From the NCBI GenBank assembly GCA_964428655.1, contig CAYRYE010000001.1, forward strand, positions 218,258 to 282,257: a DNA stretch of 64,000 bases, in the 5' to 3' direction. A program made the translations under genes and the position numbers. The notes beneath the pieces are model-generated. The model worked only from the letters and a program-made list of their open reading frames with translations, was not told the DNA's origin and made no database searches. This DNA comes from an uncultured Gammaproteobacteria bacterium. GTDB lineage: Bacteria; Patescibacteriota; Microgenomatia; UBA12405; JAHJSD01. Positions within the stretch are counted from its first letter, which is position 1; each line of letters starts with the position of its first letter. Shown here one piece after another: positions 1 through 64,000 of the stretch.

Positions 1-1787
1 ATGGGGAGGTAAAGTTGACCACTACAGGCAGAGTTCTTTTTAATCAAGTCCTACCTGCGGAATTACGGTTTGTGAATGAACCAGTGGGTTCGAACAAAAT
101 CAAGGAGTTAGTTGGTCGAGCTTTTAATATTTTGGCGAGAGAAAAAGTTGTTGATTTGATTGACGCCCTAAAAGATATTGGTTTTTGGGGAGCTACTTAT
201 TCTGGGATATCTCCTTCCATTTTCGATTGCAGCCTACTGGGTGGGAAGGATAAATTAATTAACCAAGCTAATAAAAAAGCTAGCGAGATAGAAAATAACT
301 ATCACCAGGGGTTGATTACTGATGAAGAAAAAACTCAGTTGATTAAAGATATGTGGATTGAAACAACAGAAGAAATTGCCAGCTTGACTTGGCAGCAGTT
401 TTCTCCCGATGCACCGATAAAACTAATTAGTGACGCTGGAATTAAGCGTGTCACTCGAGATCAAATTAAGCAGATTTCAGGCATGAGGGGGTTAGTGGTT
501 GATCCTTTGGGGAGAATAGTTCCCTTGCCAACTAAGTCTAATTTTAGAGAAGGCCTGTCCGTGTTTGAGTATGTGACTGGTGCCCGAGGATCCAGAAAAG
601 GGTTAACTGATACCGCTTTGAAAACTGCTGATGCTGGTTATTTAACCAGGAGGCTGGTTGATGTAGCTCATTCTTGTTTAATTAGAGAAAAGGATTGTAA
701 AACAACAAAAAGATTGACAATTTCTAAATCTGGACCAAGAAAGCAGTCATTTTCTCGGAGAATTATAGGGAGATTTTTAGCTTTCAGCATAAGGGATCCC
801 AAGACCAACAAAGTGATTTTTAAAAAAGGCACTATTCTGAATGAGAAGGCGGTAGATGTAATAGACAAAAAGGGGATCAAAGAAGTGGCTGTCAGATCAC
901 CTTTTCTTTGTCGAAGCAAATATGGGATTTGTACTAAGTGCTATGGTTGGGATCTTTCTACTCGTAAGGAAGTCAAAGTGGGAACGCCGGTGGGAGTAAT
1001 TGCCGCCCAATCAATCGGTGAACCGGGAACCCAGCTTACTATGAGAACAAAGCATATTGGTGGCGTAATTGGATTGGATGTTACTCAGGGTTTACCTCGG
1101 GTTCAAGAGTTATTGGAAGTTCGTGCTCCCAAGAGCCTGTCTCCACTATCTGAGATAGACGGTAAAACTAAAGTTACTGAAACTGATGAAGGCTATAGGA
1201 TAACTGTTACTGGTAAAAAGGGAAAGAAAAAGACAACTGTCTCTTACCTTATTCCCTTAACCAGTTCTTTATTAGTAAAAACGGGTGATTTTATTAGCAA
1301 AGGAGTTCAACTTACTTCTGGCTCCTTAAATATCGAGGGAGTTTTAAAAGTTAGAGGTATTGAGGCGGCTCAATTTTATCTTTTAGGCGAAGTTCAAAAA
1401 GTTTATGAGTCGCAAGGGATTGTTATTCATGATAAGCATTTTGAAATAATTATTCGTGAAATGAGTGGGCGGATTAGGATTACCAACTCAGGAGATACTG
1501 ATTTACTAGTTGGTGAATATGTGGGAGAGCCGGTATTTGAGGACATTAATGAGAAAATTAAGAAGAAAGCTGGGAGACCAGCCAAAGGTAAAAGGACAAT
1601 TCTGGGATTAATTAAAGCCGCTCTTCATACAGATTCTTGGCTTTCGGCTGCCTCTTTTCAGCAAACTACTAATATTTTGACTGAAGCGGCGATTTTAGGG
1701 AAAAAAGATAGTTTGATTGGTTTAAAAGAGAATGTTATTATTGGACGCTTGATTCCAGTTAGCCCTGAAAAGGCAAAAATTAAGTAA
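1..1787 (+). CDS. rpoC: DNA-directed RNA polymerase subunit beta' (C-terminal part; 5' end lies outside the window)
   Basis: Open frame runs from the window edge; protein shows C-terminal beta' motifs ([16 protein letters not shown]...) and lies directly upstream of rpsL-rpsG-fusA as in the canonical arrangement. Confidence 0.9.
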
Positions 1788-1809
1788 TGTTAAGGTTTTC
1801 GTTAATTTA

Positions 1810-2259
1810 ATGCCAACATTTAATCAACTGGTACGAAAGGGTAGGAAAAAACCAAGAAAGAAGATAAAAAGCTCCGCTTTGCGTGGTTCCTTTAATTCAA
1901 TTAGAGGAAAGGTGGTTAGTTCAATTTCTTCTCAAAAGCGGGGAGTGGTTACTTTGGTTAAAACCATGCCTCCTAAAAAACCCCACTCAGCTTTGCGTAA
2001 GGTAGCCAGAGTAAGACTTTCCAATAGAAGAGAGGTAACTGCCTACATTCCTGGTGTTGGCCACAACTTAGCCGAGCATGCTGTGGTTTTAATCCGGGGC
2101 GGCAGAGTTAGGGATTTACCAGGGGTTCGTTATCATGTTGTTCGCGGTGTTGCCGATAGTAGCGGAGTAGCAGGTAGGGAAAAGAAACGGAGTAAATATG
2201 GGACTAAAAGGAACGACGTTTCTGAGGAGGAAAACAAAAAGGAGGAAAAAGATGCCTAG
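1810..2259 (+). CDS. rpsL: 30S ribosomal protein S12, with an acidic/Lys-rich C-terminal extension
   Basis: [11 protein letters not shown]...KKPNSALRK...GVRYH motifs; str operon context. Confidence 0.93.
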
Positions 2260-2731
2260 AAGAGGCTCCGTTAAAAGGAGAACTATTCCACAAGATTTAG
2301 TTTTTAAGAGTGTTTTGGTGTCTCGATTAATCAATCAGGTGATGAAAAGCGGTAAGAAGACTATTGCCCGGAAACATGTTTATCGAGCTTTTGAGATAGT
2401 CAGAGAAAAAACAAAGCTGGAGCCGATTCTTGTTTTTAATAAAGCTGTTGATAATGTTAGACCAAGAGTGGAAGTTAGATCGAGAAGAGTAGGTGGAGCC
2501 GCTTATCAGGTGCCTAGGCCGGTTAGAGGATTAAGACAGGACTCGTTGGCTCTTCGCTGGATTATAGTTGCGGCTAGGGAGAGACCAAACAAGGATTATC
2601 ATACTTTTGCTGAAAAACTGGCCGCCGAACTCATTGATGCTTTTGAAGAAACCGGTGGCGCTTTTAATAAAAAACGAGAAGTTGAAAAAATAGCAGAAGC
2701 TAATAGGGCTTTTGCCCATCTTCGTTGGTAA
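2252..2731 (+). CDS. rpsG: 30S ribosomal protein S7
   Basis: MPRRG...KSGKK...AF start preceded by AAGGAGG; overlaps the rpsL stop by 8 nt; S7 family sequence. Confidence 0.9.
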
Positions 2732-2759
2732 TATTGGAACATTAAGTTAGCATTAAGAT

Positions 2760-4865
2760 ATGAATCAGCAGCGAATAGAAGTAACTAAAAATAGGGATGT
2801 TCCTATGGAGAAAATCAGGAACATTGGTGTTATTGCCCACATTGATGCTGGTAAGACAACTACCACTGAACGAATTTTGTTTTACACAGGCAGGACTTAT
2901 AAGATGGGCAATATTGACGATGGAACTACGGTTACTGATTGGATGGACCAAGAGAAGGAAAGAGGGATTACCATTGTTTCTGCGGCAGTGACTGCTTTTT
3001 GGAAGGAATATAGGTTCAATATCATCGATACTCCAGGCCATGTCGATTTTACTGCCGAAGTCGAAAGATCTTTGCGAGTTTTAGATGGAGCTATTATGGT
3101 TTTTGATGCTGAAGAAGGAGTTCAGGCTCAGTCGGAAACCGTTTGGCATCAAGCTGACAGGTATAAGGTGCCGAGATTGGTTTTTGCCAATAAAATGGAT
3201 AAATTAGGAGCAGATTTTGACAATACCATTGAAATGATTAAAAACAGGCTGGTGGCTAAGCCGGCAATTGTTGCTTATCCAGTAGGTAAGGAACAGGATT
3301 TTAAGGGAGTAATTTTGGTTTTGGAGAAAAAGATGTTGATTTGGGATAAAGGGGAAATGGGAACAGAATATTCAACAGTTAATGTTGCTGATGAGTATCA
3401 AGAGAAAATTGAAAAAATTAGAGCAAAGTTGATTGAAGATATCTGTGGCGAAGATGAGGGACTAATGGAGAAATTTTTGAATAACGAAGAACCAAGTTTG
3501 GAAGAGCTAAAGGCAGGGCTGAGGAAAGCAGTTATTGCCAATAAGTTGGTTCCCGTCTATTGCGGTAGCGCTCTCCGCAATAAAGGTGTTCAACCTCTTT
3601 TGGATGGAGTAATAGATTATCTTCCCTCTCCCTTGGATTTGCCTCCGGTTAAAGGTGTCAATCCTAAAACAGGAGAGGAAGAAAGAAGATCCCCTAAAAA
3701 AGAGGAGCCCTTTTCGGCCCTTCTGTTTAAGGTTCAAACTGATCCCCATGTGGGCAAGCTTTCCTATTTAAGAATTTATTCCGGTAAATTGAAAAGTGCT
3801 TCGACTGTTTATAATGCCTCTAAAAAAAGCTCTGAGAGGATAGGCAGACTATTATTAATGCATGCCAATAAAAGAGAAGGAATTGAGGAGGCATTCGCTG
3901 GAGAAATAGTTGCCGCTGTTGGTCTTAAAGAATCTGCAACTGGGGATACACTTTGTCAGCAGGGACAAACAATTAATTTTGAGTCGATAAGCTTTCCTGA
4001 TCCAGTTATCTCTTTGGCGATTGAACCGGAAACAAAATCAGATCAGGAAAAACTTAGTGCAGCTTTAAGTAAATTAGGCGAGGAAGACCCTACTTTTAAA
4101 ACCAAGATTGATCATGAGACGGGTCAGACAATTATCTCCGGGATGGGAGAACTTCATTTGGAAATTTTGGTTGAGAGAATGAAACGAGAGTTTAGCATTC
4201 ATGTTAATGTTGGCAAGCCCCAGATTGCTTATCGAGAGACTATTACTGAAGCAGAGTCTGGTGAGGGAAAATATATTCGACAAACTGGCGGTCGGGGTCA
4301 ATATGGCCATTGTTTTTTACGAATTGAGCCCCTAGAGAGGGGCGGCGGTTTTGAATTTGAATCTAAAATTAAAGGAGCAGCAATTCCGGCTAATTTTATT
4401 CCAGCAATAAAAAAGGGTGTTAGAGAGGCAATGGAGAAAGGTGTTGTTGCGGGTTATCCTTTGGTTGACATGAGGATAGTTGTTTATGATGGCAGCTATC
4501 ATGACGTTGACTCTTCTGATTTGGCTTTTAAGATTGCCGGCTCGATTGCCTTACAGGCGGCGGTTAAAAAAGCGGTTCCTGTCATTTTGGAACCAATTAT
4601 GAAGCTTGAGGTAAACGCACCTGAAGAATTTCTTGGTCAAGTTATTGGCGATCTTTCTTCAAGAAGGGCTCAGATCCTGGGTACGGAAGATAGGGGCCAA
4701 TTAAAGATAATTAGTTGCTTAATTCCTCTTGAGGCCGCTCGAGGCTATGCTACAATAATAAGGAGTCTAACTCAGGGTCGGGGCTCTTTCTACATGGAGC
4801 CTTCGCATTATCAAGGAGTGCCTAAAAATGTCCAGGAGGATATTATTGCAAAAAAGACAGCCTAA
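2760..4865 (+). CDS. fusA: Elongation factor G
   Basis: G-domain motifs AHIDAGKTT, DTPGHVDF, NKMD; 701 aa; follows rpsG. Confidence 0.95.
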   Translation: MNQQRIEVTKNRDVPMEKIRNIGVIAHIDAGKTTTTERILFYTGRTYKMGNIDDGTTVTDWMDQEKERGITIVSAAVTAFWKEYRFNIIDTPGHVDFTAEVERSLRVLDGAIMVFDAEEGVQAQSETVWHQADRYKVPRLVFANKMDKLGADFDNTIEMIKNRLVAKPAIVAYPVGKEQDFKGVILVLEKKMLIWDKGEMGTEYSTVNVADEYQEKIEKIRAKLIEDICGEDEGLMEKFLNNEEPSLEELKAGLRKAVIANKLVPVYCGSALRNKGVQPLLDGVIDYLPSPLDLPPVKGVNPKTGEEERRSPKKEEPFSALLFKVQTDPHVGKLSYLRIYSGKLKSASTVYNASKKSSERIGRLLLMHANKREGIEEAFAGEIVAAVGLKESATGDTLCQQGQTINFESISFPDPVISLAIEPETKSDQEKLSAALSKLGEEDPTFKTKIDHETGQTIISGMGELHLEILVERMKREFSIHVNVGKPQIAYRETITEAESGEGKYIRQTGGRGQYGHCFLRIEPLERGGGFEFESKIKGAAIPANFIPAIKKGVREAMEKGVVAGYPLVDMRIVVYDGSYHDVDSSDLAFKIAGSIALQAAVKKAVPVILEPIMKLEVNAPEEFLGQVIGDLSSRRAQILGTEDRGQLKIISCLIPLEAARGYATIIRSLTQGRGSFYMEPSHYQGVPKNVQEDIIAKKTA

Positions 4866-4928
4866 TGGTAGAATTTTAAAGCGAAATTAAAGTTTAGTTA
4901 AATTTTTTGATTTTTTCAAGGAGGTATT

Positions 4929-6116
4929 ATGGCTGATGCATTTAAGAGAGATAAACCACATGTTAATGTGGGAACAATTGGGCACATTGATCATGGTAAG
5001 ACTACCCTCACCGCGGCGATTTTGAAAGTTTTAGAGGAAAAAGGGCAGGCTGAGTTTAAATCGTATGAAGATATTGCCAAGGGTGGTGTTGTTCGTGATC
5101 AAAGTAAGATTTTAACTGTTTCCGTGGCTCACGTTGAGTATGAGACAGAAAAACGGCATTATGCCCATATTGATTGTCCGGGGCATGCCGACTACATTAA
5201 GAATATGATCACTGGAGCTGCTCAGATGGATGGGGCTATTTTGGTTGTTTCTGCCCCAGATGGGCCAATGCCTCAAACCAGGGAACACGTTTTATTAGCC
5301 AAACAAGTTAATGTTCCGGCAATTGTTGTTTTTCTCAACAAGGTTGAATTAGTTGACGATGCCGAATTTCTTGATTTGGTTGAGATGGAAATTAGGGAAC
5401 TTTTAAAGAAATATGAATTTAAAGGAGATAAAATTCCCATCATTCATGGTTCTGCCCTTAAAGCGCTTAAAGGTGATGAAAAAGCCAAGAAATCGATCTT
5501 AGAGCTGATGAAGGCAGTTGATGAGCATATCCCCACTCCTAAGCGTGATTTAGATAAGCCATTTTTGATGCCGATTGAGGACGTTTTCTCAATTAAAGGC
5601 AGAGGGACGGTAGTTACTGGAAGAATTGATAGGGGTAAGGTTAAGGTTAATGATGAGGTTGAAATTGTTGGCCTACTCGATACTAGAAAGACAGTTGTCA
5701 CTGGAATAGAGATGTTCCACAAAAGTTTAAAAGAGGGACAAGCAGGTGACAACGCTGGCGTTCTCCTCAGAGGAATAGAAAAGAAAGACATAGAGAGGGG
5801 AGTGGTTTTGGCTAAGCCGGGATCAATTACACCTCATACTAAAGTTGAGGCGGAGATTTATGTCCTTAAAAAAGAGGAGGGGGGTCGGCACACTCCATTT
5901 TTCTCTGGATACAGGCCTCAAATTTATATTCGAACCACCGATGTTACTGGTGAAATTACTCTCCCCGATGGAGTGGAAATGGTTATGCCTGGCGACAATG
6001 CCACGGTAACTATTAAATTGATTAAGCCGGTGGCGCTTGAACAGGGGTCTACTTTTGCTATTCGGGAAGGCGGCAAGACTGTAGGGGCGGGAGTAGTTGC
6101 TAAGGTTTTAAAATAA
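4929..6116 (+). CDS. tuf: Elongation factor Tu
   Basis: [26 protein letters not shown] motifs; 395 aa; strong SD AAGGAGG. Confidence 0.96.
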
Positions 6117-6130
6117 TAGAATAAACAGAA

Positions 6131-6442
6131 ATGCCTAAAGGCAATAGTATTAGAGTACGTTTAAAAGCATGGGATCATCGAGTAATCGATGAAGCAGCGG
6201 CTAAGATAATCCAGGTGGCTATAAACACTGGGGCAAGAATAGTTGGCCCGGTGCCATTGCCAACTAGGCGCAAATTGTTTGTGGTTACCGTTAGTCCTCA
6301 TACTGATAAGGATGCTCGGGAACACTTTGAGCTTTTAACTCATCAGCGCTTCATTGAGATTAAAGATGCTGGCATGAGAACAATAGATGGTTTACAACAT
6401 TTAGAATTACCAGCAGGAGTAGAGATAACAATCAAAATGTAA
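6131..6442 (+). CDS. rpsJ: 30S ribosomal protein S10
   Basis: IRVRLKAWDHRVID...family signature; first gene of the S10 block. Confidence 0.93.
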   Translation: MPKGNSIRVRLKAWDHRVIDEAAAKIIQVAINTGARIVGPVPLPTRRKLFVVTVSPHTDKDAREHFELLTHQRFIEIKDAGMRTIDGLQHLELPAGVEITIKM

Positions 6443-6470
6443 TTTTAGAGAGGTAATTTTTAGTTTTTTC

Positions 6471-6492
6471 GGGGGCCTCTGGCCCCCTTTTT
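6471..6492 (+). terminator. GC-rich hairpin plus T-run between rpsJ and rplC (intrinsic terminator / possible attenuator)
   Basis: GGGGGCC-TCT-GGCCCCC followed by TTTTTG, seen directly in the sequence. Confidence 0.6.
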
Positions 6493-6501
6493 GTTTATAT
6501 T

Positions 6502-7149
6502 ATGAAAGGATTTTTGGTTAAGAAACTGGGCATGACGCATAAATTCCGTCAAGACGGAACTTTGGTGGCAGCTACTATTTGTCGGGCAGCTCCGTGCTTT
6601 GTTGTGGGCTTAGGAGCAAAAGATGAAAATGGTAATTTAGCAGTCCAATTAGCCGCTGGTAGAAAAAAACGGATTAATAAGCCCTTATCAGGTCAGATGG
6701 GAAAAGCAGGTGTAAACTTTGCTCCCGAAATTATCCGTGAGTTCAGGTTGAGCGCTAAAGACAAAATACCTAAGTTGGGGGGGGAAATTATGGTTTCAAA
6801 AGTTATTTCTCCCGGGATGTTTGTTGATGTGATTGGTGTCAGTAAAGGGCGGGGATTTGCTGGGGTTATTAAGCGCTGGGGATTTCATAGTCAACCGGCC
6901 ACTCATGGTCAGAGGGATAGGGAACGTTCTCCGGGTTCTATCGGGGCTCAAACCCCAGGAAGGGTGATTAAAGGCAAGAAAATGCCGGGTCACTTAGGCA
7001 ACCGGAGAAAAACTGTTCTTAATCTGGAAATTCTCTCGGTTGATAATAAAAAGGGAGAAATTCTAATTAAGGGGGCGGTGCCTGGATTTAAAGGTGGATG
7101 GTTGTTAGTTTTGGTGAAGAGAAAACTAAATGACAAAGAAAAATCTTAA
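6502..7149 (+). CDS. rplC: 50S ribosomal protein L3
   Basis: MKGFLVKKLGMT...L3 family; operon position. Confidence 0.92.
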   Translation: MKGFLVKKLGMTHKFRQDGTLVAATICRAAPCFVVGLGAKDENGNLAVQLAAGRKKRINKPLSGQMGKAGVNFAPEIIREFRLSAKDKIPKLGGEIMVSKVISPGMFVDVIGVSKGRGFAGVIKRWGFHSQPATHGQRDRERSPGSIGAQTPGRVIKGKKMPGHLGNRRKTVLNLEILSVDNKKGEILIKGAVPGFKGGWLLVLVKRKLNDKEKS

Positions 7150-7798
7150 ACTGCCGGTTCTGGATATATCGGGAAAAACTATCAAGGAGATGGTTTTGCC
7201 GGAGAAAATTTTTTCAGCTAAGCTGAATTTGCCTTTAATGGCTCAGGCAGTTAGGATTTATCTCCTGAATCAGAGGAAAGCTTTTGCCAAGGTTAAGACT
7301 CGAGGTGAGGTTCGTGGTTCTGGGAGGAAAATTTGGCGTCAAAAGGGAACTGGTCAAGCCAGACACGGTGATCGCTATGCTCCTATTTTTGTTGGTGGTG
7401 GCCGGGCTCACGGGCCTAAAGGTAATCAGGCCTACCGGTTAAAAATGAGTAAAAAAATGAAACGAGCCGCTTTATTTAGCGCTTTGACAGCGAAACTAAA
7501 TGATAAAAGGATACTTATTGTTGAAGGTTTAAAGGATATTCAACCAAAAACTAAAAATTCCCGAGAAATTTTGATTCAAATTTTTGGCAAGGAATTTGAC
7601 GAGACCAAAAAGCACCTCTTGGTTTTGCCGGAAAGATGGCCCAAAACAATAATGGGCTTCAGGAATCTTTCCTCAATTAATTTTTCCCTAGCCAGCAACC
7701 TCAACACTTACCAGGTTTTAAATAATGAGTGGCTGATACTTGTGCCGGATTCGATTAAAAAGATAGCTGAAAGAGTCAAGGAGAAAAAAAATGGATGA
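7130..7798 (+). CDS. rplD: 50S ribosomal protein L4
   Basis: L4 family sequence (GTGQARHG...GGGRAHGP); position between L3 and L23. Confidence 0.9.
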   Translation: MTKKNLKLPVLDISGKTIKEMVLPEKIFSAKLNLPLMAQAVRIYLLNQRKAFAKVKTRGEVRGSGRKIWRQKGTGQARHGDRYAPIFVGGGRAHGPKGNQAYRLKMSKKMKRAALFSALTAKLNDKRILIVEGLKDIQPKTKNSREILIQIFGKEFDETKKHLLVLPERWPKTIMGFRNLSSINFSLASNLNTYQVLNNEWLILVPDSIKKIAERVKEKKNG

Positions 7799-8087
7799 TT
7801 ATCATGTCATTTTAAAACCAGTAAGGACTGAAAAAAGTCTAAAAGATCAAGAGAATAATCGCTATCTCTTTTGGGTTGATCCTAAGGCAACTAAGAATCA
7901 GATTAAAAGGGCATTTAAAAAATTGTTTGGCATTGAACCCCTTGCGGTTCGAACAATGCTGTTAAAGGGTCAAACAAAATTATTGCGGTCTCAGAACAGG
8001 CTTGTTAGAGCTCCAAAGAGAAAAAAGGCAATTATCCAATTAAGGGAAAAGGAAAAGATTCCGTTAGTAGTTTCAAAGAGTAAATAA
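7791..8087 (+). CDS. rplW: 50S ribosomal protein L23
   Basis: Size, position and L23-like sequence (VILKPVRTEKS...). Confidence 0.88.
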   Translation: MDDYHVILKPVRTEKSLKDQENNRYLFWVDPKATKNQIKRAFKKLFGIEPLAVRTMLLKGQTKLLRSQNRLVRAPKRKKAIIQLREKEKIPLVVSKSK

Positions 8088-8088
8088 A

Positions 8089-8859
8089 ATGACTCGTAGG
8101 TTGATCAAGAGATTGGTTAAGATCAAAAAAAAGAAAAGCGGCCGGGACAGCCGGGGCAGGATAAGTGTTCGTCACCAGGGCGGCCAGCATAAACGCTACA
8201 TTAGGTTGATTGACTGGAAGAGAAGCAAAAGAGATATCTCTGGTAAGGTTGCTGGTATTGAATATGATCCTAATAGGAGCGCCAATATTGCTCTTATCGT
8301 TTACCCGGATGGGGAGAAAAAATATATTATTGCTCCGGTAGAGCTTAAGGTTGGTGATAAGATAATATCTAGTGAAAAGGCAGAAATTAAGCTTGGTAAT
8401 GCGCTGCCATTGAAGAGTATCCCTGTTGGAGTACCGATTCATAATCTGGAAATCATTCCGGGTAAGGGCGCTCAAATAGTTCGAGGCGCCGGAGTTCACG
8501 CTTTTATTAAAAGTAAGAGCAAAAAAAGAGCCAAGGTCAAGCTTCCTTCTGGCGAGATAAGGCTCTTTTCTCTTAAATGTTGGGCTACAATCGGCCGGGG
8601 GGATAATGTTGATCACAAATTTAGAAAGTTGAAAAAGGCTGGTGACAAAAGACATCGGGGCGTTAGGCCAGCAGTTAGGGGTGTAGCTCAGCATCCTGGT
8701 TCTCACCCCCATGGCGGCGGCGAGGGTAGATCACCGATCGGAATGAGTTCGCCAAAATCACCTTGGGGAAAGAAAACTTTAGGTAAGAAAACTAGGAAAA
8801 GAAAAAAATATTCTGATAAGTTAATTGTTTCTGCCAGAGGCAGGAAAAGGAGGAAATAA
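8089..8859 (+). CDS. rplB: 50S ribosomal protein L2
   Basis: [13 protein letters not shown]..., HPHGGGEGR motifs; Lys/Arg-rich C-terminal tail. Confidence 0.94.
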
Positions 8860-8861
8860 TT

Positions 8862-9146
8862 ATGTCTCGCAGCTCAAAGAAGGGACCATATATTGATGAA
8901 AAGTTATTAAAAAAGGTGATGGTCCAAAAAAAAGCGGGCGATAAGGGTGCTATTAAAACATGGGCTAGGAATTCTCAGATTCCTCCAGAGTTTGTTGGTC
9001 ACACCTTTGAAGTTCATAACGGCAGAAAGTTCATTAAGGTATTTGTTACCGAGGAGATGGTTGGCCATCGCTTAGGTGAATTTTCTCCTACGAGAACATT
9101 TAGAGGCCACGGAAAAGTTGTTAAGAGAATTGTTGAGAAAACATAA
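8862..9146 (+). CDS. rpsS: 30S ribosomal protein S19
   Basis: [11 protein letters not shown]...[12 protein letters not shown]... Confidence 0.94.
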
Positions 9147-9161
9147 TTTAATTATCAATTA

Positions 9162-9542
9162 TTGATGAATAAAAATAAAATAATTAAAAAAAAATTAATC
9201 GAGGTGAAAACTGAAGCAAAGTATTTGCCGATTTCGGCGCGGAAATTGAGATTGATTGTTAATGAGATTAAGGAAATGAAGCCCAGTGAGGCGCTGAGGA
9301 AGTTGGCTTTTCTGAATAAAAAAGGAGCCCGATTTTTGATTAAAGCGATTAAAACAGTGATAGCCGATTCGAAATATAATTTTAAGTTGAATAAAGATAG
9401 CCTTTGTTTTAAGGAGATTTTGGTTAATAAGGGGCCGAGCTTGAAGAGAAGGGACAAGTCTCATGGGGCCCGTTTTCATAGCGGCGTTATTAAGAAATCA
9501 AGAGCTCATTTAGTAGTTAAGGTTGTTGGAGAGAAGGAGTAA
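9162..9542 (+). CDS. rplV: 50S ribosomal protein L22
   Basis: Position between S19 and S3; L22-like sequence (ISARKLRLIVNEI...). Confidence 0.88.
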   Translation: MMNKNKIIKKKLIEVKTEAKYLPISARKLRLIVNEIKEMKPSEALRKLAFLNKKGARFLIKAIKTVIADSKYNFKLNKDSLCFKEILVNKGPSLKRRDKSHGARFHSGVIKKSRAHLVVKVVGEKE

Positions 9543-10192
9543 TGGGTCAAAAAGTTAACCCGATTAGTTTTAGACTAGGTGTAAAGGGAAGTTCATCTCA
9601 ATGGAAATCTCAGTGGTTTGCCAAGAAAAGAGACTACAAGAAGTTTATTATTGAGGATCTTAGAATCAGACAATTTTTAGAAGAGAGGTTAAAGTTGGCT
9701 GGCCTAATAGATATCAAAATCGAGCGGCTTAAGAATCAAATAAAAATAATTATTCAGGCTAGCCGTCCTGGTGTGATTATTGGTCGAGGCGGTAAGGGAT
9801 TGGAAGATTTAAAAAAACATCTAATTAAATTAGTGACTATTGCTGAGCCGGAAAAGAATTTGGAGATAGAAGTTGAAGAAGTTAAAAATGCGGAACTATC
9901 AGCAAGATTTATTACCAATAGAGTTATCAATCAAATTGAGAGGAGAATGCCTTATCGCCGGATAGCTTATCGAGCCATGGAGTCGGTAATGAATGCTGGC
10001 GCTTTAGGGATAAGGCTGGTTCTTTCTGGTCGTATTGCTGGAGTTGAAGTCTCTCGAGTGGAAAAGTTTTCTCGAGGCAAAGTTCCATTAAGTTCAATTA
10101 GAGCTGATATTGACTACTTCGAGAAACCGGCTCTGACAAGATCTGGATATATTGGTGTTAAGGTTTATATTAATCGAGGCGAAAGAGATTGA
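9542..10192 (+). CDS. rpsC: 30S ribosomal protein S3
   Basis: [13 protein letters not shown]..., KH domain GRGGKG. Confidence 0.94.
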
Positions 10193-10605
10193 TGCTGCAG
10201 CCGAAAAAAACAAAGTATCGAAAGCAATTCAGAGGCCGAATGAAGGGAAAGAGTGTTGCTGGCTCGAGGATAAATTTTGGCGAGTTTGGCCTAAAGAGTC
10301 TTGGCAGGGGTTGGCTGAGTGCGGCTCAGATTGAAGCAGGCAGAAGGGCGATTACTCACTATACTAAAAGAAAAGCCAAGGTTTGGATTAGGGTTTTTCC
10401 CGATAAACCGGTCACTAAGAAAGCGCCAGGCGCGCCAATGGGAGCGGGAAAAGGCGATATCGATCATTGGGTGGTAGTTGTTAAGCCGGGAAGGATTTTA
10501 TTTGAGTTAAGAGGTGTTCCTTCCGATGTGGCCAAAGAAGCCTTAAGGAGAGCCGGACATAAGTTGCCGTTTAAGACCAAGATTATTAGCAAGGGGAAAG
10601 AATGA
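10189..10605 (+). CDS. rplP: 50S ribosomal protein L16
   Basis: [19 protein letters not shown]... Confidence 0.94.
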
Positions 10606-10817
10606 AAAAAAAGAGAAAGATAGAATTGCGGGGGAAAACCATTGCCGAACTAAAATTAGATCTGGAAAAAAGACAGAAGGGTTTGGTTGAAGCTAGATTC
10701 AAATTAGCCCAGGAGCAGTTGAAAGATGTTCACTTGCCTGCCAAAATTAGACACGAAATCACAGTTATAAAAACTATTATTAGTGAGAAATCTACTCTGG
10801 GGGGGAATAAAAAATGA
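10602..10817 (+). CDS. rpmC: 50S ribosomal protein L29
   Basis: 71 aa, L29-like coiled-coil; operon position. Confidence 0.85.
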
Positions 10818-11053
10818 GAAAACAATTTGTAGGGGAGGTCGTTTCTGACAAAATGTCCAAAACAGTGGTTGTTTTAGTTAGGCGAAAAACACGACACCCT
10901 CTTTACCGAAAAGTAATTTCTAAAAGAAAGAAGCTTTACGCCGATAATAAAAAAGGAGCTAAGCTTGGCGACCAGGTCAGAATTGAAGAAACTCGGCCTT
11001 TGAGTCGGTTGAAAAGGTTTAAAGTTATTGAAGTTATTAAGAACCCAAAATGA
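10814..11053 (+). CDS. rpsQ: 30S ribosomal protein S17
   Basis: 79 aa, S17-like (GEVVSDKMSKTVVV...); operon position. Confidence 0.88.
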   Translation: MRKQFVGEVVSDKMSKTVVVLVRRKTRHPLYRKVISKRKKLYADNKKGAKLGDQVRIEETRPLSRLKRFKVIEVIKNPK

Positions 11054-11418
11054 TTCAACTGAGAAGTATTCTTAAGCCAGCTGACAATGTAGGTGTAAAA
11101 AAATTAATGGTCATTCATGTTATGGGTGGTTCCAAGAGAAGAACGGGTAGTCTTGGCGACTTAGCAGTAGCCACTGTCAAGGAAGCCTTGCCTAATGGCG
11201 TAATTAAAAAAGGTGAAAAGGTTCGGGTAGTAATTGTTAGGGCTAGAAAAGAAAGGCGAAGAAAAGATGGCTCATCGATCCGGTTTGATGATAATGCTGC
11301 CGTTATTGTTGATAAACAGGGCAACCCAAAAGGAAGCAGGATTTTTGGTCCGGTGGCCAGAGAAGTAAAAGAAGCTGGTTTTAGTAAAATTGCCGCTATG
11401 GCAAAGGAGCTAATATGA
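11050..11418 (+). CDS. rplN: 50S ribosomal protein L14
   Basis: MIQLRSILKPADN...VIVRARKE... Confidence 0.93.
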   Translation: MIQLRSILKPADNVGVKKLMVIHVMGGSKRRTGSLGDLAVATVKEALPNGVIKKGEKVRVVIVRARKERRRKDGSSIRFDDNAAVIVDKQGNPKGSRIFGPVAREVKEAGFSKIAAMAKELI

Positions 11419-11741
11419 TTAGAAAATTTAAGATTAAAAAGGGCGACAAGGTAAAAGTGATTCTTGGTAAAGATCGCGATAGAATTGGCCTGGTCAAAAA
11501 GGTGTTGCGTAAAAAGGGTCAGGTGGTGGTTAAGGGGATGAACGTGGTAAAGAAACATGTCAAGCCATCGGGGCAAGACAAGAAAGGTGGAATTATTGAG
11601 ATAGAAAAACCCCTTTATATCAGCAAGGTGATGTTGGTTTGTCCCCAGTGCGATAAGGCCGCTAGAATTGGTTATCAGCTTGACAAAAGTGGTAAAAAAT
11701 ATAGAATTTGCCGAAAATGCAAATCATTGATAGATAAATAA
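11415..11741 (+). CDS. rplX: 50S ribosomal protein L24 with a C-terminal CxxC...CxxC zinc-ribbon extension
   Basis: KOW motif (IKKGDKVKVILGKDR) followed by CPQCDK...CRKCKS tail. Confidence 0.88.
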   Translation: MIRKFKIKKGDKVKVILGKDRDRIGLVKKVLRKKGQVVVKGMNVVKKHVKPSGQDKKGGIIEIEKPLYISKVMLVCPQCDKAARIGYQLDKSGKKYRICRKCKSLIDK

Positions 11742-11743
11742 AT

Positions 11744-12286
11744 ATGCTGTTCAAGGACTATAAAACTAGAATCATACCAAAGTTGCAAAAAGAATTGGGG
11801 GTTAAAAATCCATTAGCTTTACCTCAAGTAACGAGGGTGGTTATTAATATGCGGGTGGTTGAGGATAAGGGAGATCAAAAAGCAATGGATGAAGCGATTG
11901 AGGAGCTGAAGTTGATTACTGGCCAAAAGCCGAAACTTTGCCGAGCTAAGAAGTCAGTTTCTGGCTTCAGGCTAAGGGAGGGCGAGCCGATCGGCCTAAA
12001 GGCAACTCTTAGGAGGAAGAAAATGTATGACTTTTTGGATAAGTTGTTTTTTTTGGTTTTGCCAAGGTTGCGGGATTTTCGCGGTTTAGCAATATCCCAA
12101 TTTGATCAGCAGGGGAATTTTAACATTGGCATGAATGACCAGAGGGTTTTTCCGGAAATCAATATTGACAAAGTTAAGAGAACAAGAGGACTGCAGGTAA
12201 CAATCATCACTAGCACTCGAGACAGAGAGGAATCTAGATTTTTATTAGAGGTATTAGGGTTACCTTTTGTTAAGGAAAGCGGCTAA
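11744..12286 (+). CDS. rplE: 50S ribosomal protein L5
   Basis: L5 family sequence; operon position. Confidence 0.92.
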
Positions 12287-12288
12287 AA

Positions 12289-12474
12289 ATGGCGTCTAAG
12301 GCGAAAATTGTCAGAGAAAGCAAGAAGCTAAGGTTTAAGATTCGTTATCGCAATCGTTGTCAAATTTGCGGCCGGCCGCGAGGCTATATTCGCCTTTTTG
12401 GTCTTTGTCGTTTATGTTTTCGACGATTAGTTAATAAAGGTGTTTTGCCAGGAGTTAAGAAGGCGAGTTGGTAG
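12289..12474 (+). CDS. rpsZ: 30S ribosomal protein S14, zinc-binding type Z
   Basis: 61 aa, CQICGRP...CRLCFR four-Cys motif. Confidence 0.92.
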
Positions 12475-12872
12475 TTACTATGGATACAATCGGAGATTTT
12501 TTAAGCCAGATCAGGAACGCCTATTTGGTCGGCAAGAAAAAAGTTGAGATCCCTTGGTCAAAGGCCAGGGAAGCGCTTGCCAAATTATTGGTGACTGAGG
12601 GTTATTTGGGAAGATTTAAGGTGGAAAAAATTGATAAGGTTAAGAGGAAAATGATTCTTGATCTGAAGTATGATCAAAAGATGTGCCCAGTAATAACCGG
12701 GATAAAACGGATTTCTAAACCGGGAAGAAGGTTTTATACGGTTGCGAATAAAATACCCTGGTTGCTGGAGGGGGTGGGGATAACGATAATTTCAACCTCC
12801 GAGGGCCTTATGAGCGATAAAAAAGCCCGAAAAAAGAATTTGGGAGGAGAGGTTATTTGTCAAATTTATTAA
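12468..12872 (+). CDS. rpsH: 30S ribosomal protein S8
   Basis: [13 protein letters not shown]...S8 signature. Confidence 0.92.
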
Positions 12873-12878
12873 ATTAAG

Positions 12879-13433
12879 ATGTCAAGAGTGGGCAGCCAAC
12901 CAATCATTATTCCTGAGGGAGTAACAGTAGAAATAAAAGCCAATAAGGTGAAAGTTACTGGCTCGAAAGGCGGATTGCATTTGACTTTGCCAGATTCAAT
13001 TAAAGTGACTCAGGACAAGAAAAAATTATTGGTTTCGCGTTATCGTAATGATAAGAAAGCCAAGGCTAATCACGGTACTATTAGAAGCCTAATTAATAAC
13101 ATGATAATTGGTGTTACTAAAGAATGGGAAAAAGAATTACAAGTAGTCGGCACTGGTTACAGAGTTGATCTACAGGGTAATAATTTGGTTTTTAAATTGG
13201 GTTTTTCTCATCCAGTCGTTTTTGAAGCTCCAGAGGGGGTTAAATTTGAGGTGAAGGATGACAAGTTAAAAATTTCGGGGGTAGATAAAGGATTAGTCGG
13301 TAATATAGCTGCTCGGATCAGAAAGATTAAACCACCTGACGCCTATTTGGGAAAAGGGATTAGATATTCGGATGAAATTGTTAAACTGAAGCCAGGGAAA
13401 GCAGCCAAAGTGGGCGCTGCTGGAGAGGAGTAA
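12879..13433 (+). CDS. rplF: 50S ribosomal protein L6
   Basis: MSRVGSQPIIIPEGV..., two L6 repeats. Confidence 0.92.
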   Translation: MSRVGSQPIIIPEGVTVEIKANKVKVTGSKGGLHLTLPDSIKVTQDKKKLLVSRYRNDKKAKANHGTIRSLINNMIIGVTKEWEKELQVVGTGYRVDLQGNNLVFKLGFSHPVVFEAPEGVKFEVKDDKLKISGVDKGLVGNIAARIRKIKPPDAYLGKGIRYSDEIVKLKPGKAAKVGAAGEE

Positions 13434-13436
13434 AAA

Positions 13437-13805
13437 ATGAGAAAAATTATCATAAAAACAGCCAAAGAGCGAAAAAAAACAAGAGTAAGGGCTAGAATAA
13501 AAGAGGCGAATAGGGATAAAAAACTTACCGTATTTCGTTCTAACCGCTATATTTGGGCGCAAATTATTGACTTGTCAACTGGTAAAACCCTAGTGACTTC
13601 TAGTGATAAATCATTATTAAAAGAAAAGAAACGATTGGCTGGCAAAAATAAGACAGAGAAAGCGTTTGAAGTAGGTAGGGAAATTGCCAAAAAGGCGGTT
13701 AAACTCAGATTGAAAAAAGTAGTCTTTGATAGGGGTTGTTATAGATATCATGGTCGTGTTAAAGCTTTAGCAGAAGGGGCCAAGGCCGAAGGTTTGCTGT
13801 TATGA
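13437..13805 (+). CDS. rplR: 50S ribosomal protein L18
   Basis: Size and position; L18-like C-terminus (YRYHGRVKALAEGA). Confidence 0.88.
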   Translation: MRKIIIKTAKERKKTRVRARIKEANRDKKLTVFRSNRYIWAQIIDLSTGKTLVTSSDKSLLKEKKRLAGKNKTEKAFEVGREIAKKAVKLRLKKVVFDRGCYRYHGRVKALAEGAKAEGLLL

Positions 13806-14275
13806 GAGATAGAAGAATGAGTAACCAATGGGGAAAAAATGAGTTTCAAGAAATAGTCCTTCAGATTAAGAGGGTTTCTAAGAAAACCAAAGGCGGCAAC
13901 CAAATTGGTTTCACCGCTCTAATGGTTGTTGGCGATGGTAAGGGAAAAGTGGGTGTTAGTTTGGGAAAGGCCAAAGATGTAGCCTCAGCGATTAGAAAGG
14001 GTGTCAACCAGGCCAGGAAAAAAATGATTGAGGTTTATTTGAAAGGAACAACAATTCCCCACCCAGTGAAATATAAAAAGAAATCAGCTAGAATTTTACT
14101 TAAACCTGCCAGAAGAGGTTCTGGTTTAATTGCTGGAGGGGTAGTGAGGGCGATTGCTTCAGCTGCCGGGATTAAAGATTTAGTGGCAAAACTTATTGGC
14201 TCTCGTAATAAGACAATCAACGCTTGGGCTACTTTGGAAGCATTAGGGAAATTAAAAAAGCCAACCGAGGAGTAA
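13802..14275 (+). CDS. rpsE: 30S ribosomal protein S5
   Basis: S5 dsRBD plus C-terminal domain (RGSGLIAGG...). Confidence 0.92.
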   Translation: MRDRRMSNQWGKNEFQEIVLQIKRVSKKTKGGNQIGFTALMVVGDGKGKVGVSLGKAKDVASAIRKGVNQARKKMIEVYLKGTTIPHPVKYKKKSARILLKPARRGSGLIAGGVVRAIASAAGIKDLVAKLIGSRNKTINAWATLEALGKLKKPTEE

Positions 14276-14282
14276 ATTAGTT

Positions 14283-14756
14283 ATGGTTAACTTGCATAAT
14301 TTGCCGAAGATTACTAGTAAAAAGAAAAAGAGGATTGGTCGAGGTTATGGAAGTGGTGTAGGCGGGCACACTACCATAAGGGGGGCTAAGGGAACGAAAG
14401 CCAGGGGTAAAGTACCTTTGGCTTTTGACGGCACTAAAACTAAAAAGTCGTGGCTTAAAAGATTGCCTCTTTGGAGGGGCAAGGGAAAAAAGAGATCGCT
14501 AAGACGGCAGGCTGTTGTTAATGTTCAAGTTTTAGAAACTTATTTTAAAGATGGTGATAAAGTTAATTTAAAATCTCTTATTAAGAAGGGATTAATTAAA
14601 GAAAGAAGGGGTAAAAGAGTCGAGGTGAAAATTCTTGGACAGGGGGAACTTACTCGGAAGCTGGAAGTTTCTTTGCCTTGTTCTAAAAGAGCTTTAGAAA
14701 AAATTAAAATTGCAGGAGGAAGAGTAAAGGATGAGCAAATGGTTGGAAAAAGCTAA
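14283..14756 (+). CDS. rplO: 50S ribosomal protein L15 (follows S5 directly; no L30 gene between them)
   Basis: [12 protein letters not shown]...L15 signature. Confidence 0.9.
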
Positions 14757-16014
14757 GCTTTTTAGCGAAGCTTTAAAAATTTCTCAGGTTAAAAAAAGAT
14801 TTTTTTTCACCGCAGTTATTTTTTTGCTCTATCGCTTCATTGCCCATTTACCGGTTCCTGGGGTTAATACTGCTTTACTTAAACAGTTCTTTTCTCAAAA
14901 TCAGCTATTGTCTTTGTTGGATATCTTTTCCGGAGGGACCTTGGCTAATTTTTCAGTGGCGGCTTTGGGGATAGGACCTTTTATTACTGCTTCGATAATG
15001 CTTCAAATGCTTACTTTGGTTTGGCCTAAATTGGAAGAGTTAAACAAAGAGGGAGAGTATGGTCGGGCTAAAATTAACCTCTACACCCGTATTTTAACTG
15101 TTCCTTTAGCTATTGTTCAAAGTTTAGCAATGTACACTATTTTAAAAAGTCAGGGGTTAATGGGAGATCTCCCTTTGTTGGTTTTAGTTTCCATGGTTGT
15201 TACCATGGCGGCTGGAACCATGGTTTTAGTTTTTTTTGGAGACATGATTAATGAATTTGGAATTGGCAGCGGAACTTCTTTAATTATTTTTGCCGGTATT
15301 GTGGCTCGCTACCCGGTAAGCATTTTTCAAACCTTGGCTGTTGTAGAAAGCCAACAGGCATTCAATTTGACTGTATTTTTTGGATTAACCGTACTTCTTG
15401 TTTTTGGTGTTATTATGATTGAAGAAGCGGCTTTAAGGTTGCCGATCCATTATGCTCGTCGGGGTGGAAAAACCGGTGCATCAAGCAAGACTTATTTGCC
15501 GATTAAGATTAATACTTCTGGAGTGATGCCGATAATTTTCGCTCTATCTTTAGTTTTTCTACCTTCTTTTATAGGTAAAACTTTGGCTAATTTACCCCGG
15601 GAAAAGATTGCTTTAATAGGAGAAACTCTAGTTAAGGTTTTTCAACCGGGTAGCGCTGTTTATAATTTGGTTTATTTTTTGATAGTGGTTCTTTTCACCT
15701 TTTTTTATACAACAATTGTTTTTAAACCTGAAGAAGTGGCGGAGGAATTGAGAAAGGGCGGTGCGTTCATTCCGGGTATTAGACCGGGAGAGTCAACTAA
15801 GAAAAGGCTTAGCTGGTATCTTTATCGGGTTACTGCTATTGGGGCCGTCTTTTTGGGAATTATTGCTATCCTGCCTTCAATGGTCCAAAGAATGACTAAC
15901 ATTTCTACGATTAGTCTTGGCGGGACAGGAGTCCTGATTGTTATTTCAGTTATCTTGGAAATCACTCGCTCAGTTGAAAATTTAGTTCAAACCTATCGCT
16001 ATGAAACATTCTAA
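14731..16014 (+). CDS. secY: Preprotein translocase subunit SecY
   Basis: 427 aa, roughly 10 TM segments, SecY motifs; canonical position after L15. Confidence 0.94.
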
Positions 16015-16618
16015 AATCGCCAGACTGGTTATTATTGGTCTTTCTGGGAGCGGCAAAGGAACCCAAGCTAAATTGCTGGAGAAAAAATTCGGCTGGAAGC
16101 ATATTTCTATGGGAGAACTTTTTAGAAAAGAAATAGAAAGAGAGACTAAAATTGGCAAAAAGATAGAAGAACTTATTGCTCAAGGTGTCTGGGTTTCAAC
16201 TGGCCTGACCTTTAAAGTTTTAAAACCGGTTTTGAAAAAAGAGCTTAAGACAGGCTTTGTCTTAGATGGGTTTCCCAGAGTTCCTGATCAACCTAGAGCA
16301 TTGGATGAGTTTTTAGCTCGTGAGGGAGATAAAGTTGACTTAGTGATTCATCTTATTATTCGGCCGAGAGCGATTATGGCTCGAAGGAAAAGGCTTTGGG
16401 CAAAAGGCAAGAGTTTTTATGAGAATAAGAGAAAAGATGAAACTAAAGAAGCGATTAAAGGGCGGGTTAAATCATATGAAAAGACAATTAAGCCTATTTT
16501 GGATTATTACCAAAAAAAAGGCATTTTGGAAGAAGTAGACGGGGAAAGAAGCATCGAAGAGATCCATCGGGATATTGCCGGGTTAATTAAAGATAGAGTC
16601 TTTAAAAGGAATGAATAA
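16001..16618 (+). CDS. adk: Adenylate kinase
   Basis: P-loop [11 protein letters not shown]; follows secY. Confidence 0.88.
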
Positions 16619-17375
16619 GGCGTTTATTGAGGCTGGGAAAAGATTATCGAGAATTTTCGCCAAGACTCTAGCTGAAATCAAGCCTGGGAGAAAATTGAGA
16701 GAAATTGATTCTTTAGCTGATAAATTTATTTCCAAATCAGGAGGAAAAGCTTCTTTTAAAGGAGTTGGCGATTATCAATGGGCCACTTGCATAAACCTTA
16801 ATGAGGGTGTTGTTCACGGCATTCCTGATAATAAAATTATCAAGAGAGGCGATGTTGTCAGTTTGGATATGGGTTTTGAATATCAGGGTTGTCACGCTGA
16901 TATGGCTTATACTCTTCAAATCCAAAATCCAAAATCCCTGCCCACAGATTTAGAAGTAGATAGGTTTTTGGAGGCGGGAAAGAAGGCATTAGATGAAGCG
17001 ATTAGAGCAGTTAGGGCAGGGAACAGAGTTGGTCATATTTCAAAAGCAATTCAAGAAATTATTGAAGAAGCTGGCTATAGCTGTGTTAGGGAACTAACTG
17101 GGCACGGTATTGGCGGTAATTTACATCAGCCCCCCTGGATCCCATGTAGATTAACAGAACGGATAGAAAAAACACCTCTTTTGAAAGAAGGGGTAGGTTT
17201 GGCGATAGAAGTGATTTATACTTTAGGGAAGGCGGATTTAGAAAAAATGGCTGACGGCTGGACAATTAAAACTCGTGATGGTAAAATATCAGCACTTTTT
17301 GAGAAAACTGTTTTGGTTACTAAAAAAGGCGTGAGGGTAGTTACCCCCGAAATTTCGGGGGACTTAGTTGTTTAG
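16611..17375 (+). CDS. map: Methionine aminopeptidase type I
   Basis: M24 pita-bread fold motifs (metal ligands D...D...H...E...E); canonical position. Confidence 0.9.
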
Positions 17376-17377
17376 AA

Positions 17378-17626
17378 ATGATAACCGATAAGCGGCCTGG
17401 TTTCTCGCAGGCTCAAAATAAGAAAGAAAGAGTAGAAGGTGTAGTTTTTGAAGTCTTGCCTGATACGAATTTTCGGGTTGAATTGGAAGATGGGCGTAAA
17501 ATCTTGACCTATCTTTGTGGTAAAATGCGGATTAGACGTATTCGCGTTGTTACCGGAGATCGGGTCCTGGTAGAAATAAGTTCTTATGATGATAAGCGAG
17601 GCAGGATTATTTATCGGAACAGATAA
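17378..17626 (+). CDS. infA: Translation initiation factor IF-1
   Basis: S1-like OB fold: [19 protein letters not shown]...GKMR... Confidence 0.92.
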
Positions 17627-17638
17627 CCTGGAGACTGA

Positions 17639-17752
17639 ATGAAAGTTAGTTCAAGTGTGAAAAAACGATGTCCAAAGTGTAAAATTGTTCGCCGTCGTGG
17701 CACGGTTCATGTTGTTTGTGAGAATCCTAAACACAAACAGAGACAGGGATGA
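17639..17752 (+). CDS. rpmJ: 50S ribosomal protein L36 (37 aa; below the ORF-track length cutoff)
   Basis: [37 protein letters not shown] read directly from the sequence; GGAG SD; stop overlaps the rpsM ATG. Confidence 0.85.
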
Positions 17753-18162
17753 GAATCTTAGGGATTGATATACCAGATAAAGAGCGAGCGGAAATTGGTT
17801 TGACTAAAATTTATGGCATTGGTAGGAAAAATGTTTTTGAATTGCTTGAGAAGACAAAGGTTGATCCTGTAAAAAGGGTCAAGGATTTAACCAAACAGGA
17901 AGTGGCTGTTCTTATTAAAGCCTTGGAGGATTTTGAGATAGAGGGGGACCTTAGGAAGAGAACGGCTGACAATATTGTCCGATTAAAGGCAATACGTTGT
18001 TACCGGGGGCTTAGGCACATTTTGAACTTACCGGTTAGAGGCCAGAGAACGAAGACTAATGCCAGAACTAAAAGAGGATCAAGGAAAACAGTTGGAGCTT
18101 TAACTAAAAAGCTGTGGGCGAAGCTGGAGGAACAGCAAAGAGCAGCTATAAGTAAAAAATAA
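17749..18162 (+). CDS. rpsM: 30S ribosomal protein S13
   Basis: [11 protein letters not shown]...S13 family. Confidence 0.92.
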
Positions 18163-18551
18163 TGGCAGTAACAAAAATAACTAATTCAACTGAAACTAAA
18201 ACAGCGCTTGAGGGTAGGCTTTATGTTAGTGCCAGTTTCAATAATACTTTAACAACTGTTACCGATTCCAAAGGAGATGTTTTGGAGTGGACTTCCTGCG
18301 GCAGATTGGGTTTTAAAGGGACAAGGAAATCAACGCCATTTGCGGCCATTACTACACTGGAAGATATTATTAGGCGAGCAGTTAATTTGGGAGTGAAACG
18401 ACTCCAGGTTTACATCAAGGGTCCAGGTCCTGGCAGAGATGCCGCGCTAAGGGTGCTTAGAAATGCTAGAGGCATTGATATCACGATGATTTCTGATATT
18501 ACGCCAATGCCCCATAATGGGCCCAGACCGCCAAAAAGAAGGAGAACATAA
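18162..18551 (+). CDS. rpsK: 30S ribosomal protein S11
   Basis: S11 family sequence (GRLGFKGTRKSTPFAA...). Confidence 0.92.
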   Translation: MAVTKITNSTETKTALEGRLYVSASFNNTLTTVTDSKGDVLEWTSCGRLGFKGTRKSTPFAAITTLEDIIRRAVNLGVKRLQVYIKGPGPGRDAALRVLRNARGIDITMISDITPMPHNGPRPPKRRRT

Positions 18552-18552
18552 A

Positions 18553-19170
18553 ATGGTAGCTATTAGTAAAAAATGCCGGTTATGTCGTCGGGAGAGAACA
18601 AAGCTTTTTTTAAAAGGATTGCGTTGTTTTTCGCCTAAGTGTCCAATTGAAAAAAAAGGCGGTGTGCCTCCTGGCGTTCACGGCTTGAGAAGTGGTTTCC
18701 GGCCCTCATCTTTTGCTAAACAGTTAAGAGAAAAACAGAAAATAAAGAGAATTTATGGCGTTTCGGAATCTCAATTTAAGAATTATTTTCTTCTGGCGAA
18801 AAGAAAAAGGGGCGATACCGGGATGCTTCTTTTACAATCGCTAGAAATGCGTCTTGACAATGTTCTTTGCCGACTGGGATTAACACCTTCCCACGCCACC
18901 GCTAGACAATTAGTTGTTCATGGTCATGTTTTGGTAAACGGTAAGAAGCTAACTATTCCTTCTTATTTGGTAAAAATGGGCGATGAGATTACTTTGTCAG
19001 AAAAAGCTCAGAAGATGGAAAAAATTCAAACTTGGGTAGCCAGAAAGGAAAAAATACCATCTTGGTTTAAAAAAAAGGGTTTTATCGGAAAAGTAAGCGC
19101 TTTGCCTAAGAGAGAAGATATGGATTCCGAAATGAACGAATCTTTAGTAGTTGAATATTATTCTAAATAA
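18553..19170 (+). CDS. rpsD: 30S ribosomal protein S4 (N-terminal Cys4 zinc finger)
   Basis: ATG at 18553 preceded by AAGGAGAA; CRLCRRE...CFSPKC plus S4 domain. Confidence 0.9.
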   Translation: MVAISKKCRLCRRERTKLFLKGLRCFSPKCPIEKKGGVPPGVHGLRSGFRPSSFAKQLREKQKIKRIYGVSESQFKNYFLLAKRKRGDTGMLLLQSLEMRLDNVLCRLGLTPSHATARQLVVHGHVLVNGKKLTIPSYLVKMGDEITLSEKAQKMEKIQTWVARKEKIPSWFKKKGFIGKVSALPKREDMDSEMNESLVVEYYSK

Positions 19171-19182
19171 AGGAGGTTTTTT

Positions 19183-20094
19183 ATGATTGGAGAAATTCGG
19201 TTCACTGTCTCTCCTCAAAAAGAAGATAAGAAATGGGGGCGATATATTATTGCCCCTTTGCCGGCAGGGTTTGGCAGTACTATTGGTTATAGTTTAAGGA
19301 GAATTTTAATGGGGTCTTTACCGGGAACGGCGGTAACCAAGATGAAAATTAAGGGGGCTTTGCATGTCTTTACTACTTTAAAAGGAGTTAAGGAAGATCT
19401 AGTCCAAGTGATGCTGAATGTAAAGCAGATTAGGTTTGACTATCAAGGCAGGAAACCGGTAACTCTTAAGGTTGAAAAGTTTGGTCCGGGTAAAGTTAAG
19501 GCTAAGGATATAAAGCTCCAGCCTGGAGTTAAGGTGGTTAATCCGGATTTGGTTTTAGCTACATTAGCTGATAAGAAATCAAATCTGAAAATGGATTTGG
19601 TTGTTTCCCGAGGGGTGGGTTATGAACTGGCTGAAGAACATAAGAGTTCCAAGTTGGGCGTGATAGGTGTTGACTCTGCTTTTAGCCCGGTAACCAAGGT
19701 TAGCCACCAATTTGAGTCTGTCCGTGAAGGTAAAAAGATCAACTTGGATAAGTTAACAATTGACATCTGGACCGACGGCTCGATGAAGCCCAGAGAGGCA
19801 TTAGAATCGGCGGCCAAAATCCTGGTAGAAGTTTTTAGCCAGATTGTAAAATCTAAACCGATTAAAAAGAAAGAAAAAAAGGAGGCAAAGAACCACAATT
19901 TAGAATTACTAATTGAGGAGGTTAGTGGTATTCCTTTAAGACTGGCTAATGCTCTTAAAAAAGCTGGTTTTAAAAGAATAAAAGACCTTGCTGATGCGGA
20001 ATCTGAGGAAATACTTAAGGCTAAAAATGTTGGTGAGAAATCAATTGAACTTCTGAAAAAAGTTCTTAAAAAGCAGGGCATTGAACTTAAATAA
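19183..20094 (+). CDS. rpoA: DNA-directed RNA polymerase subunit alpha
   Basis: 303 aa; N-terminal dimerisation domain plus C-terminal domain; canonical position. Confidence 0.92.
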   Translation: MIGEIRFTVSPQKEDKKWGRYIIAPLPAGFGSTIGYSLRRILMGSLPGTAVTKMKIKGALHVFTTLKGVKEDLVQVMLNVKQIRFDYQGRKPVTLKVEKFGPGKVKAKDIKLQPGVKVVNPDLVLATLADKKSNLKMDLVVSRGVGYELAEEHKSSKLGVIGVDSAFSPVTKVSHQFESVREGKKINLDKLTIDIWTDGSMKPREALESAAKILVEVFSQIVKSKPIKKKEKKEAKNHNLELLIEEVSGIPLRLANALKKAGFKRIKDLADAESEEILKAKNVGEKSIELLKKVLKKQGIELK

Positions 20095-20096
20095 TC

Positions 20097-20534
20097 ATGA
20101 GACATCGGGTATTTGGTAAAAAACTGAGTCGGAGTCGCGGCCATCGCCGATCTTTATTTAAGAATCTGGCCCGTAGCTTTTTTATTCACGGCGGCAAAAT
20201 AAAAACCACCTTAGCTAAAGCAAAGGCAGTTCGCCCTTTAATTGAACGAATGATTGCCAAGGCGGGCAGAGGCGATCTTAATTCTCGCCGCTGGTTGTTC
20301 AAATATTTCCAAGACCAGAATTTGGTTAACCAAATTGTAGAAACTTTTGGCAAGCAGTTCGAAAAAAGAAAAGGCGGCTATACTAGGGTTGTTAAGATTA
20401 AGAAGAGAAAAGGCGATGATGCCGTTATAGTTAGTCTTGAGTTGGTAGAAGAATTTCGCCCAAAGGACGAAAAGCAGGAAGAGGAAAAGAAAAAGAAAAA
20501 AACTAGAAAAACTGAAGTTAAAGAAAAAAAATGA
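20097..20534 (+). CDS. rplQ: 50S ribosomal protein L17 with a Lys/Glu-rich C-terminal tail
   Basis: MRHRVFGKKLSRSRGHRRSL... Confidence 0.92.
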   Translation: MRHRVFGKKLSRSRGHRRSLFKNLARSFFIHGGKIKTTLAKAKAVRPLIERMIAKAGRGDLNSRRWLFKYFQDQNLVNQIVETFGKQFEKRKGGYTRVVKIKKRKGDDAVIVSLELVEEFRPKDEKQEEEKKKKKTRKTEVKEKK

Positions 20535-20947
20535 GAACCTATCAACCCAAAGCAAAAGAAATTAAAAGGAAATGGCATTTAATTGATGTTGAAGGGCAAA
20601 TATTGGGGAGAGTGGCAACCCAAATTGCTCGTTTCCTTATGGGGAAGCATAAAGTTACTTATTCTCCTCACTTAGATAGTGGTGATTATGTTGTTGTTAT
20701 TAATACTACTAAGATTAGAGTCACCGGTAAAAAAATGAAAGACAAGATTTATTATCGGCACACCGGCTATATGGGAGGCTTAAAAGAAACCCGCTTGGAA
20801 GAATTGATGGCCAAAGATCCAAGAAGGGTAATTTTATTGGCTGTTAAAAATATGCTTCCTAAAAATAAGCTGCGCCGGCAGAGGATGAAAAGATTAAAAA
20901 TTTTTACGGGTGCAAAGCATCCTTATAAAGATAAATTAAATTCGTAG
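20531..20947 (+). CDS. rplM: 50S ribosomal protein L13
   Basis: L13 family sequence. Confidence 0.9.
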   Translation: MRTYQPKAKEIKRKWHLIDVEGQILGRVATQIARFLMGKHKVTYSPHLDSGDYVVVINTTKIRVTGKKMKDKIYYRHTGYMGGLKETRLEELMAKDPRRVILLAVKNMLPKNKLRRQRMKRLKIFTGAKHPYKDKLNS

Positions 20948-20981
20948 GGACATTGTGTGAAGTGCCCGTCTTTGAATAAAA

Positions 20982-21398
20982 ATGCCAAAAAGTAAGAAGT
21001 CAACCAAAAAGTATGTCTATGCTATTGGTCGAAGAAAAGAAGCGACAGCCATTGTTAGATTGTTCAAGGGTAAAGGCAAGATTAGTGTGAATGATAAGTT
21101 AATCGGTGATTATTTCCCGGGTATAGTCGATAGACATTATTATCAACAGCCTTTTGAATTCACCGGGACCCTAGGTAAGTTCTATGCCACTATTAAAGTA
21201 AGAGGCAGCGGCAAGAAAAGTCAGCTGGAGGCAGTGGTTCTGGCTTTATCTAGGGCTTTGGAAAAAACTGATCGGGAAAAATACCGCCCTGTTCTTAAAA
21301 AAGCCGGCCTGTTGACTGTGGACGCCAGGGTCAGGGAACGGAGAAAAGCAGGCCAAATGGGCCGCGCTCGCAAGAAAAAGCAATCCCCAAAGAGGTAG
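20982..21398 (+). CDS. rpsI: 30S ribosomal protein S9
   Basis: S9 family; C-terminal ...GRARKKKQSPKR. Confidence 0.92.
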   Translation: MPKSKKSTKKYVYAIGRRKEATAIVRLFKGKGKISVNDKLIGDYFPGIVDRHYYQQPFEFTGTLGKFYATIKVRGSGKKSQLEAVVLALSRALEKTDREKYRPVLKKAGLLTVDARVRERRKAGQMGRARKKKQSPKR

Positions 21399-21399
21399 G

Positions 21400-21597
21400 T
21401 TAAGATTGATCTTCAATAAATTTTGCAAAAGATCGATCGTAAGTTTTTTCTGCTTCTTTAGAAAAACAACAAGCAGGCAATTGTTTCGTAGTAAGATGAT
21501 ATTTAATGCATTCACAACAGATACCTTTTCTAGGGCAGGATTCATAAGTGCAGGGGCAATCTTTTAGATTTTGTTTTTGGTTAGGACAAGTTTTCAT
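21400..21597 (-). CDS. Small cysteine-rich (about 10 Cys) putative metal-binding protein; the ORF track extends it to 21666 but an internal Met (MKTC...) avoids overlap with iscS
   Basis: C-x..-CPC-x4-CP-x5-CCEC-x3-H...CC pattern resembling the cysteine-rich small domain family; convergent with rpsI, divergent from iscS. Confidence 0.5.
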   Translation of the reverse strand: MKTCPNQKQNLKDCPCTYESCPRKGICCECIKYHLTTKQLPACCFSKEAEKTYDRSFAKFIEDQS

Positions 21598-21656
21598 TAA
21601 CGCTATTTTTTCATAAAAATCTTTCTTTTTCAACTCAAATGCTATAATTGTGCCAT

Positions 21657-22817
21657 ATGAAAGCAAAGCTTTATCTAGACTATGCCGCTACTACTCCGGT
21701 TGACCCTCTGGTAGTGAAGGCAATGCTGCCATATTTTAGTGATAAATTTGGCAACTCCGCATCTTTACATTATTTTGGCCAGCAGGCAAAAAAAGCGCTG
21801 GATAAAAGCCGCAATACTATTGCCGAATCTTTGGGTGCAAACCCTGAAGAACTTGTTTTTACTGCTTCAGCAACAGAAAGCAATAATTTAGCTCTAAAGG
21901 GAATTGCCCTTGCTAATCAAGAAAAGGGAAAACATATTATTATTTCTTCTATTGAACATGATTGTGTTTTAAATAGTGCTAAGTGGTTGGAAAGTCAGGG
22001 ATTTAAGATTAGTTATTTACCAGTAGATAAGCATGGATTAGTTGACCCGGGCGATGTTGGGAAAGCAATCAGGAAAGATACAGTTTTAGTTTCCATTATG
22101 CATGCTAATAATGAAATTGGCACAATTCAGCCGATTGAGAAAATAGGCAGAATTTGCCGTCAAAGAGAAGTTTATTTTCACACTGACGCCGCTCAAACCT
22201 TTGGCAAGATTCCTATTGATGTGAGGAAAGTGAATATTGATCTCCTGACCGCCTCGTCTCATAAAATGTATGGTCCAAAAGGAATAGCTCTTTTGTATGT
22301 CAGGCAAGACGTGAAAATAGTCTCGATTTTGCATGGCGGCGGCCATGAATTTGGATTAAGGTCCTCGACAGTTAATATTCCTGGCATTGTTGGCTTTGCC
22401 AAAGCAGTTGAACTTTGTCAATCAGAAAGAAAGAAAGAAACAGGACGATTAATTGAATTAAGAGATAGAGTAATTAAGACTGTTTTAAAAGAAATCCCTG
22501 ATTCAAAATTAAACGGTCATCCTAAAAGAAGATTACCTAATAATATTAATTTCAGCTTTTCTTTTATTGAAGGAGAATCACTGGTTTTAAAACTTAATAG
22601 CCATGGTATTGCTGTTTCCACTGGTTCGGCTTGTTCTTCTCCTAAACTAGAGCCAAGTCATGTGCTTTTGGCAATAGGGTTAAAGCATAAACAAGCCCAT
22701 GGTTCATTGAGAATAACCTTGGGCAGATGGACAACAAAAGAGGAAATAAATTATTTTTTAAAGGTTTTACCAAAAGTAATAAAGGAATTGCGCGCGATCT
22801 CGCCGTTTAAAAAATAA
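21657..22817 (+). CDS. iscS: Cysteine desulfurase (IscS/NifS family, PLP-dependent)
   Basis: SSHKMYGPKG PLP-Lys motif, GSACSS active-site Cys; the ATG at 21657 is more plausible than the upstream TTG. Confidence 0.9.
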   Translation: MKAKLYLDYAATTPVDPLVVKAMLPYFSDKFGNSASLHYFGQQAKKALDKSRNTIAESLGANPEELVFTASATESNNLALKGIALANQEKGKHIIISSIEHDCVLNSAKWLESQGFKISYLPVDKHGLVDPGDVGKAIRKDTVLVSIMHANNEIGTIQPIEKIGRICRQREVYFHTDAAQTFGKIPIDVRKVNIDLLTASSHKMYGPKGIALLYVRQDVKIVSILHGGGHEFGLRSSTVNIPGIVGFAKAVELCQSERKKETGRLIELRDRVIKTVLKEIPDSKLNGHPKRRLPNNINFSFSFIEGESLVLKLNSHGIAVSTGSACSSPKLEPSHVLLAIGLKHKQAHGSLRITLGRWTTKEEINYFLKVLPKVIKELRAISPFKK

Positions 22818-22820
22818 ACA

Positions 22821-23291
22821 ATGTACACCAAAAAAGTACTTGATTATTTTAGAAATCCTAAAAATTACGGCAAACTGAAAAACCCGGATGGAATTGGCAG
22901 AGTGGGCAACATTATCTGTGGCGATGTAATGCAGCTTTATATTAAAGTAGGTAAAAACAAAAAAGGCGAAGAAGTTATTGAGGACATTAAATTTGAAACC
23001 TTTGGCTGTGCCGCCGCCATTTCTACTAGCAGTGTAATAACGGATTTAGCCAAGGGAAAAACCTTGAATAAAGCCCTGAAAATTGATCAACGGAAAGTTG
23101 TTTCTTCCTTGGGCGGTTTGCCGCCAATTAAAATTCACTGTTCGGTTTTAGCCGCTGACGCTTTGGCCGAAGCAATTTATAACTATCTTTCCAAAAATAA
23201 AAAGCCAATTCCTAAAGATTTACAAAAAAGACGCTCCAGGATTGAGAAAGAAAAGAAATTGATTAAAGAAAAATACAAAGATTTTTATTAA
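22821..23291 (+). CDS. iscU: Fe-S cluster assembly scaffold (IscU/NifU N-terminal domain)
   Basis: Three conserved Cys (GDVMQLYI..., FGCAAA, HCSVLA); adjacent to iscS. Confidence 0.88.
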   Translation: MYTKKVLDYFRNPKNYGKLKNPDGIGRVGNIICGDVMQLYIKVGKNKKGEEVIEDIKFETFGCAAAISTSSVITDLAKGKTLNKALKIDQRKVVSSLGGLPPIKIHCSVLAADALAEAIYNYLSKNKKPIPKDLQKRRSRIEKEKKLIKEKYKDFY

Positions 23292-23295
23292 TTTT

Positions 23296-23335
23296 TACAC
23301 GCTCCGGGACCTGCTAGTTCGGCAGGCAGGTGTTC
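23296..23335. terminator. GC-rich hairpin between convergent iscU (+) and the MazG-like gene (-)
   Basis: CCTGC-TAGTTCG-GCAGG with extended flanking complementarity, seen in the sequence. Confidence 0.45.
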
Positions 23336-23342
23336 CGCATAA

Positions 23343-23657
23343 TTAGTCGTTTTCTGAGTCAGGAGATCCACCTTTATCTAAACGCTTGGAATATTTTTCT
23401 AAAACCTCTGCAAGTGCCTCTTCAAGATCAATATCAAGTAGATTGGCAGTAACGATTAGTGAAAAAAGAGAGTCTCCAAGTTCAGACCTGGTTTTTGCTC
23501 TGGGTTCAGGAGGCTTTTTACCATAGTCAGTCATTTTTAAAATCTCTTTAGCAACCTCACCAATTTCTGAAACTAAATCTAAGACTCTATGTTCCAATGG
23601 TGCGTTTAGATTATGCTTTTGACAAAAATCTCTAACCTGATATTGAAGCTGTTTCAT
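23343..23657 (-). CDS. MazG-like nucleotide pyrophosphohydrolase (small all-alpha NTP-PPase)
   Basis: About 100 aa; EIGEV...E..D...E-type motif as in MazG/YpjD family. Confidence 0.6.
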   Translation of the reverse strand: MKQLQYQVRDFCQKHNLNAPLEHRVLDLVSEIGEVAKEILKMTDYGKKPPEPRAKTRSELGDSLFSLIVTANLLDIDLEEALAEVLEKYSKRLDKGGSPDSEND

Positions 23658-23791
23658 CTTTGTAGAATTTTGAATTAATAAAATTTCATCTAACGTTTCG
23701 GACCATATGGGATCCTGATTACAATCTTATCAGGATTTGGGAAAATTTTCTTTTGAATTTTCCGTATAGCCCGTGTTAGGCGATATCTACT

Positions 23792-23998
23792 TTAAAGAGC
23801 TCTGGCCCTCTCTCTAAGATTTAGAGCGCCCCGATGCCATTCTACTAATCTTTTAACCCTCCCCCTTCTTATTTTTGGAGTTTGAAGAGACCACGGATGT
23901 TTTTTTACTACATCACGGGCCCAAATCATACCATTTGCTCCTTGTGCTAATATTCGTCTCGCTTCTGCAAAATCAAAATCACTCTCGCCTTTTGCCAT
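23792..23998 (-). CDS. Small basic hypothetical protein (68 aa)
   Basis: Strong SD (AAAGGAGGTGA, 8 nt upstream of the ATG) on the minus strand; no recognisable family. Confidence 0.5.
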   Translation of the reverse strand: MAKGESDFDFAEARRILAQGANGMIWARDVVKKHPWSLQTPKIRRGRVKRLVEWHRGALNLRERARAL

Positions 23999-24154
23999 TT
24001 TCAGGTCACCTCCTTTTTGTCACTCAAAGTTAAAAGTAAATTTCGTTTAACGTTTAGGTATATCTGAAGTTTAGCAAAAACCTTGAGTTTTATCAAAGAA
24101 ACCATGAAAAACAATTATTTCACTGATGACTAAACTTATATGTTATAATATAGG

Positions 24155-24595
24155 CTATGAGAATAATTGTGCTAGATAGCTGTCGAGGATTGGTTAGTGA
24201 AGTTACAGAAGGGCGGAAAAAAGGCCATGAATTGGGTCGACGTTTTGTTAGGAACCAGAGAGCAGTAGCTCAAAGCGGAGATCCGAAAATAAGGCGGGCG
24301 TGTGGTCCAGCCGCTCGAAGGGCGATCAGTGAAGGAATTTTAGGTGAACCCAATAGTAATGTAAGAGTAAGGGATTTTGTTGCTGACGCACTACTTCCGT
24401 CCGAAAGTCCGCTTAGCTTGTTAATACCCACAGGAAGAGAACTTCGGTCAAGGGTAAGAAGAGTGGGAAGAAACGTGGGGTTTGTGCAGGGAGTAAGTGA
24501 AGAGTTGGGTGGTTTAGGAAACATTGATCAATTGGTTCCGAGACCTAAACAAAGAGGAAGATAGCTTCATCAGTCTAAAGACAATTGTTTTTTTA
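24155..24595 (+). ncRNA. Candidate structured ncRNA (purine-rich, GC-enriched; contains GAAAGUCCG; identity unresolved: RNase P RNA or another housekeeping RNA?)
   Basis: Extended -10 TGTTATAAT at about 24139-24147. Downstream about 440 nt has GC content visibly above the surroundings. The only long ORF on either strand is Arg-rich and lacks an SD. The locus ends in a palindrome (ACAATTGT) plus U7. Confidence 0.35.
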
Positions 24596-24672
24596 ATTCT
24601 CCCTTCCCTATTTTTCAACCTTTTGGGTGAAAGGCAGAGGGGAATTAAAGGGGTGAATGCCTGAGTCCAAAA

Positions 24673-25095
24673 TTATTTTAGTAATCTTACTTTTTGAACT
24701 GTATTTTCAAAGTTTTTCATCAATTCGTGTTCCCAAATTCTAATAACTTTCCAAGTTTTCTTCTTGTAATATCTATTAACCTTTTTATCTCTTGTCTTAT
24801 TTCGTTCAATTTTGCCTGTCCAATATTTTTTATTTGTCGACGGCATTCTGCAATGTTTTTTACAACCGTGCCAAAAACAAGAATCAATAAAAATTACTGT
24901 TTTATATTTTTTCAAAACCAAATCAGGTTTTCCAAAATATTTTGTTGAATTTTTTCGATACCTAAGTCCAGCTTTCCAAATCGCTTTTCTAAAATCAACC
25001 TCAATCTTACTATCCCTACTCCTCACTTTTGACATTATTTCACTTCTTTGCTGCTTCGAAACTGTATCTGTCATCTCAGTCGTTAAAAAGCTCAA
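24673..25095 (-). CDS. vsr: Very-short-patch-repair endonuclease (Vsr, T:G mismatch-specific)
   Basis: IFIDSCFWHGC motif diagnostic of the Vsr family; overlaps the upstream gene by 20 nt. Confidence 0.88.
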   Translation of the reverse strand: MSFLTTEMTDTVSKQQRSEIMSKVRSRDSKIEVDFRKAIWKAGLRYRKNSTKYFGKPDLVLKKYKTVIFIDSCFWHGCKKHCRMPSTNKKYWTGKIERNKTRDKKVNRYYKKKTWKVIRIWEHELMKNFENTVQKVRLLK

Positions 25096-25837
25096 CAGGA
25101 TTTATTTTAAATTGAAGCATTTTTGAAGTATCTCGTCCCGCATCCCCTCCTTTCCTTTGCATTCCGATTCTCCCAATTTTTAAACTGCCTTGCGATGTTA
25201 TTTTAACATCGCCGTCTCCAAAAACATTCATGGCCTCGTTTATTGACTTCAGTATCCATCTACTACTGTCATTAATTTTTAGAATCACCAAAACCCAGTC
25301 GGCAGAAAATTCTCCCCTGCCCTTTAACAAATCGGAGACAATCAAAATTTTGTTATTTTCAAAAAATCTTACAACTTTATCTTGATCGTCTTTATTCATT
25401 TCTGTTAAAAACATTCTCCGCTTGTCTTTTAATCCCTTTTTGATCGGCTTTAGCTCCCCGGTAAAAAGCTTCAGGATTTTTGCGATATCTTCCGGGATGT
25501 TCCAAAGTTCAATATACTTATCAACCCATCTTTTGTCTATTTGGTTAAATCCTTGAGGATTGCTAACAAGTTTTACTTGCAGGTTTTGCAAGTCCTCTTG
25601 AGATTTTAACTTAATGATAATTTTAACTCTAACTTGAACATCAGCTTTGTACTGTCCGCGAACTTTTTCTGCTTTTACATATTCAATGTCTGAAATACTA
25701 TAACCCATAACTTCTAACCACTTTTGAGCCGTTTTGTCTTTTTTCCAATCGTTAAAACGATTAATTACGTTTTTTTCGTTTCTGAAACCGCCTTTTGCGA
25801 TTTGAGAACCTAATTTCGCTAACTGTTTTTTATTCAT
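25076..25837 (-). CDS. Probable Type II restriction endonuclease (cognate of the adjacent C5-MTase; size and layout resemble HhaI/HinP1I/MspI-type enzymes)
   Basis: Sits between the m5C-MTase and vsr with 4-nt and 20-nt junctions; no other recognisable family. The call rests on context. Confidence 0.45.
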   Translation of the reverse strand: MNKKQLAKLGSQIAKGGFRNEKNVINRFNDWKKDKTAQKWLEVMGYSISDIEYVKAEKVRGQYKADVQVRVKIIIKLKSQEDLQNLQVKLVSNPQGFNQIDKRWVDKYIELWNIPEDIAKILKLFTGELKPIKKGLKDKRRMFLTEMNKDDQDKVVRFFENNKILIVSDLLKGRGEFSADWVLVILKINDSSRWILKSINEAMNVFGDGDVKITSQGSLKIGRIGMQRKGGDAGRDTSKMLQFKINPVELFND

Positions 25838-25841
25838 AAAT

Positions 25842-26819
25842 TCAATTTAAGTAATTTAATAAACTTTGACCAAATGATTCAACGACATTTACGGTCATGG
25901 CGTTCCCCGCCTGACTTAACAAATCAGTGTCCGAAATTTTACCTTTGACTTTTTTTGACAACTTTTCGGGAAACCCTTGTAACAACAAAGATTCATATCC
26001 AGACAGTTTTCTAAATTTTCCGCCCCTCACATATAAAATACCATGCCTCCCTTTTCTAAGAGTTGGCACTTTGCCACGATATAGGCGCAAGTCAGATTGG
26101 CGAGTATCAATGACTAAAAATTGTTCTTTTAATAACTCATTGATTGAAAATTTACCTTTGTTGTATTTATTTTCCAAATATCTCAAAAAGGTTTGATAGG
26201 CTCTTTTCTTTTCATGAAACTCTAACTCATTAGTGTCAATCAAATATTCTTTTAATTCCGGTTTTTTAACTGATTGTGGAAAATTAAAAGCGTTACCGTT
26301 TCTTAAATCCTTCCGCACACCAATAAAATAAATTCTCTCCCTCATTTGCGGAACTCCATAGCACAAACTGCTTACTAGTTTCCAATAAACTTTATAACCA
26401 GCCTTTTCTAGCTCGCTTAAAATGTTTTTAAAAGACTGTCCATTGCCATGATTCAGTAAACCCTTTACATTTTCCAGAATGAAATATTTCAGATTTTTCG
26501 CTTTCATTATGTTTATCAACCCATAAATAATCTGACCTCGCGGATCGCACATTCCAGTTCTTTGTCCAATGACTGAGAAGGTTTGACATGGAAAGCCTGC
26601 AATCATCAAGTCAAAGCCCGGCAAGTCATCTGGAGTTATCTTCATCAAATCACCATAATTAGCTTCATTTTTTCCAAAAAATACCCTATATGTTTCTTCG
26701 GCTTTTCTATTAATTTCCGAAAAACCCACACATTTCATTCCACTATTTTCAAGACCAATTCTCCCCCCGCCAATACCAGCACAAAAATCTATAAATTTCA
26801 GTTTCTTGTTCAATGCCAT
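25842..26819 (-). CDS. DNA (cytosine-5)-methyltransferase
   Basis: Motif I FCAGIGG, IV GFPCQ, VI ENVKGL, VIII QMRERIY, X GNAM; an NHGNG stretch after motif VI resembles M.HhaI-like enzymes. Confidence 0.9.
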   Translation of the reverse strand: MALNKKLKFIDFCAGIGGGRIGLENSGMKCVGFSEINRKAEETYRVFFGKNEANYGDLMKITPDDLPGFDLMIAGFPCQTFSVIGQRTGMCDPRGQIIYGLINIMKAKNLKYFILENVKGLLNHGNGQSFKNILSELEKAGYKVYWKLVSSLCYGVPQMRERIYFIGVRKDLRNGNAFNFPQSVKKPELKEYLIDTNELEFHEKKRAYQTFLRYLENKYNKGKFSINELLKEQFLVIDTRQSDLRLYRGKVPTLRKGRHGILYVRGGKFRKLSGYESLLLQGFPEKLSKKVKGKISDTDLLSQAGNAMTVNVVESFGQSLLNYLN

Positions 26820-26890
26820 AATTTCATTTTACTAAAAATTTCTATTAATTCGTATTGCCTTTGTTTTTTTAAGACAAAACCAATAGAAAA

Positions 26891-27892
26891 CTAAGACTTA
26901 CTAGGTCTCTCCTTATTTTTTTTACGTGACCTTTCAACAAAGTGCTCAACTTTGTCTTTCCAACCAGAAATATGGGGGACTCTATTAAACTCCTTTCCAT
27001 GTCTACCAGACAAGAGCTCTGTTCTGGTGCACTTACTCAGCTCTTGCCAATTACTATACATAATATAAATAGCATTTCCGTATTCAACGTTTTCAAAAAC
27101 TACTAGATCTTTTTCTAAAAGTGCACCAAAGTAACGTTGTATTCCGCTCATTCCGTAAACAAGCTTTTTGGGCCTAAGTTTTTTAAAAAAGTCGTATCTT
27201 TCTCCAGCAGTCTTTTTCTTTTCCTCTGGAACGGGCGATTTATATCCGGCAAAAATTCTATCCACAACTTCTTCTCGGGTCCCTGGTGGAAGAATTATCC
27301 AATCAACCTTTGTTGTTTGTAAGTAATCATTGAATGAGGCATTTGCTTTTTGAACCCCGCACATGCCAATATTTTCCTGAAGGATATTTAAACACTTTAA
27401 CAGATCTCTTTCAAAATTTGGATCTTTTCTGTCAAGCACGCTATCTAGCTCAAATGTAAGCACATACTGCTTTTTATTCTTACCTTTTTCCTTGGTATTA
27501 ATTTTGACACAAATATGTTCTGGTCCATAAAAATCTCGTGGATATTTCCTGTATGGAAGGTCGACACGATGGGACCCATTGTACCAATCTCCATAATTAG
27601 GACATTCAACCGAATTATAATGAGTTTCCTTGGGGAGGTCTTTACGAATAACTGCATATCCATCGATATTTCTCCTGCTGTATTTTCCACTAGTCACTGG
27701 AGGAACCGCAGGATCTTCAGGAACAATGAGCTCCTCGTTGCTTAAATGAATGCCAAGATGTTTAAGTTCTCCTTGTAGTAACTGTTGAGAAGAAACAATT
27801 TTAAGACATGCTGCTACAATATAACGTTCATTGAGTCTTTTTAATTGCACGTGTACAAGTTTTGGAATCTTCCGAATATTTTTTTTAGCCAT
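26891..27892 (-). CDS. Hypothetical protein (333 aa), translationally coupled to lexA
   Basis: Start overlaps the lexA stop by 8 nt; no recognisable motif. Confidence 0.6.
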   Translation of the reverse strand: MAKKNIRKIPKLVHVQLKRLNERYIVAACLKIVSSQQLLQGELKHLGIHLSNEELIVPEDPAVPPVTSGKYSRRNIDGYAVIRKDLPKETHYNSVECPNYGDWYNGSHRVDLPYRKYPRDFYGPEHICVKINTKEKGKNKKQYVLTFELDSVLDRKDPNFERDLLKCLNILQENIGMCGVQKANASFNDYLQTTKVDWIILPPGTREEVVDRIFAGYKSPVPEEKKKTAGERYDFFKKLRPKKLVYGMSGIQRYFGALLEKDLVVFENVEYGNAIYIMYSNWQELSKCTRTELLSGRHGKEFNRVPHISGWKDKVEHFVERSRKKNKERPSKS

Positions 27893-28523
27893 GCTGGTTT
27901 TGATAATTAATAGGTATTACGCTAACAACAACACCCTGAACTTTAAAGTCATTTGTTAAAATAATTGGTTTATTTTTTGGGTTGGATGACTTTGGCTTCA
28001 ATACAATTGCATTCCCGACGTGATTATATTCCTTAATAGTGGTCTCATCGTCTATTAGAGCAACCACTCGATCTTTATTTTTGGCCGTTGATTGCTGACG
28101 AATCAATACCAAATTACCATCGTTAATGCCAGCCAAATCCATAGAATCTCCGGATGCACGGAGAATAAAGTATTTCGACCCGGATTTAAGCATAGACGTA
28201 GTGACTGGAATATTACCTTCTATGTTTTCTTCTGATAGTAAAGGCATACCGCACGCGACCATTCCAACAAGCGGAATGTCTTGGGTTTGAGCATGAGTTA
28301 AATTTGACTGAGGATCTTTTATCAATTGATATTTTCCGGATTTTATCTTTTTTAACACATTCTTTTTTTCAAGTTTTTCTAATATATCTTGAGCTGATCT
28401 AGGAGATTTATAGCCAAGAGCCTTCATAAGCTGACGCACTGATGGACTCGATCCATTATGCACCAAAGAATTTCTAATATGCCTTATTGCTTGAAACTCT
28501 TTTTTGCTTAGTTGTTTTTCCAT
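27885..28523 (-). CDS. lexA: LexA repressor (wHTH plus S24 peptidase)
   Basis: N-terminal LexA wHTH (LGYKSPRSAQDILEKLEKKNVL); C-terminal GDSM catalytic Ser and downstream Lys. Confidence 0.88.
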   Translation of the reverse strand: MEKQLSKKEFQAIRHIRNSLVHNGSSPSVRQLMKALGYKSPRSAQDILEKLEKKNVLKKIKSGKYQLIKDPQSNLTHAQTQDIPLVGMVACGMPLLSEENIEGNIPVTTSMLKSGSKYFILRASGDSMDLAGINDGNLVLIRQQSTAKNKDRVVALIDDETTIKEYNHVGNAIVLKPKSSNPKNKPIILTNDFKVQGVVVSVIPINYQNQHG

Positions 28524-28532
28524 ACTGTTTGT

Positions 28533-28561
28533 ATGTTACCGTATGTTTTAATCCTTGTCAA
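28533..28561 (-). promoter_or_regulatory. sigma70-like promoter for lexA (-35 TTGACA, 17-nt spacer, -10 TAACAT), overlapped by a GTATGTT-N3-GTATGTT direct repeat
   Basis: Read from the minus strand: TTGACAaggattaaaacatacggTAACATacaaacagtATG. Confidence 0.5.
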
Positions 28562-28746
28562 GAGTCCAAGTCGAATACTAAAAAAGCCATAAAACATCCC
28601 GCCAATGTAGTTGGCGGGATTCCTTAATTCCCCTCTAAAATAAAAACAAACTTATCTTTCCCCATACTCAACCTTCTTGGGGTTGAAAAATATTTTTTGA
28701 ATTGCGTATAACTAGTGCTTATGTGAATTGTTTTCGTAATTTCGTT

Positions 28747-28823
28747 TGGTCGGGGATGCCGGACTCGAACCGGCGGCCTCGCGCACCCCATGCGCGCGCG
28801 CTAACCAACTGCGCCAATCCCCG
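28747..28823 (-). tRNA. tRNA-Pro (anticodon GGG)
   Basis: 77-nt cloverleaf folded by hand: C1-G72 acceptor stem, GCGC D-stem, loop AUGGGGU (G37), TTCGAGT T-loop, encoded CCA. Confidence 0.85.
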
Positions 28824-28838
28824 TTTCATTGGTTGTAT

Positions 28839-28857
28839 TTTAACATGAATTGTGTTA
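28839..28857 (+). promoter_or_regulatory. Inverted repeat TTAACA-N7-TGTTAA upstream of recA (candidate SOS operator)
   Basis: Perfect 6-bp inverted repeat about 35 nt upstream of the recA ATG. Confidence 0.35.
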
Positions 28858-28891
28858 AAAAAAGTAATATCATTGATTCGTTGAAAGGGGT

Positions 28892-29920
28892 TTGATGACT
28901 GGAAAAAGAGACGAGAAAAAACAAAAGGCTCAAGCTGTGAAGATAGCAATGGCGCAGATTGAAAAGCAATATGGCAAAGGCTCGATAATGAAGATGGGGT
29001 TAAAACAGAGGAGATTGGAAGTAGATGCCATTTCCACAGGATGTTTGCCTTTGGATATTGCTTTGGGAGTTGGCGGTATTCCTCTTGGGAGAGTAACAGA
29101 GATTTTTGGTCCCGAAGCTTCGGGGAAAACAACTATTTGTCTTCATATTATTACTGAAGCTCAGAAAATGGGTGGATCGGCAGCCTTTATTGATGTTGAA
29201 CATGCTTTGGATCCGAGCAGGGCCAAAGCAATTGGTGTTAAACTGGAGGATCTGATTATTTCTCAACCCGATACTGGAGAGCAGGCTTTAGAAATTGTCG
29301 AGACTTTAGTTAGGTCAGGGGGATTAGATATTGTTGTTGTTGACTCAGTAGCCGCTTTAGTACCTAAAAGTGAAATTGAAGGCCAAATGGGTGATGCTTC
29401 TATTGGAGTTCAGGCAAGGTTGATGTCTCAAGCTTTGAGAAAATTAACGGGAGCAATTTCTAGATCAAAAACGGCTGTTATTTTTACTAATCAAATTAGG
29501 CACAAGATTGGAGTTTTCTTTGGTAATCCCGAAACGACTTCGGGTGGTTTGGCATTAAAGTTCTATTCTTCGGTGAGAATAGATTTAAGAAGAAGAGCAA
29601 GTATTAAAAATTCCCAGGGGGTAGTTATTGGCTCAATGCATAAAGCTAAGGTGGTTAAGAATAAGGTGGCGCCTCCATTTAGAGAGGCAGAGTTTGAGAT
29701 TTTAAATATTGGTGGAGTTTCCAAGATGGGCAGTTTGCTTGATGCAGGTATTCAGGTTAAAGTTGTTGTTCAGAGTGGAGCCTTCTATAAATACGGGAAA
29801 ATTAACCTGGGGCGAGGACGAGAAGCGGCAAAACAATTTTTGACAGGAAATCCTAAATTGGTTAAGGAAATTGAGAAGAAAATTTGGAATGTGATTGAAA
29901 GTGCTTCTTCAACCTTTTAG
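28892..29920 (+). CDS. recA: Recombinase RecA
   Basis: Walker [10 protein letters not shown]; L1/L2 loop regions; 342 aa. Confidence 0.95.
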
Positions 29921-29985
29921 AGTTTTGTTGTAAAATATATCAATTATGTTTATCTGGAAAATGATTTTTTCTAAAGGAGGTTTTT

Positions 29986-31458
29986 ATGATTGGTCAAATT
30001 TCACATCGGATATTTGGTTTGTTTGGAAAACAAAAGAAAAAAATTCCCCCACCCCCAGTAGTTAAAAAAAAGATTAAACCAACTTATAGACCAGAGCCAA
30101 AGTGGGAAAGAAAACATACTCCTAAGAAATCCTTTGAAGAGAGGAAAAATATTGAGCTGTTGAACGAGTTGAAGCGTCGGGAGGTAGAACTGAATAAGAG
30201 AGTTCAATCGCTTGAAGAAAAAGAACGTTACCTTCGCAACAAGGAATTTCGTTTAGATGGGGTAGAGACTCAGACTCAACAAAAACAAAGTAGGATTGAG
30301 GAATTGGAAAAAGAAATAAAAGCGAAGCTGGAGAAGATTTCTGGTTTAAAAGCCAGTGAGGCAAAAGAGCAAGTTATTAAAAATACTGAGAAGAAATTAA
30401 TTGCTTGGACTTCTAAAAAAATTGAGGAGGCAAAAGAAGAGATTAAATCGCGAGAAGAAGAATCAGCTAAAGAGATTTTAATTGATTCTATTAGACATGG
30501 AGTTGTTGATTGGGTAGCGGAATATACTGTTTCTACCATTAGACTTCCTGATGATGAAATCAAGGGTAGAATAATCGGTCGGGAAGGAAGGAATATTAGG
30601 TCTTTTGAAAGGGCTACCGGGGTTGAATTAGAGTTGGATGAAACTAATGACATTAGGCTTTCCTCATTTGATCCAGTGCGCCGTGAGATTGCCAAGATAG
30701 TTCTGCAGAAATTAATTCGGGACGGAAGAATCCAACCTTCAAGAATAGAAGAAGTGGTGGCTCAGACAAAGAAGCAAATGGATAAGATACTTTTAGAAGA
30801 AGGGAAAAAGATTTGTCAGGCAGTAGGCGTTTATCACTTGCCAATTGATTTAATTAAGTTAATTGGCAGATTTAAGTATCGTTTTTCTTATGGTCAGAAT
30901 TTAGCTCAGCACACGATTGAAGAGACAAAGATTGGGATTGCTTTAGCTCAGCAGTTAAAAGTTGATGTTAAGACGGTTCGATTAGGCTGCCTACTGCACG
31001 ATATTGGCAAGGTAATTACTGATGAAGAAGGAAGCCATGTTCAATTAGGAGTGAGTTTACTCAAGCGTCATCAAATACCGGAGAAGGTAATTGCTTGTGT
31101 GGCTGAACACCATGAAGATAAACCCTTTTCTTGTTTAGAGTCCACTGTTGTTTGGATTGCAGATGCCGCTTCCGGCTCCAGGCCTGGAGCTCGCTATGAA
31201 CCTCATGAGGAATATTTAAAGAGAATGGAGGGCATTGAGGAAGTAGTCAACTCTTTTGAAGGAGTTGACAGTGTGGCCGCTTATCAAGCGGGTAGAGAAG
31301 TCAGGGTCATTGTTAAGCCGGAAAAAGTTTCTGATGAAGAATTAAATGTCTTAGTTCAGAAAATAGCTGAAAAACTGGATGAAGAAACCAAATGGGCGGG
31401 ACGGATAAAAATAACTGCTATCAGGGAGAAGAGGGCAACGGCAGTAGTTTCCCGCTAG
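29986..31458 (+). CDS. rny: Ribonuclease Y (KH plus HD domains), Lys/Pro-rich N-terminus without an obvious TM helix
   Basis: KH GREGRNIR; HD LLHDIGK; long coiled-coil N-terminal region. Confidence 0.85.
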   Translation: MIGQISHRIFGLFGKQKKKIPPPPVVKKKIKPTYRPEPKWERKHTPKKSFEERKNIELLNELKRREVELNKRVQSLEEKERYLRNKEFRLDGVETQTQQKQSRIEELEKEIKAKLEKISGLKASEAKEQVIKNTEKKLIAWTSKKIEEAKEEIKSREEESAKEILIDSIRHGVVDWVAEYTVSTIRLPDDEIKGRIIGREGRNIRSFERATGVELELDETNDIRLSSFDPVRREIAKIVLQKLIRDGRIQPSRIEEVVAQTKKQMDKILLEEGKKICQAVGVYHLPIDLIKLIGRFKYRFSYGQNLAQHTIEETKIGIALAQQLKVDVKTVRLGCLLHDIGKVITDEEGSHVQLGVSLLKRHQIPEKVIACVAEHHEDKPFSCLESTVVWIADAASGSRPGARYEPHEEYLKRMEGIEEVVNSFEGVDSVAAYQAGREVRVIVKPEKVSDEELNVLVQKIAEKLDEETKWAGRIKITAIREKRATAVVSR

Positions 31459-31474
31459 TCAGGGAATCTCGAGA

Positions 31475-31503
31475 TTGACAAGTTTGGAAAACACCGGTAA
31501 AAT
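31475..31503 (+). promoter_or_regulatory. Near-consensus sigma70 promoter upstream of the HU gene (TTGACA-17-TAAAAT)
   Basis: Seen directly in the sequence; followed by AAGGAGGTG SD. Confidence 0.55.
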
Positions 31504-31548
31504 GCAATTAATTAACATTTACATTTCTGGAAAGGAGGTGGGTAAGTA

Positions 31549-31821
31549 ATGACAAAAAGGGAGCTAATAGAGATCTTGGCAAAGAAAGCAAAACTTACTA
31601 AAAGAGCAGCGAGAGAAGTAGTTGAAACTTTTCTAGGTGAGATTACCAAAGCTCTTGCCAGAGGTGAAAAAGTTAAGCTTTCTGGATTCGGAGTTTTATT
31701 TACTAAGCTTTTTAAACCTAAAGAGGTGTCGCCGATCGGTGGAGGACCCAAAAAGAAAATTGCTGCTCGAAGAATGCCGCGGTTTACTCCAGGAACGGCT
31801 TTGAAAAGAGCAGTAAAATAG
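31549..31821 (+). CDS. hup: DNA-binding protein HU
   Basis: HU/IHF fold signature (GFGVL..., arm R...P). Confidence 0.88.
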   Translation: MTKRELIEILAKKAKLTKRAAREVVETFLGEITKALARGEKVKLSGFGVLFTKLFKPKEVSPIGGGPKKKIAARRMPRFTPGTALKRAVK

Positions 31822-31889
31822 TTTTCTTAACTTTTACTTAAAAGGTTGTTAATCAGAGAGATGGATTTCTCTGATATGCATTATTAATA

Positions 31890-32873
31890 ATGGATATTAT
31901 TACTGCTTCTCATTTAAAAAAATATTATCGCGTTCATCAAAAGGAGCCTGGGTTGCTGGGAACGTTAAAATCACTAGTTAAGAGAAAATATGAAGAGGTT
32001 AAGGCTGTTGATGATGTTACTTTCAGAATTGCGGAAGGCGAATTAGTTGGTTTTATCGGTCCCAATGGAGCTGGTAAAACAACCACACTGAAGTGTCTCT
32101 CCGGTTTGCTTTATCCTAATAGCGGCTTCATTTCCGTATTAGGTTTTACTCCTTGGGATAGAAGGTCTAATTTTTTAAAACAGATCGCTTTTGTCATGGG
32201 GCAGAAAAACCAACTCTGGTGGGATCTGCCGCCGATGGAAACTTTTTTACTTAACAAAGAGATCTATGAAATCTCCGATTCTAAGTTTAAAAAAACACTG
32301 GGTGAATTAGTAGAGCTTTTGGAGGTTAAAGATGTTTTGAAAATTCAAACCAGGAAATTGTCCCTGGGGCAGAGGATGAAGTGTGAGTTAATTGCCGCCT
32401 TGCTTCATCAGCCCAAGGTTTTGTTTTTAGATGAACCGACAATTGGTTTGGATGTAGTGATGCAAAAAAAGATTCGCGATTTTATTAAAGAATACAATAG
32501 AAAGTGTGAGTCAACTATTATTCTTACTTCCCATTACATGGGCGATATTCAAGAATTGGCTAAAAGAGTAATCATTATTGATAAAGGAAAAATAGTTTTT
32601 GATGGCCAATTAGAAGAGATTACCAAAAAATATGCTGACCACAAGCTTGTCTCAGTTATTTTTAGTAAAAAAGTTGAAAGAAAGGATCTTAAAAAGATTG
32701 GTAAAATTAAAGCGTTCAGTTTTCCCAAGGCGTCATTGATGATAAAAAAAGGAGCTGTTTCTTTAGCGGCTTCAGAATTATTAAAAAAATTCCCGATTGA
32801 AGATTTAAATATTGAGGAGCCGCCAATAGAGGATATTATCCGTGAGTTATTTACTGGCAAAGATTATGCATGA
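31890..32873 (+). CDS. ABC transporter ATP-binding protein (ABC-2 type)
   Basis: Walker A GPNGAGKTT, signature LSLGQRMK, Walker B LFLDEPT. Confidence 0.9.
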   Translation: MDIITASHLKKYYRVHQKEPGLLGTLKSLVKRKYEEVKAVDDVTFRIAEGELVGFIGPNGAGKTTTLKCLSGLLYPNSGFISVLGFTPWDRRSNFLKQIAFVMGQKNQLWWDLPPMETFLLNKEIYEISDSKFKKTLGELVELLEVKDVLKIQTRKLSLGQRMKCELIAALLHQPKVLFLDEPTIGLDVVMQKKIRDFIKEYNRKCESTIILTSHYMGDIQELAKRVIIIDKGKIVFDGQLEEITKKYADHKLVSVIFSKKVERKDLKKIGKIKAFSFPKASLMIKKGAVSLAASELLKKFPIEDLNIEEPPIEDIIRELFTGKDYA

Positions 32874-33652
32874 AAAAATATTTTGCTTTTACAAAATTAA
32901 GTTTTCAAAGAGAACTATTTTATCGGGCTGACTTCTTTTTTTATTTCCTTCGCCAATCCCTTGTGTTTTTAGTTCAGATTTTATTGTTCGGAGTAATTTT
33001 TCGTGAAGAGACAATGATTGTCGGTTATAACTATTCTCAGTTTGTTCAGTATTTCTTAATTATTTATCTGGTTAATCTTATGATTGTGACTGGAGTGGAT
33101 AGTTATTTAGGGGAGATGATCAAAAATGGGGATTTGTCAAAACATTTGATGCGCCCGATCTCTTTTTTTTGGGCGATTTTTTTTCACCAGTGGGGCAAAC
33201 AGATTCATCGGTTGATTTATGTCGGTTTGGTAATTGTCCTGTTTGTTTTTTTAGGATCGGTAAAAATTAGTTTGTGGAAAATTACTCTTTTTGTTTTAAT
33301 TTTGGCGAACGCTACAATTCTATCTTTTCTTTACCGTTTTTTACTGGGGATTTCAGCTTTTTGGCTGGTTAACATTAGTTCAGTTTTGTGGCTTTTCCGT
33401 CAGTCAGCAAGCTTTTTAGGTGGTGGCCACCTGCCACTATCTTTTTTCCCTGAATGGGTAGGTAGACTAATTCGATCTTTGCCTTTTTATTTAACTCTTG
33501 GCTTTCCGGCCGAGTTTTTTCAGGATAAAATTTCATTGAAATTGGTTTTTTGGAATATTCTTCAGCAGTTTGGCTGGGTTCTTCTTTTATTTTGGTTAGT
33601 GGCCATATTATGGAGCAAGGGAGTGAAAGAATATGAGGCAATTGGCAACTGA
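32870..33652 (+). CDS. ABC-2 family permease (paralog type A)
   Basis: Six TM helices; homologous to the ORF at 34455. Confidence 0.75.
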   Translation: MKKYFAFTKLSFQRELFYRADFFFYFLRQSLVFLVQILLFGVIFREETMIVGYNYSQFVQYFLIIYLVNLMIVTGVDSYLGEMIKNGDLSKHLMRPISFFWAIFFHQWGKQIHRLIYVGLVIVLFVFLGSVKISLWKITLFVLILANATILSFLYRFLLGISAFWLVNISSVLWLFRQSASFLGGGHLPLSFFPEWVGRLIRSLPFYLTLGFPAEFFQDKISLKLVFWNILQQFGWVLLLFWLVAILWSKGVKEYEAIGN

Positions 33653-34454
33653 AAAACTAAAAGAGTGGTTGCACAGTTTTAGAGTTTATCTGGTTTGGTT
33701 GCAGATGAGGTGGCTGCGGCATTTGGAGTATCGCTTTAATGCAATTGCCAATTCTTTTGGTTCGCTTTTTTGGGTGGGAATAACATTGTTGACTTATAAT
33801 TTAATTTTTCAAAAAGTGGATTCTTTAGCGGGATGGAGTTGGAACGAGATGCTGGTTCTGTTTGGAGTTTACAATCTTTGGTGGGGTCTGATGGTGACCT
33901 TTTTTAACGGCGGCTTGCGGATTGGCGAACGGGTAAGAAGAGGAGGGATGGATAAAGTATTGCTTTGGCCGGGAAAAGCATTCTTTTATGTCTCAATGAA
34001 ATTTGAACCGGAATTGTTAGTTCACTTTTTAACCGGAGTGATAATATTTGTTATTTCTCTCAATCGAGTCCAAATTAATTTGTCACTTTTTAGTTTTATT
34101 TTGTTTTTTGTTCTTTTATTGAATAGTTTGGCTTTGATTTATTTTGTTTCTATTCTCTTTGGGTCAACAGCCTTTTGGTTTATTGAAAATAGGCAGTTAG
34201 CGGATTTTTTTTGGCTTTGGGAAACTTTGGCGAAATACCCGGGAGAATTCTTTTCCGGCAGCAAGGTGTTGCATTGGGCTGTTTTTACTATCTTGCCGGT
34301 GGTTTTCATTGCCGTGATTCCAACAGAAGTGGTTTTGGGCAAAATTAAATGGGGAACAATTGGAAGCGCGTTTTTAATTACTTTCATTTTTGCGATTTTG
34401 GCTAGGAAAGTTTGGAGAGTGGGTTTAAAAAGATATACTGGAGTATCAATTTAA
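33633..34454 (+). CDS. ABC-2 family permease (paralog type B)
   Basis: Six TM helices; homologous to the ORF at 35259. Confidence 0.75.
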   Translation: MRQLATEKLKEWLHSFRVYLVWLQMRWLRHLEYRFNAIANSFGSLFWVGITLLTYNLIFQKVDSLAGWSWNEMLVLFGVYNLWWGLMVTFFNGGLRIGERVRRGGMDKVLLWPGKAFFYVSMKFEPELLVHFLTGVIIFVISLNRVQINLSLFSFILFFVLLLNSLALIYFVSILFGSTAFWFIENRQLADFFWLWETLAKYPGEFFSGSKVLHWAVFTILPVVFIAVIPTEVVLGKIKWGTIGSAFLITFIFAILARKVWRVGLKRYTGVSI

Positions 34455-35255
34455 ATGAAAAAGTACTGGCTTATTTTCAAACTAACTTTAATGGAGTATT
34501 TTGTCTATCGGCTTAATTTTCTTTTGTGGCGGTTTCGGAGCGTAGTTTCTTTTTTGACCTTAGTGTTTTTTTGGCAGGCAATTTATGGAATCCGGCAGGA
34601 AGTTTTTGGTTATCAAAAATCTCAAATGCTGACTTATATTATTGGGATTACTTTTCTCCGAGGGATTGTTTTTGGCAGCAGAACAGCGGATTTAGCCGGA
34701 ATGATTAAAAGTGGCGATGTGGTTAATAAATTTTTAACTCGACCATGGAATGTGATTAAGGCTTGGTTTTTCCGAGATTTAGCAGCCAAATTTTTAGATA
34801 CGCTTTTTGTTTTTCTAGAATTAAGTTTAATACTCCGGTTTATTAGTCTGCCTTTCTATTTGCCGAAAGATTGGCGGTTCTTATTACTTTTTGGAATAAG
34901 TTGTTTGTTGTCAATAGTTCTTTACTTTTTTATTAACTTTTTCTTTTCAATCATTGCCTTTTGGATTGATAATATTTGGGCGCCGCGTTGGCTTTTTGGA
35001 GTGATTTTTTTGGAATTTATGTCAGGAGCCTTCTTCCCTTTGGATGTTTTACCAAAAACATTATTTAATTTTATTAAATTAACCCCATTTCCTTACTTGA
35101 TTTACTTCCCGATTAAGATTTACTTGGGCCAAGTTGATGTTTTAGGAACAATTAAGATATTAGGACTGATGTTTTTTTGGTTGTGTTTAATTTTGCCTTT
35201 AACTAATTTAGTTTGGAAAAAAGGGTTAAAAGCTTATTCTGCTTATGGCGGTTAG
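34455..35255 (+). CDS. ABC-2 family permease (type A')
   Basis: N-terminus (MKKYWLIFKLTLMEYFVYR) parallels the permease at 32870. Confidence 0.75.
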   Translation: MKKYWLIFKLTLMEYFVYRLNFLLWRFRSVVSFLTLVFFWQAIYGIRQEVFGYQKSQMLTYIIGITFLRGIVFGSRTADLAGMIKSGDVVNKFLTRPWNVIKAWFFRDLAAKFLDTLFVFLELSLILRFISLPFYLPKDWRFLLLFGISCLLSIVLYFFINFFFSIIAFWIDNIWAPRWLFGVIFLEFMSGAFFPLDVLPKTLFNFIKLTPFPYLIYFPIKIYLGQVDVLGTIKILGLMFFWLCLILPLTNLVWKKGLKAYSAYGG

Positions 35256-35258
35256 ACA

Positions 35259-36044
35259 ATGAAGAGAATAATTAAGATCTGGTTTTTAATGGCTAAAATG
35301 GTTGTTTTGCCTGATTTGGTTAATCCTGGAGCGTCAATATTATTTATTGTTGGCAAAGTGGTTAGATTTGGCTTCTTTTTTATTTTTTTATTCTCTGTTC
35401 TTTCCGGCGCCGGCAGTCTGGCCGGTTATTCGCGAGAGGAAGTGATTTTGTTTTTTTTGGTTTTCAACCTGATTGATATCACTGTTCAGTTTGTTTTTCG
35501 CGGCGTTTATCATTTTCGCCCGTTAGTGGTTTCCGGCAGCTATGATTTGGATTTGTTAAAGCCGTTGCCTTCTTTTTTACGGCCTCTTTTCGGTCATGTT
35601 GATATTCTCGATTTTGTTACTCTTGTGCCATTAGCAGGATTTACATTTTGGTTTACAGTTAAACATAATTTGGCAAGCGGGCCTGCTAATATGGGTGTCT
35701 TTATCGTTCTTTTTTTGGCGAGCTTGCTTTTAGGATTTGCTTTTCATCTTTTTGTTTGTTCAATTTGTATTTTAACTACCGAGATTGACCATTTAATTTG
35801 GATTTATCGAGATTTAACCGCTATGGCTAGATTTCCAACTGATATTTATCAAGGCTTGGTCAAATTTGTTTTAACTTTTGTTATTCCTGTTGTTTTATTG
35901 ATTACTTTTCCAGCTAAGGGGTTATTAGGATTGCTCTCTGCCAAAGCAATTTTGTCAGCTTTATTTATTGGTATTTTATTCGCCTATTTTTCCTTAAGGT
36001 TTTGGTATTTTAGTTTGCGCCGCTACACCAGCGCCAGCAGTTAA
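35259..36044 (+). CDS. ABC-2 family permease (type B')
   Basis: Polytopic membrane protein paralogous to the permease at 33633. Confidence 0.75.
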   Translation: MKRIIKIWFLMAKMVVLPDLVNPGASILFIVGKVVRFGFFFIFLFSVLSGAGSLAGYSREEVILFFLVFNLIDITVQFVFRGVYHFRPLVVSGSYDLDLLKPLPSFLRPLFGHVDILDFVTLVPLAGFTFWFTVKHNLASGPANMGVFIVLFLASLLLGFAFHLFVCSICILTTEIDHLIWIYRDLTAMARFPTDIYQGLVKFVLTFVIPVVLLITFPAKGLLGLLSAKAILSALFIGILFAYFSLRFWYFSLRRYTSASS

Positions 36045-36067
36045 TTTGTTATACTTTTTTTAAATCA

Positions 36068-36652
36068 ATGAAGAAGGACAAGTTTTTTTTGTTTATCATT
36101 GTTTTCCTATTTTTCCTGGAGAATATTCTGTACTTTCATTATTTTTTCTTGAATCGGAAAAAAGGAGTGGTTCTTTCTTCATTAACTTATTCTGATAATT
36201 GTAGTTTGGATTGTCAGGAAATGATGGATGAAAAGATCAATAGAGCTTTGGCAAGAATTTCCGGGAGTTATTCTGGGGGGCCCAAATCAACTTCTATTAG
36301 TTATATTCCTTTGGGTGATGGCGGTTTAACTATTTCTCATGATTGGGTTCTTATTGAGGGTTCACAGTTTGTTTTTGATCTTAATGATTATCCTTCTGGA
36401 ACAAGGGTTTATTGGGAGGGAAATTTAAAAGCTCGGCACAGTAATAGCCGCTGTTATGCCAGAATTTATGATAAAGATAATTTTAGAGAAGTAGATTATT
36501 CCCGCCAGTCTACTGATAAAACCAGTTTTGAATCTTTGAAAAGTAATTCTTTAAGAATTTGGGCTGGAAACAATCACTATCAATTAGAAATTAAGTCATT
36601 AAATGGTATTCCTTGCTACTTAGAAACCCCAAGGCTTATTGTCAAGTATTGA
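36068..36652 (+). CDS. Hypothetical protein with an N-terminal signal-anchor (exported), downstream of the ABC-2 cluster
   Basis: Hydrophobic N-terminus FLFIIVFLFFL; no recognisable family. Confidence 0.55.
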   Translation: MKKDKFFLFIIVFLFFLENILYFHYFFLNRKKGVVLSSLTYSDNCSLDCQEMMDEKINRALARISGSYSGGPKSTSISYIPLGDGGLTISHDWVLIEGSQFVFDLNDYPSGTRVYWEGNLKARHSNSRCYARIYDKDNFREVDYSRQSTDKTSFESLKSNSLRIWAGNNHYQLEIKSLNGIPCYLETPRLIVKY

Positions 36653-36717
36653 TTATTGCTATAATAGAAAGATTAGAGAGATTTACTCTCCTGCTCCTTT
36701 TGTTTTTACTCTAAAAT

Positions 36718-37053
36718 ATGGAATCTGATGAGGTTAACCGAGTTTGTGCCGCCTGGTGGCAAGAAGAGTATGAAGCGACTAGGGAAGAGGTGCTTGCGGA
36801 AGACCCTGTCGCTAGAGAGTGCACTTATGTGACTTTCGTAAGTCGTTCTAATGGTCGTGGTCGATCGCGAAGGAGACCTAGGAGCGTTGAATTAATAGGT
36901 TATGGTGGACGCCATTATTCAATTAGAAAAGATGGGCCTCATAGCCCACTTGATGTGATTGCTGACGAAGTATTGGGCGAATCTGTTCCTTCTAATGAAA
37001 GGTATGATAAGTTTTTGCAACGTGTTCGAAAAGTGCCGAGGCGACGGCGTTAA
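36718..37053 (+). CDS. Arg-rich hypothetical ORF (111 aa) in a GC-enriched patch; may instead be a structured RNA
   Basis: No SD; extended -10 TGCTATAAT at about 36659; GC content visibly above the neighbours. Confidence 0.3.
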   Translation: MESDEVNRVCAAWWQEEYEATREEVLAEDPVARECTYVTFVSRSNGRGRSRRRPRSVELIGYGGRHYSIRKDGPHSPLDVIADEVLGESVPSNERYDKFLQRVRKVPRRRR

Positions 37054-37068
37054 AGTGTCATAAGCTTC

Positions 37069-37566
37069 ATGGGTTATAATGAATTAATGATTATTTTAGG
37101 AATAGACCCTGGTTTGGCTTCTACCGGCTGGGCGATTTTGAAGAAAGGGAAAGAACCAAGACTACTTGGTTATGGCTGTATTAAAACCGGTAAAGAAGAA
37201 AATTTCAGTGAAAGACTTTGTTTTATTTTTCATGAGGTGAAGAAATTAATTTTAAAAGCAAAGCCCCAGGCAATGGCAATAGAAGAAATATTTTTTGCCA
37301 AGAATATAAAAACGGCCATTAAAATAGCCCAGGTAATGGGTGTAATTAAAGTGGCTTGCAAAGAATCCGGCATGCCTGTTTTTGAATATACGCCTTTGAA
37401 TGTAAAAATGACCATTACGGGCTACGGCAGAGCAGATAAAAATCAAGTTGAAATTATGGTTTCCAAAATACTTAACTTGAAAAAAAAAGTTAAACCAAGC
37501 CATGCCGCTGATGCAGTGGCAGTTTCATTGACTCATCTTTTTACAAATTCCCAACTAAAGGTATAA
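37069..37566 (+). CDS. ruvC: Holliday junction resolvase RuvC (likely true start at 37087, MIILGIDPG)
   Basis: ILGIDPGL...; catalytic D/E/D/D pattern. Confidence 0.9.
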   Translation: MGYNELMIILGIDPGLASTGWAILKKGKEPRLLGYGCIKTGKEENFSERLCFIFHEVKKLILKAKPQAMAIEEIFFAKNIKTAIKIAQVMGVIKVACKESGMPVFEYTPLNVKMTITGYGRADKNQVEIMVSKILNLKKKVKPSHAADAVAVSLTHLFTNSQLKV

Positions 37567-37575
37567 TTAAAAGTA

Positions 37576-38154
37576 ATGATTAGTAGTATAAGAGGAAGAA
37601 TTATTCACAAGGGGATTGATAGAATAGAGATTGATACCAATGGCATTGGTTGGGAAGTTTTTCTTTCTAAAAACGGGCTTTCAAAAGTGGTAATGGATGA
37701 AGAAATAGAAATTTTTACTTTTCATCATCTTGCTGAAGGATGCGATCTTCTCTATGGCTTTCTCTCCAGGAGAGATAAGCGCGTTTTTGAAATGCTGCTT
37801 TCTGTTTCAGGCATCGGGCCCAAAATATCAATGGAAATTTTTTCTGTTGGCAATGGAGATAGAATTTTGCGGGCTGTTTCAGAAGCTGATGTGGAATTTT
37901 TTCAGCAGGTAAAAGGTCTTGGGCGCAAAGGCGCTCAGCGAATTATTGTTGATTTAAAATCAAAGGTCGGCAATATTAAAGAACTTGATTTAAAAGCTGA
38001 AGAGGGGGGTAATGAGATTATTTATCAAGCCCTCCAGGGTTTGGGCTTTACCAGGAAAGAAATTTCCCGATCATTGAGAGAACTCCCTGAAAATTTGCAA
38101 TCTGAAGACGAAATAATTAAATATGCTTTAAAGCAATTGGGAAAAAGTGGATAA
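37576..38154 (+). CDS. ruvA: Holliday junction branch-migration protein RuvA
   Basis: OB domain plus tandem HhH (GIGPK). Confidence 0.88.
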
Positions 38155-39136
38155 CGAAAATATTGAAAAAACTCTTCGTCCCCAAAAATTGGCTGATTTT
38201 GTTGGCCAGGAGGATTTGAAGAAACAACTAAAAATTATTCTTGGCGCAGCTCGGAAAAGGGGAGAATCCCTGGACCACTTGCTATTTTATGGTCCTCCGG
38301 GATTGGGAAAAACAACTCTATCTAATCTTATTGCCAAGGAAATGGGAGTGAATATTAGAGTAACTTCGGGTCCGGCGATTCAGCGAGCCGGCGACTTGGC
38401 TTCAATTTTAACCTCGTTGGAAAAAGGAGACATATTTTTTATTGATGAGGTTCACCGTTTAAATAAAGCAGTAGAAGAAACGCTCTATCCGGCCATGGAA
38501 GATTTTCGTCTTGATGTTGTTTTGGGTAGAGGTCCGGCCGCCAGGACTTTAAGATTGGAGCTAAACAGGTTTACGATTATTGCAGCCACTACCAGGATTG
38601 GCCTTCTTTCTTCGCCAATGAGGGATCGTTTTGGTTTTGTTCATCGCCTTAGTTTTTATGACAGAGAAGAGTTGAAAAAGATAATTATTCGTTCGGCCAA
38701 GGTTTTGAAAATTGGCATTAAAGATGAAGCCGCCTTGGAAATTTCAAGGCGATCTCGGGGTACTCCAAGAATAGCCAATAGGCTATTGAGAAGAGTTCGG
38801 GATTTTGCTGAAATCGAAGCAGACGGGGTGATAACTTTAGAGGTGGCCAAAAGCGCTTTGAAAATACTGGCAGTTGACAATAAAGGCTTAACCGAGGCCG
38901 ATCGACAGTTATTAAGAGCTTTAGCAGAAAAGCATTCTGGTGGACCGGTAGGCATTGAAACTCTGGCCGCCATTATTAATGAGGATGTTGGCACAGTGGA
39001 GGCAGTTTACGAACCCTTTTTGCTCCAAGTTGGCTTTTTGAAAAGAACTCCTCGGGGAAGAGTGCTTACTCCCGAAGCATTTAAGTTTCTAAATATTCCC
39101 CTCCCAGAACAGCTAAAACAAAAAGAGTTATTTTGA
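38147..39136 (+). CDS. ruvB: Holliday junction ATP-dependent helicase RuvB
   Basis: AAA+ motifs [15 protein letters not shown]; C-terminal winged helix. Confidence 0.95.
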
Positions 39137-39224
39137 TTGGCAACACCGGGAAACTTTACTTATTTCACCTAATACTTCATTCAATCTCCTAGCTTTATAA
39201 GATGAGTTTGAATATAATTTAAAT

Positions 39225-39659
39225 ATGGGGAGAATACCATTTAAAGAATTTAAATATATTTTTAGCAAAGTTCCGAGAACAACAGCGGAAGTGGTCTTGG
39301 TAAAGAATGGTGGAATAGCGCTTACATTACGGAATATCAATCCCTACAAGGGTCTTTGGCACACTCCAGGTGGAACTTTGTTTTATAAAGAAAAAGTTGA
39401 GGATGCTGTTAAAAGGATTGCGAAGGATGAATTGGGAGTTGAAGTAGCAATAGACAAGTTTCTTGGTTATTGGGAAGTACCTGAGTGGGCCCAACCTAAT
39501 GGTTTTGGCCACGCGGTTAGTTTAGCTCATCAAGTGCGATTGGTTTCTGGTGATCTTAATGTTAATAAACAGGCTTCAGAAGTGAGAGTTTTTCAAAAAC
39601 TACCCACAAATATGATCAAAGAACAAAAAGAATTTTTGGAAAAGAAATATGGGCTATGA
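39225..39659 (+). CDS. Nudix hydrolase
   Basis: Nudix box GG.L...E...A..RE..EE.G. Confidence 0.7.
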   Translation: MGRIPFKEFKYIFSKVPRTTAEVVLVKNGGIALTLRNINPYKGLWHTPGGTLFYKEKVEDAVKRIAKDELGVEVAIDKFLGYWEVPEWAQPNGFGHAVSLAHQVRLVSGDLNVNKQASEVRVFQKLPTNMIKEQKEFLEKKYGL

Positions 39660-39722
39660 AGAGAGTGTTGACAATGGCCAAAAGAGTGTTTTGGAATTAA
39701 GGGGTGGTCTGCCCATGAAACT

Positions 39723-40436
39723 ATGGGTGCTTGTATGGGAGAACGATTAAGGAAACCTGAAATATTAAATTCTCTGGTTCAGCAGAGCTATTCTTTTGAA
39801 TTGTTGTCTCAAATAGATTTATCTCATATCCTTGGCCATTTAATTTCAAGTGGGAGATTAACAGAATTAGGCAGAGAATTTTATATTGATATAAAAGAAC
39901 TTCAAGAATTTCCATTATTAAGGGATTCTCCTCGTGTTGTATTTGCACGCTCTTTAGCGGAAGCAAGAGCAGCAACAAATCAGCTTTTAATAGAAGCTTC
40001 TGGTTTCGTTGGTTATATTACTGGTGGTCTTGAAGGTGGTTTTCTTCAAATTATGTTAAACGGTTTAGTAGCTGGTGGGGAAATAGACACCTTCATCATT
40101 GGCCTCGAAGAAGAAAAATATGTTGCTTCTAAAGGAAGAGGGCCACTTTTTTCTACGCAAGAAAAAGCTTCTTTGTGGATGCAACTGGCTCCAGATAATA
40201 GTGTATTATTTATAATTCCTCCAAGACCAGAGTCAATGTCGCCCGATGATTATTACGATTGGATTTCGGAGTATTTAGGTGTTTTCAAAAATGGTCAAGT
40301 AATTTACTTTGAGTCAAGAGATGACCCCTTCGAAATTATTGCTGCCCACCTTCGAAGAGCCGCCTCGCCAAATCACATTTTATCTGTTTCTTTGGGCGAG
40401 CCTCCTCTTCATGCGTCTGAATTACTAGCCAAATAA
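39723..40436 (+). CDS. Hypothetical protein (237 aa)
   Basis: ORF with plausible coding composition; no recognisable family. Confidence 0.5.
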   Translation: MGACMGERLRKPEILNSLVQQSYSFELLSQIDLSHILGHLISSGRLTELGREFYIDIKELQEFPLLRDSPRVVFARSLAEARAATNQLLIEASGFVGYITGGLEGGFLQIMLNGLVAGGEIDTFIIGLEEEKYVASKGRGPLFSTQEKASLWMQLAPDNSVLFIIPPRPESMSPDDYYDWISEYLGVFKNGQVIYFESRDDPFEIIAAHLRRAASPNHILSVSLGEPPLHASELLAK

Positions 40437-40512
40437 GCTGTTTCGAATAATACTTACGATGGGGAACCGAATAGACCAAAGGGGTTCGAACATAGTCCAG
40501 CCCGGGGAGTAT

Positions 40513-40531
40513 ATATACCACTTTGGTATAT
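40513..40531. repeat. Perfect 8-bp AT-rich hairpin (ATATACCA-CTT-TGGTATAT) in the 39723/40551 intergenic region
   Basis: Seen in the sequence. Confidence 0.4.
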
Positions 40532-40577
40532 TAACTGTGTTCCTTGAGGGTTGGTATTTTTGGTAAAATCAATACAC

Positions 40578-41660
40578 ATGCCAAAGAAAAAAGTTTTAAA
40601 TACTACTCCACTAGATTTTGTGGTTATTGGAAGTGGTCAAGTAGTTGATAAATATTGGCTTCGTTCTCATGTGGACAGGAGTGTCAATATTACAGATATA
40701 GTGAGTCTAGAACCTGAAAAAACTTTTAGACAGCGTAACACAAATTTTGTTGGAAGATACTATCATTCGTCATCAGTTGATGATACTTTTGCAGTTCTTG
40801 TCAAGCTAGGAGAGAAAGAAGGCGATCTTAATATTGCCAACGTTGCCACTTCTAATATTCGTTTGGATTTAACACAAAGAATTCTCTGGAATCCTTGTTT
40901 TGGAAACACTCGGGTATTTGTTGAAAAGCCATTCGCATCAAACCGTCAAGATTTGGACACATTTGCTGACCTTATTAAAGAACATTCTTCTCGCTTACAC
41001 TTCTCGGGAAAATATTCAAACGGAAGAGCAAACATACTTTATCCTTGTTTACCTGAGGGCAAGTTTCCAACAAAAATTAAAGGTAGATTGATTGAAGGAG
41101 CAGAATATTTTCGTGTCATCAAAAAGAGAGAAGAACGCGAAGGAGGTCATCCGTACTTAAATGATGGGCCTGAACTGGATTTGGGGTTTCACTTGCTCGA
41201 TATTATAGGTATAGCTTTTCAAAAATTTGGGGGAATTAGAAGGCTTAGATTGAAGAAAGTGTATGACTTATGTCAACGAAGAGAAGAGTTTGAACCAAAC
41301 TATGGATTCGGGTCGGAAATGGAGGCATATACACTCCTTGGAGATACTATCCTTCTTGATTTGCAAGCAGGGAAAGCTAACACATTAAATGAGCGATTTA
41401 TTGAATTTTACTATAAGGAGGCTGTGTATGGTCAGGAATATACCGTTGGAGACTCGATTGATCCAGTTTATAGAGTGGAAAATGGGGAAAAAACAACAAT
41501 TGCTCAACATGAGACAGGATATAATTATTATGCCCAAGAGCTAAGCTCGGCTGTTTTTTGTAAACAAACCACTGGTCAACAGCTGGCAAGCTTATCCAAT
41601 ATAGGTATTAGTTTGGATATTAGAAAAAGACGACTAAGTTTGTCTCATAAGGATTCTTAG
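40578..41660 (+). CDS. Gfo/Idh/MocA-like NAD(P)-dependent oxidoreductase (tentative)
   Basis: N-terminal Rossmann VVIGSGQV; EKP motif (VFVEKPFA). Confidence 0.5.
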   Translation: MPKKKVLNTTPLDFVVIGSGQVVDKYWLRSHVDRSVNITDIVSLEPEKTFRQRNTNFVGRYYHSSSVDDTFAVLVKLGEKEGDLNIANVATSNIRLDLTQRILWNPCFGNTRVFVEKPFASNRQDLDTFADLIKEHSSRLHFSGKYSNGRANILYPCLPEGKFPTKIKGRLIEGAEYFRVIKKREEREGGHPYLNDGPELDLGFHLLDIIGIAFQKFGGIRRLRLKKVYDLCQRREEFEPNYGFGSEMEAYTLLGDTILLDLQAGKANTLNERFIEFYYKEAVYGQEYTVGDSIDPVYRVENGEKTTIAQHETGYNYYAQELSSAVFCKQTTGQQLASLSNIGISLDIRKRRLSLSHKDS

Positions 41661-41788
41661 TTTTTCGGAGATGTGCCGAGTAAACTCGAAATGATTCTTA
41701 CTCCCAGAAAGACATTTACTAGGGAAGTATCATCGATCTTAAAACGAACCAAGTCTGCAAGGAAAGAAAAAAGGGGCGGAGAGAAAAG

Positions 41789-43081
41789 CTAAATTCTCAT
41801 GGTAAATAAGAAAATTTCCCTAGAGACAGTTTGCCCCGGGCGGTAATAAATGATTGAGTTTCGATTAGTTGTTTGCAAGCCCAAGATGGTAGAGTTAATT
41901 TTTTTCACGGGCAGGAAATTTTTATTCTGAAAACCTATTTTTTTAATGTCGTTTAAAATTTCTAGATAAAAGAATTGGTCTTTATAACGAATTACCGGAA
42001 AAATAATTGCGATTACCCCATTGGCCTTAAGTATTTTTTTAAATTCCTTGAAGGCTTGAATATAAAGATTTTCGATTTCCTTAATTTCTTTTTTAATCAA
42101 ATTAAGTGGGGTGAATTTTAATTTCGGTGATCCCAAATAGGGTTCGCTAATAATGGCATCTATCTTCCGTGAGAAGATCCTCGAGCTTATTTGTCGGACA
42201 TCACAATTTATAAATTCAATATGATGGTTTTCTTTTTTTAAAAAATGATAATTTTTAAACAACCATTCTAAGTTAGTTTTAGTATTAGAAATAGCGTTGT
42301 TATCAATATCTGCACCAATAATTTTTTTATACCCAAGTAAGATAAGTTCTTGCAAAAAAGTGCCACTTCCACAAAAAGGGTCGAGGAAAACTGAGTCTTT
42401 TTCTTTTCGAGTAAGGTTAATCATTATTTTGGCTACCTTTAAAGGAATCATGCCGGCGCGGGAATCTCTTTTTGGTCTTCCATAATCCCTAAAGCTGTAG
42501 CTTTTATAGTCTTGGACAGTTAAAGTTTTTCCTAAATACACCCAATGTTGTCCAACGCAAATTATAAATTCAAATCCCCGTTTTAAAAGGGAGTTCCTGT
42601 CGACAGAAACGGTCGAAAGAATTCTTTCTTTGGGGTATAAAAACCAGGAAGTTACTCCGGAGGATTCTAGTTGGTCTTTTAGTTTTTTGCAAACTTTAAG
42701 CGCTAGAGACCGAATTTTGTTCAATTCCTTAAGTTTTGTTCCGGAATGATAGAGACTGAGGCCAAAAGCAATACGTTTCTCTTTTGGGGGCAGAAAAAAA
42801 TCTTTAAATTTTTTCTTAGTTATTTCTTTGGCAAAACTTTCCAAAAAACTATCGAGTGGAACAGAAGTAAAAATCTTAATGAGCTTGGCGGTACTCCCGA
42901 AATCATTTATTGAGATATATTTTTCAATCTCTTTTGGACTTTCAATAATCAATGTTTCTTGGGAGGCCTCTATTACCTTAAACGGAATCTTTTTGAAACT
43001 TAGCACATTTAAAATTTCTACTTTACAAAGGGTATGGTTTGTTCCAAGAACAAAGCAATATAAAAACGAGGCAGTATTCAT
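41789..43081 (-). CDS. THUMP-domain class I SAM-dependent RNA methyltransferase (RlmL/Trm14-like)
   Basis: Motif I DPFCGSGT; N-terminal THUMP-like region; UPF0020-type architecture. Confidence 0.6.
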   Translation of the reverse strand: MNTASFLYCFVLGTNHTLCKVEILNVLSFKKIPFKVIEASQETLIIESPKEIEKYISINDFGSTAKLIKIFTSVPLDSFLESFAKEITKKKFKDFFLPPKEKRIAFGLSLYHSGTKLKELNKIRSLALKVCKKLKDQLESSGVTSWFLYPKERILSTVSVDRNSLLKRGFEFIICVGQHWVYLGKTLTVQDYKSYSFRDYGRPKRDSRAGMIPLKVAKIMINLTRKEKDSVFLDPFCGSGTFLQELILLGYKKIIGADIDNNAISNTKTNLEWLFKNYHFLKKENHHIEFINCDVRQISSRIFSRKIDAIISEPYLGSPKLKFTPLNLIKKEIKEIENLYIQAFKEFKKILKANGVIAIIFPVIRYKDQFFYLEILNDIKKIGFQNKNFLPVKKINSTILGLQTTNRNSIIYYRPGQTVSREIFLFTMRI

Positions 43082-43102
43082 AATGGCATTTTAACTTAAT
43101 GA

Positions 43103-43342
43103 GTGTCTTTGGGCAATTTTGATTTTCTTCAGGGCGTTGAGGCAGCTCATGTTAAAATAGCTCATAATGTCTCTTTCTGTTGGGACTGGAGCCTGGCTAA
43201 CCCACATTTAGAATTTAGGCTTGGCTTTGTTATGCCAAGCCCTCGGAAAATTAGAATTATTACTGAGAGAGATGAATTGGGGAGAATTATAAAAGCCAAA
43301 GTGCCAGAGCTAAAGGAGTATGATGAAAAAATTTCAATTTAG
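43103..43342 (+). CDS. Hypothetical protein (79 aa)
   Basis: ORF only. Confidence 0.35.
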   Translation: MSLGNFDFLQGVEAAHVKIAHNVSFCWDWSLANPHLEFRLGFVMPSPRKIRIITERDELGRIIKAKVPELKEYDEKISI

Positions 43343-43428
43343 TAAAGCAGATTGGATTAAAGAAAAAAAATTGGATAAAAAAGAAATTGTGTTCCTAGAC
43401 ACCTTGCAAAAAAATATCTCGAGATACA

Positions 43429-43788
43429 ATGTTGGAAGTTTATAGGAGATGGAAGGGTAAATGTGCTTTTTGTGGAGTATCTGGAACGATTGAACAACAT
43501 CATATAGTTCCTAAGAGCAAGGACCCTTCATTGATAGATGACCCAGATAATTTAGTTCTCCTTTGTAGTAATCATCACACTTTGACACGGAAAGTGAATC
43601 CAGATGGTAAATCTGTTATTTCTTTTCGTGAGATTCAAAATGTTGCAAATTCAAAATATGTGAGTTCAAATAAATTCGGAGTTTATTTTGATGTTCCGCA
43701 GAACAAACGGGTGATATTAGGCGGGAACTCTTGTATAGATTATCCCTACATTTTAGTGGTGAACAATAAACCGTTGGTTGAATTATAG
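43429..43788 (+). CDS. HNH endonuclease (stand-alone)
   Basis: CAFCG...HHIVPKS...NLVLLCSNHH (HNH/His-Me finger). Confidence 0.8.
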   Translation: MLEVYRRWKGKCAFCGVSGTIEQHHIVPKSKDPSLIDDPDNLVLLCSNHHTLTRKVNPDGKSVISFREIQNVANSKYVSSNKFGVYFDVPQNKRVILGGNSCIDYPYILVVNNKPLVEL

Positions 43789-43830
43789 TCTAAAAGACCT
43801 GTCCATTATACAAAGAAATTAGGCTTTTTT

Positions 43831-44172
43831 GTGACGATGCGTTTTTTTGACGAAGAAAATAATTTCTTGGGAGGAATGTTTGATAACCATTGGGCCTATG
43901 TAATAGGGGAAGATTGGAAGATAAATGTTGAGCCGAATAAAATCGAAATAAGACATAAAGAGAAAAATCTATTTGTGAAAATAGAGAAGAAAGAAAGTTT
44001 GTATATCGCTGGAGCTTTTTACTTTGATGGTATTCGAGTTGAAGCTAGAAATGATGCCCTTGTTCTCCCTAAAAACAACAAGATGATAGGAAATACACTT
44101 GTTGGTTATGCTTTTTCTGTGTTTGGAGATAAACGTAATTCTGGCTTTGCTATCGGAGGAATAAAATTATGA
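43831..44172 (+). CDS. Hypothetical protein (113 aa) immediately downstream of the HNH nuclease
   Basis: ORF only. Confidence 0.4.
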   Translation: MTMRFFDEENNFLGGMFDNHWAYVIGEDWKINVEPNKIEIRHKEKNLFVKIEKKESLYIAGAFYFDGIRVEARNDALVLPKNNKMIGNTLVGYAFSVFGDKRNSGFAIGGIKL

Positions 44173-44386
44173 AAGGAAAAGCCTGAAATGAGTTTGAGTT
44201 GTGGGATAGTGAGAGTGGGAATCGACTTTTTGAAAATAGGCGCAAGCAGGCTGGAGTTCCTCTGTTTTTGCATATCAAAATGCCACCCCCAAGAAAATAT
44301 CCTCAAATTCTAAAAAGAGATAAAAATGGAAGAATAACTGCTTCGAGATTTCCCCCACTAAGTGTTAAAATACATTCATAAGTCAG

Positions 44387-45508
44387 ATGAAAAATATAAT
44401 TTTGAAGAGATATCCCAGAAATAAAGAGAAGTTTGTTAAATTAATTGAGTTTTTCAAAACAATTCTGGATATTTGCGAAGAATTAAACATTAATCCGGTA
44501 ATTAATGGCAGTCTGGCTGTTTTTGCCTATACAAAGAATAAAGGCATGACTGTTAATGATATTGACCTATCAATTTCAGAAGCAGAATACCCCAAAATAA
44601 TGAGCGCATTAGAGGAAAAAGGTATTAAATACAAGTTAAGAGAACGGCATGTTCTAGAGGCTCTAAAAGACGATTTGAGAATTGGATTTGGTTCATCCGA
44701 GCGGTGGTCCAAAGGCTTACCTACAAATTATGAAACTTTACAAATCGACAATTACAAAATTAAAATGCTCAGTCGTGCTGGGTTGATTAAACAATATAAA
44801 AATGCAATGGGAGATAGGAAGAAAAAGTCCTATGAGGATGCTCGTGAAGGAACAAAATATCTGTCCCTTAAAGAAAAATACGGTGTTGTTAAGCCGAACA
44901 AAAAACAAGATCGGATTACCTCTAAGAAGGTAGCCAAGGACCCATTATTAATAGCTAGCACCCATTTCCTAAGGAACGGAGAAAGAGTATTTTTCCGTCC
45001 TCTTGTCAAGAGTGATGCCAGTGCTTTCGGTGAATTTCTAAAAAACTTACAAGAAAAAACAAGAACAAGGTTTGGTCCCCATCCATTGACAGTAGGTGAG
45101 GCTAAAAAAATTTGCAACAGTTTAAATTATTCAGAAATAGTACGGATGATTTTAATCAATATGAATCAAGAAATTATTGGGTATATGATACTTTCATTTC
45201 TGCTTCGGGAAAGCCAGATTGAACGCTACAAGAAATACAGGATTTCGTTAGTTAACCATAAAGATGCTTGTATAGCTCCTGTTGTTACTGATGATTGTCA
45301 AAATAAAGGCACTGGGAGTTTAATGCTGGATGAGACTATAAAAATTGCCCGATCCTTGGGGATTAGACTTCTTGTTTTGTGGCAAGGAGTCCAAGCTAGC
45401 AATGATCGAGGGATACATTATTATGAGAAGTTTGGTTTTAAAAAGAATGGAGAGTTCGATAGATACGGCACTCATAATATTGATATGACATTAAAAATGT
45501 TAAAATAG
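44387..45508 (+). CDS. Two-domain protein: N-terminal LinB/ANT(2'')-like nucleotidyltransferase fused to a C-terminal GNAT acetyltransferase
   Basis: N-terminus GSLAV...VNDIDLSI (minimal NTase G[SG] ... DxD); C-terminus QNKGTGS...YEKFGF (GNAT motifs A/B). Confidence 0.55.
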   Translation: MKNIILKRYPRNKEKFVKLIEFFKTILDICEELNINPVINGSLAVFAYTKNKGMTVNDIDLSISEAEYPKIMSALEEKGIKYKLRERHVLEALKDDLRIGFGSSERWSKGLPTNYETLQIDNYKIKMLSRAGLIKQYKNAMGDRKKKSYEDAREGTKYLSLKEKYGVVKPNKKQDRITSKKVAKDPLLIASTHFLRNGERVFFRPLVKSDASAFGEFLKNLQEKTRTRFGPHPLTVGEAKKICNSLNYSEIVRMILINMNQEIIGYMILSFLLRESQIERYKKYRISLVNHKDACIAPVVTDDCQNKGTGSLMLDETIKIARSLGIRLLVLWQGVQASNDRGIHYYEKFGFKKNGEFDRYGTHNIDMTLKMLK

Positions 45509-45515
45509 CTTCACT

Positions 45516-46571
45516 ATGTCACAGCTTCAAATCGGGATTGTTGGTTTGCCAAATGCGGGCAAGTCGACTTTGTTTAATGCTTTGTTGGGACGGCAGGTAG
45601 CAAAAGTTGAAAGCTACCCTTTTTGTACAATTGAGCCTAATACTGGAGTAGTTGAAGTTCCTGATGAGAGACTGGAGAGAATTGTTAATTTAGTTAAACC
45701 CCGGAAAACTCTCCCCGCCCCGATTAAGTTTGTTGATATTGCCGGTTTGGTTAAAGGGGCTTATAAGGGTCTGGGTTTGGGTAACAAATTTTTGGCCCAC
45801 ATTCGTGAGTGTGACGCGATTTTATATCTTCTTCGTGATTTTAGTGGTTCGGTTGCGAAAGCCGGTTCAGTCAGTCCCGGAGTTGATTTGGAAGTGTTGA
45901 AAACAGAGCTGGCTTTAAAAGATTTAGAAACCCTAACCAGGATAAGTGAAGAAAAAACTAATACTAAAGAGAAAAAATCAAGAAAATCAGTGGCGGAAAA
46001 ATTAGCCGCCAAGTTAGAAAAGAGTGTGTTGGCAAAAGATGTAAATTTAAGCAAAGAGGAAAAAGAAATCGCTAGACAATTCTTTCTTTTGACTATGAAG
46101 CCTTTTTTGGTGGTCATTAATGTGAGTGAATCGGTTGATTTTGAAAAAAGGAAAAAGCAGTTTGTTGATTTAAAAGCGATTATCGCCTCAGCCCAATTTG
46201 AAGCGGATTTAAATGAACTTTCAGGGGAAGAAAAAAAAGAGTTTTTATCAAGCCAGAGTTTTACCTCTGCTTTAGATCAAGTGATTGTGGCCGCTTATAA
46301 AATTCTGGGGTTAATTACTTTTTATACTATTAAGGGGGGTAGAGAAACTAGAGCTTGGCCAATTAAGAAGGGTTCAACAGCCATTGAAGCAGCCGGATTA
46401 GTTCACACTGACTTTGTCAAAAAATTTATCCGAACCGAAGTAGTTTCCTTCAACGACTTTGTTAAGTTTAGTGGCTGGGAGGGAGTTAAAACTAAAGGAA
46501 AATTAAGAACTGAGGGGCGAGATTATAAGGTGGCCGATGGCAATATTATTGAATTTAAAACTGGACGATGA
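45516..46571 (+). CDS. ychF: Ribosome-binding ATPase YchF (Obg family, TGS domain)
   Basis: [18 protein letters not shown]; C-terminal TGS. Confidence 0.92.
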
Positions 46572-47530
46572 ATAAGGTTCTGGTTGTTTGCGGGCCGACA
46601 GCGGTGGGGAAAACTTCGGTAGCTGTTTCTTTAGCTGGAAAATTGAACGGCGAGATTGTCTCAGCCGATTCCCGTCAAGCCTATAAAGGCTTGGATGTTG
46701 GCACCGGTAAGGATATTCCAAAAAATTCTAAATTCCATATTTTAAATTCTAAATTCTCAAATTTTAATATTGGGTACTGCGAGATTAGCAAGGTTCCTGT
46801 TTGGCTTCTAGATGTTGTTTTGCCAAAATATCAATTCAATGTTGCTGATTGGTTAAAGTGTGCCAATGTAGTCATTAAAGACATTTGGAAAAGAGGAAAA
46901 CTGCCAATTGTGGTTGGCGGCACAGGATTTTATATCAAAGCCTTAGTTGATGGTATTGGTTCATTAGGAATTAGGCCTGATAAAAAACTGCGCCGGAAAT
47001 TAGAAGAGTTGTCAATTGAGCAGTTACAAAATAAATTAAAAAAATTAGCTTTAGGGGTTTGGAAGAAAATGAATTCTTCTGATCGAGCCAATATGCGGCG
47101 CTTAATTAGAAAAATAGAAATCTCTTTGTCCGGAAATATTGAGAAGGCAAAACCTATGAAGGCAGATTACTTAATGATTGGTTTGTCAGCCCCTAGGAGG
47201 ATTATTTATCAGAGAATTGACCAAAGAGTTAAACAGAGGTTAGCCAAAGGATTAATTGAAGAAATAAAGGATCTTCTGAAACAGGGGGTATCTTGGGAAG
47301 ATCCGGGAATGGACACTTTAGCTTATAAAGAATTCCGGGACTATTTTGCTACTAAGAAGGGACTTTCACAAGCCATAGAGCGGTGGCGGTTTGATGAGCA
47401 TCGTTATGCTCGACGCCAATTAACCTGGTTTAAAAAAGATCAAAGAATTGAATGGTTTGATATTACTATTGATAACTGGCAAAATAGAATGGAAAGATTA
47501 ATTATTAAATGGTATAGTCGGAAAAGATAA
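46568..47530 (+). CDS. miaA: tRNA dimethylallyltransferase
   Basis: GPTAVGKT P-loop; SADSRQ.Y motif. Confidence 0.9.
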   Translation: MNKVLVVCGPTAVGKTSVAVSLAGKLNGEIVSADSRQAYKGLDVGTGKDIPKNSKFHILNSKFSNFNIGYCEISKVPVWLLDVVLPKYQFNVADWLKCANVVIKDIWKRGKLPIVVGGTGFYIKALVDGIGSLGIRPDKKLRRKLEELSIEQLQNKLKKLALGVWKKMNSSDRANMRRLIRKIEISLSGNIEKAKPMKADYLMIGLSAPRRIIYQRIDQRVKQRLAKGLIEEIKDLLKQGVSWEDPGMDTLAYKEFRDYFATKKGLSQAIERWRFDEHRYARRQLTWFKKDQRIEWFDITIDNWQNRMERLIIKWYSRKR

Positions 47531-48522
47531 TGGAAAAGGTTAAGAAGATTGAAATCTCTCATAGAACAATAGTCTTCTCTGTTTTATTTCTCGTCGCTAT
47601 TTGGTTTCTCTATCAAATAAGGGAAATTTTGTTAGCCCTTTTTATTTCCATAATCCTAATGGGAGCTATTAATCCTACCGTTGATCGTTTGGAGAGGTGG
47701 CGCTTGCCTCGTTGGCTGGCAATCCTTTTGATTTATCTTGTTTTATTGAGTTTAATAATTACTGCCATTGCTGGTTTGATTCCTCCCTTAGTTGATCAAA
47801 CCAGTCGATTGGTACAGGTAGTAATTGACCTTTCTGACAGACTTTCCTTTTTGGGACTCTCTTCGGAGAAAATAAGATTACAAATTCAAGAGCTGGGAGC
47901 GTTACCAACTCAGATATTAAAACTGGCAGTTTCGATATTCTCTAATATTATTGCTATCTTTGCCATTTTAGTAATCACTTTTTATTTGCTTCTGGAGCAT
48001 AAAAACTTGGATAGATATCTTTTCTTTCTTTTTGGTCAGAAGCGTAGAGAAAGAGCTAAAAGAGTAGTCGGCAAGCTGGAAAAAAAGCTTGGCGGCTGGG
48101 TCAGGGCAGAGTTACTTTTGATGACAATTATTGGTTTGCTTTCATACATTGGTTTTCGCTTGCTGGATCTCCAATTTGCTTTGCCTCTGGCGATCTTGGC
48201 CGGACTGTTGGAAGTCGTTCCCAATATTGGTCCTACTTTATCAGCGGTGCCAGCTGTTGCCATAGGATTGTTAGAATCATCTCTGATTGGTCTTTTAGTT
48301 TTGGCCTGGACTTTTATTATTCAACAATTGGAAAACAATTTGATTGTTCCTAAGCTAATGCAGAAAACCGTTGGGGTCAATCCTTTGATCACAATTTTGA
48401 CATTAGCGGTTGGTTTTAAACTAGCGGGGGTAATGGGGGCTGTTCTGGCAATTCCAGTTTATCTGGCAATTGAAGTAGTTGTTTCAGAGTTTATCTCTTT
48501 AAAAAAAGCCAAAGGCCAATAA
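47530..48522 (+). CDS. AI-2E family transporter (PerM/YhhT-like membrane protein)
   Basis: About 8 TM helices; AI-2E/UPF0118 architecture. Confidence 0.75.
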   Translation: MEKVKKIEISHRTIVFSVLFLVAIWFLYQIREILLALFISIILMGAINPTVDRLERWRLPRWLAILLIYLVLLSLIITAIAGLIPPLVDQTSRLVQVVIDLSDRLSFLGLSSEKIRLQIQELGALPTQILKLAVSIFSNIIAIFAILVITFYLLLEHKNLDRYLFFLFGQKRRERAKRVVGKLEKKLGGWVRAELLLMTIIGLLSYIGFRLLDLQFALPLAILAGLLEVVPNIGPTLSAVPAVAIGLLESSLIGLLVLAWTFIIQQLENNLIVPKLMQKTVGVNPLITILTLAVGFKLAGVMGAVLAIPVYLAIEVVVSEFISLKKAKGQ

Positions 48523-48540
48523 GCCAGATTCTGTTTTTTC

Positions 48541-48725
48541 CGATATGTTTTATGTATCGGAACTGGATTCATCTATCTATGCTCTCCACCTGGTGTTAAT
48601 GAGGGAGGCTTCTCAACACCGATTTGAGATTGCTCAAAGGAGGGTTGCCTCGTTTCACCCCCGATATGTTTTATGTATCGGGACTCGTCTCTGTGGCCCT
48701 ATCTCGTCCCCCGATATTTCGGGGA
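48541..48725. repeat. Cluster of short perfect hairpins: two copies of CCGATA-TGTTTTATG-TATCGG (48541-48561, 48662-48682) and CCCCGA-TATT-TCGGGG (48710-48725)
   Basis: Seen directly in the sequence, in a 360-bp non-coding stretch. Confidence 0.7.
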
Positions 48726-48885
48726 AGTTCTAACTTGCGTTAGAACACTTTGCCTCCGCGAGTCTGGACTTTCCTGATCGAAATTTCGACCCGAATCCTT
48801 AGCCTTTAACCAGATATATTATACCATGGAATGCAGGAAAAAGCCCCTCATGCGTAAAAGAGAGGCTTTTTCAAGTTAACGAGCT

Positions 48886-49032
48886 TATTTTTTTGCGGAA
48901 ACAAATTTAAACATTGTTGTTCCACAATCGGGACATTTAGCTTTTACATAAGGCCGCCCATTTTTGGCAACACCTTCTTCGTAATCATCAACGTCCTTTT
49001 TAGCACGACACTTTACACAGTAGAAAACCATT
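48886..49032 (-). CDS. Small zinc-ribbon protein (48 aa, CxxC...CxxC); not in the ORF track
   Basis: Hand-translated as MVFYCVKCRAKKDVDDYEEGVAKNGRPYVKAKCPDCGTTMFKFVSAKK; GGAGGTG SD 7 nt upstream. Confidence 0.6.
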
Positions 49033-49178
49033 TTTTCTTCTTCACCTCCCTTCTCCTTAGGCAGGAGAATTTAACGATCGAACCAATATAACACAGCCCA
49101 GGTATGGATTGCAAGTAATTCCTGTTTCTTTCTATCCTGTTGACATTAATTGTTTAAAGAAGATAAAATTGAACCAGA

Positions 49179-49628
49179 GTGAAAGTAGAATTTGTTTTGG
49201 TTGGCTTGACCTTGTGGAACTTGATTATTAGCTGGTTTGTTTGGCGGGCAGTAAGTCATTATCGACACTTGACCAAAGGAGTTAGTAAGAGTAATCTGGA
49301 AAAAGTTCTAGAATCAATCCTGAAAAATGGACAGTTGACAAAACAAGGCGTAAAAACCCTGAAGAAAAGAATTGAAGATTTGAGTATTGATAGTGAATTT
49401 CACTTTCAAAAAGTTGGCTTAGTTAAATTCAATCCTTTTTCTGAACTTGGCGGCAATCAAAGTTTTTCTTTGGCAATTTTGAATGGTGCTGACAAAGGAT
49501 TAGTGATAACCAGTCTCCATGGTCGCCAGACAACTAGGGTTTATACTAAATTAATTAACGGTAAAAACGAAGTGAGGCTTTCTGAGGAAGAAGTGAAAGC
49601 AGTAAAAAAAGCCAAAAAGGGAAAGTAA
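49179..49628 (+). CDS. DUF4446-like membrane-anchored protein
   Basis: N-terminal TM; VKFNPFSELGGNQSFSLAILNGADKGLVITSL motif as I recall it for DUF4446. Confidence 0.5.
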   Translation: MKVEFVLVGLTLWNLIISWFVWRAVSHYRHLTKGVSKSNLEKVLESILKNGQLTKQGVKTLKKRIEDLSIDSEFHFQKVGLVKFNPFSELGGNQSFSLAILNGADKGLVITSLHGRQTTRVYTKLINGKNEVRLSEEEVKAVKKAKKGK

Positions 49629-50824
49629 TGAATTTAAAAACAAAATTAATTATCTCTGGGTTAGGTATTTATTTACTAGTCACGGGTCTATCATTTGCTG
49701 TTTTTTCTGTTTCTCACAAGGACTCTTCGTTAGTTTCGCCATTAGCTGAAAGAGAGACAGCCCAGGAGGAAATGAGAGTTTTTACTGGACCAAAAGACCA
49801 AGAATGCCCAATTAATGGAGCGATGTATACCAAGGGACAAAAGGATGTCTGGGAGAAGCGAAGACCATTAACGGCCATGATTGAGAATCATGAGGATTCA
49901 AGACCTCAATCAGGCTTAACAAAGGCTGATGTGATTTATGAAGCAGTAGCCGAGGGGGGAATTACCAGGTTTATGGGCGTTTATTATTGCCAGGCCGCGG
50001 AGCCATATTCTATGAAATATGATTTAGGGCCGGTTCGTTCAGCAAGAAGCTACTTTTTAGATCTAGCTTCAGAGTATGGAGATTATCCCCTATATCTTCA
50101 TGTTGGCGGAGCTCACTGCAGCGCTGAAGGTGACCGTTGTACTACTGACCCAAGGGCTCAAGCTTTGGAGCAGATTCAAGAATATGGCTGGCAGAACAAG
50201 GATCACTGGAGTGATATGAATCAATTCTCGTTGTCTTATCGTCACTGTCGTCGAGAACCCGAGAGAACCGGTGAAAGTCGGGTCACAGAGCATACTATGT
50301 ATTGTGACACTGATGCCTTATGGCAGGAAGCAGATAAACGAGGCCTAGGAGATAGTGGTTGGGATGAAAATTTCCAACTTTGGGAATTTAAAGATGAAGA
50401 AAAAGCAGACAGCAGGGGAGATATTGCTAATATTGAGTTTAATTTTTGGGAGGGCTATGGCAGTTATAAGGTAACCTGGCAGTATGATACTGAAAATAAT
50501 CAATATCTAAGGTATAACGGTGGTGAACTGCAAAAGGATTTTGTCGCTGATCAGGATTTAACAGCCAAAGTAGTGGTGGTTCAATTTGTTAAGGAAATAG
50601 GGCCAGTTGATAAACACAAACATATGCTCTATGAGGTAGTTGGCAAAGGGGAAGCCTTGATATTTCAAGACGGCGAGGTTGTTCAGGGTAGGTGGAATAA
50701 GGGGTTAAGGCAATCTAGGACGGTTTTCACTGATTTAAGAGGCAAGGAGATTGAGTTGAATCGTGGCTTAATCTGGATTGAAATTCTGCCTGCTGGTAAT
50801 AGAGTTAATTATGAATCCACTTAG
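49628..50824 (+). CDS. DUF3048-like (YerB-type) exported protein
   Basis: Signal-anchor; ENHEDSRPQSGL...EGGITRF motif region. Confidence 0.5.
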   Translation: MNLKTKLIISGLGIYLLVTGLSFAVFSVSHKDSSLVSPLAERETAQEEMRVFTGPKDQECPINGAMYTKGQKDVWEKRRPLTAMIENHEDSRPQSGLTKADVIYEAVAEGGITRFMGVYYCQAAEPYSMKYDLGPVRSARSYFLDLASEYGDYPLYLHVGGAHCSAEGDRCTTDPRAQALEQIQEYGWQNKDHWSDMNQFSLSYRHCRREPERTGESRVTEHTMYCDTDALWQEADKRGLGDSGWDENFQLWEFKDEEKADSRGDIANIEFNFWEGYGSYKVTWQYDTENNQYLRYNGGELQKDFVADQDLTAKVVVVQFVKEIGPVDKHKHMLYEVVGKGEALIFQDGEVVQGRWNKGLRQSRTVFTDLRGKEIELNRGLIWIEILPAGNRVNYEST

Positions 50825-51404
50825 TTCGCTAAAAGGGATCATTGTTTCCGACTCAAGAATTAAGCTTCTTCAAGTTTTGTTCTATCGGCCTGGTGAAATG
50901 TATTATGTTCGTCAGCTGACCAGGTTGACCAAGAGTAAATTAAATTCTGTTCGCCGGGAGCTGGAGAATTTAAAGCAGGCTGGTATTCTTGGAAGCGAGT
51001 GGCGAGCCAATAAGCTCTTTTACTGGGTTAACAAGAAGCATTGTTTTTTTCAAGAAATACTATCTTTGGTATTGAAAACTAAAGGACTAGGTAAGGAACT
51101 AGTTAAAAATAGACAGAAATTAGGTAAAATAAAATTTATTGTCTTCTCGGGTGGTTTTGCTCGGAATTTGATTCCTCAAGAAAAAGAGATTGACATTTTG
51201 ATTATTGGCAAAGTGGTTCTTCCTGAATTAAGCGCTTTAATTAAGGCTGAGGAAAAATTGCGGGGAAGAGAGATTAATTACACTGTGATGGATGAAAAAG
51301 AGTTTAGTTTTAGAAAAAAGAACAGGGATCCATTTTTAACCAAAGTTCTGCTACAGGGAAGACTAATGATTATTGGTGACGAACAAGAGATGGTGGAATA
51401 TTAG
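50811..51404 (+). CDS. Putative winged-HTH transcriptional regulator
   Basis: N-terminal ArsR-like wHTH (RIKLLQVL...YVRQLTRL); overlaps the upstream gene by 14 nt. Confidence 0.45.
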   Translation: MNPLSSLKGIIVSDSRIKLLQVLFYRPGEMYYVRQLTRLTKSKLNSVRRELENLKQAGILGSEWRANKLFYWVNKKHCFFQEILSLVLKTKGLGKELVKNRQKLGKIKFIVFSGGFARNLIPQEKEIDILIIGKVVLPELSALIKAEEKLRGREINYTVMDEKEFSFRKKNRDPFLTKVLLQGRLMIIGDEQEMVEY

Positions 51405-51406
51405 AG

Positions 51407-52738
51407 ATGCAGAAGCGGAGATTTCTACTTTGGCTGATTCTTCTGGTTACTGTTAGCTCAATAATTGTTGATTTGCCCTCCAGTTATCGTTTAAAAGTCA
51501 AAATTGGTTCTCGGCAGATTGATACCACCATTTCCCGACCATTTAGTTTTCTAAAGCGATTCAAAATTGTTAAGGGATTAGATTTGGCGGGCGGCGTCCA
51601 CTTGATGTTTAGGGTAAAAATGGATGATCTTCCCCAAAATGACTACCAAAAAGCTCTTTCTTCTCTAAAAGTGAATATTGAAAGGCGAGTTAATTTTTTT
51701 GGAGTTAGTGAGGCAGTAATTCAGACTTCTCGAGTTGGCAATGATTATCGTTTGGTTGTTGAGCTTCCTGGAGTAATCAATGTCGATGAGGCGGTTAATC
51801 TGGTTGGCAGAACAGCTGAATTAAAGTTTAAGGAAACTGTTGAGATACCGCCTGAAGCGACGGTATCGGCAACAGTCTATGATCTTTTTTCCGGGGAAAC
51901 TGGTTTATCCGGCAGACATTTAATCAGAAGTCAGGTTAATTTTAATTCCAATACTGGCAAGCCGGAAGTTAGCTTGGAGTTTAATGAGGAAGGAAGAAAG
52001 CTCTTTTCAGAAATTACCAAAAAGAATATTGATGAACCCTTGGCTATATTCTTGGATGATATTTTGGTTAGCGCGCCTCGGGTGAAAGAACCAATTAGTG
52101 ACGGCAAGGCAGCTATTAGTGGTGAGTTTGATGTTAAACAGGCCAAAGCTATGGTTTCCCAGCTTAATGCGGGAGCATTGCCGGCCCCGATTGAACTAAT
52201 TGAAAGGCGTCAAATTGGTCCTACTTTAGGTGAGCAATCTATTAGAAAAACTCTAAAAGCTGGCTCCATAGGGTTAGGGGCTGTTGTTTTATTCATGGCT
52301 GTCTATTATCGCTGGCTGGGGATTTTGGCGGATATTGGGCTGATTATTTATGCCTTGATTACTTTGGCTCTTTATAAACTAATTCCAGTCACTCTAACTT
52401 TACCGGGTCTGACCGGATTTTTACTTTCAGTAGGAATGGCGGTGGACAGCAATATCTTGATTTTTGAAAGAATGAAAGAGGAATTAAGAGATGGCAAGCC
52501 TTGGAATGTGGCTATGGAATTAGGTTTTGGAAGAGCTTGGGATTCAATTCGCGATGCCAATATTTGCACCCTGATAATTTGTTTTTTGCTTTTTAATCCT
52601 TTTGATTGGAGTTTTTTAAACACGTCAGGGATGGTTAAAGGTTTTGCTCTAACTTTATCTTTGGGAATATTTATTAGTTTATTTACAGGGATTGTGGTTA
52701 CCAGAACTTTGCTGCGTGTTTTTGCCAGAAAGAAATAA
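51407..52738 (+). CDS. secD: Protein translocase subunit SecD
   Basis: N-terminal TM, periplasmic domain, C-terminal six-TM RND-like block. Confidence 0.9.
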   Translation: MQKRRFLLWLILLVTVSSIIVDLPSSYRLKVKIGSRQIDTTISRPFSFLKRFKIVKGLDLAGGVHLMFRVKMDDLPQNDYQKALSSLKVNIERRVNFFGVSEAVIQTSRVGNDYRLVVELPGVINVDEAVNLVGRTAELKFKETVEIPPEATVSATVYDLFSGETGLSGRHLIRSQVNFNSNTGKPEVSLEFNEEGRKLFSEITKKNIDEPLAIFLDDILVSAPRVKEPISDGKAAISGEFDVKQAKAMVSQLNAGALPAPIELIERRQIGPTLGEQSIRKTLKAGSIGLGAVVLFMAVYYRWLGILADIGLIIYALITLALYKLIPVTLTLPGLTGFLLSVGMAVDSNILIFERMKEELRDGKPWNVAMELGFGRAWDSIRDANICTLIICFLLFNPFDWSFLNTSGMVKGFALTLSLGIFISLFTGIVVTRTLLRVFARKK

Positions 52739-53610
52739 TGAAAGTTAAATGGATAAAGTTTAGCTGGTTGTATTTTTTGATTTCAGCTATTGTTTTACTG
52801 CCGGGGATTTACTCTTTATTTAAATGGGGAGTGAAACCCGCAATCGACTTTACCGGCGGCACTTTATTAGAGCTCAAAGGAGAGGGATTAAATAATGATT
52901 TGATTAGTAGGTTAGCTGGAAAAATGGAGCTTAATTTAGAAAGCCAGCGGGGAAGCGAAGCCAATAGTCATCTTCTCAGATTTTCTCAGCTTGGAGAAGA
53001 TAAGAAGAATGAGCTGATAACAGCCCTGGAGAAAGAAGTAGAAAATATTGAAATAATCCGGTGGGAAACTTTAGGGCCTGCTCTGGGAAGGGAGCTTTTA
53101 ATTAAAACTGGAGTGGGAATAATTTTGGCAGTTTTGGCGATTCTGGTTTATATCAATTTTCAGTTTAAGGATAAATGTTTTGGCATTTGCGCTATTTTGG
53201 CCATGCTCCATGACAGTTTAATTCTTTTAGGGGGTTTTAGTTTATTAGGTCATTTTTTAGACGTTCAAATAGATGGCCTTTTTGTTACTGCCATTTTAAC
53301 CACTCTTTCAACTTCAGTTCACGATACTGTGGTTGTTTTTGACAGGCTTAGGGAATTAAGTAAAATTTATCCAAAGCTTGGGATATCAGAGATTGCCAAC
53401 CAAGCAATTAGTCAAACCCTAACCAGATCAATTAATAATTCTTTAACAATTATTTTTATGCTGGTAGCTTTGGTTTGGCTGGGAGGGGAAACAACCCGCT
53501 GGTTTGCCGCCGCTTTATTAATAGGAACTACCGCCGGCACTTATTCATCCACTTTTATCGCCGTGCCTTTACTTGTAGTTTGGAAGAAAATATTTACAGG
53601 AAAGGAATAA
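52738..53610 (+). CDS. secF: Protein translocase subunit SecF
   Basis: Follows secD; SecF architecture. Confidence 0.9.
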   Translation: MKVKWIKFSWLYFLISAIVLLPGIYSLFKWGVKPAIDFTGGTLLELKGEGLNNDLISRLAGKMELNLESQRGSEANSHLLRFSQLGEDKKNELITALEKEVENIEIIRWETLGPALGRELLIKTGVGIILAVLAILVYINFQFKDKCFGICAILAMLHDSLILLGGFSLLGHFLDVQIDGLFVTAILTTLSTSVHDTVVVFDRLRELSKIYPKLGISEIANQAISQTLTRSINNSLTIIFMLVALVWLGGETTRWFAAALLIGTTAGTYSSTFIAVPLLVVWKKIFTGKE

Positions 53611-53689
53611 CTTGCGGGATGTTCCACCTGAGAGATGGAACAGCAACTTTTGTAGTTGGCTTATAACGGTGGTATAATTAAAGTTATGA

Positions 53690-54000
53690 GTGAACAAAAG
53701 CAAAGGAGAAGTTTAAAGAGGAGATTCGTAGATTGTGAAGAACGCTTTCGGGATGGTGTAAGACTACAAGGCCGCATGGTTCACAATAGACAAATGGCAG
53801 AAGGGGCTCTTTGCCTGCTTAGGTATTCAGATCTAAAGCCCGGAGAGAGAAAAAGGTTAAAAAGAACAGCAGAGTCTTATTCTCTTAGGTTTGAGACCAC
53901 TAGATGCAGACTTTCTATGAGTTCGCCAGCTACAAGGCTTGGTTCTAGGGTTGCAGCTGTTCGTGGACTTTTTCCTTTAAAAAGATAGGCCTATTTTGTA
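53690..54000 (+). ncRNA. Candidate structured ncRNA downstream of an extended -10 (TGGTATAAT at about 53676-53684); identity unresolved
   Basis: GC-enriched; the long ORF is Arg-rich and its ATG would lie upstream of the predicted transcription start. Confidence 0.3.
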
Positions 54001-54046
54001 AACTCCAAAAGATAGAAAATCCTAACATTTTTCAAGCGAATTTTGG

Positions 54047-54271
54047 TTAATTTTTTAGTTTGTCTGCCGGACATTTTGTTCTGCCAATTACAGTTGCTCC
54101 ACCTGGTGCAAGGGGGTTAAAAACAATTCGGGTAGTAATTTTATTGGTTGGATTTGACTTTGAAGGTTCTTGGACACAAGTGACTTCCACTCCCATTCTG
54201 CCCCTAAAACGCGAACATGTTCTGCAAGCAACACCTGGAGGCATAAGATTCCTTCCTTTGTATTCTGTCAT
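54047..54271 (-). CDS. Possible small Cys-containing protein (74 aa); mutually overlapping with a plus-strand 77-aa ORF; doubtful
   Basis: ORF only; no SD. Confidence 0.2.
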   Translation of the reverse strand: MTEYKGRNLMPPGVACRTCSRFRGRMGVEVTCVQEPSKSNPTNKITTRIVFNPLAPGGATVIGRTKCPADKLKN

Positions 54272-54401
54272 ATTAGAGCCTATTTTACTTTAGTGATAAA
54301 ACTGTTTCAATCTAGTGATCTGTTTTTCCCGGCTGGCCAGATTTCTTTGCCCACTTTAAATATTTTTGCGTTTAGGATAATCCTCTAATATAATATGCGC
54401 A

Positions 54402-55205
54402 ATGCTTTCACAAGTTGAAGCATATGTAGAATATGCGCATAAACCAGAAAATGCATGGGAATTAGTAGAGCGGCCGATATTGGACTATGTTTTTGAGAGA
54501 TTTTATTGCGCTAGATTCAATAGTTATCGAAAACAAGATACAGTACCAACCACTTTTGGCTTTCCGATTGCCAAAGATTTTCAGGTTTTGGATTTGGGAA
54601 CTGGGACAGGTAGGGTTCCGGGGCGTCTAATTGACTACGGCGTTCCAGCAGATAATATTGTTGGGATCGACAGGAATCAAGATCTATTAGGAGTCGAATT
54701 CTTTCCTGATGGCGCGAGAAAGGTAGCTGGTGATGTCAGAGAACTTGATCGGCTATTAGGCGCTGACGAGTCTTTTGATTTTATTACTGCAAACATGCTG
54801 TTTCATCTTTTAAGTTATCCTGATTATGTGGGGTGTTTAAGACAAGTCCGTAATCATACCAAAAGGTTTAGAACAAGGGTGTTAATTATTGTGCCCCATC
54901 CATTAAGGAGAGGAATATATACTACTGGCGAATACCACGCCCATTCAGCTTTAACAGAGAGAGCACCCTGGGGAGAGGAAATACAAGTTCAACAAAAGAC
55001 GATTCAGGATTATGAAAGAGGATTATTTGAGGCGGGTTTTGACACTTTCTACATTGCTACATATGGAGTTGGTTTGGATAATGTAGATAGTACTTTTTTA
55101 ATAAGAGACCAAGCGTCTTGGAGAAAAATTGGAAGAAGGAAAAGTGTTGGTAAGAAAAGACCATCGCATCTTCGCTTGTGGCTTTTTGCTCATCCAAGGG
55201 GATAA
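54402..55205 (+). CDS. Class I SAM-dependent methyltransferase
   Basis: Motif I VLDLGTGTGR; GC content visibly higher than the neighbours. Confidence 0.65.
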   Translation: MLSQVEAYVEYAHKPENAWELVERPILDYVFERFYCARFNSYRKQDTVPTTFGFPIAKDFQVLDLGTGTGRVPGRLIDYGVPADNIVGIDRNQDLLGVEFFPDGARKVAGDVRELDRLLGADESFDFITANMLFHLLSYPDYVGCLRQVRNHTKRFRTRVLIIVPHPLRRGIYTTGEYHAHSALTERAPWGEEIQVQQKTIQDYERGLFEAGFDTFYIATYGVGLDNVDSTFLIRDQASWRKIGRRKSVGKKRPSHLRLWLFAHPRG

Positions 55206-55243
55206 ACAGCTCAAAAAAAACTCTATAAATAAAGCTTTTTACA

Positions 55244-55792
55244 TCAATCTGTAATTTTAAATGTTGCTATTATTTGATCAACTTCTTCTTCGCGGTTCAT
55301 GTTTAACAAAGTAATATACTTGTCCGCAACTTTTTTAATTGTTAGATTATCCATTTGAGTTTTATATCTACTCTCGTAGTCTGAAAAAGTATCCCAGACT
55401 TCTATGGGTAGATCGTAAGATTGCCCGCCTTTATATAAAAGAACAACTGCGTCGGGCCAGCCATAGAGATTTTTTTTGTCATCCAGAGCTTGGTAGTTTT
55501 CCGGATATGAAATTTCAAAACCATATTGCTCGTTTTTATAAGTGGTCCAACCCTGTTTAACTGAAGGAGTTGCAGTGGGTATAGGTGTATTTGTTGCTAC
55601 TGGTATTGTTAATGTCGGTAATGTTGTTGGGGTTTGTGTTGATACTGGCGTTGGTTCTGTAAAAGGTTTAGGTTCTTTCTTTTTACCTTGTTGTGTTCCT
55701 AGATAATAAGCCAGTCCAATACCTGAAATGGCTAAAATAGTTATTAATATTAGGAAACCAGATTGTTTCTTCATTGTTATAGATTTTAGCAT
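55244..55792 (-). CDS. Exported protein with a Thr/Pro-rich linker
   Basis: Signal-anchor, PT-rich low-complexity linker, globular C-terminus. Confidence 0.55.
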   Translation of the reverse strand: MLKSITMKKQSGFLILITILAISGIGLAYYLGTQQGKKKEPKPFTEPTPVSTQTPTTLPTLTIPVATNTPIPTATPSVKQGWTTYKNEQYGFEISYPENYQALDDKKNLYGWPDAVVLLYKGGQSYDLPIEVWDTFSDYESRYKTQMDNLTIKKVADKYITLLNMNREEEVDQIIATFKITD

Positions 55793-57156
55793 TTTTTAGC
55801 CACTTCGGGAATTCTTTTAAAAAGATATTCTTTTTTATTCTTGTCTTTATCTTCTTCGACTTCGTTAAAAAGAGCCTGTAAGATTTGGCCGACTTTTGGG
55901 CCAGGCTTGATTTTCAGGACTTTCATCACATCACGACCATTAACTTTTAAATCTTTAACAGAAAAAGGCTGTTTTTGGACTTCAATAAGCCGTTTTTTAA
56001 ATAATTCTGTTCGCCAGGAAGTTTTAGGAACACCACTGCCTAAACGATCTCCGGTTCTGATATCGATAATGTCTTGGAGGTTTTCTTTGCCCACCCTTCT
56101 GATAAATCTTCTGATGGCCGCATCAGTTTGTTTTTCGTTGGGAGTAAATTGATGCCATCTGACTAGGCGCCAAAGTTTATCTAGTTGCTTGTTAGAAAGG
56201 CGTAGCCTCTTGCCAATTCTTTTGGCAATGGCCGCTCCGATCACTTCGTGATTATAAAATGTTCGATCCTCACCCTTTCCTTTAGCCGCGGCCGGTTTGC
56301 CTATATCATGAATGAGGGCAGCTAAACGAACCAGAGAATCTTTTGAAGGGCAGTGCTGTAGGGTTTTAATTGAATGTATCCAAACATTATCAACATGGTG
56401 TTTGGCCTGTTCAACACCTCTGCCCTCAATTAGTTCTGGCATTAGGAATTGGAGTAGACCGCTATTGAGAAGCAAAACTATGCCATCGGCAGGGTAATTA
56501 CTGGCTAGAAGTTTAAAAAACTCTTCTCTAATTCTCTCCCAGGCAATTTCCTCGATCAGAGCGGCATTTTTTTGAATTGATTTAAAAGTTTCACTCTCAA
56601 TGGTAAAGGCCAGCTGAGTGGCAATTCGGATAGCCCTTATTAATCTTAAAGCATCTTCTTTAAATCTTTTATTTGGGTTACCCACTGCCCTGATAATCTT
56701 TTTTTTAAGATCTTTCTGGCCATCAAAAGGATCCACCATATTTATCATTTTGCATTTATTGTTTATTATTTTGAATTCTAGAGCGATGGCATTAATGGTA
56801 AAGTCGCGTCGGGAAAGATCTTCCTTGATCGTTTTGCCCCAAGAGATTTTGTCTGGTCGGCGAAAATCAGAGTATTTTTTTTCACTTCGGTAGGTGGTGA
56901 CTTCAAAAATATCATTTTTATTTTTACCCATAACAATGCTGACCGTGCCAAACTTGTTATTGTAAAAGCTATTTTTGGGAAATAAGGATTGGATTTGTTC
57001 AGGAACAGCATTAGTAGCAAAATCCCAGTCGGCTATTGGGTATTGGATTAACCACCCCCTGGCAGATCCGCCAACAACATAAATCTCAAAATTAGCGTTC
57101 TGAAAAGTTTTGATGAGCTTTTTTACTTTATCAGGGAAATTAATGTTTTTATCCAT
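55786..57156 (-). CDS. cca: CCA-adding tRNA nucleotidyltransferase with a C-terminal HD domain
   Basis: Class II NTase head (YVVGGSARG...DWDFAT); HD motif (LIHDIGKP). Confidence 0.85.
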   Translation of the reverse strand: MDKNINFPDKVKKLIKTFQNANFEIYVVGGSARGWLIQYPIADWDFATNAVPEQIQSLFPKNSFYNNKFGTVSIVMGKNKNDIFEVTTYRSEKKYSDFRRPDKISWGKTIKEDLSRRDFTINAIALEFKIINNKCKMINMVDPFDGQKDLKKKIIRAVGNPNKRFKEDALRLIRAIRIATQLAFTIESETFKSIQKNAALIEEIAWERIREEFFKLLASNYPADGIVLLLNSGLLQFLMPELIEGRGVEQAKHHVDNVWIHSIKTLQHCPSKDSLVRLAALIHDIGKPAAAKGKGEDRTFYNHEVIGAAIAKRIGKRLRLSNKQLDKLWRLVRWHQFTPNEKQTDAAIRRFIRRVGKENLQDIIDIRTGDRLGSGVPKTSWRTELFKKRLIEVQKQPFSVKDLKVNGRDVMKVLKIKPGPKVGQILQALFNEVEEDKDKNKKEYLFKRIPEVAKKC

Positions 57157-57176
57157 GTATAATCATCATTATAGCA

Positions 57177-58841
57177 ATGATTCAAAAAAAGTGGCAGCTT
57201 CTTCAGCAGGGAAAGATGGATAAGGGAGTGGGCGATGAAAAGATCATTTTGAAACTTCTAAAAAATAGGAATATTGGTTCTCGAAAAAAAGATGAGTTTC
57301 TTAATCCTATTTCTCCTTTTAAACTTGAGCCAAAGTCAGTGGGAATCAGGAAATCATCTTTAGAAAAAGCGGTAAATATAATCAAAAAAATAGGCAAGAA
57401 GAAAAAGATTATTGTTTATGGCGATTACGATGTTGATGGTTTTTCGGCTTCAGCAATCATTTGGGAAACACTCTGGAAAAAAGGCTTTAATGTTTTACCC
57501 TTTATTCCCAATCGAGAAAGAGACGGTTATGGATTAAAAGAAGAAGTTGTTAAAAGATTAAAACAAGAAAATCCCGATTTGGGTTTAATTATTACTGTAG
57601 ATAACGGCATAGTCGCGTTTGACGCGATTAATCTTGCCAGATCTTTAGGAATAAAAACCATTATTACCGATCATCATCTTGTTTCCGAGAAAGAACCTTT
57701 GGCTGATGCAATTGTCCACAGTACTAAAATAGCCGGCAGCGGCGTGGCTTGGTTTTTAGCTCGTCAATTTGGCTATCGCTCTTTGGATTTGGTTACTCTT
57801 GGCACCATTGCCGATATGTTGCCCTTAACTGAAGTTAATCGAAGTTTTGTTAAACATGGTTTGAAAAGATTGGCTCAGACGGAAAGAATCGGTTTACAGC
57901 TTCTGAAAAAAGAAACGGGAATTAGCGAAGGTGAATTATTACCCTGGCAAATATCTTTTGTTTTGGCTCCTCGTTTAAATGCTGTTGGGCGGTTGGCCGA
58001 TGCCACGGATAGCTTAAGATTGTTGTGCACTAATAGCGTTTCTAAGGCGAGAATGCTGGTTGGCAAGATGGAAAAGACGAATAGACGGCGGCAAAAATTG
58101 ACTATAGATGGTGCGGCCCATGCTAAAGAGAAAATTGGAAGCAAGCCTGGAAAAATTGTTTTTGCCATTGATAAGTCATATCATCAGGGAGTTATTGGTC
58201 TAGTTGCCTTCAAGTTAGTTGAGGAATTTTGTCGTCCCTCAATTGTTATCTGGAAAGGTAAAACTATTAGTAAGGGATCGGCCAGGTCGGTAGGCAGCTG
58301 CAATATTATTGAATTAATCAAAAAAGGAGAGAAATTTTTAATTGATGTTGGTGGTCATCCAATGGCAGCTGGGTTTACCATTGAAACCAAGAAAATTAAT
58401 GATTTTGTCGAAAAAGTCAGCAAAAGTGCTGAGAGAGAAATTAAAATGAGAGACTTAATTTCTCAGTTAAAGATTGATTTTGAAATGGATTTTTCTTTAA
58501 TCAATAAAAACTTCTATTCTTTATTGCAAAAGCTGGCCCCTTTTGGTATTGGTAATCCCGAGCCGACTTTTTTGATTAAAAATGCCAGGGTGGTTGGTCT
58601 TAAAGTAATGGGGGGCAGTCAACAGCATTTAAAGCTTCAGCTTGATGATCCTCAAACACCAGAAATAGAAAGAATTATAGCAGAGGCAGTTGGTTTTGGC
58701 TGGGGTGAGTGGCAGGATAGGCTTTTTCCCGGCGATTTAGTTGATCTGGTTTTTAATTTGAATTTAAATAAGTGGAATGGGAGAGAAACGCTCCAGCTTA
58801 AGATTAAAGATTTGAGGAAAACGGGAGAGGTGATAAAATAG
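57177..58841 (+). CDS. recJ: Single-stranded-DNA-specific exonuclease RecJ
   Basis: DHH motifs (GDYDVDG, ITDHH) plus DHHA1 (GGHPMAAG). Confidence 0.88.
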   Translation: MIQKKWQLLQQGKMDKGVGDEKIILKLLKNRNIGSRKKDEFLNPISPFKLEPKSVGIRKSSLEKAVNIIKKIGKKKKIIVYGDYDVDGFSASAIIWETLWKKGFNVLPFIPNRERDGYGLKEEVVKRLKQENPDLGLIITVDNGIVAFDAINLARSLGIKTIITDHHLVSEKEPLADAIVHSTKIAGSGVAWFLARQFGYRSLDLVTLGTIADMLPLTEVNRSFVKHGLKRLAQTERIGLQLLKKETGISEGELLPWQISFVLAPRLNAVGRLADATDSLRLLCTNSVSKARMLVGKMEKTNRRRQKLTIDGAAHAKEKIGSKPGKIVFAIDKSYHQGVIGLVAFKLVEEFCRPSIVIWKGKTISKGSARSVGSCNIIELIKKGEKFLIDVGGHPMAAGFTIETKKINDFVEKVSKSAEREIKMRDLISQLKIDFEMDFSLINKNFYSLLQKLAPFGIGNPEPTFLIKNARVVGLKVMGGSQQHLKLQLDDPQTPEIERIIAEAVGFGWGEWQDRLFPGDLVDLVFNLNLNKWNGRETLQLKIKDLRKTGEVIK

Positions 58842-58849
58842 GATTAAAA

Positions 58850-60217
58850 ATGAAAAGGAGTTTGGCGAAAAAGACAATTTCAAAAATTGGTGAGAGAATT
58901 TTATTATTCGGTTGGGTGAATTCAATTAGGAAACACGGAAAGGTAACTTTTGTTGACCTTCGAGACCGTTCCGGCATTGTTCAGTTAGTTGGCGGCAAAG
59001 AATTGGGAGGATTAGGTCATGAGGATGTAATTAAAGTTACTGGCGAGGTTAAGAAAAGAGGGCAGAGATTGATTAATCCTCGATTGGAAACAGGTAAAGT
59101 AGAAATTAAGATTGAAAAATTAGAAGTTCTAACAAAAACTAAGCCGTTGCCTTTTGATATCCATGGTTCGGGACTGGAGATTGATGAACGGGTCCGCTTA
59201 AGATATCGCTATTTAGATCTTCGTCGATCCCGCATGGTTCAGAACCTTGAGCTTCGCCATCAGGTGATAAAATATATCCGTGATTTTCTTGACCAGCGCA
59301 AATTCATTGAGATAGAGACGCCAATCCTAACTAAGGCCACTCCTGAAGGAGCTCGTGATTTTATTGTTCCCTCACGTCTTCAGCGTGGTAAGTTTTATGC
59401 CCTTCCTCAATCACCCCAGCAGTATAAACAGCTTTTAATGGTAGCTGGTTTTGAGAAATATTATCAAATTGCTCGCTGTTTCCGTGATGAGGACCCTCGG
59501 GCTGATCGAGCCTATGGTGAATTTACTCAATTGGATTTAGAAATGTCGTTTATAACCCAAGAAGATATTCTTAAGCTCACGGAAAAATTTATGATTCGCC
59601 TGACGGAAGAGGTGGCCGAGAAGAAGGTTTATCAAAAACCTTTTCCAAGGATTTCTTATCAAGAAGCAATGAAACGTTTTGGTGATGATAAGTTTGATCT
59701 GCGCAAGAAAAAAGATTCTAGTGTTTTAGCTTTTGCTTGGGTAGTTGATTTTCCTCTTCTTAAACAGACTGAAACGCGGGAAATTGCTCCCTCTCATCAT
59801 CCTTTTACCGCTCCCAAGGATGAAGATGTTCCCTTGCTTGAAACTGAGCCAATGAAAGTTCGCTCTTGGCAGCACGATTTGATTTGTAATGGTTTAGAAG
59901 TGGGTGGCGGCAGCCTTCGGATCACTAATCCTGAGATCCAAAAGAAAGTCTTCAAGATTCTTGGTCACACAAAAAAAGAAATAGATCAAAAGTTTGGCCA
60001 TCTTTTAAAAGCTTTTGATTATGGCGTCCCGCCGCATGGCGGGATTGCTCTTGGTATTGATCGCCTAATGATGCTTTTTAGCGGCGAGAACAGCCTTCGC
60101 GAGGTTTTCGCTTTTCCCACTATTTCGTCAGGTAGAACAGCGGTGATGGATGCTCCCAGCAAGGTTGGGCCAGAACAGTTAAAAGAACTAGGAATTAAAG
60201 TAGTTAAGAAGAAATAG
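58850..60217 (+). CDS. aspS: Aspartyl-tRNA synthetase, short form lacking the GAD insertion (archaeal/non-discriminating type)
   Basis: Class II motifs; FRDEDPRADRAYGEFTQLD; 455 aa. Confidence 0.8.
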   Translation: MKRSLAKKTISKIGERILLFGWVNSIRKHGKVTFVDLRDRSGIVQLVGGKELGGLGHEDVIKVTGEVKKRGQRLINPRLETGKVEIKIEKLEVLTKTKPLPFDIHGSGLEIDERVRLRYRYLDLRRSRMVQNLELRHQVIKYIRDFLDQRKFIEIETPILTKATPEGARDFIVPSRLQRGKFYALPQSPQQYKQLLMVAGFEKYYQIARCFRDEDPRADRAYGEFTQLDLEMSFITQEDILKLTEKFMIRLTEEVAEKKVYQKPFPRISYQEAMKRFGDDKFDLRKKKDSSVLAFAWVVDFPLLKQTETREIAPSHHPFTAPKDEDVPLLETEPMKVRSWQHDLICNGLEVGGGSLRITNPEIQKKVFKILGHTKKEIDQKFGHLLKAFDYGVPPHGGIALGIDRLMMLFSGENSLREVFAFPTISSGRTAVMDAPSKVGPEQLKELGIKVVKKK

Positions 60218-60225
60218 TAACAATC

Positions 60226-61158
60226 ATGGGTTGGGAGAAGTTAAGAAAACTCTTACTGTTTAATCTAGTAGCATTGTTGGAAGTTATTTTTATTCTTTTG
60301 GCAGCTAAGTTTATTATTTTCAACAAAGTGATTGCCGATTTTCAAATTAGCCCAAAATCCTTTCCAAAAACAAACAGGTTTGTTCCTCCCCCGGCAACTT
60401 CGGCCGAATCAATACTAGTGATGGATGTTGATTCGGGAGCAATTATTTTCCAAAAGAAACCTCATTTGAAATTACATCCGGCCTCAATTACCAAGATGGC
60501 AACGGCCATCACTGCTTTAGAAGCTTATCCAATTGATGAAGTGATTACTATTAAGGAAGAGTATTCTATTGGCAAGACGATGGAGTTATTAGCAGGGGAG
60601 AGGATCACAGTTGAGAATTTAATCTATGGTCTTTTGATTCATTCTGCTAATGATGCCGCTTACATTCTTGCTGGCCAAAATGATGAACAAGTGAGGCGCT
60701 TTGTCGAGCGCATGAACGATTTTGTTAGACGATTAGGTTTAAAAGAGACCAATTTTGTTAATTTTAACGGTGAGGATGATGAGGGCCATTATTCAACAGC
60801 TTTTGACTTAGCTCATTTGGCCAGATGGGCCTTGAAGAATAAAATCTTTTCCCAGGCGGTTCAGATTAAGAACGTGACTGTAGAAAGTGTTGATGGCTTA
60901 ATTGAGCATCAGCTTGAAGCTACTAATGAACTTTTAGATGTTCTTCCTGAAGTTAGAGGAATAAAAACCGGCTGGACTCCCCAAGCGGGGGAATGTTTTA
61001 TTGGTTTAATTGACTTGGGTGATCATCAGTTGATTACTGTGATTTTGGGTAGTCAAGATCGTTTCCTTGAAACAAGAAAATTAATTGATTGGTCTAAAGA
61101 AGCTGTTTCTTGGTTAGATTACGATTCTGACCATTCAATTGGCGGAGCCGGAACATAG
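60226..61158 (+). CDS. D-alanyl-D-alanine carboxypeptidase (S11 family, PBP5-like)
   Basis: SITKM (SxxK), SAND (SxN), KTGWT (KTG). Confidence 0.85.
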   Translation: MGWEKLRKLLLFNLVALLEVIFILLAAKFIIFNKVIADFQISPKSFPKTNRFVPPPATSAESILVMDVDSGAIIFQKKPHLKLHPASITKMATAITALEAYPIDEVITIKEEYSIGKTMELLAGERITVENLIYGLLIHSANDAAYILAGQNDEQVRRFVERMNDFVRRLGLKETNFVNFNGEDDEGHYSTAFDLAHLARWALKNKIFSQAVQIKNVTVESVDGLIEHQLEATNELLDVLPEVRGIKTGWTPQAGECFIGLIDLGDHQLITVILGSQDRFLETRKLIDWSKEAVSWLDYDSDHSIGGAGT

Positions 61159-62177
61159 CCCCAGAAGTTATTATCTCCTTGAAAAACAAAAATTGGTTGT
61201 AAAAATCGAGCCAATGCGGGTGGATTAAAGTAACCCATAGAAATCTTTCTTATCTTAACGGAGCTGGTTTGACTGCCATCAAAAGAAGCCAAAAAGTATT
61301 TTCCGGATTTAATTTCATCCCAAGCTTGTTGAATGGTTTTTAAAGGGTAAGTGCCGAATTTTTCTTGATCGATAGGGAAATGAGTGTATTTTACCTCGAC
61401 TACATTTTTACTCTGAATCTCTATGCCGGAGATAAGGACTGAAACCAGGTCTTGGTTGGGGTTAGGGGGTAAAACAGAATATTTGTCGTCTATTTTGATT
61501 CTAGCAATATTAATTCGCATGAAATCGGCCTCTGATGGAGAAATAGCGGCCACCAATTTGTTTGTAGTTATTTTCCAATAAGTTGGTTTGTATTCCCCCT
61601 CCTTGAGATCACTAGTTAATTTGCCAATTCTTTCTAGAAATGTCTTCGTTATATTGATCGCTTCTGTTTCTGAAGGTAAAGAGGAAGGATTGATTAAAGT
61701 TTGATCACCCAGATAGGCGTATGAGTACTCAAAACTTTCGGTTAAGACGTTAATTTTCAACTGGGTGTTATTAATGGAGTTATCAAACCAATAGATATTT
61801 TCACTTATTTTTTTGGGTTTGGCGGTAAAGCCCAATTTCTCTGCTAAGCTGGTCGCTTTATCCAAAGACAAGAATCGGCCGCCAATTTGAGGGATAAAAT
61901 AGACTTTTTCAACACTTGGCAAGTCAGTTGGCAAGTGTCCTTCGGCGGTTTCTAATTGTAAATCGGTTGGTTTTTGGCTTTTTTCTTTGGGGAAACTAAT
62001 GGCCGGCAGTTTGCCGAAGGCAGTGTTTGGCGGCGGCGGCGGCGGTGGATGGAGCTTTCTCCAATAAGATTTAGCAATTCCAAAACTAGTTTTTAAAACA
62101 AAAAGGAGAACTAGAAAGATACTGGCGAATTTCACAAATTTGCGCGTATAGTAAGAGGTGATTGTCAATTGTGACAT
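61119..62177 (-). CDS. Membrane-anchored hypothetical protein with a poly-Pro tract
   Basis: N-terminal TM; PPPPPPP; no recognisable family; 3' end overlaps the carboxypeptidase gene by 40 nt. Confidence 0.5.
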   Translation of the reverse strand: MSQLTITSYYTRKFVKFASIFLVLLFVLKTSFGIAKSYWRKLHPPPPPPPNTAFGKLPAISFPKEKSQKPTDLQLETAEGHLPTDLPSVEKVYFIPQIGGRFLSLDKATSLAEKLGFTAKPKKISENIYWFDNSINNTQLKINVLTESFEYSYAYLGDQTLINPSSLPSETEAINITKTFLERIGKLTSDLKEGEYKPTYWKITTNKLVAAISPSEADFMRINIARIKIDDKYSVLPPNPNQDLVSVLISGIEIQSKNVVEVKYTHFPIDQEKFGTYPLKTIQQAWDEIKSGKYFLASFDGSQTSSVKIRKISMGYFNPPALARFLQPIFVFQGDNNFWGYVPAPPIEWSES

Positions 62178-62216
62178 TTTATCCAGTATATCAATCAGGT
62201 GTGTTAGAATTCAAAT

Positions 62217-63617
62217 ATGAGAGTCAAAACTCGTTTTGCTCCTAGCCCCACTGGCTTTATTCATGTTGGTAGTGCTTACAGTGCTCTTTTGGACTATGCT
62301 TTTGCCCGTAAGCACAGGGGTGAGTTTTTCCTAAGGATTGAGGATACTGATAAGAAAAGATATGTTAAGGAAACAGAGGAGATGATTTATAAAGGATTGG
62401 AATGGTTAGGCTTAAAACCAGATGGAGAACTAATCCGGCAGTCAGAGCGATTGGGGATTTATAAAAAATATGCGGAGGGGTTGGTAGAAAAAGGTTATGC
62501 CTATTACTGCTTTTGCTCCCTGGAGCGATTAGAAGAAATAAGACAAAAAAAAAGAAAAAAAAGTCAACCGCCAATGTATGACCGGCTTTGCCGCAAGATC
62601 AACTTAAAAAAGGCAAAAGAGCGAATTGCCAAGGGTGAAGGTTATGTCATTAGAATGATAATTCCGGATAATGAAAAAATTGTTGTTAATGATTTGATTC
62701 GTGGTGAAGTTGTCTTTGATAGTGATTTAATTGATGACCAAATTTTACTTAAAGCTGATGGTTTTCCCACTTATCACCTGGCGGCAATAGTTGATGATCA
62801 TTTAATGAAAATTACCCATGTGATTCGGGGCGAAGAGTGGCTACCTTCGGCGCCAAAACACGTTTTGCTTTATCAATATTTTGGTTGGAAAATGCCAATT
62901 TTTATGCATACTCCAACACTAAGAAATCCTGATAAAAGCAAACTCAGTAAAAGAAAAAGCCATACTTCTCTTGGTTGGTATCAGGAGCAGGGATTTTTGC
63001 CCGAGGTTTTACTTAATTTTTTAGCTCTTTTGGGTTGGTCTCATCCGGAAGAAAAAGAAATATTTTCCTTAGATGAATTTATCAGACTTTTTGATTTAAA
63101 AGATGTTTCTCCCATTGGCCCTGTTTTTGATTTGACTAAATTAGAATGGATGAACGGGGTCTATATTCGCAGTAAGAAGAATAGTGAGCTTGCTGAACTA
63201 TTAAAACCATTTTTGCCCAAGATGACGCCAAAACAAATTGCCATAGCGGTACCTCTGATTAAAGAAAGAATTAAAAAACTCTCTGAAGCAAGAGATTTAT
63301 TGGAATTTATTTGGTCTTGCAGAGAGCCTTCCCGAAAACTTTTACTTCAGCGGGGATTAAATAAAAAACAGGCAAAAGAAATGCTTAAAAAAACTAAAGA
63401 AATAATTAGTAAAGTGGGCATTGAAAATACAGAAAGACTCCAAAAGAGATTACTTCAATTAATTAAAGAAAATAATTGGAATACGGGCGCTTTTTTCATG
63501 CTTTTTCGAATCGCTGTCACTGGCAAAAAAATTACCCCGCCAATTATTGAGTCATTACTGTTGATTGGCCAAGAGGAAGTTCTCAAAAGGCTTGATTCAG
63601 CAGTAAAAAAGCTCTAA
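62217..63617 (+). CDS. gltX: Glutamyl-tRNA synthetase
   Basis: HIGH (PSPTGFIHVG); KMSKS-like KLSKR; 466 aa. Confidence 0.9.
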   Translation: MRVKTRFAPSPTGFIHVGSAYSALLDYAFARKHRGEFFLRIEDTDKKRYVKETEEMIYKGLEWLGLKPDGELIRQSERLGIYKKYAEGLVEKGYAYYCFCSLERLEEIRQKKRKKSQPPMYDRLCRKINLKKAKERIAKGEGYVIRMIIPDNEKIVVNDLIRGEVVFDSDLIDDQILLKADGFPTYHLAAIVDDHLMKITHVIRGEEWLPSAPKHVLLYQYFGWKMPIFMHTPTLRNPDKSKLSKRKSHTSLGWYQEQGFLPEVLLNFLALLGWSHPEEKEIFSLDEFIRLFDLKDVSPIGPVFDLTKLEWMNGVYIRSKKNSELAELLKPFLPKMTPKQIAIAVPLIKERIKKLSEARDLLEFIWSCREPSRKLLLQRGLNKKQAKEMLKKTKEIISKVGIENTERLQKRLLQLIKENNWNTGAFFMLFRIAVTGKKITPPIIESLLLIGQEEVLKRLDSAVKKL

Positions 63618-64000
63618 CTAGGATCTCCGCGAGCCAAATTTAACATTAAAAATCTTTTGAAGTTTGTCTCCAAAAATATCTAAATTCACTTTTGTTCTGG
63701 GTAAATAATCACTTAGTGAATCTTTAAAGCGCAAGTTTCTAACCACTTTTTCTTTCTTAATTTCGTCTATTTCTCTAATAAAGTATTCCGCCTCTTTTAA
63801 GTCTTTCTGACCGAGCTCCCAGTTTTTGTTTGCCTTGGGCCAAGTAGTTTGATGAACACTGGTCTTTTTTTTGTTTTTTCTAAACAATTGCTGGTAAATT
63901 TCCTCGGTGATAAAAGGAAGAATGGGGGCGTAAAGCTTAAGGATATTTAATAGACAAGAATAAAGAATATACTTGGTTGCTTCTTCGTCAGTCCTGTGTT
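63618..64000 (-). CDS. C-terminal fragment of a class I aminoacyl-tRNA synthetase (Val/Leu/Ile-RS-like; 5' end outside the window)
   Basis: Frame stays open upstream of the listed ORF: ...PILPFITEEIYQQL...WP... resembles the conserved C-terminal anticodon-binding region. Confidence 0.45.
   Translation of the reverse strand, partial: HRTDEEATKYILYSCLLNILKLYAPILPFITEEIYQQLFRKNKKKTSVHQTTWPKANKNWELGQKDLKEAEYFIREIDEIKKEKVVRNLRFKDSLSDYLPRTKVNLDIFGDKLQKIFNVKFGSRRS

Follow-up and report, generated by a model that had tools for sequence, protein, structure and literature searches.

As judged from its sequence, the five-gene run described here consists of two separately mobile units lying side by side: a LexA repressor with a 333-amino-acid protein, and a restriction-modification (R-M) system of HinP1I type with a Vsr endonuclease. 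We give a probability of about 60% to the reading of the block as a small defence islet of composite make-up, in a Patescibacteria-like genome, that joins two independently mobile cassettes: a damage-responsive LexA switch and a HinP1I M-R-Vsr system. The window, i.e. the whole stretch of DNA analysed, is 64,000 nucleotides long.

The list of open reading frames and profile matches agree with a first-pass annotation on the places, order and identities of the five minus-strand genes. The first, lexA (27885-28523), encodes a 212-residue LexA-family repressor with a winged helix-turn-helix (wHTH) and an S24 self-cleaving peptidase. It overlaps by 8 nt (ATGGCTAA) the translationally coupled gene of the 333-residue protein (26891-27892), a member of an orphan family, FAM. 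After a spacer of 71 nt (26820-26890) come a C5 cytosine DNA methyltransferase similar to M.HinP1I/HhaI (25842-26819), a type II restriction endonuclease of the R.HinP1I family (25076-25837) and the very-short-patch repair endonuclease Vsr. The 8-nt overlap and the 4-nt gap between the methyltransferase and endonuclease genes are as annotated. The 20-nt overlap given for the endonuclease and vsr genes holds only for the longest frame, with a TTG start (24673-25095); the likely start (giving 24673-25074) is the in-frame ATG at 25074, 1 nt past the endonuclease stop, as it matches the 1-4-nt spacing and the 133-137-residue Vsr proteins of the relatives. The tight, co-directional packing is thus real in its gene order and junctions, save for the vsr overlap and for the 71-nt gap between the 333-residue frame and the methyltransferase, which the annotation did not stress.

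Nucleotide homology splits the run in two, so that it did not evolve as a single unit. Methyltransferase, endonuclease and Vsr genes (M-R-V) share 70-77% nucleotide identity with approximately 80 loci of CPR bacteria (the best 80 of 546, near-duplicates included), confined to positions 24671-26840. The lexA-FAM pair is 68% identical to a different locus, L078, over 26926-28563. Module 1 (26891-28563) contains a leaderless, operator-covered promoter, the LexA-family repressor and the coupled 333-residue protein, while module 2 (24671-26840) is the common CPR cassette M.HinP1I-R.HinP1I-Vsr.

The repressor is a genuine LexA by its domains (PF01726, 6e-10; PF00717, 5e-27) and passes the NCBIfam equivalog model for LexA, TIGR00498, with 153 bits against a cut-off of 111. 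In alignment, the serine (GDSM) and lysine (TIKE) of the catalytic dyad are conserved; the predicted self-cleavage site is Cys-Gly (VACG), similar to UmuD, rather than Ala-Gly. The promoter and operator (28521-28561, minus strand) have a leaderless-like geometry: the -35 element TTGACA (28561-28556) and the -10 element TAACAT (28538-28533) are accompanied by a direct repeat, AACATAC-N3-AACATAC (28547-28531), and by a palindrome, CATAC-N5-GTATG (28535-28521), that extends into the ATG. The two promoter motifs named beforehand, this direct repeat (28531-28547) and TTAACA-N7-TGTTAA (28840-28858), are present, each once in the window. Across the 64 kb, both the direct repeat and CATAC-N5-GTATG occur at the lexA promoter only; the operator is absent from the methyltransferase promoter and spacer, where the annotation had proposed looking for it, and from recA, which carries a different palindrome. 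The pattern of a global SOS repressor, with the same operator at recA and repair genes, is therefore not seen in this window, to which the search was confined. RecA*-stimulated autocleavage and operator binding are predicted for this LexA.

The label of SOS repressor is doubtful for this protein, because its clade spreads horizontally and in several phyla stands at the head of diverse defence cargo. This 'clade A', whose members are 60-84% identical across phyla, counts at least 1685 homologues in Omnitrophota, Nitrospirota and CPR. Promoter and operator are kept, directly before the ATG, in 8 of 11 clade-A loci, and the layout TTGACA...CATACAGTAACATAC-N4/5-GTATG-ATG is found upstream of lexA in L078, L162, L164, L004, L163 and L169. 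LexA followed by FAM, with or without a DUF2188 protein, recurs in L004 (Thermodesulfobacteriota), L016, L023, L077, L078 and L079, and these cassettes adjoin serine recombinases and R-M genes. All four further clade-A contexts sampled hold cargo other than FAM: an Ada-Zn protein; SLFN (Schlafen) with HNH and methyltransferases; a 67-residue protein with ThsB-TIR; and DUF2188 with a 425-residue protein. The sample of contexts is small, four from the LexA side and about nine from the FAM side. No clade-A LexA was matched in viral contigs and plasmids. Clade-A LexA thus precedes FAM, TIR, SLFN with HNH and others, as regulators of immune operons precede varied defence cargo, an analogy of function between different protein families. 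Because the unit is 60-84% identical in several phyla before different defence cargo, in defence islands, promoter, operator and LexA together seem to form a portable switch responsive to damage, and not just the SOS repressor of the host.

The 333-residue protein has no match in Pfam, NCBIfam or PHROGs, none among the system component models of PADLOC-DB 2.0 (no family at E≤0.1), and no fold or sequence match in PDB or BFVD, while its AF2 model has a pLDDT of 84.6. FAM is large, with at least 407 homologues and at least 1657 clusters at 50% identity, is present in more than 15 phyla and keeps 60 invariant columns; no domain fusion was found among its best 150 representatives. In 69 species its neighbours include GajB-like helicases, DndB, a CBASS cyclase, dGTPase, genes of type III and type I R-M, Bil E1/E2 and ImmA/CapP-like regulators; it also stands behind pairs of XRE and ImmA/M78 genes (CapH/CapP-like). 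As the protein has no recognisable fold or motif, we take these neighbours as the basis for its role: it is most likely a component of defence or abortive infection. Phages hardly ever carry FAM. The family can be tested through homologues that reside on plasmids of cultured bacteria (Lactococcus cremoris SK11 plasmid 5, Segatella copri, Sinorhizobium). Four upstream neighbours of FAM matched the PADLOC candidate PDC-S16.

The identities of the R-M genes are firm: PF00145 for the methyltransferase (4e-70), full-length PF11463 (R.HinP1I) for the endonuclease (3.5e-89), PADLOC REase_II/MTase_II at 1e-103, and for Vsr PF03852 (4e-29) and TIGR00632 (131 bits, cut-off 98). An R.HinP1I-like endonuclease adjoins a C5 methyltransferase with its full set of motifs, as in HinP1I-like type II systems, and a Vsr domain lies beside that methyltransferase. 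The endonuclease has 5749 homologues, 78-85% identical across CPR. The cassette presumably recognizes GCGC; the observed/expected ratio of GCGC in the window is 0.87, showing no avoidance, and this count is uninformative on specificity or activity. Cassette homology begins at about 26840, inside the spacer, which also holds the one promoter-like feature of the methyltransferase, a -10-like hexamer, TAAAAT (26831-26826), 6 nt before the ATG, a leaderless distance. The spacer contains no terminator, LexA operator or C gene, and a search for a C-gene remnant gave nothing significant beyond a marginal 27-nt likeness to the 3' end of the S24 gene of L092. With no terminator-like site found between lexA and vsr, read-through is possible; the transcriptional continuity that had been claimed for the R-M genes and LexA has this in its favour, but the methyltransferase has its own promoter-like site.

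We classified the gene directly upstream of the methyltransferase in 52 related CPR M-R(-V) loci. It encodes a C-protein in 19, an S24/LexA-like repressor in 8 and neither in 25, so that a dedicated controller is not obligatory; C-protein and S24 genes are mutually exclusive there. In close relatives the C gene is a 64-81-residue HTH_3 gene placed 3-5 nt upstream of M, and the cassette occurs in C-M-R-V form at L080, with an endonuclease 85% identical to ours, whereas no such small HTH_3 frame precedes M or R here. The eight S24 cases come from about four S24 lineages and collapse to about five arrangements: in L092, S24 and M meet in a 4-nt stop-start junction in the style of C-M pairs, L128 reads lexA-Dam methyltransferase-M-R-V, and in L107 and L116 lexA and the methyltransferase diverge from an intergenic region of 54-113 nt. 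The idea that a LexA-like repressor can stand in the place of the C-protein gains support from these relatives, but the window has no operator at the methyltransferase gene. Here, regulatory coupling of restriction to LexA is a plausible hypothesis.

The flanks are as described earlier, with iscS, iscU and MazG on one side and tRNA-Pro and recA on the other. The tRNA-Pro(GGG) gene (28747-28823, minus strand) is the sole Rfam match at E≤1 between 20 and 32 kb, and its terminator-like hairpin (28596-28620) probably insulates lexA from upstream transcription. The block is AT-rich as stated, but modestly: its GC content is 0.34-0.35 at 25-27 kb against approximately 0.385 overall. A tRNA-integrated island finds no support, as the block lacks the integrase and the direct repeat of the tRNA 3' end that mark tRNA-integrated islands; a search for tRNA-derived or long terminal repeats around it returned only short, chance-level ones.

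The outer end of the block is marked by a conserved hairpin element directly 3' of vsr on the opposite, plus strand (24621-24673), with a covarying stem of 5 bp and an invariant 21-nt loop, GAGGGGAAYTAAAGGGGTGAA. We rejected it as a small open reading frame, its frame and start codon being inconsistent across copies. A 15-nt partial copy of the loop (AGAGGGGAATTAAGG) is found, inverted, shortly before the lexA promoter (28622-28636, minus strand); a 13-nt inverted repeat is by itself near chance expectation. A GC-rich stretch at 24157-24600 has no significant fold (z = -1.2 and 0.07) and a homologue in no locus.

We now propose how such an islet could work. Cassette 1 would be expressed from a sigma70-type, essentially leaderless promoter, the ATAC/GTAT repeats over the -10 element and start codon being the putative operator through which the repressor would silence its own gene. 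By analogy with LexA, CI and UmuD, self-cleavage would be set off by RecA-ssDNA filaments that form when DNA is damaged or phage DNA is processed, and a burst of the cargo, i.e. the coupled 333-residue protein, would be released. Cassette 2 may have landed, or been kept, directly downstream without the usual C-protein gene; its basal expression would come from the -10-like element in the spacer, and damage-induced read-through from the LexA promoter could add to it, as nothing terminator-like intervenes.

As the annotation suggested, the repressor could also have taken over the C-protein's role altogether, so that the R-M genes are under DNA-damage control and restriction is boosted when RecA* appears, for instance after phage DNA is cut. 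The mutually exclusive counts (8 and 19 out of 52), the several S24 lineages, the junctions of L092, L107, L116 and L128 and the lack of a C gene and a terminator in this window speak for it; an unrelated gene and 71 nt between lexA and the methyltransferase, a spacer with its own -10-like site and no LexA operator, and the 25 cassettes with neither controller speak against, and a shared location in defence islands could account for the adjacency. We regard this as possible, though doubtful. Coincidence is a further reading, in which a variable hotspot by tRNA-Pro collects unrelated cassettes with their own promoters and no regulatory link. The sharp, independent homology boundaries, the occurrence of both modules apart elsewhere, the methyltransferase's -10-like element and the general clustering of defence genes would all fit. 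Yet S24 genes stand beside the cassette in about 15% of informative loci, against less than 1% if a genome of about 1000 genes were ordered at random (a rough estimate, not computed), the pairing exists in several arrangements and with several S24 lineages, and here the genes run in one direction and no terminator divides them; we find a chance assembly rather unlikely.

Being one tRNA gene from recA, with no second S24 gene in the 64 kb, this lexA could be the organism's only one. It might then be a housekeeping gene and the 333-residue protein a new SOS-regulated factor of repair or damage tolerance, behind which the R-M cassette was inserted; the match to the equivalog model, the UvrD-like helicases that sometimes adjoin FAM and the very strong conservation of the family would suit this. 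Nevertheless, protein identity of 60-69% and the same promoter and operator are common to lexA genes of other phyla, which implies that the unit was transferred horizontally as a whole; recA lacks its operator, and its relatives, with differing cargo, are found in defence or mobile surroundings, making a housekeeping role improbable. Least credible is that the block is left over from a prophage or integrative element, with LexA as a CI-like lysogeny repressor and the rest as moron genes. The block does follow directly on the 3' side of a tRNA gene, prophages and integrative conjugative elements (ICEs) typically carry S24 repressors, and some CPR LexA-FAM pairs are near ParB-methyltransferase fusions, small HTH genes or recombinases. 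But there is no integrase, att repeat or phage structural or replication gene here, viral collections contain next to no FAM or clade-A LexA, and the PHROG matches of LexA are to generic repressor or UmuD families only.

The composite islet can be set beside known systems. Next to GCGC systems of the HinP1I/HhaI type, its M-R-Vsr part is a standard member with tight junctions. C-protein-controlled type II systems are organized as C-M-R operons, such as PvuII, Esp1396I and AhdI; this copy instead has a LexA-family repressor and an extra gene upstream, and in 8 of 52 relatives an S24 repressor occupies the C position itself. LexA-headed operons include lexA-imuA-imuB-dnaE2 and lexA-dinB. Known LexA neighbourhoods are compiled in PMC3765255; the cargo here is not a known SOS gene. 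The unit shares with the LexA/SOS regulon its wHTH and S24 architecture, catalytic Ser/Lys and, by prediction, an autoregulated promoter with a co-transcribed downstream gene. It departs from it in an operator (ATAC-N4/5-GTAT with a CATAC direct repeat) that is not at recA, in the UmuD-like Cys-Gly cleavage site and in the joint travel of gene, promoter and operator between phyla.

Like CapH/CapP and BrxR/CapW, it places a conserved regulator before variable cargo in defence islands, with predicted de-repression on DNA damage; unlike them, it would act through RecA*-stimulated S24 self-cleavage of a single protein, and not through a metallopeptidase, WYL-ssDNA binding or a kinase. Prophage and ICE repressors (lambda CI, SetR) and PrtR-type pyocin control likewise use an S24 repressor to silence a potentially harmful locus until RecA* appears, but the block has no replication, excision or lysis genes, and its N-terminal domain is a LexA wHTH rather than an XRE HTH. 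A literature search, incomplete in coverage, found no description of LexA-family regulators as switches of immune operons.

The recurrence of LexA-like repressors beside this R-M cassette and other defence genes, far beyond chance, points to an undescribed wiring of immunity to DNA damage. We suggest, tentatively and at less than even odds, that LexA-family repressors are a further undescribed class of portable damage switches for immune operons, next to CapH/CapP, CapW/BrxR and CapK/CapS, that S24 repressors replace C-proteins in CPR and make restriction damage-inducible, and that FAM is a widespread defence component of new fold, pairing with HEPN-like proteins or large helicases. Large, strongly conserved and embedded in the defence islands of more than 15 phyla, FAM is a concrete candidate for a new defence activity. 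CPR bacteria rely heavily on restriction-modification. If the coupling is real, its regulation in them would have to be rethought, with a self-cleaving damage sensor instead of a C-protein, and immunity would be boosted exactly while foreign DNA is processed. LexA, the textbook SOS repressor, would then be one more of the few mobile regulators known to couple immune operons to DNA damage.

Between iscSU/MazG on one side and tRNA-Pro/recA on the other lie five co-directional genes of the minus strand, as the first-pass annotation had read them. The genuine LexA placed at their head (27885-28523) passes the NCBIfam equivalog TIGR00498, with 153 bits against a cut-off of 111. It is followed by a 333-aa ORF (26891-27892), whose product has no match in Pfam, NCBIfam, PADLOC or PHROGs and belongs to an orphan family, here called FAM; then come a C5-MTase (25842-26819, PF00145) and a full-length REase of the R.HinP1I family (25076-25837, PF11463, 3.5e-89). 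The run ends, as had been stated, with a clear Vsr by family scan (24673-25095 with a TTG start). The 8-nt overlap of lexA with the 333-aa ORF (ATGGCTAA) and the 4-nt gap between MTase and REase are borne out as well, and lexA and FAM are translationally coupled. The reported 20-nt overlap of REase and vsr holds with the TTG start, but not with the in-frame ATG at 25074, which lies 1 nt past the REase stop and agrees with relatives in junction spacing and protein length. From the 333-aa gene to the MTase the gap is 71 nt. The single terminator-like hairpin on the minus strand follows tRNA-Pro, upstream of lexA, with none inside the block; nor does the block hold a C gene, the small HTH_3 controller of R-M systems.

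By nucleotide comparison (blastn, all fetched loci) the block is two modules, not the one run first described. The M-R-Vsr cassette is 70-77% identical in about 80 CPR loci, strictly over 24671-26840, a stretch bounded by the vsr stop and a point some 20 nt short of the MTase ATG, and the homology of these loci never reaches the 333-aa gene or lexA. Among the fetched loci, L078 comes closest to the lexA-FAM part, with 68% identity over 26926-28563, a span between the 3' part of the 333-aa gene and the -35 box of lexA. The R-M-Vsr part belongs to a known kind and is ordinary for it. Its R.HinP1I-like REase has 5749 homologues, the best 120 of them at 78-85% identity and mostly of Patescibacteria origin; one relative with an 85%-identical REase has the order C-protein(HTH_3)-M-R-Vsr, without LexA. 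Vsr repairs the T:G mismatches arising from 5-methylcytosine deamination in Vsr/Dcm systems. We consider it fairly probable (about 0.6) that the block is a composite islet of two independently mobile cassettes, lexA-FAM and M-R-Vsr, standing side by side and regulated as proposed below.

Just beyond the 3' end of vsr, the opposite strand carries a conserved hairpin (24621-24673, plus strand). Its 21-nt loop, GAGGGGAAYTAAAGGGGTGAA, is invariant; the inner stem of 5 bp shows compensatory changes and 100% pairing, and there is an outer stem as well. This undescribed element has no Rfam match. A covariance model finds 20 copies, in CPR loci only, each lying antisense to accessory genes and right behind the 3' end of a gene (among them L077:2893-2945; L078:3333-3385 and 4268-4320; L094:5770-5822; L096:3522-3574 and 3587-3635; L101:8394-8446; L108; two in L112; L114; L134); in L078 a full copy directly follows FAM. 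An inverted 15-nt partial copy at 28622-28636 (minus strand) sits just upstream of the lexA promoter, so that the block from lexA to vsr is bracketed by the full and the partial copy. The hairpin may mark the edge of a cassette, work as an RNA element at 3' ends, or serve as a binding site for a protein. The stretch 24157-24600 is G-rich on the plus strand (48% GC, genome about 38%) and contains a 135-aa Arg/Gly-rich ORF called as a gene by JGI; it matches nothing in Pfam or Rfam, does not fold significantly as RNA and has no counterpart in the fetched loci. Between it and a 104-aa MazG-like pyrophosphohydrolase (23343-23657) lies a 68-aa ORF of the same minus-strand block (23792-23998); its Shine-Dalgarno sequence, AAGGAGGTGA, is strong, and it matches no family.

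A conserved predicted operator overlies the lexA promoter. The -35 and -10 boxes are at 28561-28556 and 28538-28533, and since the latter ends 9 nt before the ATG, the lexA mRNA would be essentially leaderless. The putative operator comprises the palindrome CATAC-N5-GTATG (28535-28521) and the direct repeat seen in the first reading (28547-28531). Promoters of clade A, the S24/LexA proteins that group with the window LexA, are alike: TTGACA, CATACAGTAACATAC (or ATACACTATAATAC), N4-5, and GTAT(G) running into the ATG, with an ATAC-N4/5-GTAT palindrome at most about 30 nt from the start codon in 8 of 11 loci. Neither palindrome nor direct repeat occurs elsewhere in the 64-kb window, including before recA and before the MTase, the latter being where the first-pass annotation had proposed to search for the direct repeat. 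Six nucleotides ahead of the MTase ATG is a -10-like TAAAAT, which mirrors the leaderless geometry at lexA. Between tRNA-Pro and recA, an exact palindrome unique in the window, TTAACA-N7-TGTTAA (28840-28858), is a candidate recA operator; its difference from the lexA operator points to a regulator of recA distinct from the window LexA.

The window LexA has the catalytic Ser (GDSM) and Lys and a predicted Cys-Gly self-cleavage site, as in UmuD; no second S24 gene occurs within the window. When the S24 proteins met in this study were sorted by pairwise scores, it grouped with the LexA genes found ahead of FAM in other phyla (180-300 bits, clade A), whereas those adjoining other R-M cassettes scored 40-100 bits and grouped separately. 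Clade A has at least 1685 members at E<=1e-30, 60-84% identical and annotated as Omnitrophota, Nitrospirota and Patescibacteria, an identity too high for vertical descent between phyla. Four further clade-A genes, sampled on long contigs, all stand in defence or mobile contexts, each at the head of a tight operon, with differing cargo: a 165-aa Ada-Zn-domain protein, near Vsr, C5-MTase and SIR2 (L162); Schlafen/AlbA_2, HNH and two MTases (L163); a 67-aa protein and a ThsB-type TIR, near a serine recombinase and an R-M pair (L164); and DUF2188 with a 425-aa orphan, near a Bil-like ubiquitin system, AbiEii and ArdC (L169). In L004, L013, L015, L016, L077, L079 and L169 the LexA-like repressor is joined by the 70-80-aa DUF2188 protein, irrespective of the cargo. 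This protein has a WTxEE...L Myb/SANT-like pattern and seems to belong to the regulator module; the window has no copy of it.

It had also been suggested that a LexA-like repressor takes the place of a C-protein. We collected 80 metagenomic loci with close REase relatives (68-84% identical, the best 80 of 546) and searched, in six frames with HMMs, the region upstream of the MTase in the 52 that have at least 430 nt there. A C-protein was found in 19, a co-directional S24/LexA-like repressor in six (L081, L092, L112, L114, L121, L130), a divergent one in two (L107, L116), neither in 25, and both together in none. In L092 the S24-MTase stop-start junction is 4 nt, resembling C-M junctions. One CPR contig (L128:2132-8259) has a co-directional series of lexA-like, Dam-type MTase, C5-MTase, R.HinP1I-like and Vsr genes; 1.4 kb beyond it lies another S24 repressor, with a 414-aa orphan after it. 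With near-duplicates collapsed, the S24-R-M loci amount to about five arrangements and about four S24 lineages, two with a strong LexA wHTH and the others with a different N-terminus; one lineage, clade C, is ahead of both the R-M cassette and FAM. The proposed replacement has parallels in 8 of 52 related loci, but the operator is absent before the window MTase. Window 26820-26846 matches the 3' end of the MTase-abutting S24 gene of L092 (399-425) at 22 of 27 nt, a score just above the 95th percentile of shuffles, which hints marginally that an S24 gene once stood right before the MTase of the cassette.

By our own estimate, which assumes about 1000 randomly placed genes per genome, chance would bring S24 gene and cassette together in under 1% of loci, and the excess argues that their association is not accidental. 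Co-residence in defence islands, instead of regulatory coupling, is an alternative explanation of this adjacency. In the composite islet, the LexA-type repressor would bind its own operator and keep lexA-FAM low until RecA-ssDNA filaments provoke its self-cleavage and thereby induction; M-R-Vsr would have its own basal expression, with extra read-through upon induction. The stronger claim, that restriction in the window is functionally LexA-controlled, seems to us less likely than not. The most under-represented 4-bp palindrome in the window is GTAC (32 observed, 68 expected), TGCA and GGCC also being low; GCGC, which the resident HinP1I-like system presumably recognises, shows no depletion (80 observed, 92 expected).

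Known LexA-headed operons carry imuA-imuB-dnaE2, dinB or SRAP (PMC3765255), in contrast to the FAM cargo here, and a review of R-M regulation mentions LexA for toxin-antitoxin genes only (PMC3874152). A literature search of incomplete coverage found no description of LexA-family proteins as regulators of immune operons, nor of LexA-controlled R-M systems, in line with the earlier claim that an R-M module in transcriptional continuity with the SOS repressor is undescribed.

A word-indexed search yields at least 407 homologues of FAM, and an exhaustive HMM search 1657 clusters at 50% identity, all of about 320 aa, with no domain fusion among the best 150 representatives. Conservation is unusually strong (60 invariant columns among 33 sequences of many phyla), D85, H108, E173, E267, N268, R290 and H307 being among the invariant residues, and the AF2 model of the 333-aa protein is confident (pLDDT 84.6). 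In GTDB, with one genome per species, FAM occurs sporadically at 69 loci in more than 15 phyla. Its same-strand upstream partner is a LexA-like S24 repressor, with or without the DUF2188 protein, in about nine loci, and an XRE and ImmA/M78 pair in four. In 14 of about 66 species (L030, L035, L037, L039, L040, L044, L046, L051, L053, L054, L057, L059, L060, L062) it is a 227-258-aa orphan with a conserved RNxLTHR motif (Rx4H, HEPN-like), one member of which matches HEPN_Cthe2314 weakly (E = 0.036); orphan and FAM form a tight two-gene operon, possibly a two-component system. UvrD/GajB-like helicases and various others also occur upstream. On either side are found DndB, CBASS cyclase, dGTPase, type I and type III R-M genes, Bil-type E1/E2, RmrA/CapP-like regulators, several PADLOC candidates and recombinases or transposases. 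Viral collections hold FAM on only four IMG/VR contigs and one GenBank phage fragment; distant members are on 16 plasmids. Together, neighbours and distribution suggest the context of a defence-island gene. Giant proteins (1105-1580 aa) precede FAM in L014 and L036, and also on the small plasmid 5 of Lactococcus cremoris SK11 (NC_008507.1: 4299-9910), where 18 nt separate a 1560-aa DEAD/DEAH helicase from a distant 303-aa homologue downstream of it; this plasmid offers a culturable system for testing FAM.

What the first reader, a model, noticed from the sequence alone, without database searches (positions are those of the whole stretch)
24673..26819. HhaI-like m5C methyltransferase with candidate REase and Vsr repair endonuclease
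The MTase has all canonical m5C motifs, plus an NHGNG stretch after motif VI reminiscent of M.HhaI. Its size (325 aa) and its partner (253 aa) match HhaI/HinP1I-type systems. The Vsr gene (FIDSCFWHGC) immediately downstream is the classical countermeasure to 5mC-to-T deamination at the methylated site. The REase assignment rests on context only, and specificity cannot be read from the sequence.
Basis: partly seen in the sequence, partly recalled or inferred. Interest (0 to 1): 0.5.

Follow-up and report, generated by a model that had tools for sequence, protein, structure and literature searches.

The report
HinP1I-type restriction system with Vsr
This is an ordinary, apparently intact three-gene bacterial defence unit: a DNA cytosine methylase, a HinP1I-family restriction enzyme that most likely cuts GCGC, and a Vsr enzyme that repairs the mutations cytosine methylation causes. 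It sits in a small-genome Patescibacteria bacterium and is a new member of a well-known kind.

Summary
Three tightly packed minus-strand genes occupy 24673-26819.

- **Methyltransferase:** 325 aa, m5C type (PF00145, E 4e-70), with all motifs present.
- **Restriction enzyme:** the 253-aa partner is a full-length R.HinP1I homologue, no longer just a contextual guess. It scores PF11463 E 3.5e-89 and is 49% identical to PDB 1YNM. HinP1I residues E18, D62, Q81, K83 and F91 are all conserved.
- **Vsr:** 133 aa from the ATG at 25074 (TIGR00632 131 bits). E25, D51, C66, F67, W68, H69 and W86 are conserved.

The likely target is G(5mC)GC. One label needs correcting. The methylase resembles M.HhaI only in its catalytic half (37% identity). 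Its target-recognition domain (TRD) is about 10% identical and belongs to a second lineage that pairs with HinP1I-type enzymes.

Among 80 related genome loci, the methylase lies directly upstream in 66 of 76 and Vsr directly downstream in 31 of 71. The cassette is common in Patescibacteria and also occurs in DPANN archaea. This copy lacks the small controller (C) gene found in 12 of 43 relatives.

It lies 71 nt after a mobile LexA-like gene plus an uncharacterised 333-aa gene, which is the more interesting neighbour.

Verdict: real, functional-looking, ordinary.

The parts
25842..26819 (-). m5C DNA methyltransferase (325 aa), 'lineage A' partner of HinP1I-family REases; predicted product G(5mC)GC
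   Evidence: PF00145 E 4.3e-70 and TIGR00675 270 bits. The best PDB match is M.HhaI at E 1.2e-40. Motifs I, IV (PCQ), VI (ENV), VIII, IX and X are present. The TRD 'IDTRQSDLRLYRGKVPTLRKGRHG' is shared with MTases upstream of R.HinP1I homologues in 49 genome loci.
25076..25837 (-). Type IIP restriction endonuclease of the HinP1I family (253 aa); predicted G^CGC
   Evidence: PF11463 E 3.5e-89 and PADLOC REase_II E 4.7e-103. PDB 1YNM R.HinP1I matches at E 2.2e-81 over residues 6-252. Identity is 49%, and E21, D66, Q87, K89 and F97 equal HinP1I E18, D62, Q81, K83 and F91.
24673..25074 (-). Vsr very-short-patch-repair T:G mismatch endonuclease (133 aa from the ATG at 25074; an alternative TTG at 25095 would give 140 aa and a 20-nt overlap with R)
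   Evidence: PF03852 E 3.9e-29 and TIGR00632 131.5 bits. PDB 1CW0 E. coli Vsr matches at E 4e-17. E25, D51, C66, F67, W68, H69 and W86 (W85 here) are conserved, and H64 is replaced by D. Homologues in L005, L018 and other loci start at the position of the ATG. Both start calls exist in public gene sets.
26820..26890 (-). 71-nt leader between the upstream 333-aa gene and M; it holds no controller (C) gene
   Evidence: No sigma-70-like promoter or intrinsic terminator was predicted in the gap. Twelve of 43 related cassettes carry a 64-75 aa HTH_3 C-protein gene ending at the M start, and this copy has none.
26891..28523 (-). Adjacent module, not part of the R-M system: a LexA-like self-cleaving repressor (28523..27885) overlapping by 8 nt an uncharacterised 333-aa gene (27892..26891). 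Together with M-R-V it forms a small defence-island-like block next to tRNA-Pro (28747-28823).
   Evidence: LexA_DNA_bind plus Peptidase_S24, TIGR00498 153 bits. The 333-aa protein has no hit in Pfam, NCBIfam, PHROGs or PADLOC. The same gene pair recurs in other phyla among R-M, CBASS, Shedu and recombinase genes. The window LexA-like protein is 57-69% identical to those partners.

Best explanation
This is an intact Type IIP restriction-modification operon of the HinP1I kind with a linked Vsr repair gene (M-R-V), carried as a horizontally mobile cassette in a Patescibacteria genome.

The proposed mechanism has three parts.
- **Modification:** the m5C methyltransferase flips out and methylates the inner cytosine of GCGC. 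That protects the roughly 80 GCGC sites per 64 kb of host DNA.
- **Restriction:** the HinP1I-family endonuclease acts as a monomer with a single catalytic site (E21, D66, Q87, K89). [quoted passage not shown]
- **Repair:** spontaneous deamination of G(5mC)GC gives a T:G mismatch. Vsr nicks 5' of the T so that a short patch is resynthesised and C:G is restored.

What is shown: gene integrity, family membership, conservation of catalytic residues, operon packing and conserved synteny. What is inferred: the GCGC specificity, the activity in vivo, and the sequence context that Vsr recognises.

Expression is probably coupled. The gaps are 4 nt (M to R) and 1 nt (R to Vsr). This copy has no C protein. 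It may be transcribed from a weak promoter of its own or by read-through from the upstream LexA-like operon. This last point is speculative.
For: **Family assignments.** The scores are well above curated cut-offs.

**The endonuclease.** R aligns over its full length with crystallised R.HinP1I (E 2.2e-81). The residues I recall as catalytic or intercalating in HinP1I (E18, D62, Q81, K83, F91) carry those letters in the 1YNM sequence, and they are invariant across the alignment. The blocks QVKLVSN..GFNQIDK.W and QRKGGD.GR.T..MLQFKI.P.ELF are identical or nearly identical to HinP1I.

**The methyltransferase.** M has all the m5C motifs.

**Vsr.** It keeps E25, D51, C66, F67, W68, H69 and W86.

**Synteny in 80 genome loci.** An m5C MTase lies directly upstream of the R homologue in 66 of 76 loci. 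Vsr lies directly downstream in 31 of 71.

**Need for protection.** There are 80 GCGC sites in the window, so an active R requires an active M.

**Mobility and distribution.** Thousands of homologues at 75-85% identity occur in Patescibacteria. Plasmid-borne copies occur in Spiroplasma citri. The cassette has G+C 0.34-0.35 against about 0.385 for the window.

**Literature.** HinP1I cuts G^CGC as a monomer, one strand at a time (PMC4081073, PMC1874628, PMC2978348). Vsr genes are classically linked to, and co-transcribed with, m5C MTase genes (PMC12907096).
Against: - There is no biochemical or methylome evidence.
- GCGC is not avoided in the window (observed/expected 0.87, unremarkable among 4-mer palindromes). 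Genome composition therefore gives no independent support for long-term restriction at GCGC.
- The MTase TRD is about 10% identical to the only structurally characterised GCGC MTase, M.HhaI. Its specificity rests on partnership with the REase, not on recognisable recognition loops.
- No convincing promoter was found upstream of M.
- The Zn-site ligands of Vsr differ in kind and spacing from E. coli: C66, C71, a 'KKHC' segment, and H116 in place of C117.
Confidence: 0.85

Rival explanations
1. The architecture is as described, but the recognition sequence is not GCGC: the REase and MTase have co-diverged to another short site.
For: R is only 49% identical to R.HinP1I. The MTase TRD does not resemble the HhaI TRD. 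Specificity was not measured.
Against: Catalytic and intercalating residues, and the two long blocks that are near-identical to HinP1I, are invariant from Haemophilus to Patescibacteria. R homologues pair interchangeably with this MTase lineage and with a true HhaI-TRD lineage that is 53-59% identical to M.HhaI, a GCGC enzyme. That pattern is most simply explained if all of them protect the same site.
Confidence: 0.08
2. The restriction gene is silent or inactive, so the unit works in effect as a solitary GCGC methylase plus Vsr, with an epigenetic or genome-maintenance role. The model is H. pylori, where the GCGC MTase M.Hpy99III is kept while its REase is usually lost.
For: In H. pylori the REase gene is present in only 61 of 459 strains while the MTase is universal (PMC6412003). 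There is no GCGC avoidance in the window. No clear promoter and no C-protein control were found here.
Against: R is full-length with no frameshift or stop codon. All residues that are invariant across the family are intact. R is translationally packed between M and Vsr. The identical protein was recovered from several independent samples.
Confidence: 0.07
3. The Vsr-like gene acts mainly as a stabiliser (addiction element) of the methylase, or as an accessory nickase, and not as a mutation-avoidance repair enzyme.
For: In Caulobacter a Vsr-like protein causes an SOS response and fitness loss when its cognate m5C MTase is deleted, and the authors propose that vsr genes stabilise MTase genes (PMC12907096). 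Vsr travels with the cassette across phyla and domains.
Against: This reading does not exclude repair. All residues of the E. coli repair enzyme that contact the mismatch or catalyse nicking are conserved. The gene is dispensable to the cassette, being absent in 40 of 71 loci, which fits an accessory repair function.
Confidence: 0.1

Closest known systems
HinP1I restriction-modification system of Haemophilus influenzae P1 (R.HinP1I, PDB 1YNM/2FKC; G^CGC)
   Same: The REase belongs to the same family (PF11463) and is of similar length (253 aa against 247 aa). It is 49% identical, with E18, D62, Q81, K83 and F91 conserved. An m5C MTase lies immediately upstream.
   Different: The host is a Patescibacteria MAG, whereas a 2012 survey listed this family as proteobacterial (PMC3424549). 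A Vsr gene is appended.
M.HhaI (GCGC m5C methyltransferase, PDB 1MHT and others)
   Same: It is the best solved-structure match (E 1.2e-40). The catalytic domain is 37% identical, including the 'SHDNGNT / NHGNGQS' stretch after motif VI. The Q..R and T-L elements of the TRD are loosely retained: RQSDLRLY...PTL here against GQGERIY...ITL in HhaI.
   Different: The TRD is about 10% identical, and the second recognition loop (SAYGGGIFAKTGG) is replaced by a shorter RKGRHG. The cognate REase is HinP1I-type. R.HhaI is, from my own knowledge, an unrelated enzyme that cuts GCG^C.
E. coli dcm-vsr operon and Neisseria R-M-linked Vsr genes
   Same: The Vsr gene lies directly downstream of, and is packed with, genes of an m5C methylation system. 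Catalytic and intercalating residues are conserved (PMC12907096).
   Different: Here Vsr follows the REase gene, not the MTase gene. The expected mismatch context is GTGC/GCGC, not CTWGG. H64 is replaced by D, and the Zn ligands are rearranged.
Hpy99III system of Helicobacter pylori (JHP1049/JHP1050; G(5mC)GC)
   Same: It is a GCGC m5C R-M system. A Helicobacter saguini locus (L065) carries an MTase of the window's lineage (51% identical) next to an R.HinP1I homologue (PMC6412003).
   Different: In H. pylori the REase is mostly lost and the MTase acts as a regulator. I could not verify directly that M.Hpy99III belongs to the same MTase lineage.
C-protein-controlled Type II R-M cassettes
   Same: Twelve of 43 close relatives of this cassette have a 64-75 aa HTH_3 gene ending at the M start, giving the order C-M-R-(V).
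   Different: The window copy has no C gene.

Membership tests
HinP1I-family Type IIP restriction endonuclease (PF11463) | Full-length match to the family profile above the curated cut-off | tested here: met
   298.2 bits against a cut-off of 25; residues 44-251 cover profile positions 1-208 of 208. Full-length alignment to 1YNM at E 2.2e-81.
HinP1I-family Type IIP restriction endonuclease (PF11463) | Catalytic residues E18, D62, Q81, K83 (SDX18QXK variant of PD-(D/E)XK) and the intercalating F91. The residue list is from my own knowledge; the letters were checked against the 1YNM sequence. | tested here: met
   E21, D66, Q87, K89 and F97 align to those positions and are invariant in 10 sequences.
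HinP1I-family Type IIP restriction endonuclease (PF11463) | Cleavage of G^CGC, blocked by m5C | not testable with these tools
   Inferred only from homology and from the partner MTase lineages.
Type II R-M system | A cognate MTase gene adjacent to the REase gene, conserved across relatives | tested here: met
   The gap is 4 nt here. An m5C MTase lies directly upstream in 66 of 76 related genome loci.
C5-cytosine DNA methyltransferase (PF00145 / TIGR00675) | Conserved motifs I (FxGxG), IV (PCQ), VI (ENV), VIII (QxRxR), IX and X (GN), and a score above the cut-off | tested here: met
   FCAGIGG, GFPCQTFS, ENVKG, QMRER, RKLSGYE and QAGNAMTVNV are present. Scores are 237 bits against a cut-off of 22 and 270 bits against 100.65.
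M.HhaI-type methyltransferase (HhaI TRD) | HhaI target-recognition loops (GKGGQGER ... TLSAYGGG) | tested here: not met
   The TRD region is about 10% identical to M.HhaI (6 of 57 aligned residues), and the second loop is shortened. Other partners of R.HinP1I homologues do carry the HhaI loops.
Vsr very-short-patch repair endonuclease (PF03852 / TIGR00632) | Profile match above the cut-off | tested here: met
   131.5 bits against a cut-off of 97.85. PF03852 E 3.9e-29. 1CW0 E 4e-17.
Vsr very-short-patch repair endonuclease (PF03852 / TIGR00632) | Catalytic D51 and H69 (plus E25) and DNA-intercalating F67, W68 and W86. The residue list is from my own knowledge of the E. coli enzyme; the letters were checked. 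| tested here: met
   All are conserved at the same numbering when translation starts at the ATG at 25074. H64 is D here, as in all cassette-linked homologues aligned.
Vsr very-short-patch repair endonuclease (PF03852 / TIGR00632) | Structural Zn site (E. coli C66, H71, C73, C117) | tested here: inconclusive
   C66 is kept. Position 71 is C. A 'KKHC' segment offers H and C with shifted spacing. C117 aligns with H116. Four ligands are plausible, but this is not shown.
Vsr very-short-patch repair endonuclease (PF03852 / TIGR00632) | Nicking 5' of T in a T:G mismatch within the cognate methylation site | not testable with these tools
Genetic linkage to an m5C MTase is met.
C-protein-regulated R-M operon | A small HTH controller gene upstream of, or overlapping, M or R | tested here: not met
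   There is no such ORF, or remnant of one, in the 71-nt leader. It is present in 12 of 43 related loci.

The most novel reading that the evidence does not exclude
This R-M-Vsr operon has no controller gene and no recognisable promoter. It may be expressed by read-through from the upstream operon of a self-cleaving LexA-like repressor and an uncharacterised 333-aa protein. The whole 3.9-kb block (24673-28523) would then be a composite, DNA-damage-triggered defence island whose 333-aa member is a new defence effector.

The evidence is indirect.
- The LexA-like/333-aa pair is a mobile two-gene module found across phyla among R-M, CBASS, Shedu and recombinase genes.
- Unrelated LexA genes sit directly next to this same R-M cassette in five other Patescibacteria loci.
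- Against direct control, the module's operator-like site (28524-28542) is found only at the module's own promoter and not upstream of M.
Probability: 0.1. Interest if true: 0.6.

Novelty: new member of a known kind. Interest (0 to 1): 0.17.

Why it matters
For the finding itself, very little changes. It adds one more predicted GCGC R-M system with a linked Vsr. It would be annotated correctly by Pfam and REBASE-style pipelines, and relatives are already named 'type II restriction endonuclease' in NCBI.

There are three modest points of value.
- The REase assignment is now homology-based, so specificity can be predicted. That is useful for anyone trying to transform or cultivate these uncultured episymbionts: GCGC pre-methylation of incoming DNA would be advisable.
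- The HinP1I-type cassette turns out to be very widespread in ultra-small Patescibacteria and in DPANN archaea. It comes with two interchangeable MTase lineages and with optional C and Vsr genes. This illustrates modular, cross-domain mobility of an R-M unit that includes Vsr.
- The neighbouring LexA-like/333-aa module is an unannotated, defence-island-associated gene pair that merits its own look.

Tried and rejected
- **Island boundaries:** I looked for att-like direct repeats of the tRNA-Pro 3' end or other repeats flanking the block. Only short, low-identity, AT-rich matches were found.
- **Promoter and terminator for the operon:** neither was predicted in the 71-nt leader. The promoter-like count in the region does not exceed that of shuffled sequence.
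- **LexA-type operator upstream of M:**
  - The lexA-like promoter carries ACGGT-N9-ACAGT (28524-28542), which resembles the sites in L093, L085 and L091.
  - No second exact copy exists in the window, and none lies upstream of M or recA.
  - A 13-of-14 nt match between the M leader and the recA leader is A-rich and not convincing.
- **GCGC avoidance or excess of deamination products:** observed/expected is 0.87 for GCGC and 0.78/0.79 for GTGC/GCAC, which is not informative.
- **GC-rich segment 24150-24560:** there was no meaningful Rfam hit (only MIR815, E 0.39, far below its gathering score), no tmRNA, and a folding z-score of -0.93.
- **Primary HinP1I structure papers (PMC1074309, PMC1363774):** these are not held. 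The catalytic-residue list is therefore from my own knowledge, checked only against the letters in the 1YNM sequence.
- **Phage copies:** none were found in the phage collection.
Full report
**1. What is there**

Three minus-strand ORFs fill the reported interval exactly.
- M: 26819..25842, 325 aa.
- R: 25837..25076, 253 aa.
- Vsr: ending at 24673.

The sequence shows 4 nt between the M stop and the R ATG. It also shows an ATG at 25074, one base after the R stop. Homologous Vsr genes in related loci start at that position. With that start the protein has the same numbering as E. coli Vsr. I therefore take 25074..24673 (133 aa) as the gene. The TTG at 25095, which would give 140 aa and a 20-nt overlap, is the alternative. 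Both calls exist in public gene sets.

**2. Family assignments**

*Profile and structure-database matches*
- M matches PF00145 (E 4.3e-70) and TIGR00675 (270 bits against a cut-off of 100.65).
- R matches PF11463 'R.HinP1I restriction endonuclease' (E 3.5e-89, full profile).
- Vsr matches PF03852 (E 3.9e-29) and TIGR00632 (131.5 bits against 97.85).
- PADLOC gives MTase_II, REase_II and Vsr.
- Against solved structures, R aligns over residues 6-252 with R.HinP1I (1YNM, E 2.2e-81). M is closest to M.HhaI (E 1.2e-40). Vsr is closest to E. coli Vsr (1CW0, E 4e-17).

*Key residues*
- R is 49% identical to R.HinP1I. The residues I recall as its active site (E18, D62, Q81, K83) and its DNA-intercalating F91 have those letters in the 1YNM sequence. 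They align to E21, D66, Q87, K89 and F97 here and are invariant in the alignment.
- Vsr keeps E25, D51, C66, F67, W68, H69 and W86. H64 is D, as in all cassette-linked homologues. The Zn ligands are rearranged.

**3. Specificity, and the 'HhaI-like' label**

HinP1I cuts G^CGC as a monomer, one strand at a time (PMC4081073, PMC1874628, PMC2978348).

The window MTase is 31% identical to M.HhaI overall. It is 37% identical in the catalytic part and about 10% identical in the TRD.

Aligning MTases found next to R.HinP1I homologues reveals two lineages.
- **Lineage A**, which includes the window, has the TRD IDTRQSDLRLYR.KVPTLR.GRHG.
- **Lineage B** has the HhaI recognition loops (GKGGQGERIYS...AITLSAYGGG) and is 53-59% identical to M.HhaI.

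Both lineages serve the same REase family, so GCGC is the parsimonious target for both. It is an inference.

A Helicobacter saguini locus pairs a lineage-A MTase with an R.HinP1I homologue. H. pylori has a characterised G(5mC)GC system (PMC6412003). I could not verify that its MTase is lineage A.

**4. Conservation and distribution**

- R has 5,749 detectable relatives and M has 3,678. Many are 75-85% identical and named, where named at all, as Patescibacteria proteins.
- The identical R protein occurs on a 428-kb JGI metagenome contig and in several SRA assemblies.
- A scan of species-representative genomes returned 80 loci from Patescibacteria, DPANN archaea, Bdellovibrionota, Bacteroidota, Campylobacter, Helicobacter and others.
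- An m5C MTase is directly upstream in 66 of 76 loci: 49 of lineage A and 17 of lineage B. Vsr is directly downstream in 31 of 71 loci, with either lineage.
- Copies occur on Spiroplasma citri plasmids and none in the phage collection.
- G+C of the cassette is 0.34-0.35 against about 0.385 for the window.

Together these results describe a modular, horizontally mobile M-R-(V) cassette.

**5. Is it likely active?**

- All three ORFs are intact, with family-invariant residues in place.
- The window has 80 GCGC sites, so an active R needs an active M.
- GCGC is not avoided (observed/expected 0.87). GTGC and GCAC are not enriched (0.78 and 0.79). Composition therefore neither supports nor contradicts activity.

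**6. Regulation**

Twelve of 43 lineage-A relatives have a 64-75 aa HTH_3 controller gene ending at the M start. Five have a LexA-type gene adjacent. Twenty-six have neither.

The window has no C gene. The 71-nt leader has no predicted sigma-70-like promoter or terminator. Read-through from the upstream operon is possible but unproven.

**7. Surroundings**

*The upstream genes.* Upstream on the same strand are tRNA-Pro (28747-28823), a LexA-like gene (28523..27885) and a 333-aa gene that overlaps it by 8 nt (27892..26891). The LexA-like protein has LexA_DNA_bind plus Peptidase_S24 and scores 153 bits on TIGR00498. It has a Cys-Gly at the cleavage position and the GDSM and K motifs.

*The 333-aa protein has no known relatives.*
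- It has no hit in four profile libraries.
- It has 407 unnamed relatives, and 1,653 clusters at 50% identity match its profile. The 150 listed are all no longer than about 350 aa.

*Its genomic contexts elsewhere.*
- In four of seven other contexts examined it again follows a LexA-like gene closely, directly or after one small ORF (L085, L087, L091, L093).
- In L094 a LexA-like gene lies about 2.7 kb upstream, with CBASS genes in between.
- L089 and L095 have no LexA-like gene nearby.
- The neighbourhoods are rich in R-M genes, CBASS (CD-NTase and Cap15), Shedu, GmrSD, serine recombinases and integrases.

*The LexA-like gene travels with it.* The window LexA-like protein is 57-69% identical to three of those partners, including one from Thermodesulfobacteriota. 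It is only 27-30% identical to the LexA genes next to the cassette in other Patescibacteria, and 34% identical to E. coli LexA. The pair therefore looks like a mobile two-gene module, and 24673-28523 looks like a small defence island.

*Its operator.* The module promoter carries a conserved operator-like site (28524-28542) that has no second copy upstream of M or recA.

**8. Verdict**

The system is HinP1I-type. The MTase is HhaI-like only in its catalytic half. It is a new member of a well-known kind, and interest in the finding itself is low. The LexA-like/333-aa neighbour is the item worth a separate follow-up.

Noticed in passing
[not shown]
   Followed up: partly
L006, L014, L018 (same strand, upstream of M); L024, L029 (divergent from M): In five other Patescibacteria-type loci, a LexA gene (27-30% identical to the window's, so not the same module) lies immediately next to the MTase of this same HinP1I-type cassette. 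That is far more often than chance adjacency in genomes of roughly 1,000 genes would give. L014/L018 and L024/L029 each look like shared arrangements, so there are about three independent cases. The cause is unexplained: an insertion hot spot, or LexA standing in for a C protein.
   Followed up: partly
L005, L007, L019-L021, L026, L031-L033, L035, L038, L016: Related cassettes carry a 64-75 aa HTH_3 (XRE-type) controller-protein gene ending at the MTase start codon (C-M-R-V). The window copy lacks it. L023 and L039 look as if they carry frameshifted remnants of the C gene, judged by eye from the upstream sequence.
   Followed up: yes
L054, L070 (Gammaproteobacteria / Thiodubiliella MAGs), L016 (Leptospiria MAG): The MTase and the HinP1I-type REase are read as one continuous ORF of about 584 aa (an M~R fusion). 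This is unusual for a Type IIP system. Assembly or sequencing error was not excluded.
   Followed up: no
L013, L027, L043-L049, L052, L055, L058, L064, L066, L078, L082: R.HinP1I homologues in DPANN archaea, Bacteroidota and some Patescibacteria are paired with a different MTase lineage that is truly HhaI-like (53-59% identical to M.HhaI, with HhaI recognition loops). These are often also followed by Vsr. The REase family therefore swaps MTase partners and crosses the bacteria/archaea boundary at 60-66% identity.
   Followed up: partly
window 24141-24564 (+): A segment of 48% G+C in surroundings of about 35% is preceded by TGTTATAAT (24141-24149). It contains a 135-aa arginine-rich ORF with no family hit. 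There is no meaningful Rfam match (only MIR815 at E 0.39) and no tmRNA. The RNA fold is no more stable than shuffled sequence (z = -0.93). Its nature is unknown: an orphan gene, an acquired fragment or an unstructured RNA.
   Followed up: partly
window 28840-28858 (+), upstream of recA (28892-29920): A near-perfect palindrome, TTAACATGAATTGTGTTAA, lies in the recA leader. It differs from the operator-like site at the LexA-like gene's own promoter (ACGGTAACATACAAACAGT, 28524-28542). This suggests that recA is controlled by a different regulator, perhaps the true host LexA.
   Followed up: no
window 48504-48810 (-): Bacterial type A RNase P RNA, only just above the Rfam gathering score (106.2 against 100 bits). 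At 307 nt it is short for the 367-position model, consistent with a reduced RNA in a small-genome organism.
   Followed up: no

What the first reader, a model, noticed from the sequence alone, without database searches (positions are those of the whole stretch)
26891..27892. Uncharacterised 333-aa protein translationally coupled to LexA
Its ATG overlaps the lexA stop (ATGGCTAAAAAA... begins inside lexA). It is therefore almost certainly SOS-co-regulated, yet it shows none of the signatures of known SOS genes: no Y-family polymerase, SulA, YneA, ImuA/B or SRAP motifs. It carries several Cys/His (CPNYGDW, HICVK, GMCG). It sits directly upstream of the MTase, so it could be a divergent restriction subunit or specificity factor, or a new SOS effector.
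Basis: inference. Interest (0 to 1): 0.7.

Follow-up and report, generated by a model that had tools for sequence, protein, structure and literature searches.

The report
LexA-coupled orphan defence-island gene
The 333-aa gene fused to the end of lexA is real and belongs to a large, highly conserved, completely uncharacterised protein family that travels between bacteria in anti-phage defence islands and is repeatedly wired to DNA-damage-sensing repressors, so it is most likely a new damage-induced defence effector whose chemistry is still unknown.

Summary
A 333-aa ORF (26891-27892, minus strand) starts 8 nt inside the stop of a canonical-type lexA, and a HinP1I-type M/R/Vsr set follows it.

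The protein matches no model in Pfam, NCBIfam, PADLOC or PHROGs and no PDB sequence. A confident AlphaFold model (pLDDT 86) has no convincing structural relative in PDB or BFVD.

It is nevertheless a large family: 1,674 cluster representatives, about 320 aa, 45-65% identical across many phyla, and patchily distributed.

Of 107 non-redundant loci:
- 17 have a LexA-like S24 repressor immediately upstream on the same strand.
- 4 have a CapP/ImmA-type regulator.
- 8 sit in the psu-int defence hotspot of P4-like satellites, including E. coli.
- Others lie beside R-M, Shedu, CBASS, DUF2188 (PDC-S16) and recombinases.

The window's LexA belongs to a horizontally spread clade (60-84% identity across phyla). 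All five members I looked up head defence-like cargo, and four of them share the window's promoter/operator.

The Cys/His motifs are not conserved, and the "restriction subunit" idea is not supported.

Best reading: a mobile cargo effector, probably anti-phage, induced by DNA damage. Its biochemistry is unknown. Interest is moderately high, and the idea is testable in E. coli.

The parts
28533..28561 (-). Sigma-70-like promoter of the lexA operon (TTGACA, 17 nt, TAACAT)
   Evidence: Best promoter-like site in 24400-29200, matching 10 of 12 positions. The TTGAC hexamer is invariant in the alignment of upstream regions of related lexA genes (A3). It is a consensus match only; transcription has not been shown.
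28521..28535 (.). Candidate LexA operator: the palindrome CATAC-N5-GTATG, overlapping the lexA start codon
   Evidence: It is the only exact match in the 64 kb window (0.04 expected by chance). No further good copy appears at 2 mismatches, and none upstream of recA. The block CATACAGTAACATACA-N3-5-GTATG is conserved upstream of the window's lexA and five of six other lexA genes compared (50-84% identical proteins); the sixth, L181, is degenerate. Their downstream cargo differs. Binding is inferred and was not tested.
27885..28523 (-). lexA (212 aa): winged-helix DNA-binding domain plus S24 autopeptidase
   Evidence: TIGR00498 153 bits against a cut-off of 111; PF01726 and PF00717 match.
27885..27892 (-). 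8-nt overlap ATGGCTAA between the lexA stop and the ORF333 start (translational coupling)
   Evidence: Read directly from the sequence.
26891..27892 (-). ORF333: a member of a large uncharacterised family of about 320 aa, and the subject of the finding
   Evidence: No Pfam, NCBIfam, PADLOC, PHROG or PDB-sequence match. The profile finds 1,674 representatives. The AF2 model has pLDDT 86 and no convincing fold match. Residues conserved in at least 97% of 124 members include S72, N75, D85, H108, N169, Q172, E173, N174, R232, Y254, E267, N268, Y271, N273, Y276, S286, R290, R304, H307 and W311.
26820..26890 (-). 71-nt spacer between ORF333 and the MTase gene
   Evidence: The scan finds no terminator-like and no promoter-like site here. 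Read-through from the lexA promoter into M-R-vsr is therefore possible but not shown.
25842..26819 (-). C5 cytosine DNA methyltransferase (325 aa)
   Evidence: PF00145 at 4e-70; TIGR00675 dcm at 270 bits.
25076..25837 (-). R.HinP1I-family restriction endonuclease (253 aa)
   Evidence: PF11463 at 3.5e-89, matching the full length of the model.
24673..25095 (-). Vsr very-short-patch repair endonuclease (140 aa); its start overlaps the end of the R gene
   Evidence: PF03852 at 3.9e-29; TIGR00632 at 131 bits.
28747..28823 (-). tRNA-Pro(GGG) with a terminator-like hairpin (28596-28620), separating recA from the lexA promoter
   Evidence: ARAGORN, Rfam tRNA at 60.7 bits, terminator scan. No att-like repeat of the tRNA end was found on the far side of the cassette.

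Best explanation
ORF333 is a stand-alone cargo gene of horizontally mobile defence islands, here placed as the first cargo gene of a LexA-headed cassette (lexA-ORF333, then M.HinP1I-like/R.HinP1I/Vsr).

Proposed working:
1. LexA binds the CATAC-N5-GTATG palindrome that overlaps its own start codon and keeps the operon low.
2. DNA damage, or single-stranded DNA produced during phage replication, activates RecA. RecA stimulates LexA self-cleavage at C91-G92.
3. The lexA-ORF333 transcript rises, and ORF333 is translated by coupling to lexA.
4. The protein then acts as a self-contained effector, most likely anti-phage or abortive. It has a basic, probably nucleic-acid-binding surface and a conserved polar site (S72, N75, D85, H108, N169, Q172-E173-N174, E267-N268, H307).

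Shown: the gene, the coupling, family size and conservation, the absence of known domains or a known fold, its recurrent placement behind LexA-like or CapP/CapH-like regulators and inside defence hotspots, and the conserved operator-like sequence.

Inferred: LexA binding, damage induction, the defence role and any catalytic activity.
For: Gene and coupling.

Family: 407 close homologues, 1,674 representatives all about 320 aa with no fusions among the best 150 listed, found in many phyla.

Mobility and defence context:
- Eight non-redundant loci sit between psu and int of P4-like satellites, which is the known defence hotspot. One is E. coli NZ_CP104117.1, where the gene lies next to PDC-M18A/B (the hotspot concept and PDC-M18 are in PMC11754643).
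- Neighbours include XamI/Eco57I, Dam/PDDEXK and a serine recombinase; N6_N4 MTases; Shedu SduA_C directly downstream; CBASS patatin plus SMODS; and HerA, capP, E1-E2 and RmrA.
- The family is nearly absent from phage genomes: 1 weak hit in 50,697 records. It occurs on plasmids.

Damage-sensor wiring:
- A LexA-like S24 gene lies immediately upstream on the same strand in 17 of 107 loci. CapP/ImmA lies within 1.5 kb in 4 loci.
- The LexA-linked members fall into two separate branches of the family tree.
- In L011, L106 and Segatella copri, a divergent CapP/HTH pair controls an operon whose only cargo is (DUF2188 plus) the family member. This matches the "DUF2188 + hypothetical protein" CapH/CapP systems noted in bioRxiv 10.1101/2022.04.27.489752.

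The LexA clade:
- Homologues 60-84% identical occur in Omnitrophota, Nitrospira and Patescibacteria.
- All five looked up head defence-like cargo: SMODS, this family, DUF3892, SLFN-HNH-MTases, and ThsB_TIR plus R-M.
- The promoter/operator is conserved in most of them.
Against: - There is no experimental or homology-based evidence of any activity. The defence role rests on guilt by association.
- 58 of 107 loci show none of the recurrent partners, and some look like ordinary chromosomal neighbourhoods, for example between PFOR and a ParA-like gene.
- Identity of 45-65% across phyla, higher than that of the partner LexA (28-57%), is unusually high for a defence protein. It could point to a conserved cellular function instead.
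- In the window the cassette has no recombinase and no att repeat and sits next to recA. This lexA could therefore simply be the cell's own SOS repressor.
- Enrichment of defence genes around the family was not tested against a random-gene background.
Confidence: 0.55

Rival explanations
1. ORF333 is a genuine chromosomal SOS-regulon function for DNA repair, damage tolerance or cell-cycle arrest. It would be co-expressed with LexA as a housekeeping stress protein and would not be a defence gene.
For: It is coupled to a TIGR00498-level lexA that lies next to recA. It is strongly conserved, more so than LexA itself. Both types of associated regulator respond to DNA damage. The protein is basic, with a median family pI of 8.8.
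Against: Its distribution is patchy, across many phyla, in P4 hotspots, on plasmids and in recombinase-bearing islands. It is present in only 7 of 5,426 complete E. coli genomes. It matches no known SOS family: Y-family polymerases, SulA, YneA, ImuA/B, SRAP and others would all have been caught by Pfam or NCBIfam. The candidate operator is not found at recA or anywhere else in the window.
Confidence: 0.15
2. ORF333 is a maintenance or regulatory factor of the mobile element that carries the LexA-like repressor. Candidates include an anti-repressor, a co-regulator, a recombination directionality factor or a replication factor. It would be expressed from the repressor operon as rexAB is with lambda cI.
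For: It sits directly after the element's S24 repressor and before variable cargo in several serine-recombinase elements. Small putative regulators (69-77 aa, or DUF2188) are interleaved between the two genes.
Against: It is the sole cargo of CapP/HTH-controlled operons. In P4 it sits in the variable hotspot and not among the core genes. In more than half of the loci it occurs with none of the recurrent partners, although recombinases were not tallied systematically. No HTH or recombinase-like domain was detected.
Confidence: 0.12
3. LexA and ORF333 form a toxin-antitoxin-like pair. ORF333 would be a toxin held in check by LexA, either directly or through transcription, and released when LexA self-cleaves.
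For: The overlapping stop and start codons and the order repressor-first, effector-second resemble type II TA operons. The two genes are partly co-inherited (Pearson r = 0.35 between pairwise identities).
Against: Most family members have no adjacent LexA-like or other conserved small partner (58 of 107). A constitutively active toxin that needs an antitoxin would not survive in that state. The partners are interchangeable: LexA-like, CapP/HTH, the 228-aa protein, or PDC-M18.
Confidence: 0.06
4. ORF333 is an extra subunit of the adjacent R-M system, serving in specificity or control, or acting as a second nuclease.
For: It lies 71 nt upstream of the C5 MTase with no predicted terminator between them. 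DNA MTases are frequent neighbours of family members, and a LexA::C5-MTase fusion exists near one member.
Against: The M, R.HinP1I and Vsr set is complete by itself. No REase, HsdS or C-protein signature was found. The neighbouring MTases are of unrelated classes, and most loci have none. In the P4 hotspot and in S. copri the gene has no R-M partner.
Confidence: 0.03

Closest known systems
CapH/CapP-regulated immune operons (CBASS and others; Lau et al., bioRxiv 10.1101/2022.04.27.489752), including their "DUF2188 + hypothetical protein" systems
   Same: A DNA-damage-responsive repressor switch is placed at the head of a defence operon. Several relatives of ORF333 are the cargo of a divergent M78/CapP plus HTH pair, often together with DUF2188.
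   Different: In the window the switch is a one-protein LexA (HTH plus a self-cleaving S24 domain), not an HTH repressor with a separate metallopeptidase. The cargo protein has no described function. I could not check whether the "hypothetical proteins" of the published system belong to this family.
Lambda cI-rexA-rexB, where exclusion genes are co-transcribed with an S24 repressor
   Same: The effector gene is in the same operon as, and downstream of, a self-cleaving HTH-S24 repressor on a mobile element.
   Different: There is no sequence or fold similarity to RexA or RexB. The gene is a single one, and the repressor is of LexA type (TIGR00498), not CI type.
umuD-umuC and other LexA-controlled cassettes of mobile elements
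   Same: An S24-domain gene is translationally coupled to the next gene and is expected to be induced by DNA damage.
   Different: ORF333 is not a Y-family polymerase: no IMS or any other Pfam hit. The upstream protein keeps its DNA-binding domain.
Single-gene cargo of the P4 satellite psu-int defence hotspot, and the PADLOC candidates PDC-M18 and PDC-S16
   Same: The E. coli homologue occupies this hotspot, directly after PDC-M18A/B. DUF2188 (PDC-S16) is a recurrent neighbour.
   Different: The family itself has no model in PADLOC-DB 2.0, and no paper in the held library cites its accessions.

Membership tests
Known SOS effectors (Y-family polymerases, SulA, YneA, ImuA/ImuB, SRAP/YedK, DinI, YebG) | Match to the family's profile or its signature domain | tested here: not met
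   Pfam and NCBIfam at E up to 1 give only noise for the window protein. Pfam gives only noise for all 40 aligned members.
Restriction-modification subunit (REase, specificity or C protein) | A nuclease, TRD or HTH signature, and conserved linkage to a cognate MTase | tested here: not met
Described anti-phage defence proteins (PADLOC-DB 2.0) | Match to any of the 5,027 models | tested here: not met
   No families at E up to 1, either for the window protein or for the E. coli homologue.
Defence-island or hotspot cargo (an operational class, not a homology family) | Recurrent location in known defence hotspots and next to known defence systems on mobile elements | tested here: met
   P4 psu-int hotspot. 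R-M, Shedu, CBASS, capP and HerA as neighbours, with recombinases. No statistical background was computed.
Defence-island or hotspot cargo (an operational class, not a homology family) | Demonstrated protection against phage | not testable with these tools
   This needs plaque assays with the E. coli or S. copri homologue.
LexA (the upstream gene) | LexA-type winged-helix domain, S24 domain with a Ser/Lys dyad, and a cleavage site | tested here: met
   TIGR00498 153 bits (cut-off 111), PF01726 and PF00717. C91-G92, S127 and K164 align with A84-G85, S119 and K156 of E. coli LexA.
LexA (the upstream gene) | Controls a cellular SOS regulon (recA, uvr and others) through a shared operator | tested here: inconclusive
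   The candidate operator occurs only at lexA within the 64 kb window and is not found upstream of recA. The rest of the genome is not available.
Type II toxin-antitoxin toxin | An obligatory adjacent antitoxin gene | tested here: not met
   58 of 107 loci have no recurrent partner, and the partners that do occur are heterogeneous.

The most novel reading that the evidence does not exclude
ORF333 founds a new-fold family of single-protein anti-phage effectors that are switched on by DNA damage. The window also exemplifies a wider module that, as far as I could find, has not been described. In it, horizontally mobile LexA-type repressors with a conserved CATAC-N4-5-GTATG operator head interchangeable defence cargo (this family, TIR, SMODS, R-M, Shedu, DUF3892) in Patescibacteria, Omnitrophota, Nitrospirota and other phyla. 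This would be a one-protein counterpart of CapH/CapP.
Probability: 0.4. Interest if true: 0.78.

Novelty: new variant of a known kind. Interest (0 to 1): 0.66.

Why it matters
If the reading is right, a family with more than 1,600 sequence clusters, present in E. coli, Segatella copri and many uncultured phyla, would be a new anti-phage effector with no known fold or chemistry. That is a likely source of new biochemistry.

It would also show that canonical-type LexA proteins are used as portable damage-sensing switches for defence cassettes. This would link the SOS signal to immunity in lineages such as CPR and Omnitrophota, where almost nothing has been tested.

The idea is directly testable, because the E. 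coli homologue sits in a P4 hotspot and can be cloned and challenged with standard phage panels.

Tried and rejected
Searches that found nothing:
- Profile searches of the protein against Pfam, NCBIfam, PADLOC and PHROGs.
- Pfam on all 40 aligned members.
- PDB sequences, with a single sequence and with a profile.

Resources I could not use:
- The AFDB library was not available.
- Burroughs & Aravind 2020, the source of the DUF2188 defence prediction, is not held.
- No paper in the held library cites the E. coli accessions.

Other tests:
- hhalign of the family against its recurrent partners (PDC-M18A, PDC-M18B, the 228-aa protein, DUF2188) shows no relationship.
- I looked by eye for NTase, PD-(D/E)XK, GIY-YIG, 2H, Fic, RES and ART motifs. 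None fits the conserved residues.
- A Cys/His metal site is rejected on conservation.
- There is no att-like repeat of the tRNA-Pro end.
- GC content does not mark the cassette as foreign: 0.30-0.37 against 0.385 for the window.
- There is no second copy of the candidate operator in the window.
- The 328-aa gene divergent from the Omnitrophota lexA is not a family member.
- The GC-rich patch at 24150-24600 gives no Rfam hit and no folding signal.

Full report
**1. The observation**

The region carries five tightly packed genes on the minus strand:
- lexA, 27885..28523
- the 333-aa ORF, 26891..27892
- a C5 DNA methyltransferase, 25842..26819
- an R.HinP1I-family endonuclease, 25076..25837
- vsr, 24673..25095

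The ORF's ATG lies inside the end of lexA, and the two genes share 8 nt, ATGGCTAA. The upstream gene passes the NCBIfam LexA equivalog (153 bits against a cut-off of 111) and has both Pfam LexA domains. Aligned with E. coli LexA, it keeps a Cys-Gly cleavage site (C91-G92), the nucleophile S127 and the base K164.

No terminator-like hairpin follows lexA or the ORF. The only strong promoter-like site is TTGACA-17-TAACAT just upstream of lexA. tRNA-Pro and a terminator separate this promoter from the divergent recA. The same five-gene arrangement, with an identical ORF333 protein, is seen on contigs from four samples.

**2. The protein has no known relative, yet belongs to a very large family**

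At E up to 1, Pfam, NCBIfam, PADLOC and PHROGs return nothing credible. The same holds when all 40 aligned members are scanned against Pfam. Sequence and profile searches of the PDB find nothing.

An AlphaFold2 model built on a 40-sequence alignment is confident (mean pLDDT 86, pTM 0.59). Fold searches gave:
- Foldseek against the PDB: nothing better than E = 0.06.
- Foldseek against BFVD: a best TM-score of 0.11.

The AFDB library was unavailable.

In contrast, the word-indexed search finds 407 homologues. The best 120 are nearly all full length (most 319-353 aa; a few 290-299 aa), 48-65% identical, and all called "hypothetical". A profile scan of 1.84 billion cluster representatives finds 1,674 at E <= 1e-3 and 285 at E <= 1e-30. 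All are about 320 aa, and there are no domain fusions among the best 150.

Residues conserved in at least 97% of 124 diverse members are mostly polar or aromatic:
- S72, N75, D85, H108
- the LNxLQEN helix (N169, Q172, E173, N174)
- R232, Y254
- the FENxxYGNAxY hairpin (E267, N268, Y271, N273, Y276)
- S286, R290, R304, H307, W311

This pattern fits an enzyme or a specific ligand-binding site. It fits none of the catalytic motifs I checked by eye.

The family is basic, with a median pI of 8.8.

**3. Where the family lives**

One-genome-per-species scanning found 69 loci. They come from Acidobacteriota, many Patescibacteria, Bacteroidota, Desulfobacterota, Omnitrophota, Planctomycetota, Verrucomicrobiota, Nitrospirota, Cyanobacteria, Chloroflexota, Gemmatimonadota, Alpha- and Gammaproteobacteria and others. 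The metagenome scan gave 227 more matches, of which 80 were kept.

The family is almost absent from phage genomes: one weak partial hit in 50,697 records. It has four hits in IMG/VR; at least two of these lie in P4-like satellite contexts. It occurs on 16 plasmids.

I called ORFs in all loci, clustered the neighbours, and built HMMs for the recurrent ones. The tally for 107 non-redundant members with at least 900 bp of upstream sequence:

| Neighbour | Loci |
|---|---|
| LexA-like S24 gene within 450 bp upstream, same strand | 17 |
| M78/ImmA (CapP-like) gene within 1.5 kb | 4 |
| Unknown 228-aa protein directly upstream | 14 |
| PDC-M18B directly upstream | 8 |
| DUF2188 adjacent | 8 |
| None of these | 58 |

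A random sample of 150 flanking ORFs is heterogeneous. It contains integrases, IS66, relaxase/AAA_30, HerA, ResIII, MTases, PD-(D/E)XK, Schlafen/AlbA_2, capP (2.5e-61), E1-E2 and RmrA.

Four contexts are the most informative.

(a) **The P4 hotspot.** In E. coli (7 of 5,426 complete genomes) and related metagenome contigs, the homologue lies between psu and int of P4-like satellites. It comes right after the PADLOC candidate pair PDC-M18A/B. This interval is the recognised defence hotspot of P4 satellites, where PDC-M18 normally occurs as a two-gene system (PMC11754643). The family member is therefore an additional cargo gene.

(b) **Serine-recombinase elements.** In Patescibacteria-type contigs the order is serine recombinase ... 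ParB-MTase (divergent), then S24 repressor, DUF2188 or a 69-aa ORF, and the family member. Shedu (SduA_C) or other cargo follows.

(c) **The closest relatives.** Those 63% and 57% identical show LexA-DUF2188-member beside an N6/N4 MTase. They also show XamI/Eco57I (divergent), LexA-member-DUF2188, PDDEXK/Dam and a serine recombinase.

(d) **CapP-controlled operons.** A divergent CapP-like peptidase plus HTH pair faces an operon made only of DUF2188 plus the member (L011, L106) or of the member alone (L154). The latter arrangement also occurs on the Segatella copri DSM 18205 plasmid, WP_006848614.1. This matches the "DUF2188 + hypothetical protein" operons that Lau et al. list among CapH/CapP-regulated systems. 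In these loci the family member is the regulated output, not a regulator.

One Ignavibacteriae locus has LexA-like, patatin, SMODS, a 147-aa ORF, DUF2188 and the member on one strand.

**4. The LexA partner**

On a neighbour-joining tree, LexA-linked members fall into two separate parts of the family: the window's own clade and a second, mostly Patescibacteria clade. Across LexA-member pairs, the member is more conserved than its LexA (46-63% against 28-57% identity to the window proteins). Their divergences correlate only weakly (Pearson 0.35; Spearman not significant). The pairing is therefore recurrent but reshuffled.

The window's LexA has homologues at 60-84% identity in Omnitrophota, Nitrospira and Patescibacteria. 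From general knowledge, that is far above the 30-45% usual for vertical LexA divergence between phyla, so this lexA lineage itself appears to be horizontally mobile.

I looked up five of these homologues. Each is followed by defence-type cargo:

| Locus | LexA identity | Downstream cargo |
|---|---|---|
| L177 | 84% | 181-aa protein plus a weak SMODS-like protein |
| L178 | 69% | a member of this family |
| L179 | 64% | DUF3892 and a resolvase; Vsr, C5 MTase and SIR2 upstream |
| L181 | 61% | Schlafen/AlbA_2, HNH, two MTases |
| L183 | 61% | divergent serine recombinase; 67-aa ORF, ThsB_TIR, C5 MTase, Alw26I-type REase |

Upstream regions share a conserved architecture: TTGAC, about 15 nt, CATACAGTAACATACA, N3-5, GTATG, then the ATG. 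It is clear in the window, L177, L178, L179 and L183 and in the more distant L091; L181 is degenerate. In the window the core palindrome CATAC-N5-GTATG overlaps the lexA start codon. It is unique in 64 kb (0.04 expected by chance). No good second copy exists, and none lies upstream of recA.

I infer that LexA autoregulates this promoter and with it the coupled ORF. Whether the same LexA also runs a cellular SOS regulon cannot be decided from this window.

**5. Interpretation**

The best-supported reading is that ORF333 is mobile defence-island cargo. Here it is the first cargo gene of a LexA-headed cassette, induced when RecA-stimulated LexA cleavage relieves repression.

Two unrelated damage sensors, one-protein LexA-like repressors and two-protein CapP/HTH pairs, have been recruited to the same cargo. 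That is the strongest argument for damage-induced expression. The P4 hotspot, the plasmid and recombinase contexts and the company of R-M, Shedu, CBASS and PDC families are the arguments for a conflict or defence role.

Because the gene often stands alone, it must be self-sufficient and conditionally active. That argues against a classical toxin needing an antitoxin, and against a subunit of the neighbouring R-M system. The R-M set here is complete and is not conserved with the family.

What the protein does chemically is unknown. I commit only to a nucleic-acid-directed effector using the conserved polar cluster, with low confidence.

The main rival is a true SOS repair or tolerance function. 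It is favoured by the unusually high conservation and by the recA neighbourhood. It is disfavoured by the patchy, mobile distribution.

**6. Comparison with known systems, and novelty**

In its logic the locus resembles CapH/CapP-controlled immune operons, cI-rexAB and LexA-controlled mobile cassettes. It is a member of none of them by homology (see the membership table).

The protein family has no Pfam, NCBIfam, PADLOC or PHROG model, and I found no paper on it in the held library. I rate it a new variant of a known kind: a damage-inducible defence cassette with an undescribed effector family and a LexA-type switch.

Interest is moderately high, because the hypothesis can be tested at once in E. 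coli, and because LexA-headed defence cassettes would link the SOS signal to immunity in poorly studied phyla.

Noticed in passing
L083:10467-12041 (also L084 and L085): A 524-aa protein fuses LexA_DNA_bind, Peptidase_S24 and a C5 DNA methylase domain in one polypeptide. It lies a few kb from a family member and DUF2188. A self-cleaving repressor fused to an MTase looks like an unusual way to control an R-M system or an orphan MTase.
   Followed up: no
L040:2407-6975: In an Ignavibacteriae MAG, six genes lie on one strand: LexA-like, patatin phospholipase, SMODS/CD-NTase, a 147-aa ORF, DUF2188 and a family member. This is a CBASS operon headed by a LexA-like repressor instead of CapH/CapP.
   Followed up: partly
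L177, L179, L181, L183 (loci of LexA homologues 61-84% identical to the window's): Near-identical lexA promoter/operator regions precede quite different cargo: SMODS-like, DUF3892, Schlafen-HNH-MTases, and ThsB_TIR plus a type IIS-like R-M. A large serine recombinase is often adjacent. This suggests that a LexA-headed cargo slot is a general feature.
   Followed up: partly
L023:5276-5986, L046:5301-5987 and 12 other loci: A conserved 228-aa protein with no Pfam, NCBIfam or PADLOC hit lies directly upstream of family members in a mostly alphaproteobacterial and Patescibacteria clade. It carries an R-x4-H string (RNILTHR) reminiscent of HEPN RNases. This was seen by eye only and was not tested.
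   Followed up: partly
window 24150-24600: A patch richer in GC (0.44-0.47 against 0.385 for the window) and G-rich on the plus strand lies between vsr and the MazG-like gene. It is covered by a 135-aa ORF with no Pfam hit. Rfam finds nothing, and the folding z-score is -0.48. It remains unexplained.
   Followed up: partly
L175 (Lactococcus cremoris SK11 plasmid 5, 4299-5210) and L176 (Acinetobacter johnsonii 8.6-kb plasmid): Distant homologues (24-25% identity, E = 1e-9 to 3e-10) sit on small plasmids. The lactococcal one lies directly after a DEAD/DEAH helicase of about 1,560 aa. The Acinetobacter one lies next to BrnT/BrnA.
   Followed up: no
L006:3718-3933, L173:7682-7891, L183:5640-5843: A small ORF of 67-71 aa with no Pfam hit is often inserted between the LexA-like gene and the first cargo gene. 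Only the L006-type ORFs were clustered together; the others are grouped by size and position. The slot is occupied by DUF2188 in other loci and is empty in the window.
   Followed up: no
window 28824-28891: Upstream of recA there is a different 6-bp-arm palindrome, TTAACA-N7-TGTTAA. I read it by eye from the sequence. It is unrelated to the lexA operator candidate, and its significance was not tested.
   Followed up: no

Follow-up and report, generated by a model that had tools for sequence, protein, structure and literature searches.

A conserved three-part element at a lexA promoter as the probable self-operator of a LexA clade associated with defence genes

Introduction

The genes for LexA, a proline tRNA and RecA lie next to each other in the window, that is, the whole 64-kb stretch of DNA analysed here, and the question then is which sequence the LexA protein of this locus recognises and what is placed under its control. 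The turnover of LexA motifs is well documented, with seventeen motifs reported, and motifs built as direct repeats are found in Alphaproteobacteria, Patescibacteria and Balneolaeota (PMC8565304, PMC7739468). In the window a sequence-only reading had picked out two candidates, a direct repeat over the lexA promoter and a palindrome upstream of recA, and had treated both as possible LexA sites. One half of this proposal stood: the lexA repeat proved to be part of an arrangement kept at the promoters of most relatives, whereas the recA palindrome contains no ATAC/GTAT core and its symmetry is not conserved. We argue that a three-half-site element at lexA is probably the self-operator of a canonical LexA-type repressor and, as such, probably gates the defence cassette that lies downstream.

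The lexA promoter and the element overlapping it

The following features, all on the minus strand, define the lexA end of the locus.

27885..28523, minus strand: lexA coding sequence, 212 amino acids, with the Pfam domains LexA_DNA_bind and Peptidase_S24
28533..28561, minus strand: lexA promoter, -35 TTGACA (28561..28556), 17-nt spacer, -10 TAACAT (28538..28533)
28521..28547, minus strand: candidate LexA operator, AACATAC-GGT-AACATAC-AAACA-GTATG
28596..28620, minus strand: terminator-like hairpin with T-run, ending the tRNA-Pro transcript, upstream of the lexA promoter

The promoter, proposed earlier as TTGACA-17-TAACAT and as essentially leaderless, is borne out in its sequence. In a promoter scan it agrees with the consensus at 10 of 12 positions and is the sole sigma-70-like match in 28400-29000, and the form TTGACA-17-TAnnAT is kept in the relatives L081, L082 and L083. 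Since the -10 box is separated from the ATG by nine bases without a Shine-Dalgarno sequence, the description as essentially leaderless is reasonable, and the lexA mRNA would be expected either to lack a leader or to carry one of one to three bases. Hairpins occur at the matching position in L081, L082, L001 and L005.

The direct repeat GTATGTT-ACC-GTATGTT is present over this promoter as described, at 28531-28547 and with a period of 10 bp. The sequence-only reading overlooked a third, inverted half-site, GTATG at 28525..28521, the ATG of which serves as the start codon of lexA. On the minus strand the half-site cores are thus ATAC (28544..28541), ATAC (28534..28531) and inverted GTAT (28525..28522), so that the core element ATAC-N6-ATAC-N5-GTAT spans 28522-28544, with two direct copies 10 bp apart and the inverted copy 19 bp past the first. 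The whole layout on the lexA strand is TTGACA-aggattaa-AACATAC-ggt-AACATAC-aaaca-GTATG, in which the middle half-site shares bases with the -10 box, and the element as a whole stretches across that box and the probable start of transcription to take in the lexA ATG as well.

The exact pattern ATAC-N6-ATAC-N5-GTAT occurs once in the 64-kb window, at lexA, and a weight-matrix scan of the window places the same site on top at 10.2 bits, the runner-up reaching 1.1. Simpler patterns are each unremarkable when taken alone in 64 kb: the repeat with up to two mismatches occurs once against 0.34 expected, ATAC-N6-ATAC once against 0.75, and the recA palindrome with up to one mismatch once against 0.35. 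The lexA repeat is significant because it is conserved in relatives, a conservation that the recA palindrome does not share.

Conservation of the element across the LexA clade

Conservation was assessed in 80 genomic loci with LexA homologues of 52-64% identity, together with three closer ones (84, 69 and 68% identity). In 610 kb around the lexA homologues the exact pattern ATAC-N6-ATAC-N3-5-GTAT occurs 61 times, on every occasion between -10 and +80 nt relative to a lexA start, and in 398 kb around recA homologues it does not occur at all. When flipped and three-direct-copy forms are counted, the exact three-half-site arrangement is found at 75 of 84 lexA promoters, as against none of 5000 random 96-nt windows drawn from the same loci. 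Away from lexA promoters only three weight-matrix matches above 8 bits are found in the 1 Mb of fetched loci. Both the matrix and the regular expressions were built from the very promoters described, a circularity that the random-window and recA-locus controls lessen and do not remove.

The three closest relatives keep TTGACA-N9-cATAC-N6-ATACA-N4-GTATG and the same ATG. In a MAFFT alignment of 17 lexA promoters both ATAC cores are invariant and the GTAT core is nearly so, the flanks being variable. The unit is flipped relative to lexA in 12 loci and present as three direct copies in 15, and at the Bacteroidota loci it overlaps a TATATTTG box, which we take to be the Bacteroidetes -7 promoter element. 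Because the unit occurs in both orientations and in combination with the different promoter type of Bacteroidota, a protein-binding site fits these observations better than a promoter feature. Judged by its conservation, the three-part lexA element is a real site, widely conserved and belonging to the clade.

The sequence-only reading had assigned the operator to "this lineage"; it belongs instead to a LexA clade spread over several phyla, with members in genomes labelled Omnitrophota, Nitrospirota, Bacteroidota, Acidobacteriota and BRC1; the assignment to Omnitrophota derives from named LexA matches and locus titles. At least 569 loci of the clade are represented in GTDB, and the complete genome CP129479.1 is one of the carriers. 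In the Bacteroidota homologues (L034-L078) the protein has the canonical LexA domain and the operator is of the ATAC form. The element is also present in L032 and L038, labelled Patescibacteria or Paceibacterota, labels that are doubtful; L038 was considered as a true Patescibacteria anchor and set aside, since its LexA, used as query, retrieved relatives named as Bacteroidota.

Genes downstream of lexA

In the window lexA opens a block of genes lying on one strand, the remaining members of which are listed here.

26891..27892, minus strand: ORF333, 333 amino acids, no known function, overlapping the lexA stop codon by 8 nt
25842-26819, minus strand: C5 cytosine methyltransferase (Pfam, PADLOC)
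25076-25837, minus strand: R.HinP1I-family endonuclease (Pfam, PADLOC), its gene overlapping vsr
24673-25095, minus strand: Vsr, repair nickase (Pfam, PADLOC)

The three genes beyond ORF333 make up a Type II restriction-modification module with its repair nickase. No terminator-like site was detected in 24400-28000, and since lexA comes first in this block, the operator would probably gate the cassette as a whole. ORF333 is probably translationally coupled to lexA. The gap between ORF333 and the methyltransferase gene measures 71 nt, and a separate promoter driving the restriction-modification genes could lie within it, so that the case for their control by LexA is weaker than that for ORF333. 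In the relative L083, lexA is accompanied by R.HinP1I (82% identity) and Vsr (67% identity). The link between LexA and the restriction-modification cluster, which had been suggested from the window sequence, thus looks real, as lexA heads the block and defence genes follow it in most relatives.

This last statement draws on 66 loci in which a co-directional gene starts beside the lexA stop codon, mostly after a gap of 0-26 nt. The first such gene encodes DUF2188 in 17 of the 66 (a match to PDC-S16, a candidate system of PADLOC), a cyclase of the CD-NTase/SMODS type in about 8 and a patatin in 4; PycTM, Cap15, SAVED, N6 methyltransferases and MazE occupy this position twice each, and ThsB-TIR, Abi_C, Schlafen-AlbA, a KAP NTPase and NOV_C once each. 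Around two-thirds of the first downstream genes match defence families, and in second and third place are found ThiF, E2 and JAB (Cap2, Cap3), AGS_C, methyltransferases, TIR, SLATT, PemK and R.HinP1I. None of the nearest upstream neighbours of the clade lexA genes belongs to these defence families; these neighbours comprise housekeeping genes, conjugative coupling proteins, resolvases and toxin-antitoxin genes. At the level of gene order, the association of the clade lexA genes with downstream defence cargo is therefore clear in the loci surveyed, and the enrichment could in part reflect the position of lexA beside an insertion hotspot. Identities of 52-64% across phyla, together with the recombinase and conjugation neighbours, suggest an accessory, mobile regulator. 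Small ORFs of 68-97 aa are often seen after lexA.

The LexA protein

The window protein is, by domain content and alignment, a member of the LexA family. It combines an N-terminal LexA-type winged helix-turn-helix (PF01726, residues 3-58, E 6e-10) with a C-terminal S24 domain (PF00717, E 5e-27), scores 153.4 bits against the NCBIfam equivalog TIGR00498, above the cut-off of 110.95, and aligns end to end with E. coli LexA structures from residue 4 (E ~1e-27). The alignment equates its Ser/Lys dyad, S127 (in GDSM) and K164, with S119 and K156 of E. coli, and both residues are invariant across 24 LexA homologues. In the linker it reads V-A-C-G where E. coli LexA has V-A-A-G; the Cys is nearly invariant and the Gly invariant in the clade alignment, and the predicted scissile pair is C91-G92. 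Cys-Gly is the scissile bond of UmuD, for which reason cleavage at this pair is plausible. PADLOC returned only a marginal AbiEi match for the window LexA (E 3.5e-5) and no match for two relatives, and the plasmid and phage collections searched contained no close relative.

The protein shares with E. coli LexA the family, the domain order and the catalytic Ser and Lys, and in E. coli, too, the operator overlaps the core promoter of the repressor's own gene. The differences lie in the details of recognition and cleavage. The E. coli SOS box is the single palindrome CTGT-N8-ACAG, whereas here we find ATAC/GTAT half-sites, three in number, two direct and one inverted; the E. coli cleavage site is Ala-Gly, as against the predicted Cys-Gly here; and the recognition helix reads SPNAAEE in E. 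coli and SPRSAQD in the window protein. In the LexA-DNA structure N41, E44 and E45 of the E. coli protein contact bases, and since the residues aligned to these are R, Q and D, a new specificity would be expected. In further distinction from the E. coli system, recA here has no box and lexA is leaderless or nearly so.

Comparison with known LexA boxes and defence regulators

The window element had been held to be neither the E. coli nor the Gram-positive box, and indeed both consensus sequences are absent from 28500-28900. The comparison was widened to twelve published LexA-box consensus sequences (E. coli, Gram-positive, Alpha, Verrucomicrobia, Bdellovibrio, Cyanobacteria, Balneolaeota, two of Bacteroidetes, Xanthomonas, Leptospira and Geobacter), of which, at relaxed mismatches, none was found in the same interval save for a Geobacter-like string inside the tRNA gene. 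Tandem half-sites as such have precedents in the Alphaproteobacteria box GTTC-N7-GTTC and the EMSA-validated Balneolaeota box TTACACATATTTTWTACATA (PMC7739468), and the half-site TACA(C/T) of Balneolaeota is similar to the ATACA core described here. The repeat period is however 10 bp here, the Alphaproteobacteria box having 11 and that of Balneolaeota 13, a third, inverted half-site is present in addition, and the Balneolaeota consensus gives no match at the lexA promoter even at five mismatches. Moreover, the Balneolaeota regulon includes recA and translesion polymerases (PMC7739468), of which there is no sign here. The ATAC motif was not found in the searchable literature; the LexA motif of Patescibacteria is described as a direct repeat (PMC7739468), and an earlier description of the ATAC motif is possible.

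Among the S24 repressors, the non-canonical LexA proteins of Bacteroidetes, which repress damage-inducible genes in Bacteroidota, carry a DNA-binding domain of the phage CI type and use the palindromic boxes CTAA-N5-TTAG and GGA-N5-TCC (PMC8565304). The Bacteroidota homologues of the present clade differ in having the canonical LexA domain and the ATAC operator, and neither of the two palindromic boxes was found in 28500-28900.

A functional parallel is provided by the BrxR-type CapW and by the pair CapH/CapP, where a repressor likewise heads variable anti-phage cargo (CBASS, restriction-modification-like, DUF2188). Repression by these proteins is relieved by DNA damage or infection, and the site bound by CapW lies over the -10 box of the operon it controls (PMC9122588; bioRxiv 10.1101/2022.04.27.489752). 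The folds are unrelated, a helix-turn-helix with metallopeptidase (CapH/CapP) or a WYL domain (CapW) as against a single-chain LexA with winged helix-turn-helix and S24 domains; capH/capP point away from their cargo, whereas lexA here runs in the same direction as its cargo and opens the operon; and the trigger here, unlike that of CapW and CapH/CapP, would be RecA-stimulated self-cleavage. By analogy, then, the window LexA resembles CapW and CapH/CapP in function only and not by homology. No searchable paper joins LexA with CBASS, Pycsar or DUF2188.

Proposed mechanism

Bound at its operator, LexA would occlude the -10 box and the transcript start and so exclude RNA polymerase. DNA damage, or the ssDNA-RecA filaments formed during phage infection, could then stimulate LexA self-cleavage at C91-G92 by the S127/K164 dyad, upon which transcription would be derepressed for lexA and ORF333 and probably also for the restriction-modification genes and vsr, provided that the block is co-transcribed and induced in this way. 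A LexA dimer requires only two half-sites and the operator has three; these could be used by one dimer in alternative registers or by two cooperating dimers. In the sequence examined, the regulon of the window is probably the lexA-led defence cassette, and a repair regulon is not indicated; elsewhere in the genome a wider regulon with repair genes may exist.

A more general reading, which we advance tentatively and would place just short of an even case, is that the horizontally spread LexA clade characterised by SPRS and the ATAC operator constitutes a RecA-sensing switch for interchangeable anti-phage cassettes and is not primarily a master of repair. The cassettes concerned comprise CBASS types I and II, Pycsar effectors, TIR, restriction-modification, DUF2188/PDC-S16 and ORF333.

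The principal alternative is that the ATAC motif is the SOS box of a master LexA in the classical sense, with more sites in front of repair genes such as uvrA, dinB and imuA elsewhere in the genome, and that the adjacency of defence genes is incidental. The window protein does satisfy the LexA equivalog model, SOS regulons universally have the autoregulation of lexA at their core (PMC8565304), and in two distant loci (L040 and L080) recA lies behind lexA on the same strand. Against this, the 64-kb window contains no second operator site, the matches above 8 bits outside lexA promoters are as rare as noted above, and the cargo consists of defence genes and not of repair genes. The sequence-only reading had proposed, as a check, a genome-wide motif search upstream of recA and other repair genes, and the outcome at recA points in the same direction: the best operator match upstream of the window recA has 5 of 12 mismatches, and the recA upstream regions of 70 relatives score at background level. 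Together with the spread of the clade and its recombinase and conjugation neighbours, which suggest an accessory, mobile regulator, these observations lead us to regard a classical SOS role as rather unlikely, albeit deserving of serious attention.

The binding protein

The preferred reading, a self-operator of LexA, presupposes that LexA itself is the binder, which we consider very probable from the comparison of loci. The downstream genes differ between loci, and LexA is the likely binder because its gene is the only constant neighbour of the operator. In every operator-bearing homologue Y-K-S-P-R-S stands at the head of the recognition helix, and the sole homologue without the motif, L059, a single case, reads L-K-S-V-K-S, with SVKS in place of SPRS.

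It appears quite improbable that the protein bound at the conserved element is some regulator besides LexA. Such a reading could appeal to the fact that the assignment to LexA derives from sequence comparison, and to the small ORFs often seen after lexA as conceivable candidates. Yet no downstream gene is constant, the commonest, DUF2188, being limited to the 17 of 66 loci given above, LexA is present at every site, and the one LexA with an altered recognition helix is the one that has no motif.

The palindrome between tRNA-Pro and recA

The features of the intergenic region are as follows.

28747..28823, minus strand: tRNA-Pro, anticodon GGG (ARAGORN; Rfam tRNA model, 60.7 bits)
28837..28845, minus strand: putative extended -10 element of tRNA-Pro, TGTTAAAAT, coinciding with the left arm of the palindrome
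28840..28858, no strand: palindrome TTAACA-N7-TGTTAA, with perfect 6-bp inverted repeat arms
28833..28861, plus strand: putative recA promoter, -35 TTGTAT (28833-28838), 17-nt spacer, extended -10
28895..29920, plus strand: recA (Pfam RecA, E 1e-123), with its ATG at 28895 after AAAGGGG

The sequence of the palindrome, as distinct from its interpretation, is exactly as had been described. The extended -10 assigned to recA, TGT-TAAAAA at 28853-28861 (TGTTAAAAA), includes TGTTAA, the right arm. Relatives were examined in 80 metagenomic loci with RecA of 61-76% identity, among which the divergent tRNA-Pro/recA layout is common and recA, rny, hup and an ABC transporter follow one another in conserved order. 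In the alignment of the tRNA-Pro/recA intergenic region what is conserved is TTG(T/A)AT-TTTAnCA-N7-TG, within which ATTTTAnCA is invariant or nearly so; read on the minus strand the latter becomes TGnTAAAAT, an extended -10 that precedes the 5' end of the tRNA by about 14 nt. The recA side, TTG(T/A)AT-17-TGn-(A-rich hexamer), is kept in about 20 relatives. Of the right arm of the palindrome the TG alone is invariant, and since the remainder is free (GACACA, CGAAAA, TCAAAA and others), the symmetry is not under selection. On this alignment the palindrome is best explained as the overlap of two divergent extended -10 promoter elements.

An operator here, whether for LexA or for another dimeric regulator, controlling recA, tRNA-Pro or both, is accordingly not the reading that we favour, and we hold it to be very improbable. 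It could claim the perfect arms, as well as the location, which covers the recA spacer and -10 region and the -10 region of tRNA-Pro. Yet the 11 relatives with the divergent layout keep only ATTTTAnCA and TG, precisely the extended -10 positions, the ATAC/GTAT core is absent upstream of the window recA, where the operator matches no better than stated above, and chance alone would supply 0.35 such palindromes per window at up to one mismatch. Rfam finds nothing in the intergenic region besides the tRNA, the best other match being ncr1575 (25 bits, E 0.15). None of the 80 RecA-anchored loci has lexA within 3 kb of recA, so the adjacency of the two genes is confined to the window genome and, probably, L081.

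As regards the last alternative, that the lexA repeats are by-products of promoter and start-codon context and not a protein-binding site, it is true that the middle half-site overlaps the -10 box, that the third contains the ATG and that the two-half-site patterns occur at chance level in 64 kb, but with the unit flipped or tripled in the loci counted above, the ATAC cores invariant even as the -35/-10 context differs between phyla, and the pattern missing from all random windows and all recA loci, we consider it extremely improbable.

Implications

The self-operator reading has consequences at several levels. It provides a concrete LexA site candidate for phyla without experimental genetics, namely Omnitrophota and the Thermodesulfovibrionia-type Nitrospirota. 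It illustrates that guessing at motifs from one genome may succeed only by half: the recA "operator" would have misdirected any reconstruction of the regulon. ORF333 and DUF2188 are nominated as candidates for damage-induced immunity.

If the more general switch reading is true, the clade would be the third class among the regulators of defence operons, with a mechanism unlike that of CapW or CapH/CapP; it would occur in Omnitrophota and Nitrospirota and, in Bacteroidota, on conjugative elements, and the oldest bacterial DNA-damage sensor would be tied directly to the expression of CBASS, Pycsar and restriction-modification systems. The reading would also account for the sporadic canonical LexA genes in Bacteroidota, a phylum reported to be without them. 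Cultivable carriers are available, among them Winogradskyella damuponensis JCM 17633, Arenibacter echinorum DSM 23522, Sediminibacterium magnilacihabitans DSM 22423 and Pseudochryseolinea flava.

Additional observations

Two further kinds of match in the window were considered and rejected as being at chance level: ATAC-N4-GTAT at 34435-34446, which runs across the end of one ORF and lies 9 nt ahead of the next start, and three-half-site matches with two mismatches at 37624 and 44587, both inside ORFs. The ORF listing begins the recA ORF at TTG 28892.

The block from vsr to lexA is flanked by an inverted pair of short sequences.

24636..24648, plus strand: AGAGGGGAATTAA, inverted partner of the minus-strand copy at 28624-28636

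These are the only two exact copies of AGAGGGGAATTAA in the window, and both are preceded by ATTTTTCAACC.

Defence genes downstream of lexA

Variable anti-phage genes follow lexA of the clade studied on the same strand, usually after 0-26 nt, both in the window (24673-28523) and at the loci of its relatives (L001-L083, L164 and L167), while no defence genes were found among the upstream neighbours of lexA at these same places. This cargo includes CBASS cyclases with Cap2, Cap3, Cap15, patatin or SAVED, as well as the Pycsar component PycTM, TIR, restriction-modification genes and DUF2188, which matches the PADLOC candidate system PDC-S16; conjugation or recombinase genes adjoin several of the loci.

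LexA homologues have been reported as absent from complete Bacteroidetes genomes (PMC8565304). Bacteroidota at loci L034-L078, among them Winogradskyella damuponensis, Arenibacter echinorum, Sediminibacterium magnilacihabitans and Pseudochryseolinea flava, carry canonical LexA-domain proteins with 53-57% identity to the window LexA, together with the ATAC operator, a candidate three-half-site LexA element over the lexA promoter (ATAC-N6-ATAC-N5-GTAT in the window). In these bacteria lexA stands at the head of CBASS or Pycsar cassettes, some of which are adjoined by conjugative-transfer genes.

S24 repressors at the head of defence cassettes may reach beyond the ATAC-operator clade, because a different LexA-like clade, with the recognition helix GS(K/T)RTV (L166 621-1271; L167 3349-3996), also directly precedes CD-NTase and Cap15, or DUF2188 and ORF333, a 333-aa protein whose gene in the window overlaps the lexA stop. 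The ATAC repeats are absent from this second clade at both loci.

Predicted LexA cleavage site

The self-cleavage bond of the window LexA is predicted to be Cys-Gly (residues 89-94, VACGMP), as in UmuD and in contrast to the Ala-Gly of characterised LexA proteins; its Cys is nearly invariant throughout the clade.

The tRNA-Pro/recA region and possible lexA-recA operons

Overlapping predicted core promoters, in which the recA -35 box overlaps the -10 box of tRNA-Pro, would drive divergent tRNA-Pro and recA in the window (28824-28894) and at loci around RecA relatives (L087-L111), and many Omnitrophota-like metagenomic contigs keep this layout together with a gene order in which recA is followed by rny, hup and an ABC transporter. 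In two distant members of the LexA clade (L040 3986-6107; L080 2026-4185) one strand carries lexA, a small ORF of ~90 aa and recA, with GTATAC-N5-GTATAC at the lexA promoter, and recA may therefore be under LexA control there through operon membership.

The ~125 nt between tRNA-Pro and the terminator-like hairpin (28621-28746, -) are conserved at the nucleotide level with L081, a closer relative, but conservation as an ORF was not found between the two; no Rfam family matched (best ncr1575, 25 bits, E 0.15). The segment may encode a small RNA that shares a transcript with tRNA-Pro.

Inverted repeats around the vsr-lexA block

The exact 13-mer AGAGGGGAATTAA has just two copies in the window, mutually inverted, each preceded by ATTTTTCAACC and together enclosing the block from vsr to lexA:

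24636-24648 (+), AGAGGGGAATTAA, exact match
28624-28636 (-), AGAGGGGAATTAA, exact match

A rough post-hoc estimate of chance is ~5e-4. L081, L001, L005 and L015 also keep the copy on the lexA side. The pair could represent cassette ends or a terminator-associated repeat.

Other observations in the window

ATACTGGAGTAT (ATAC-N4-GTAT; 34435-34446, +) lies within an operon of overlapping genes, 9 nt ahead of an ORF start at 34455. Sites of this type occur at chance level in the window (0.35 expected), and the GGAG inside it may simply be a ribosome-binding site. A structural RNA gene is also found:

48504-48810 (-), bacterial RNase P RNA class A; score of 106 bits, slightly above the gathering score
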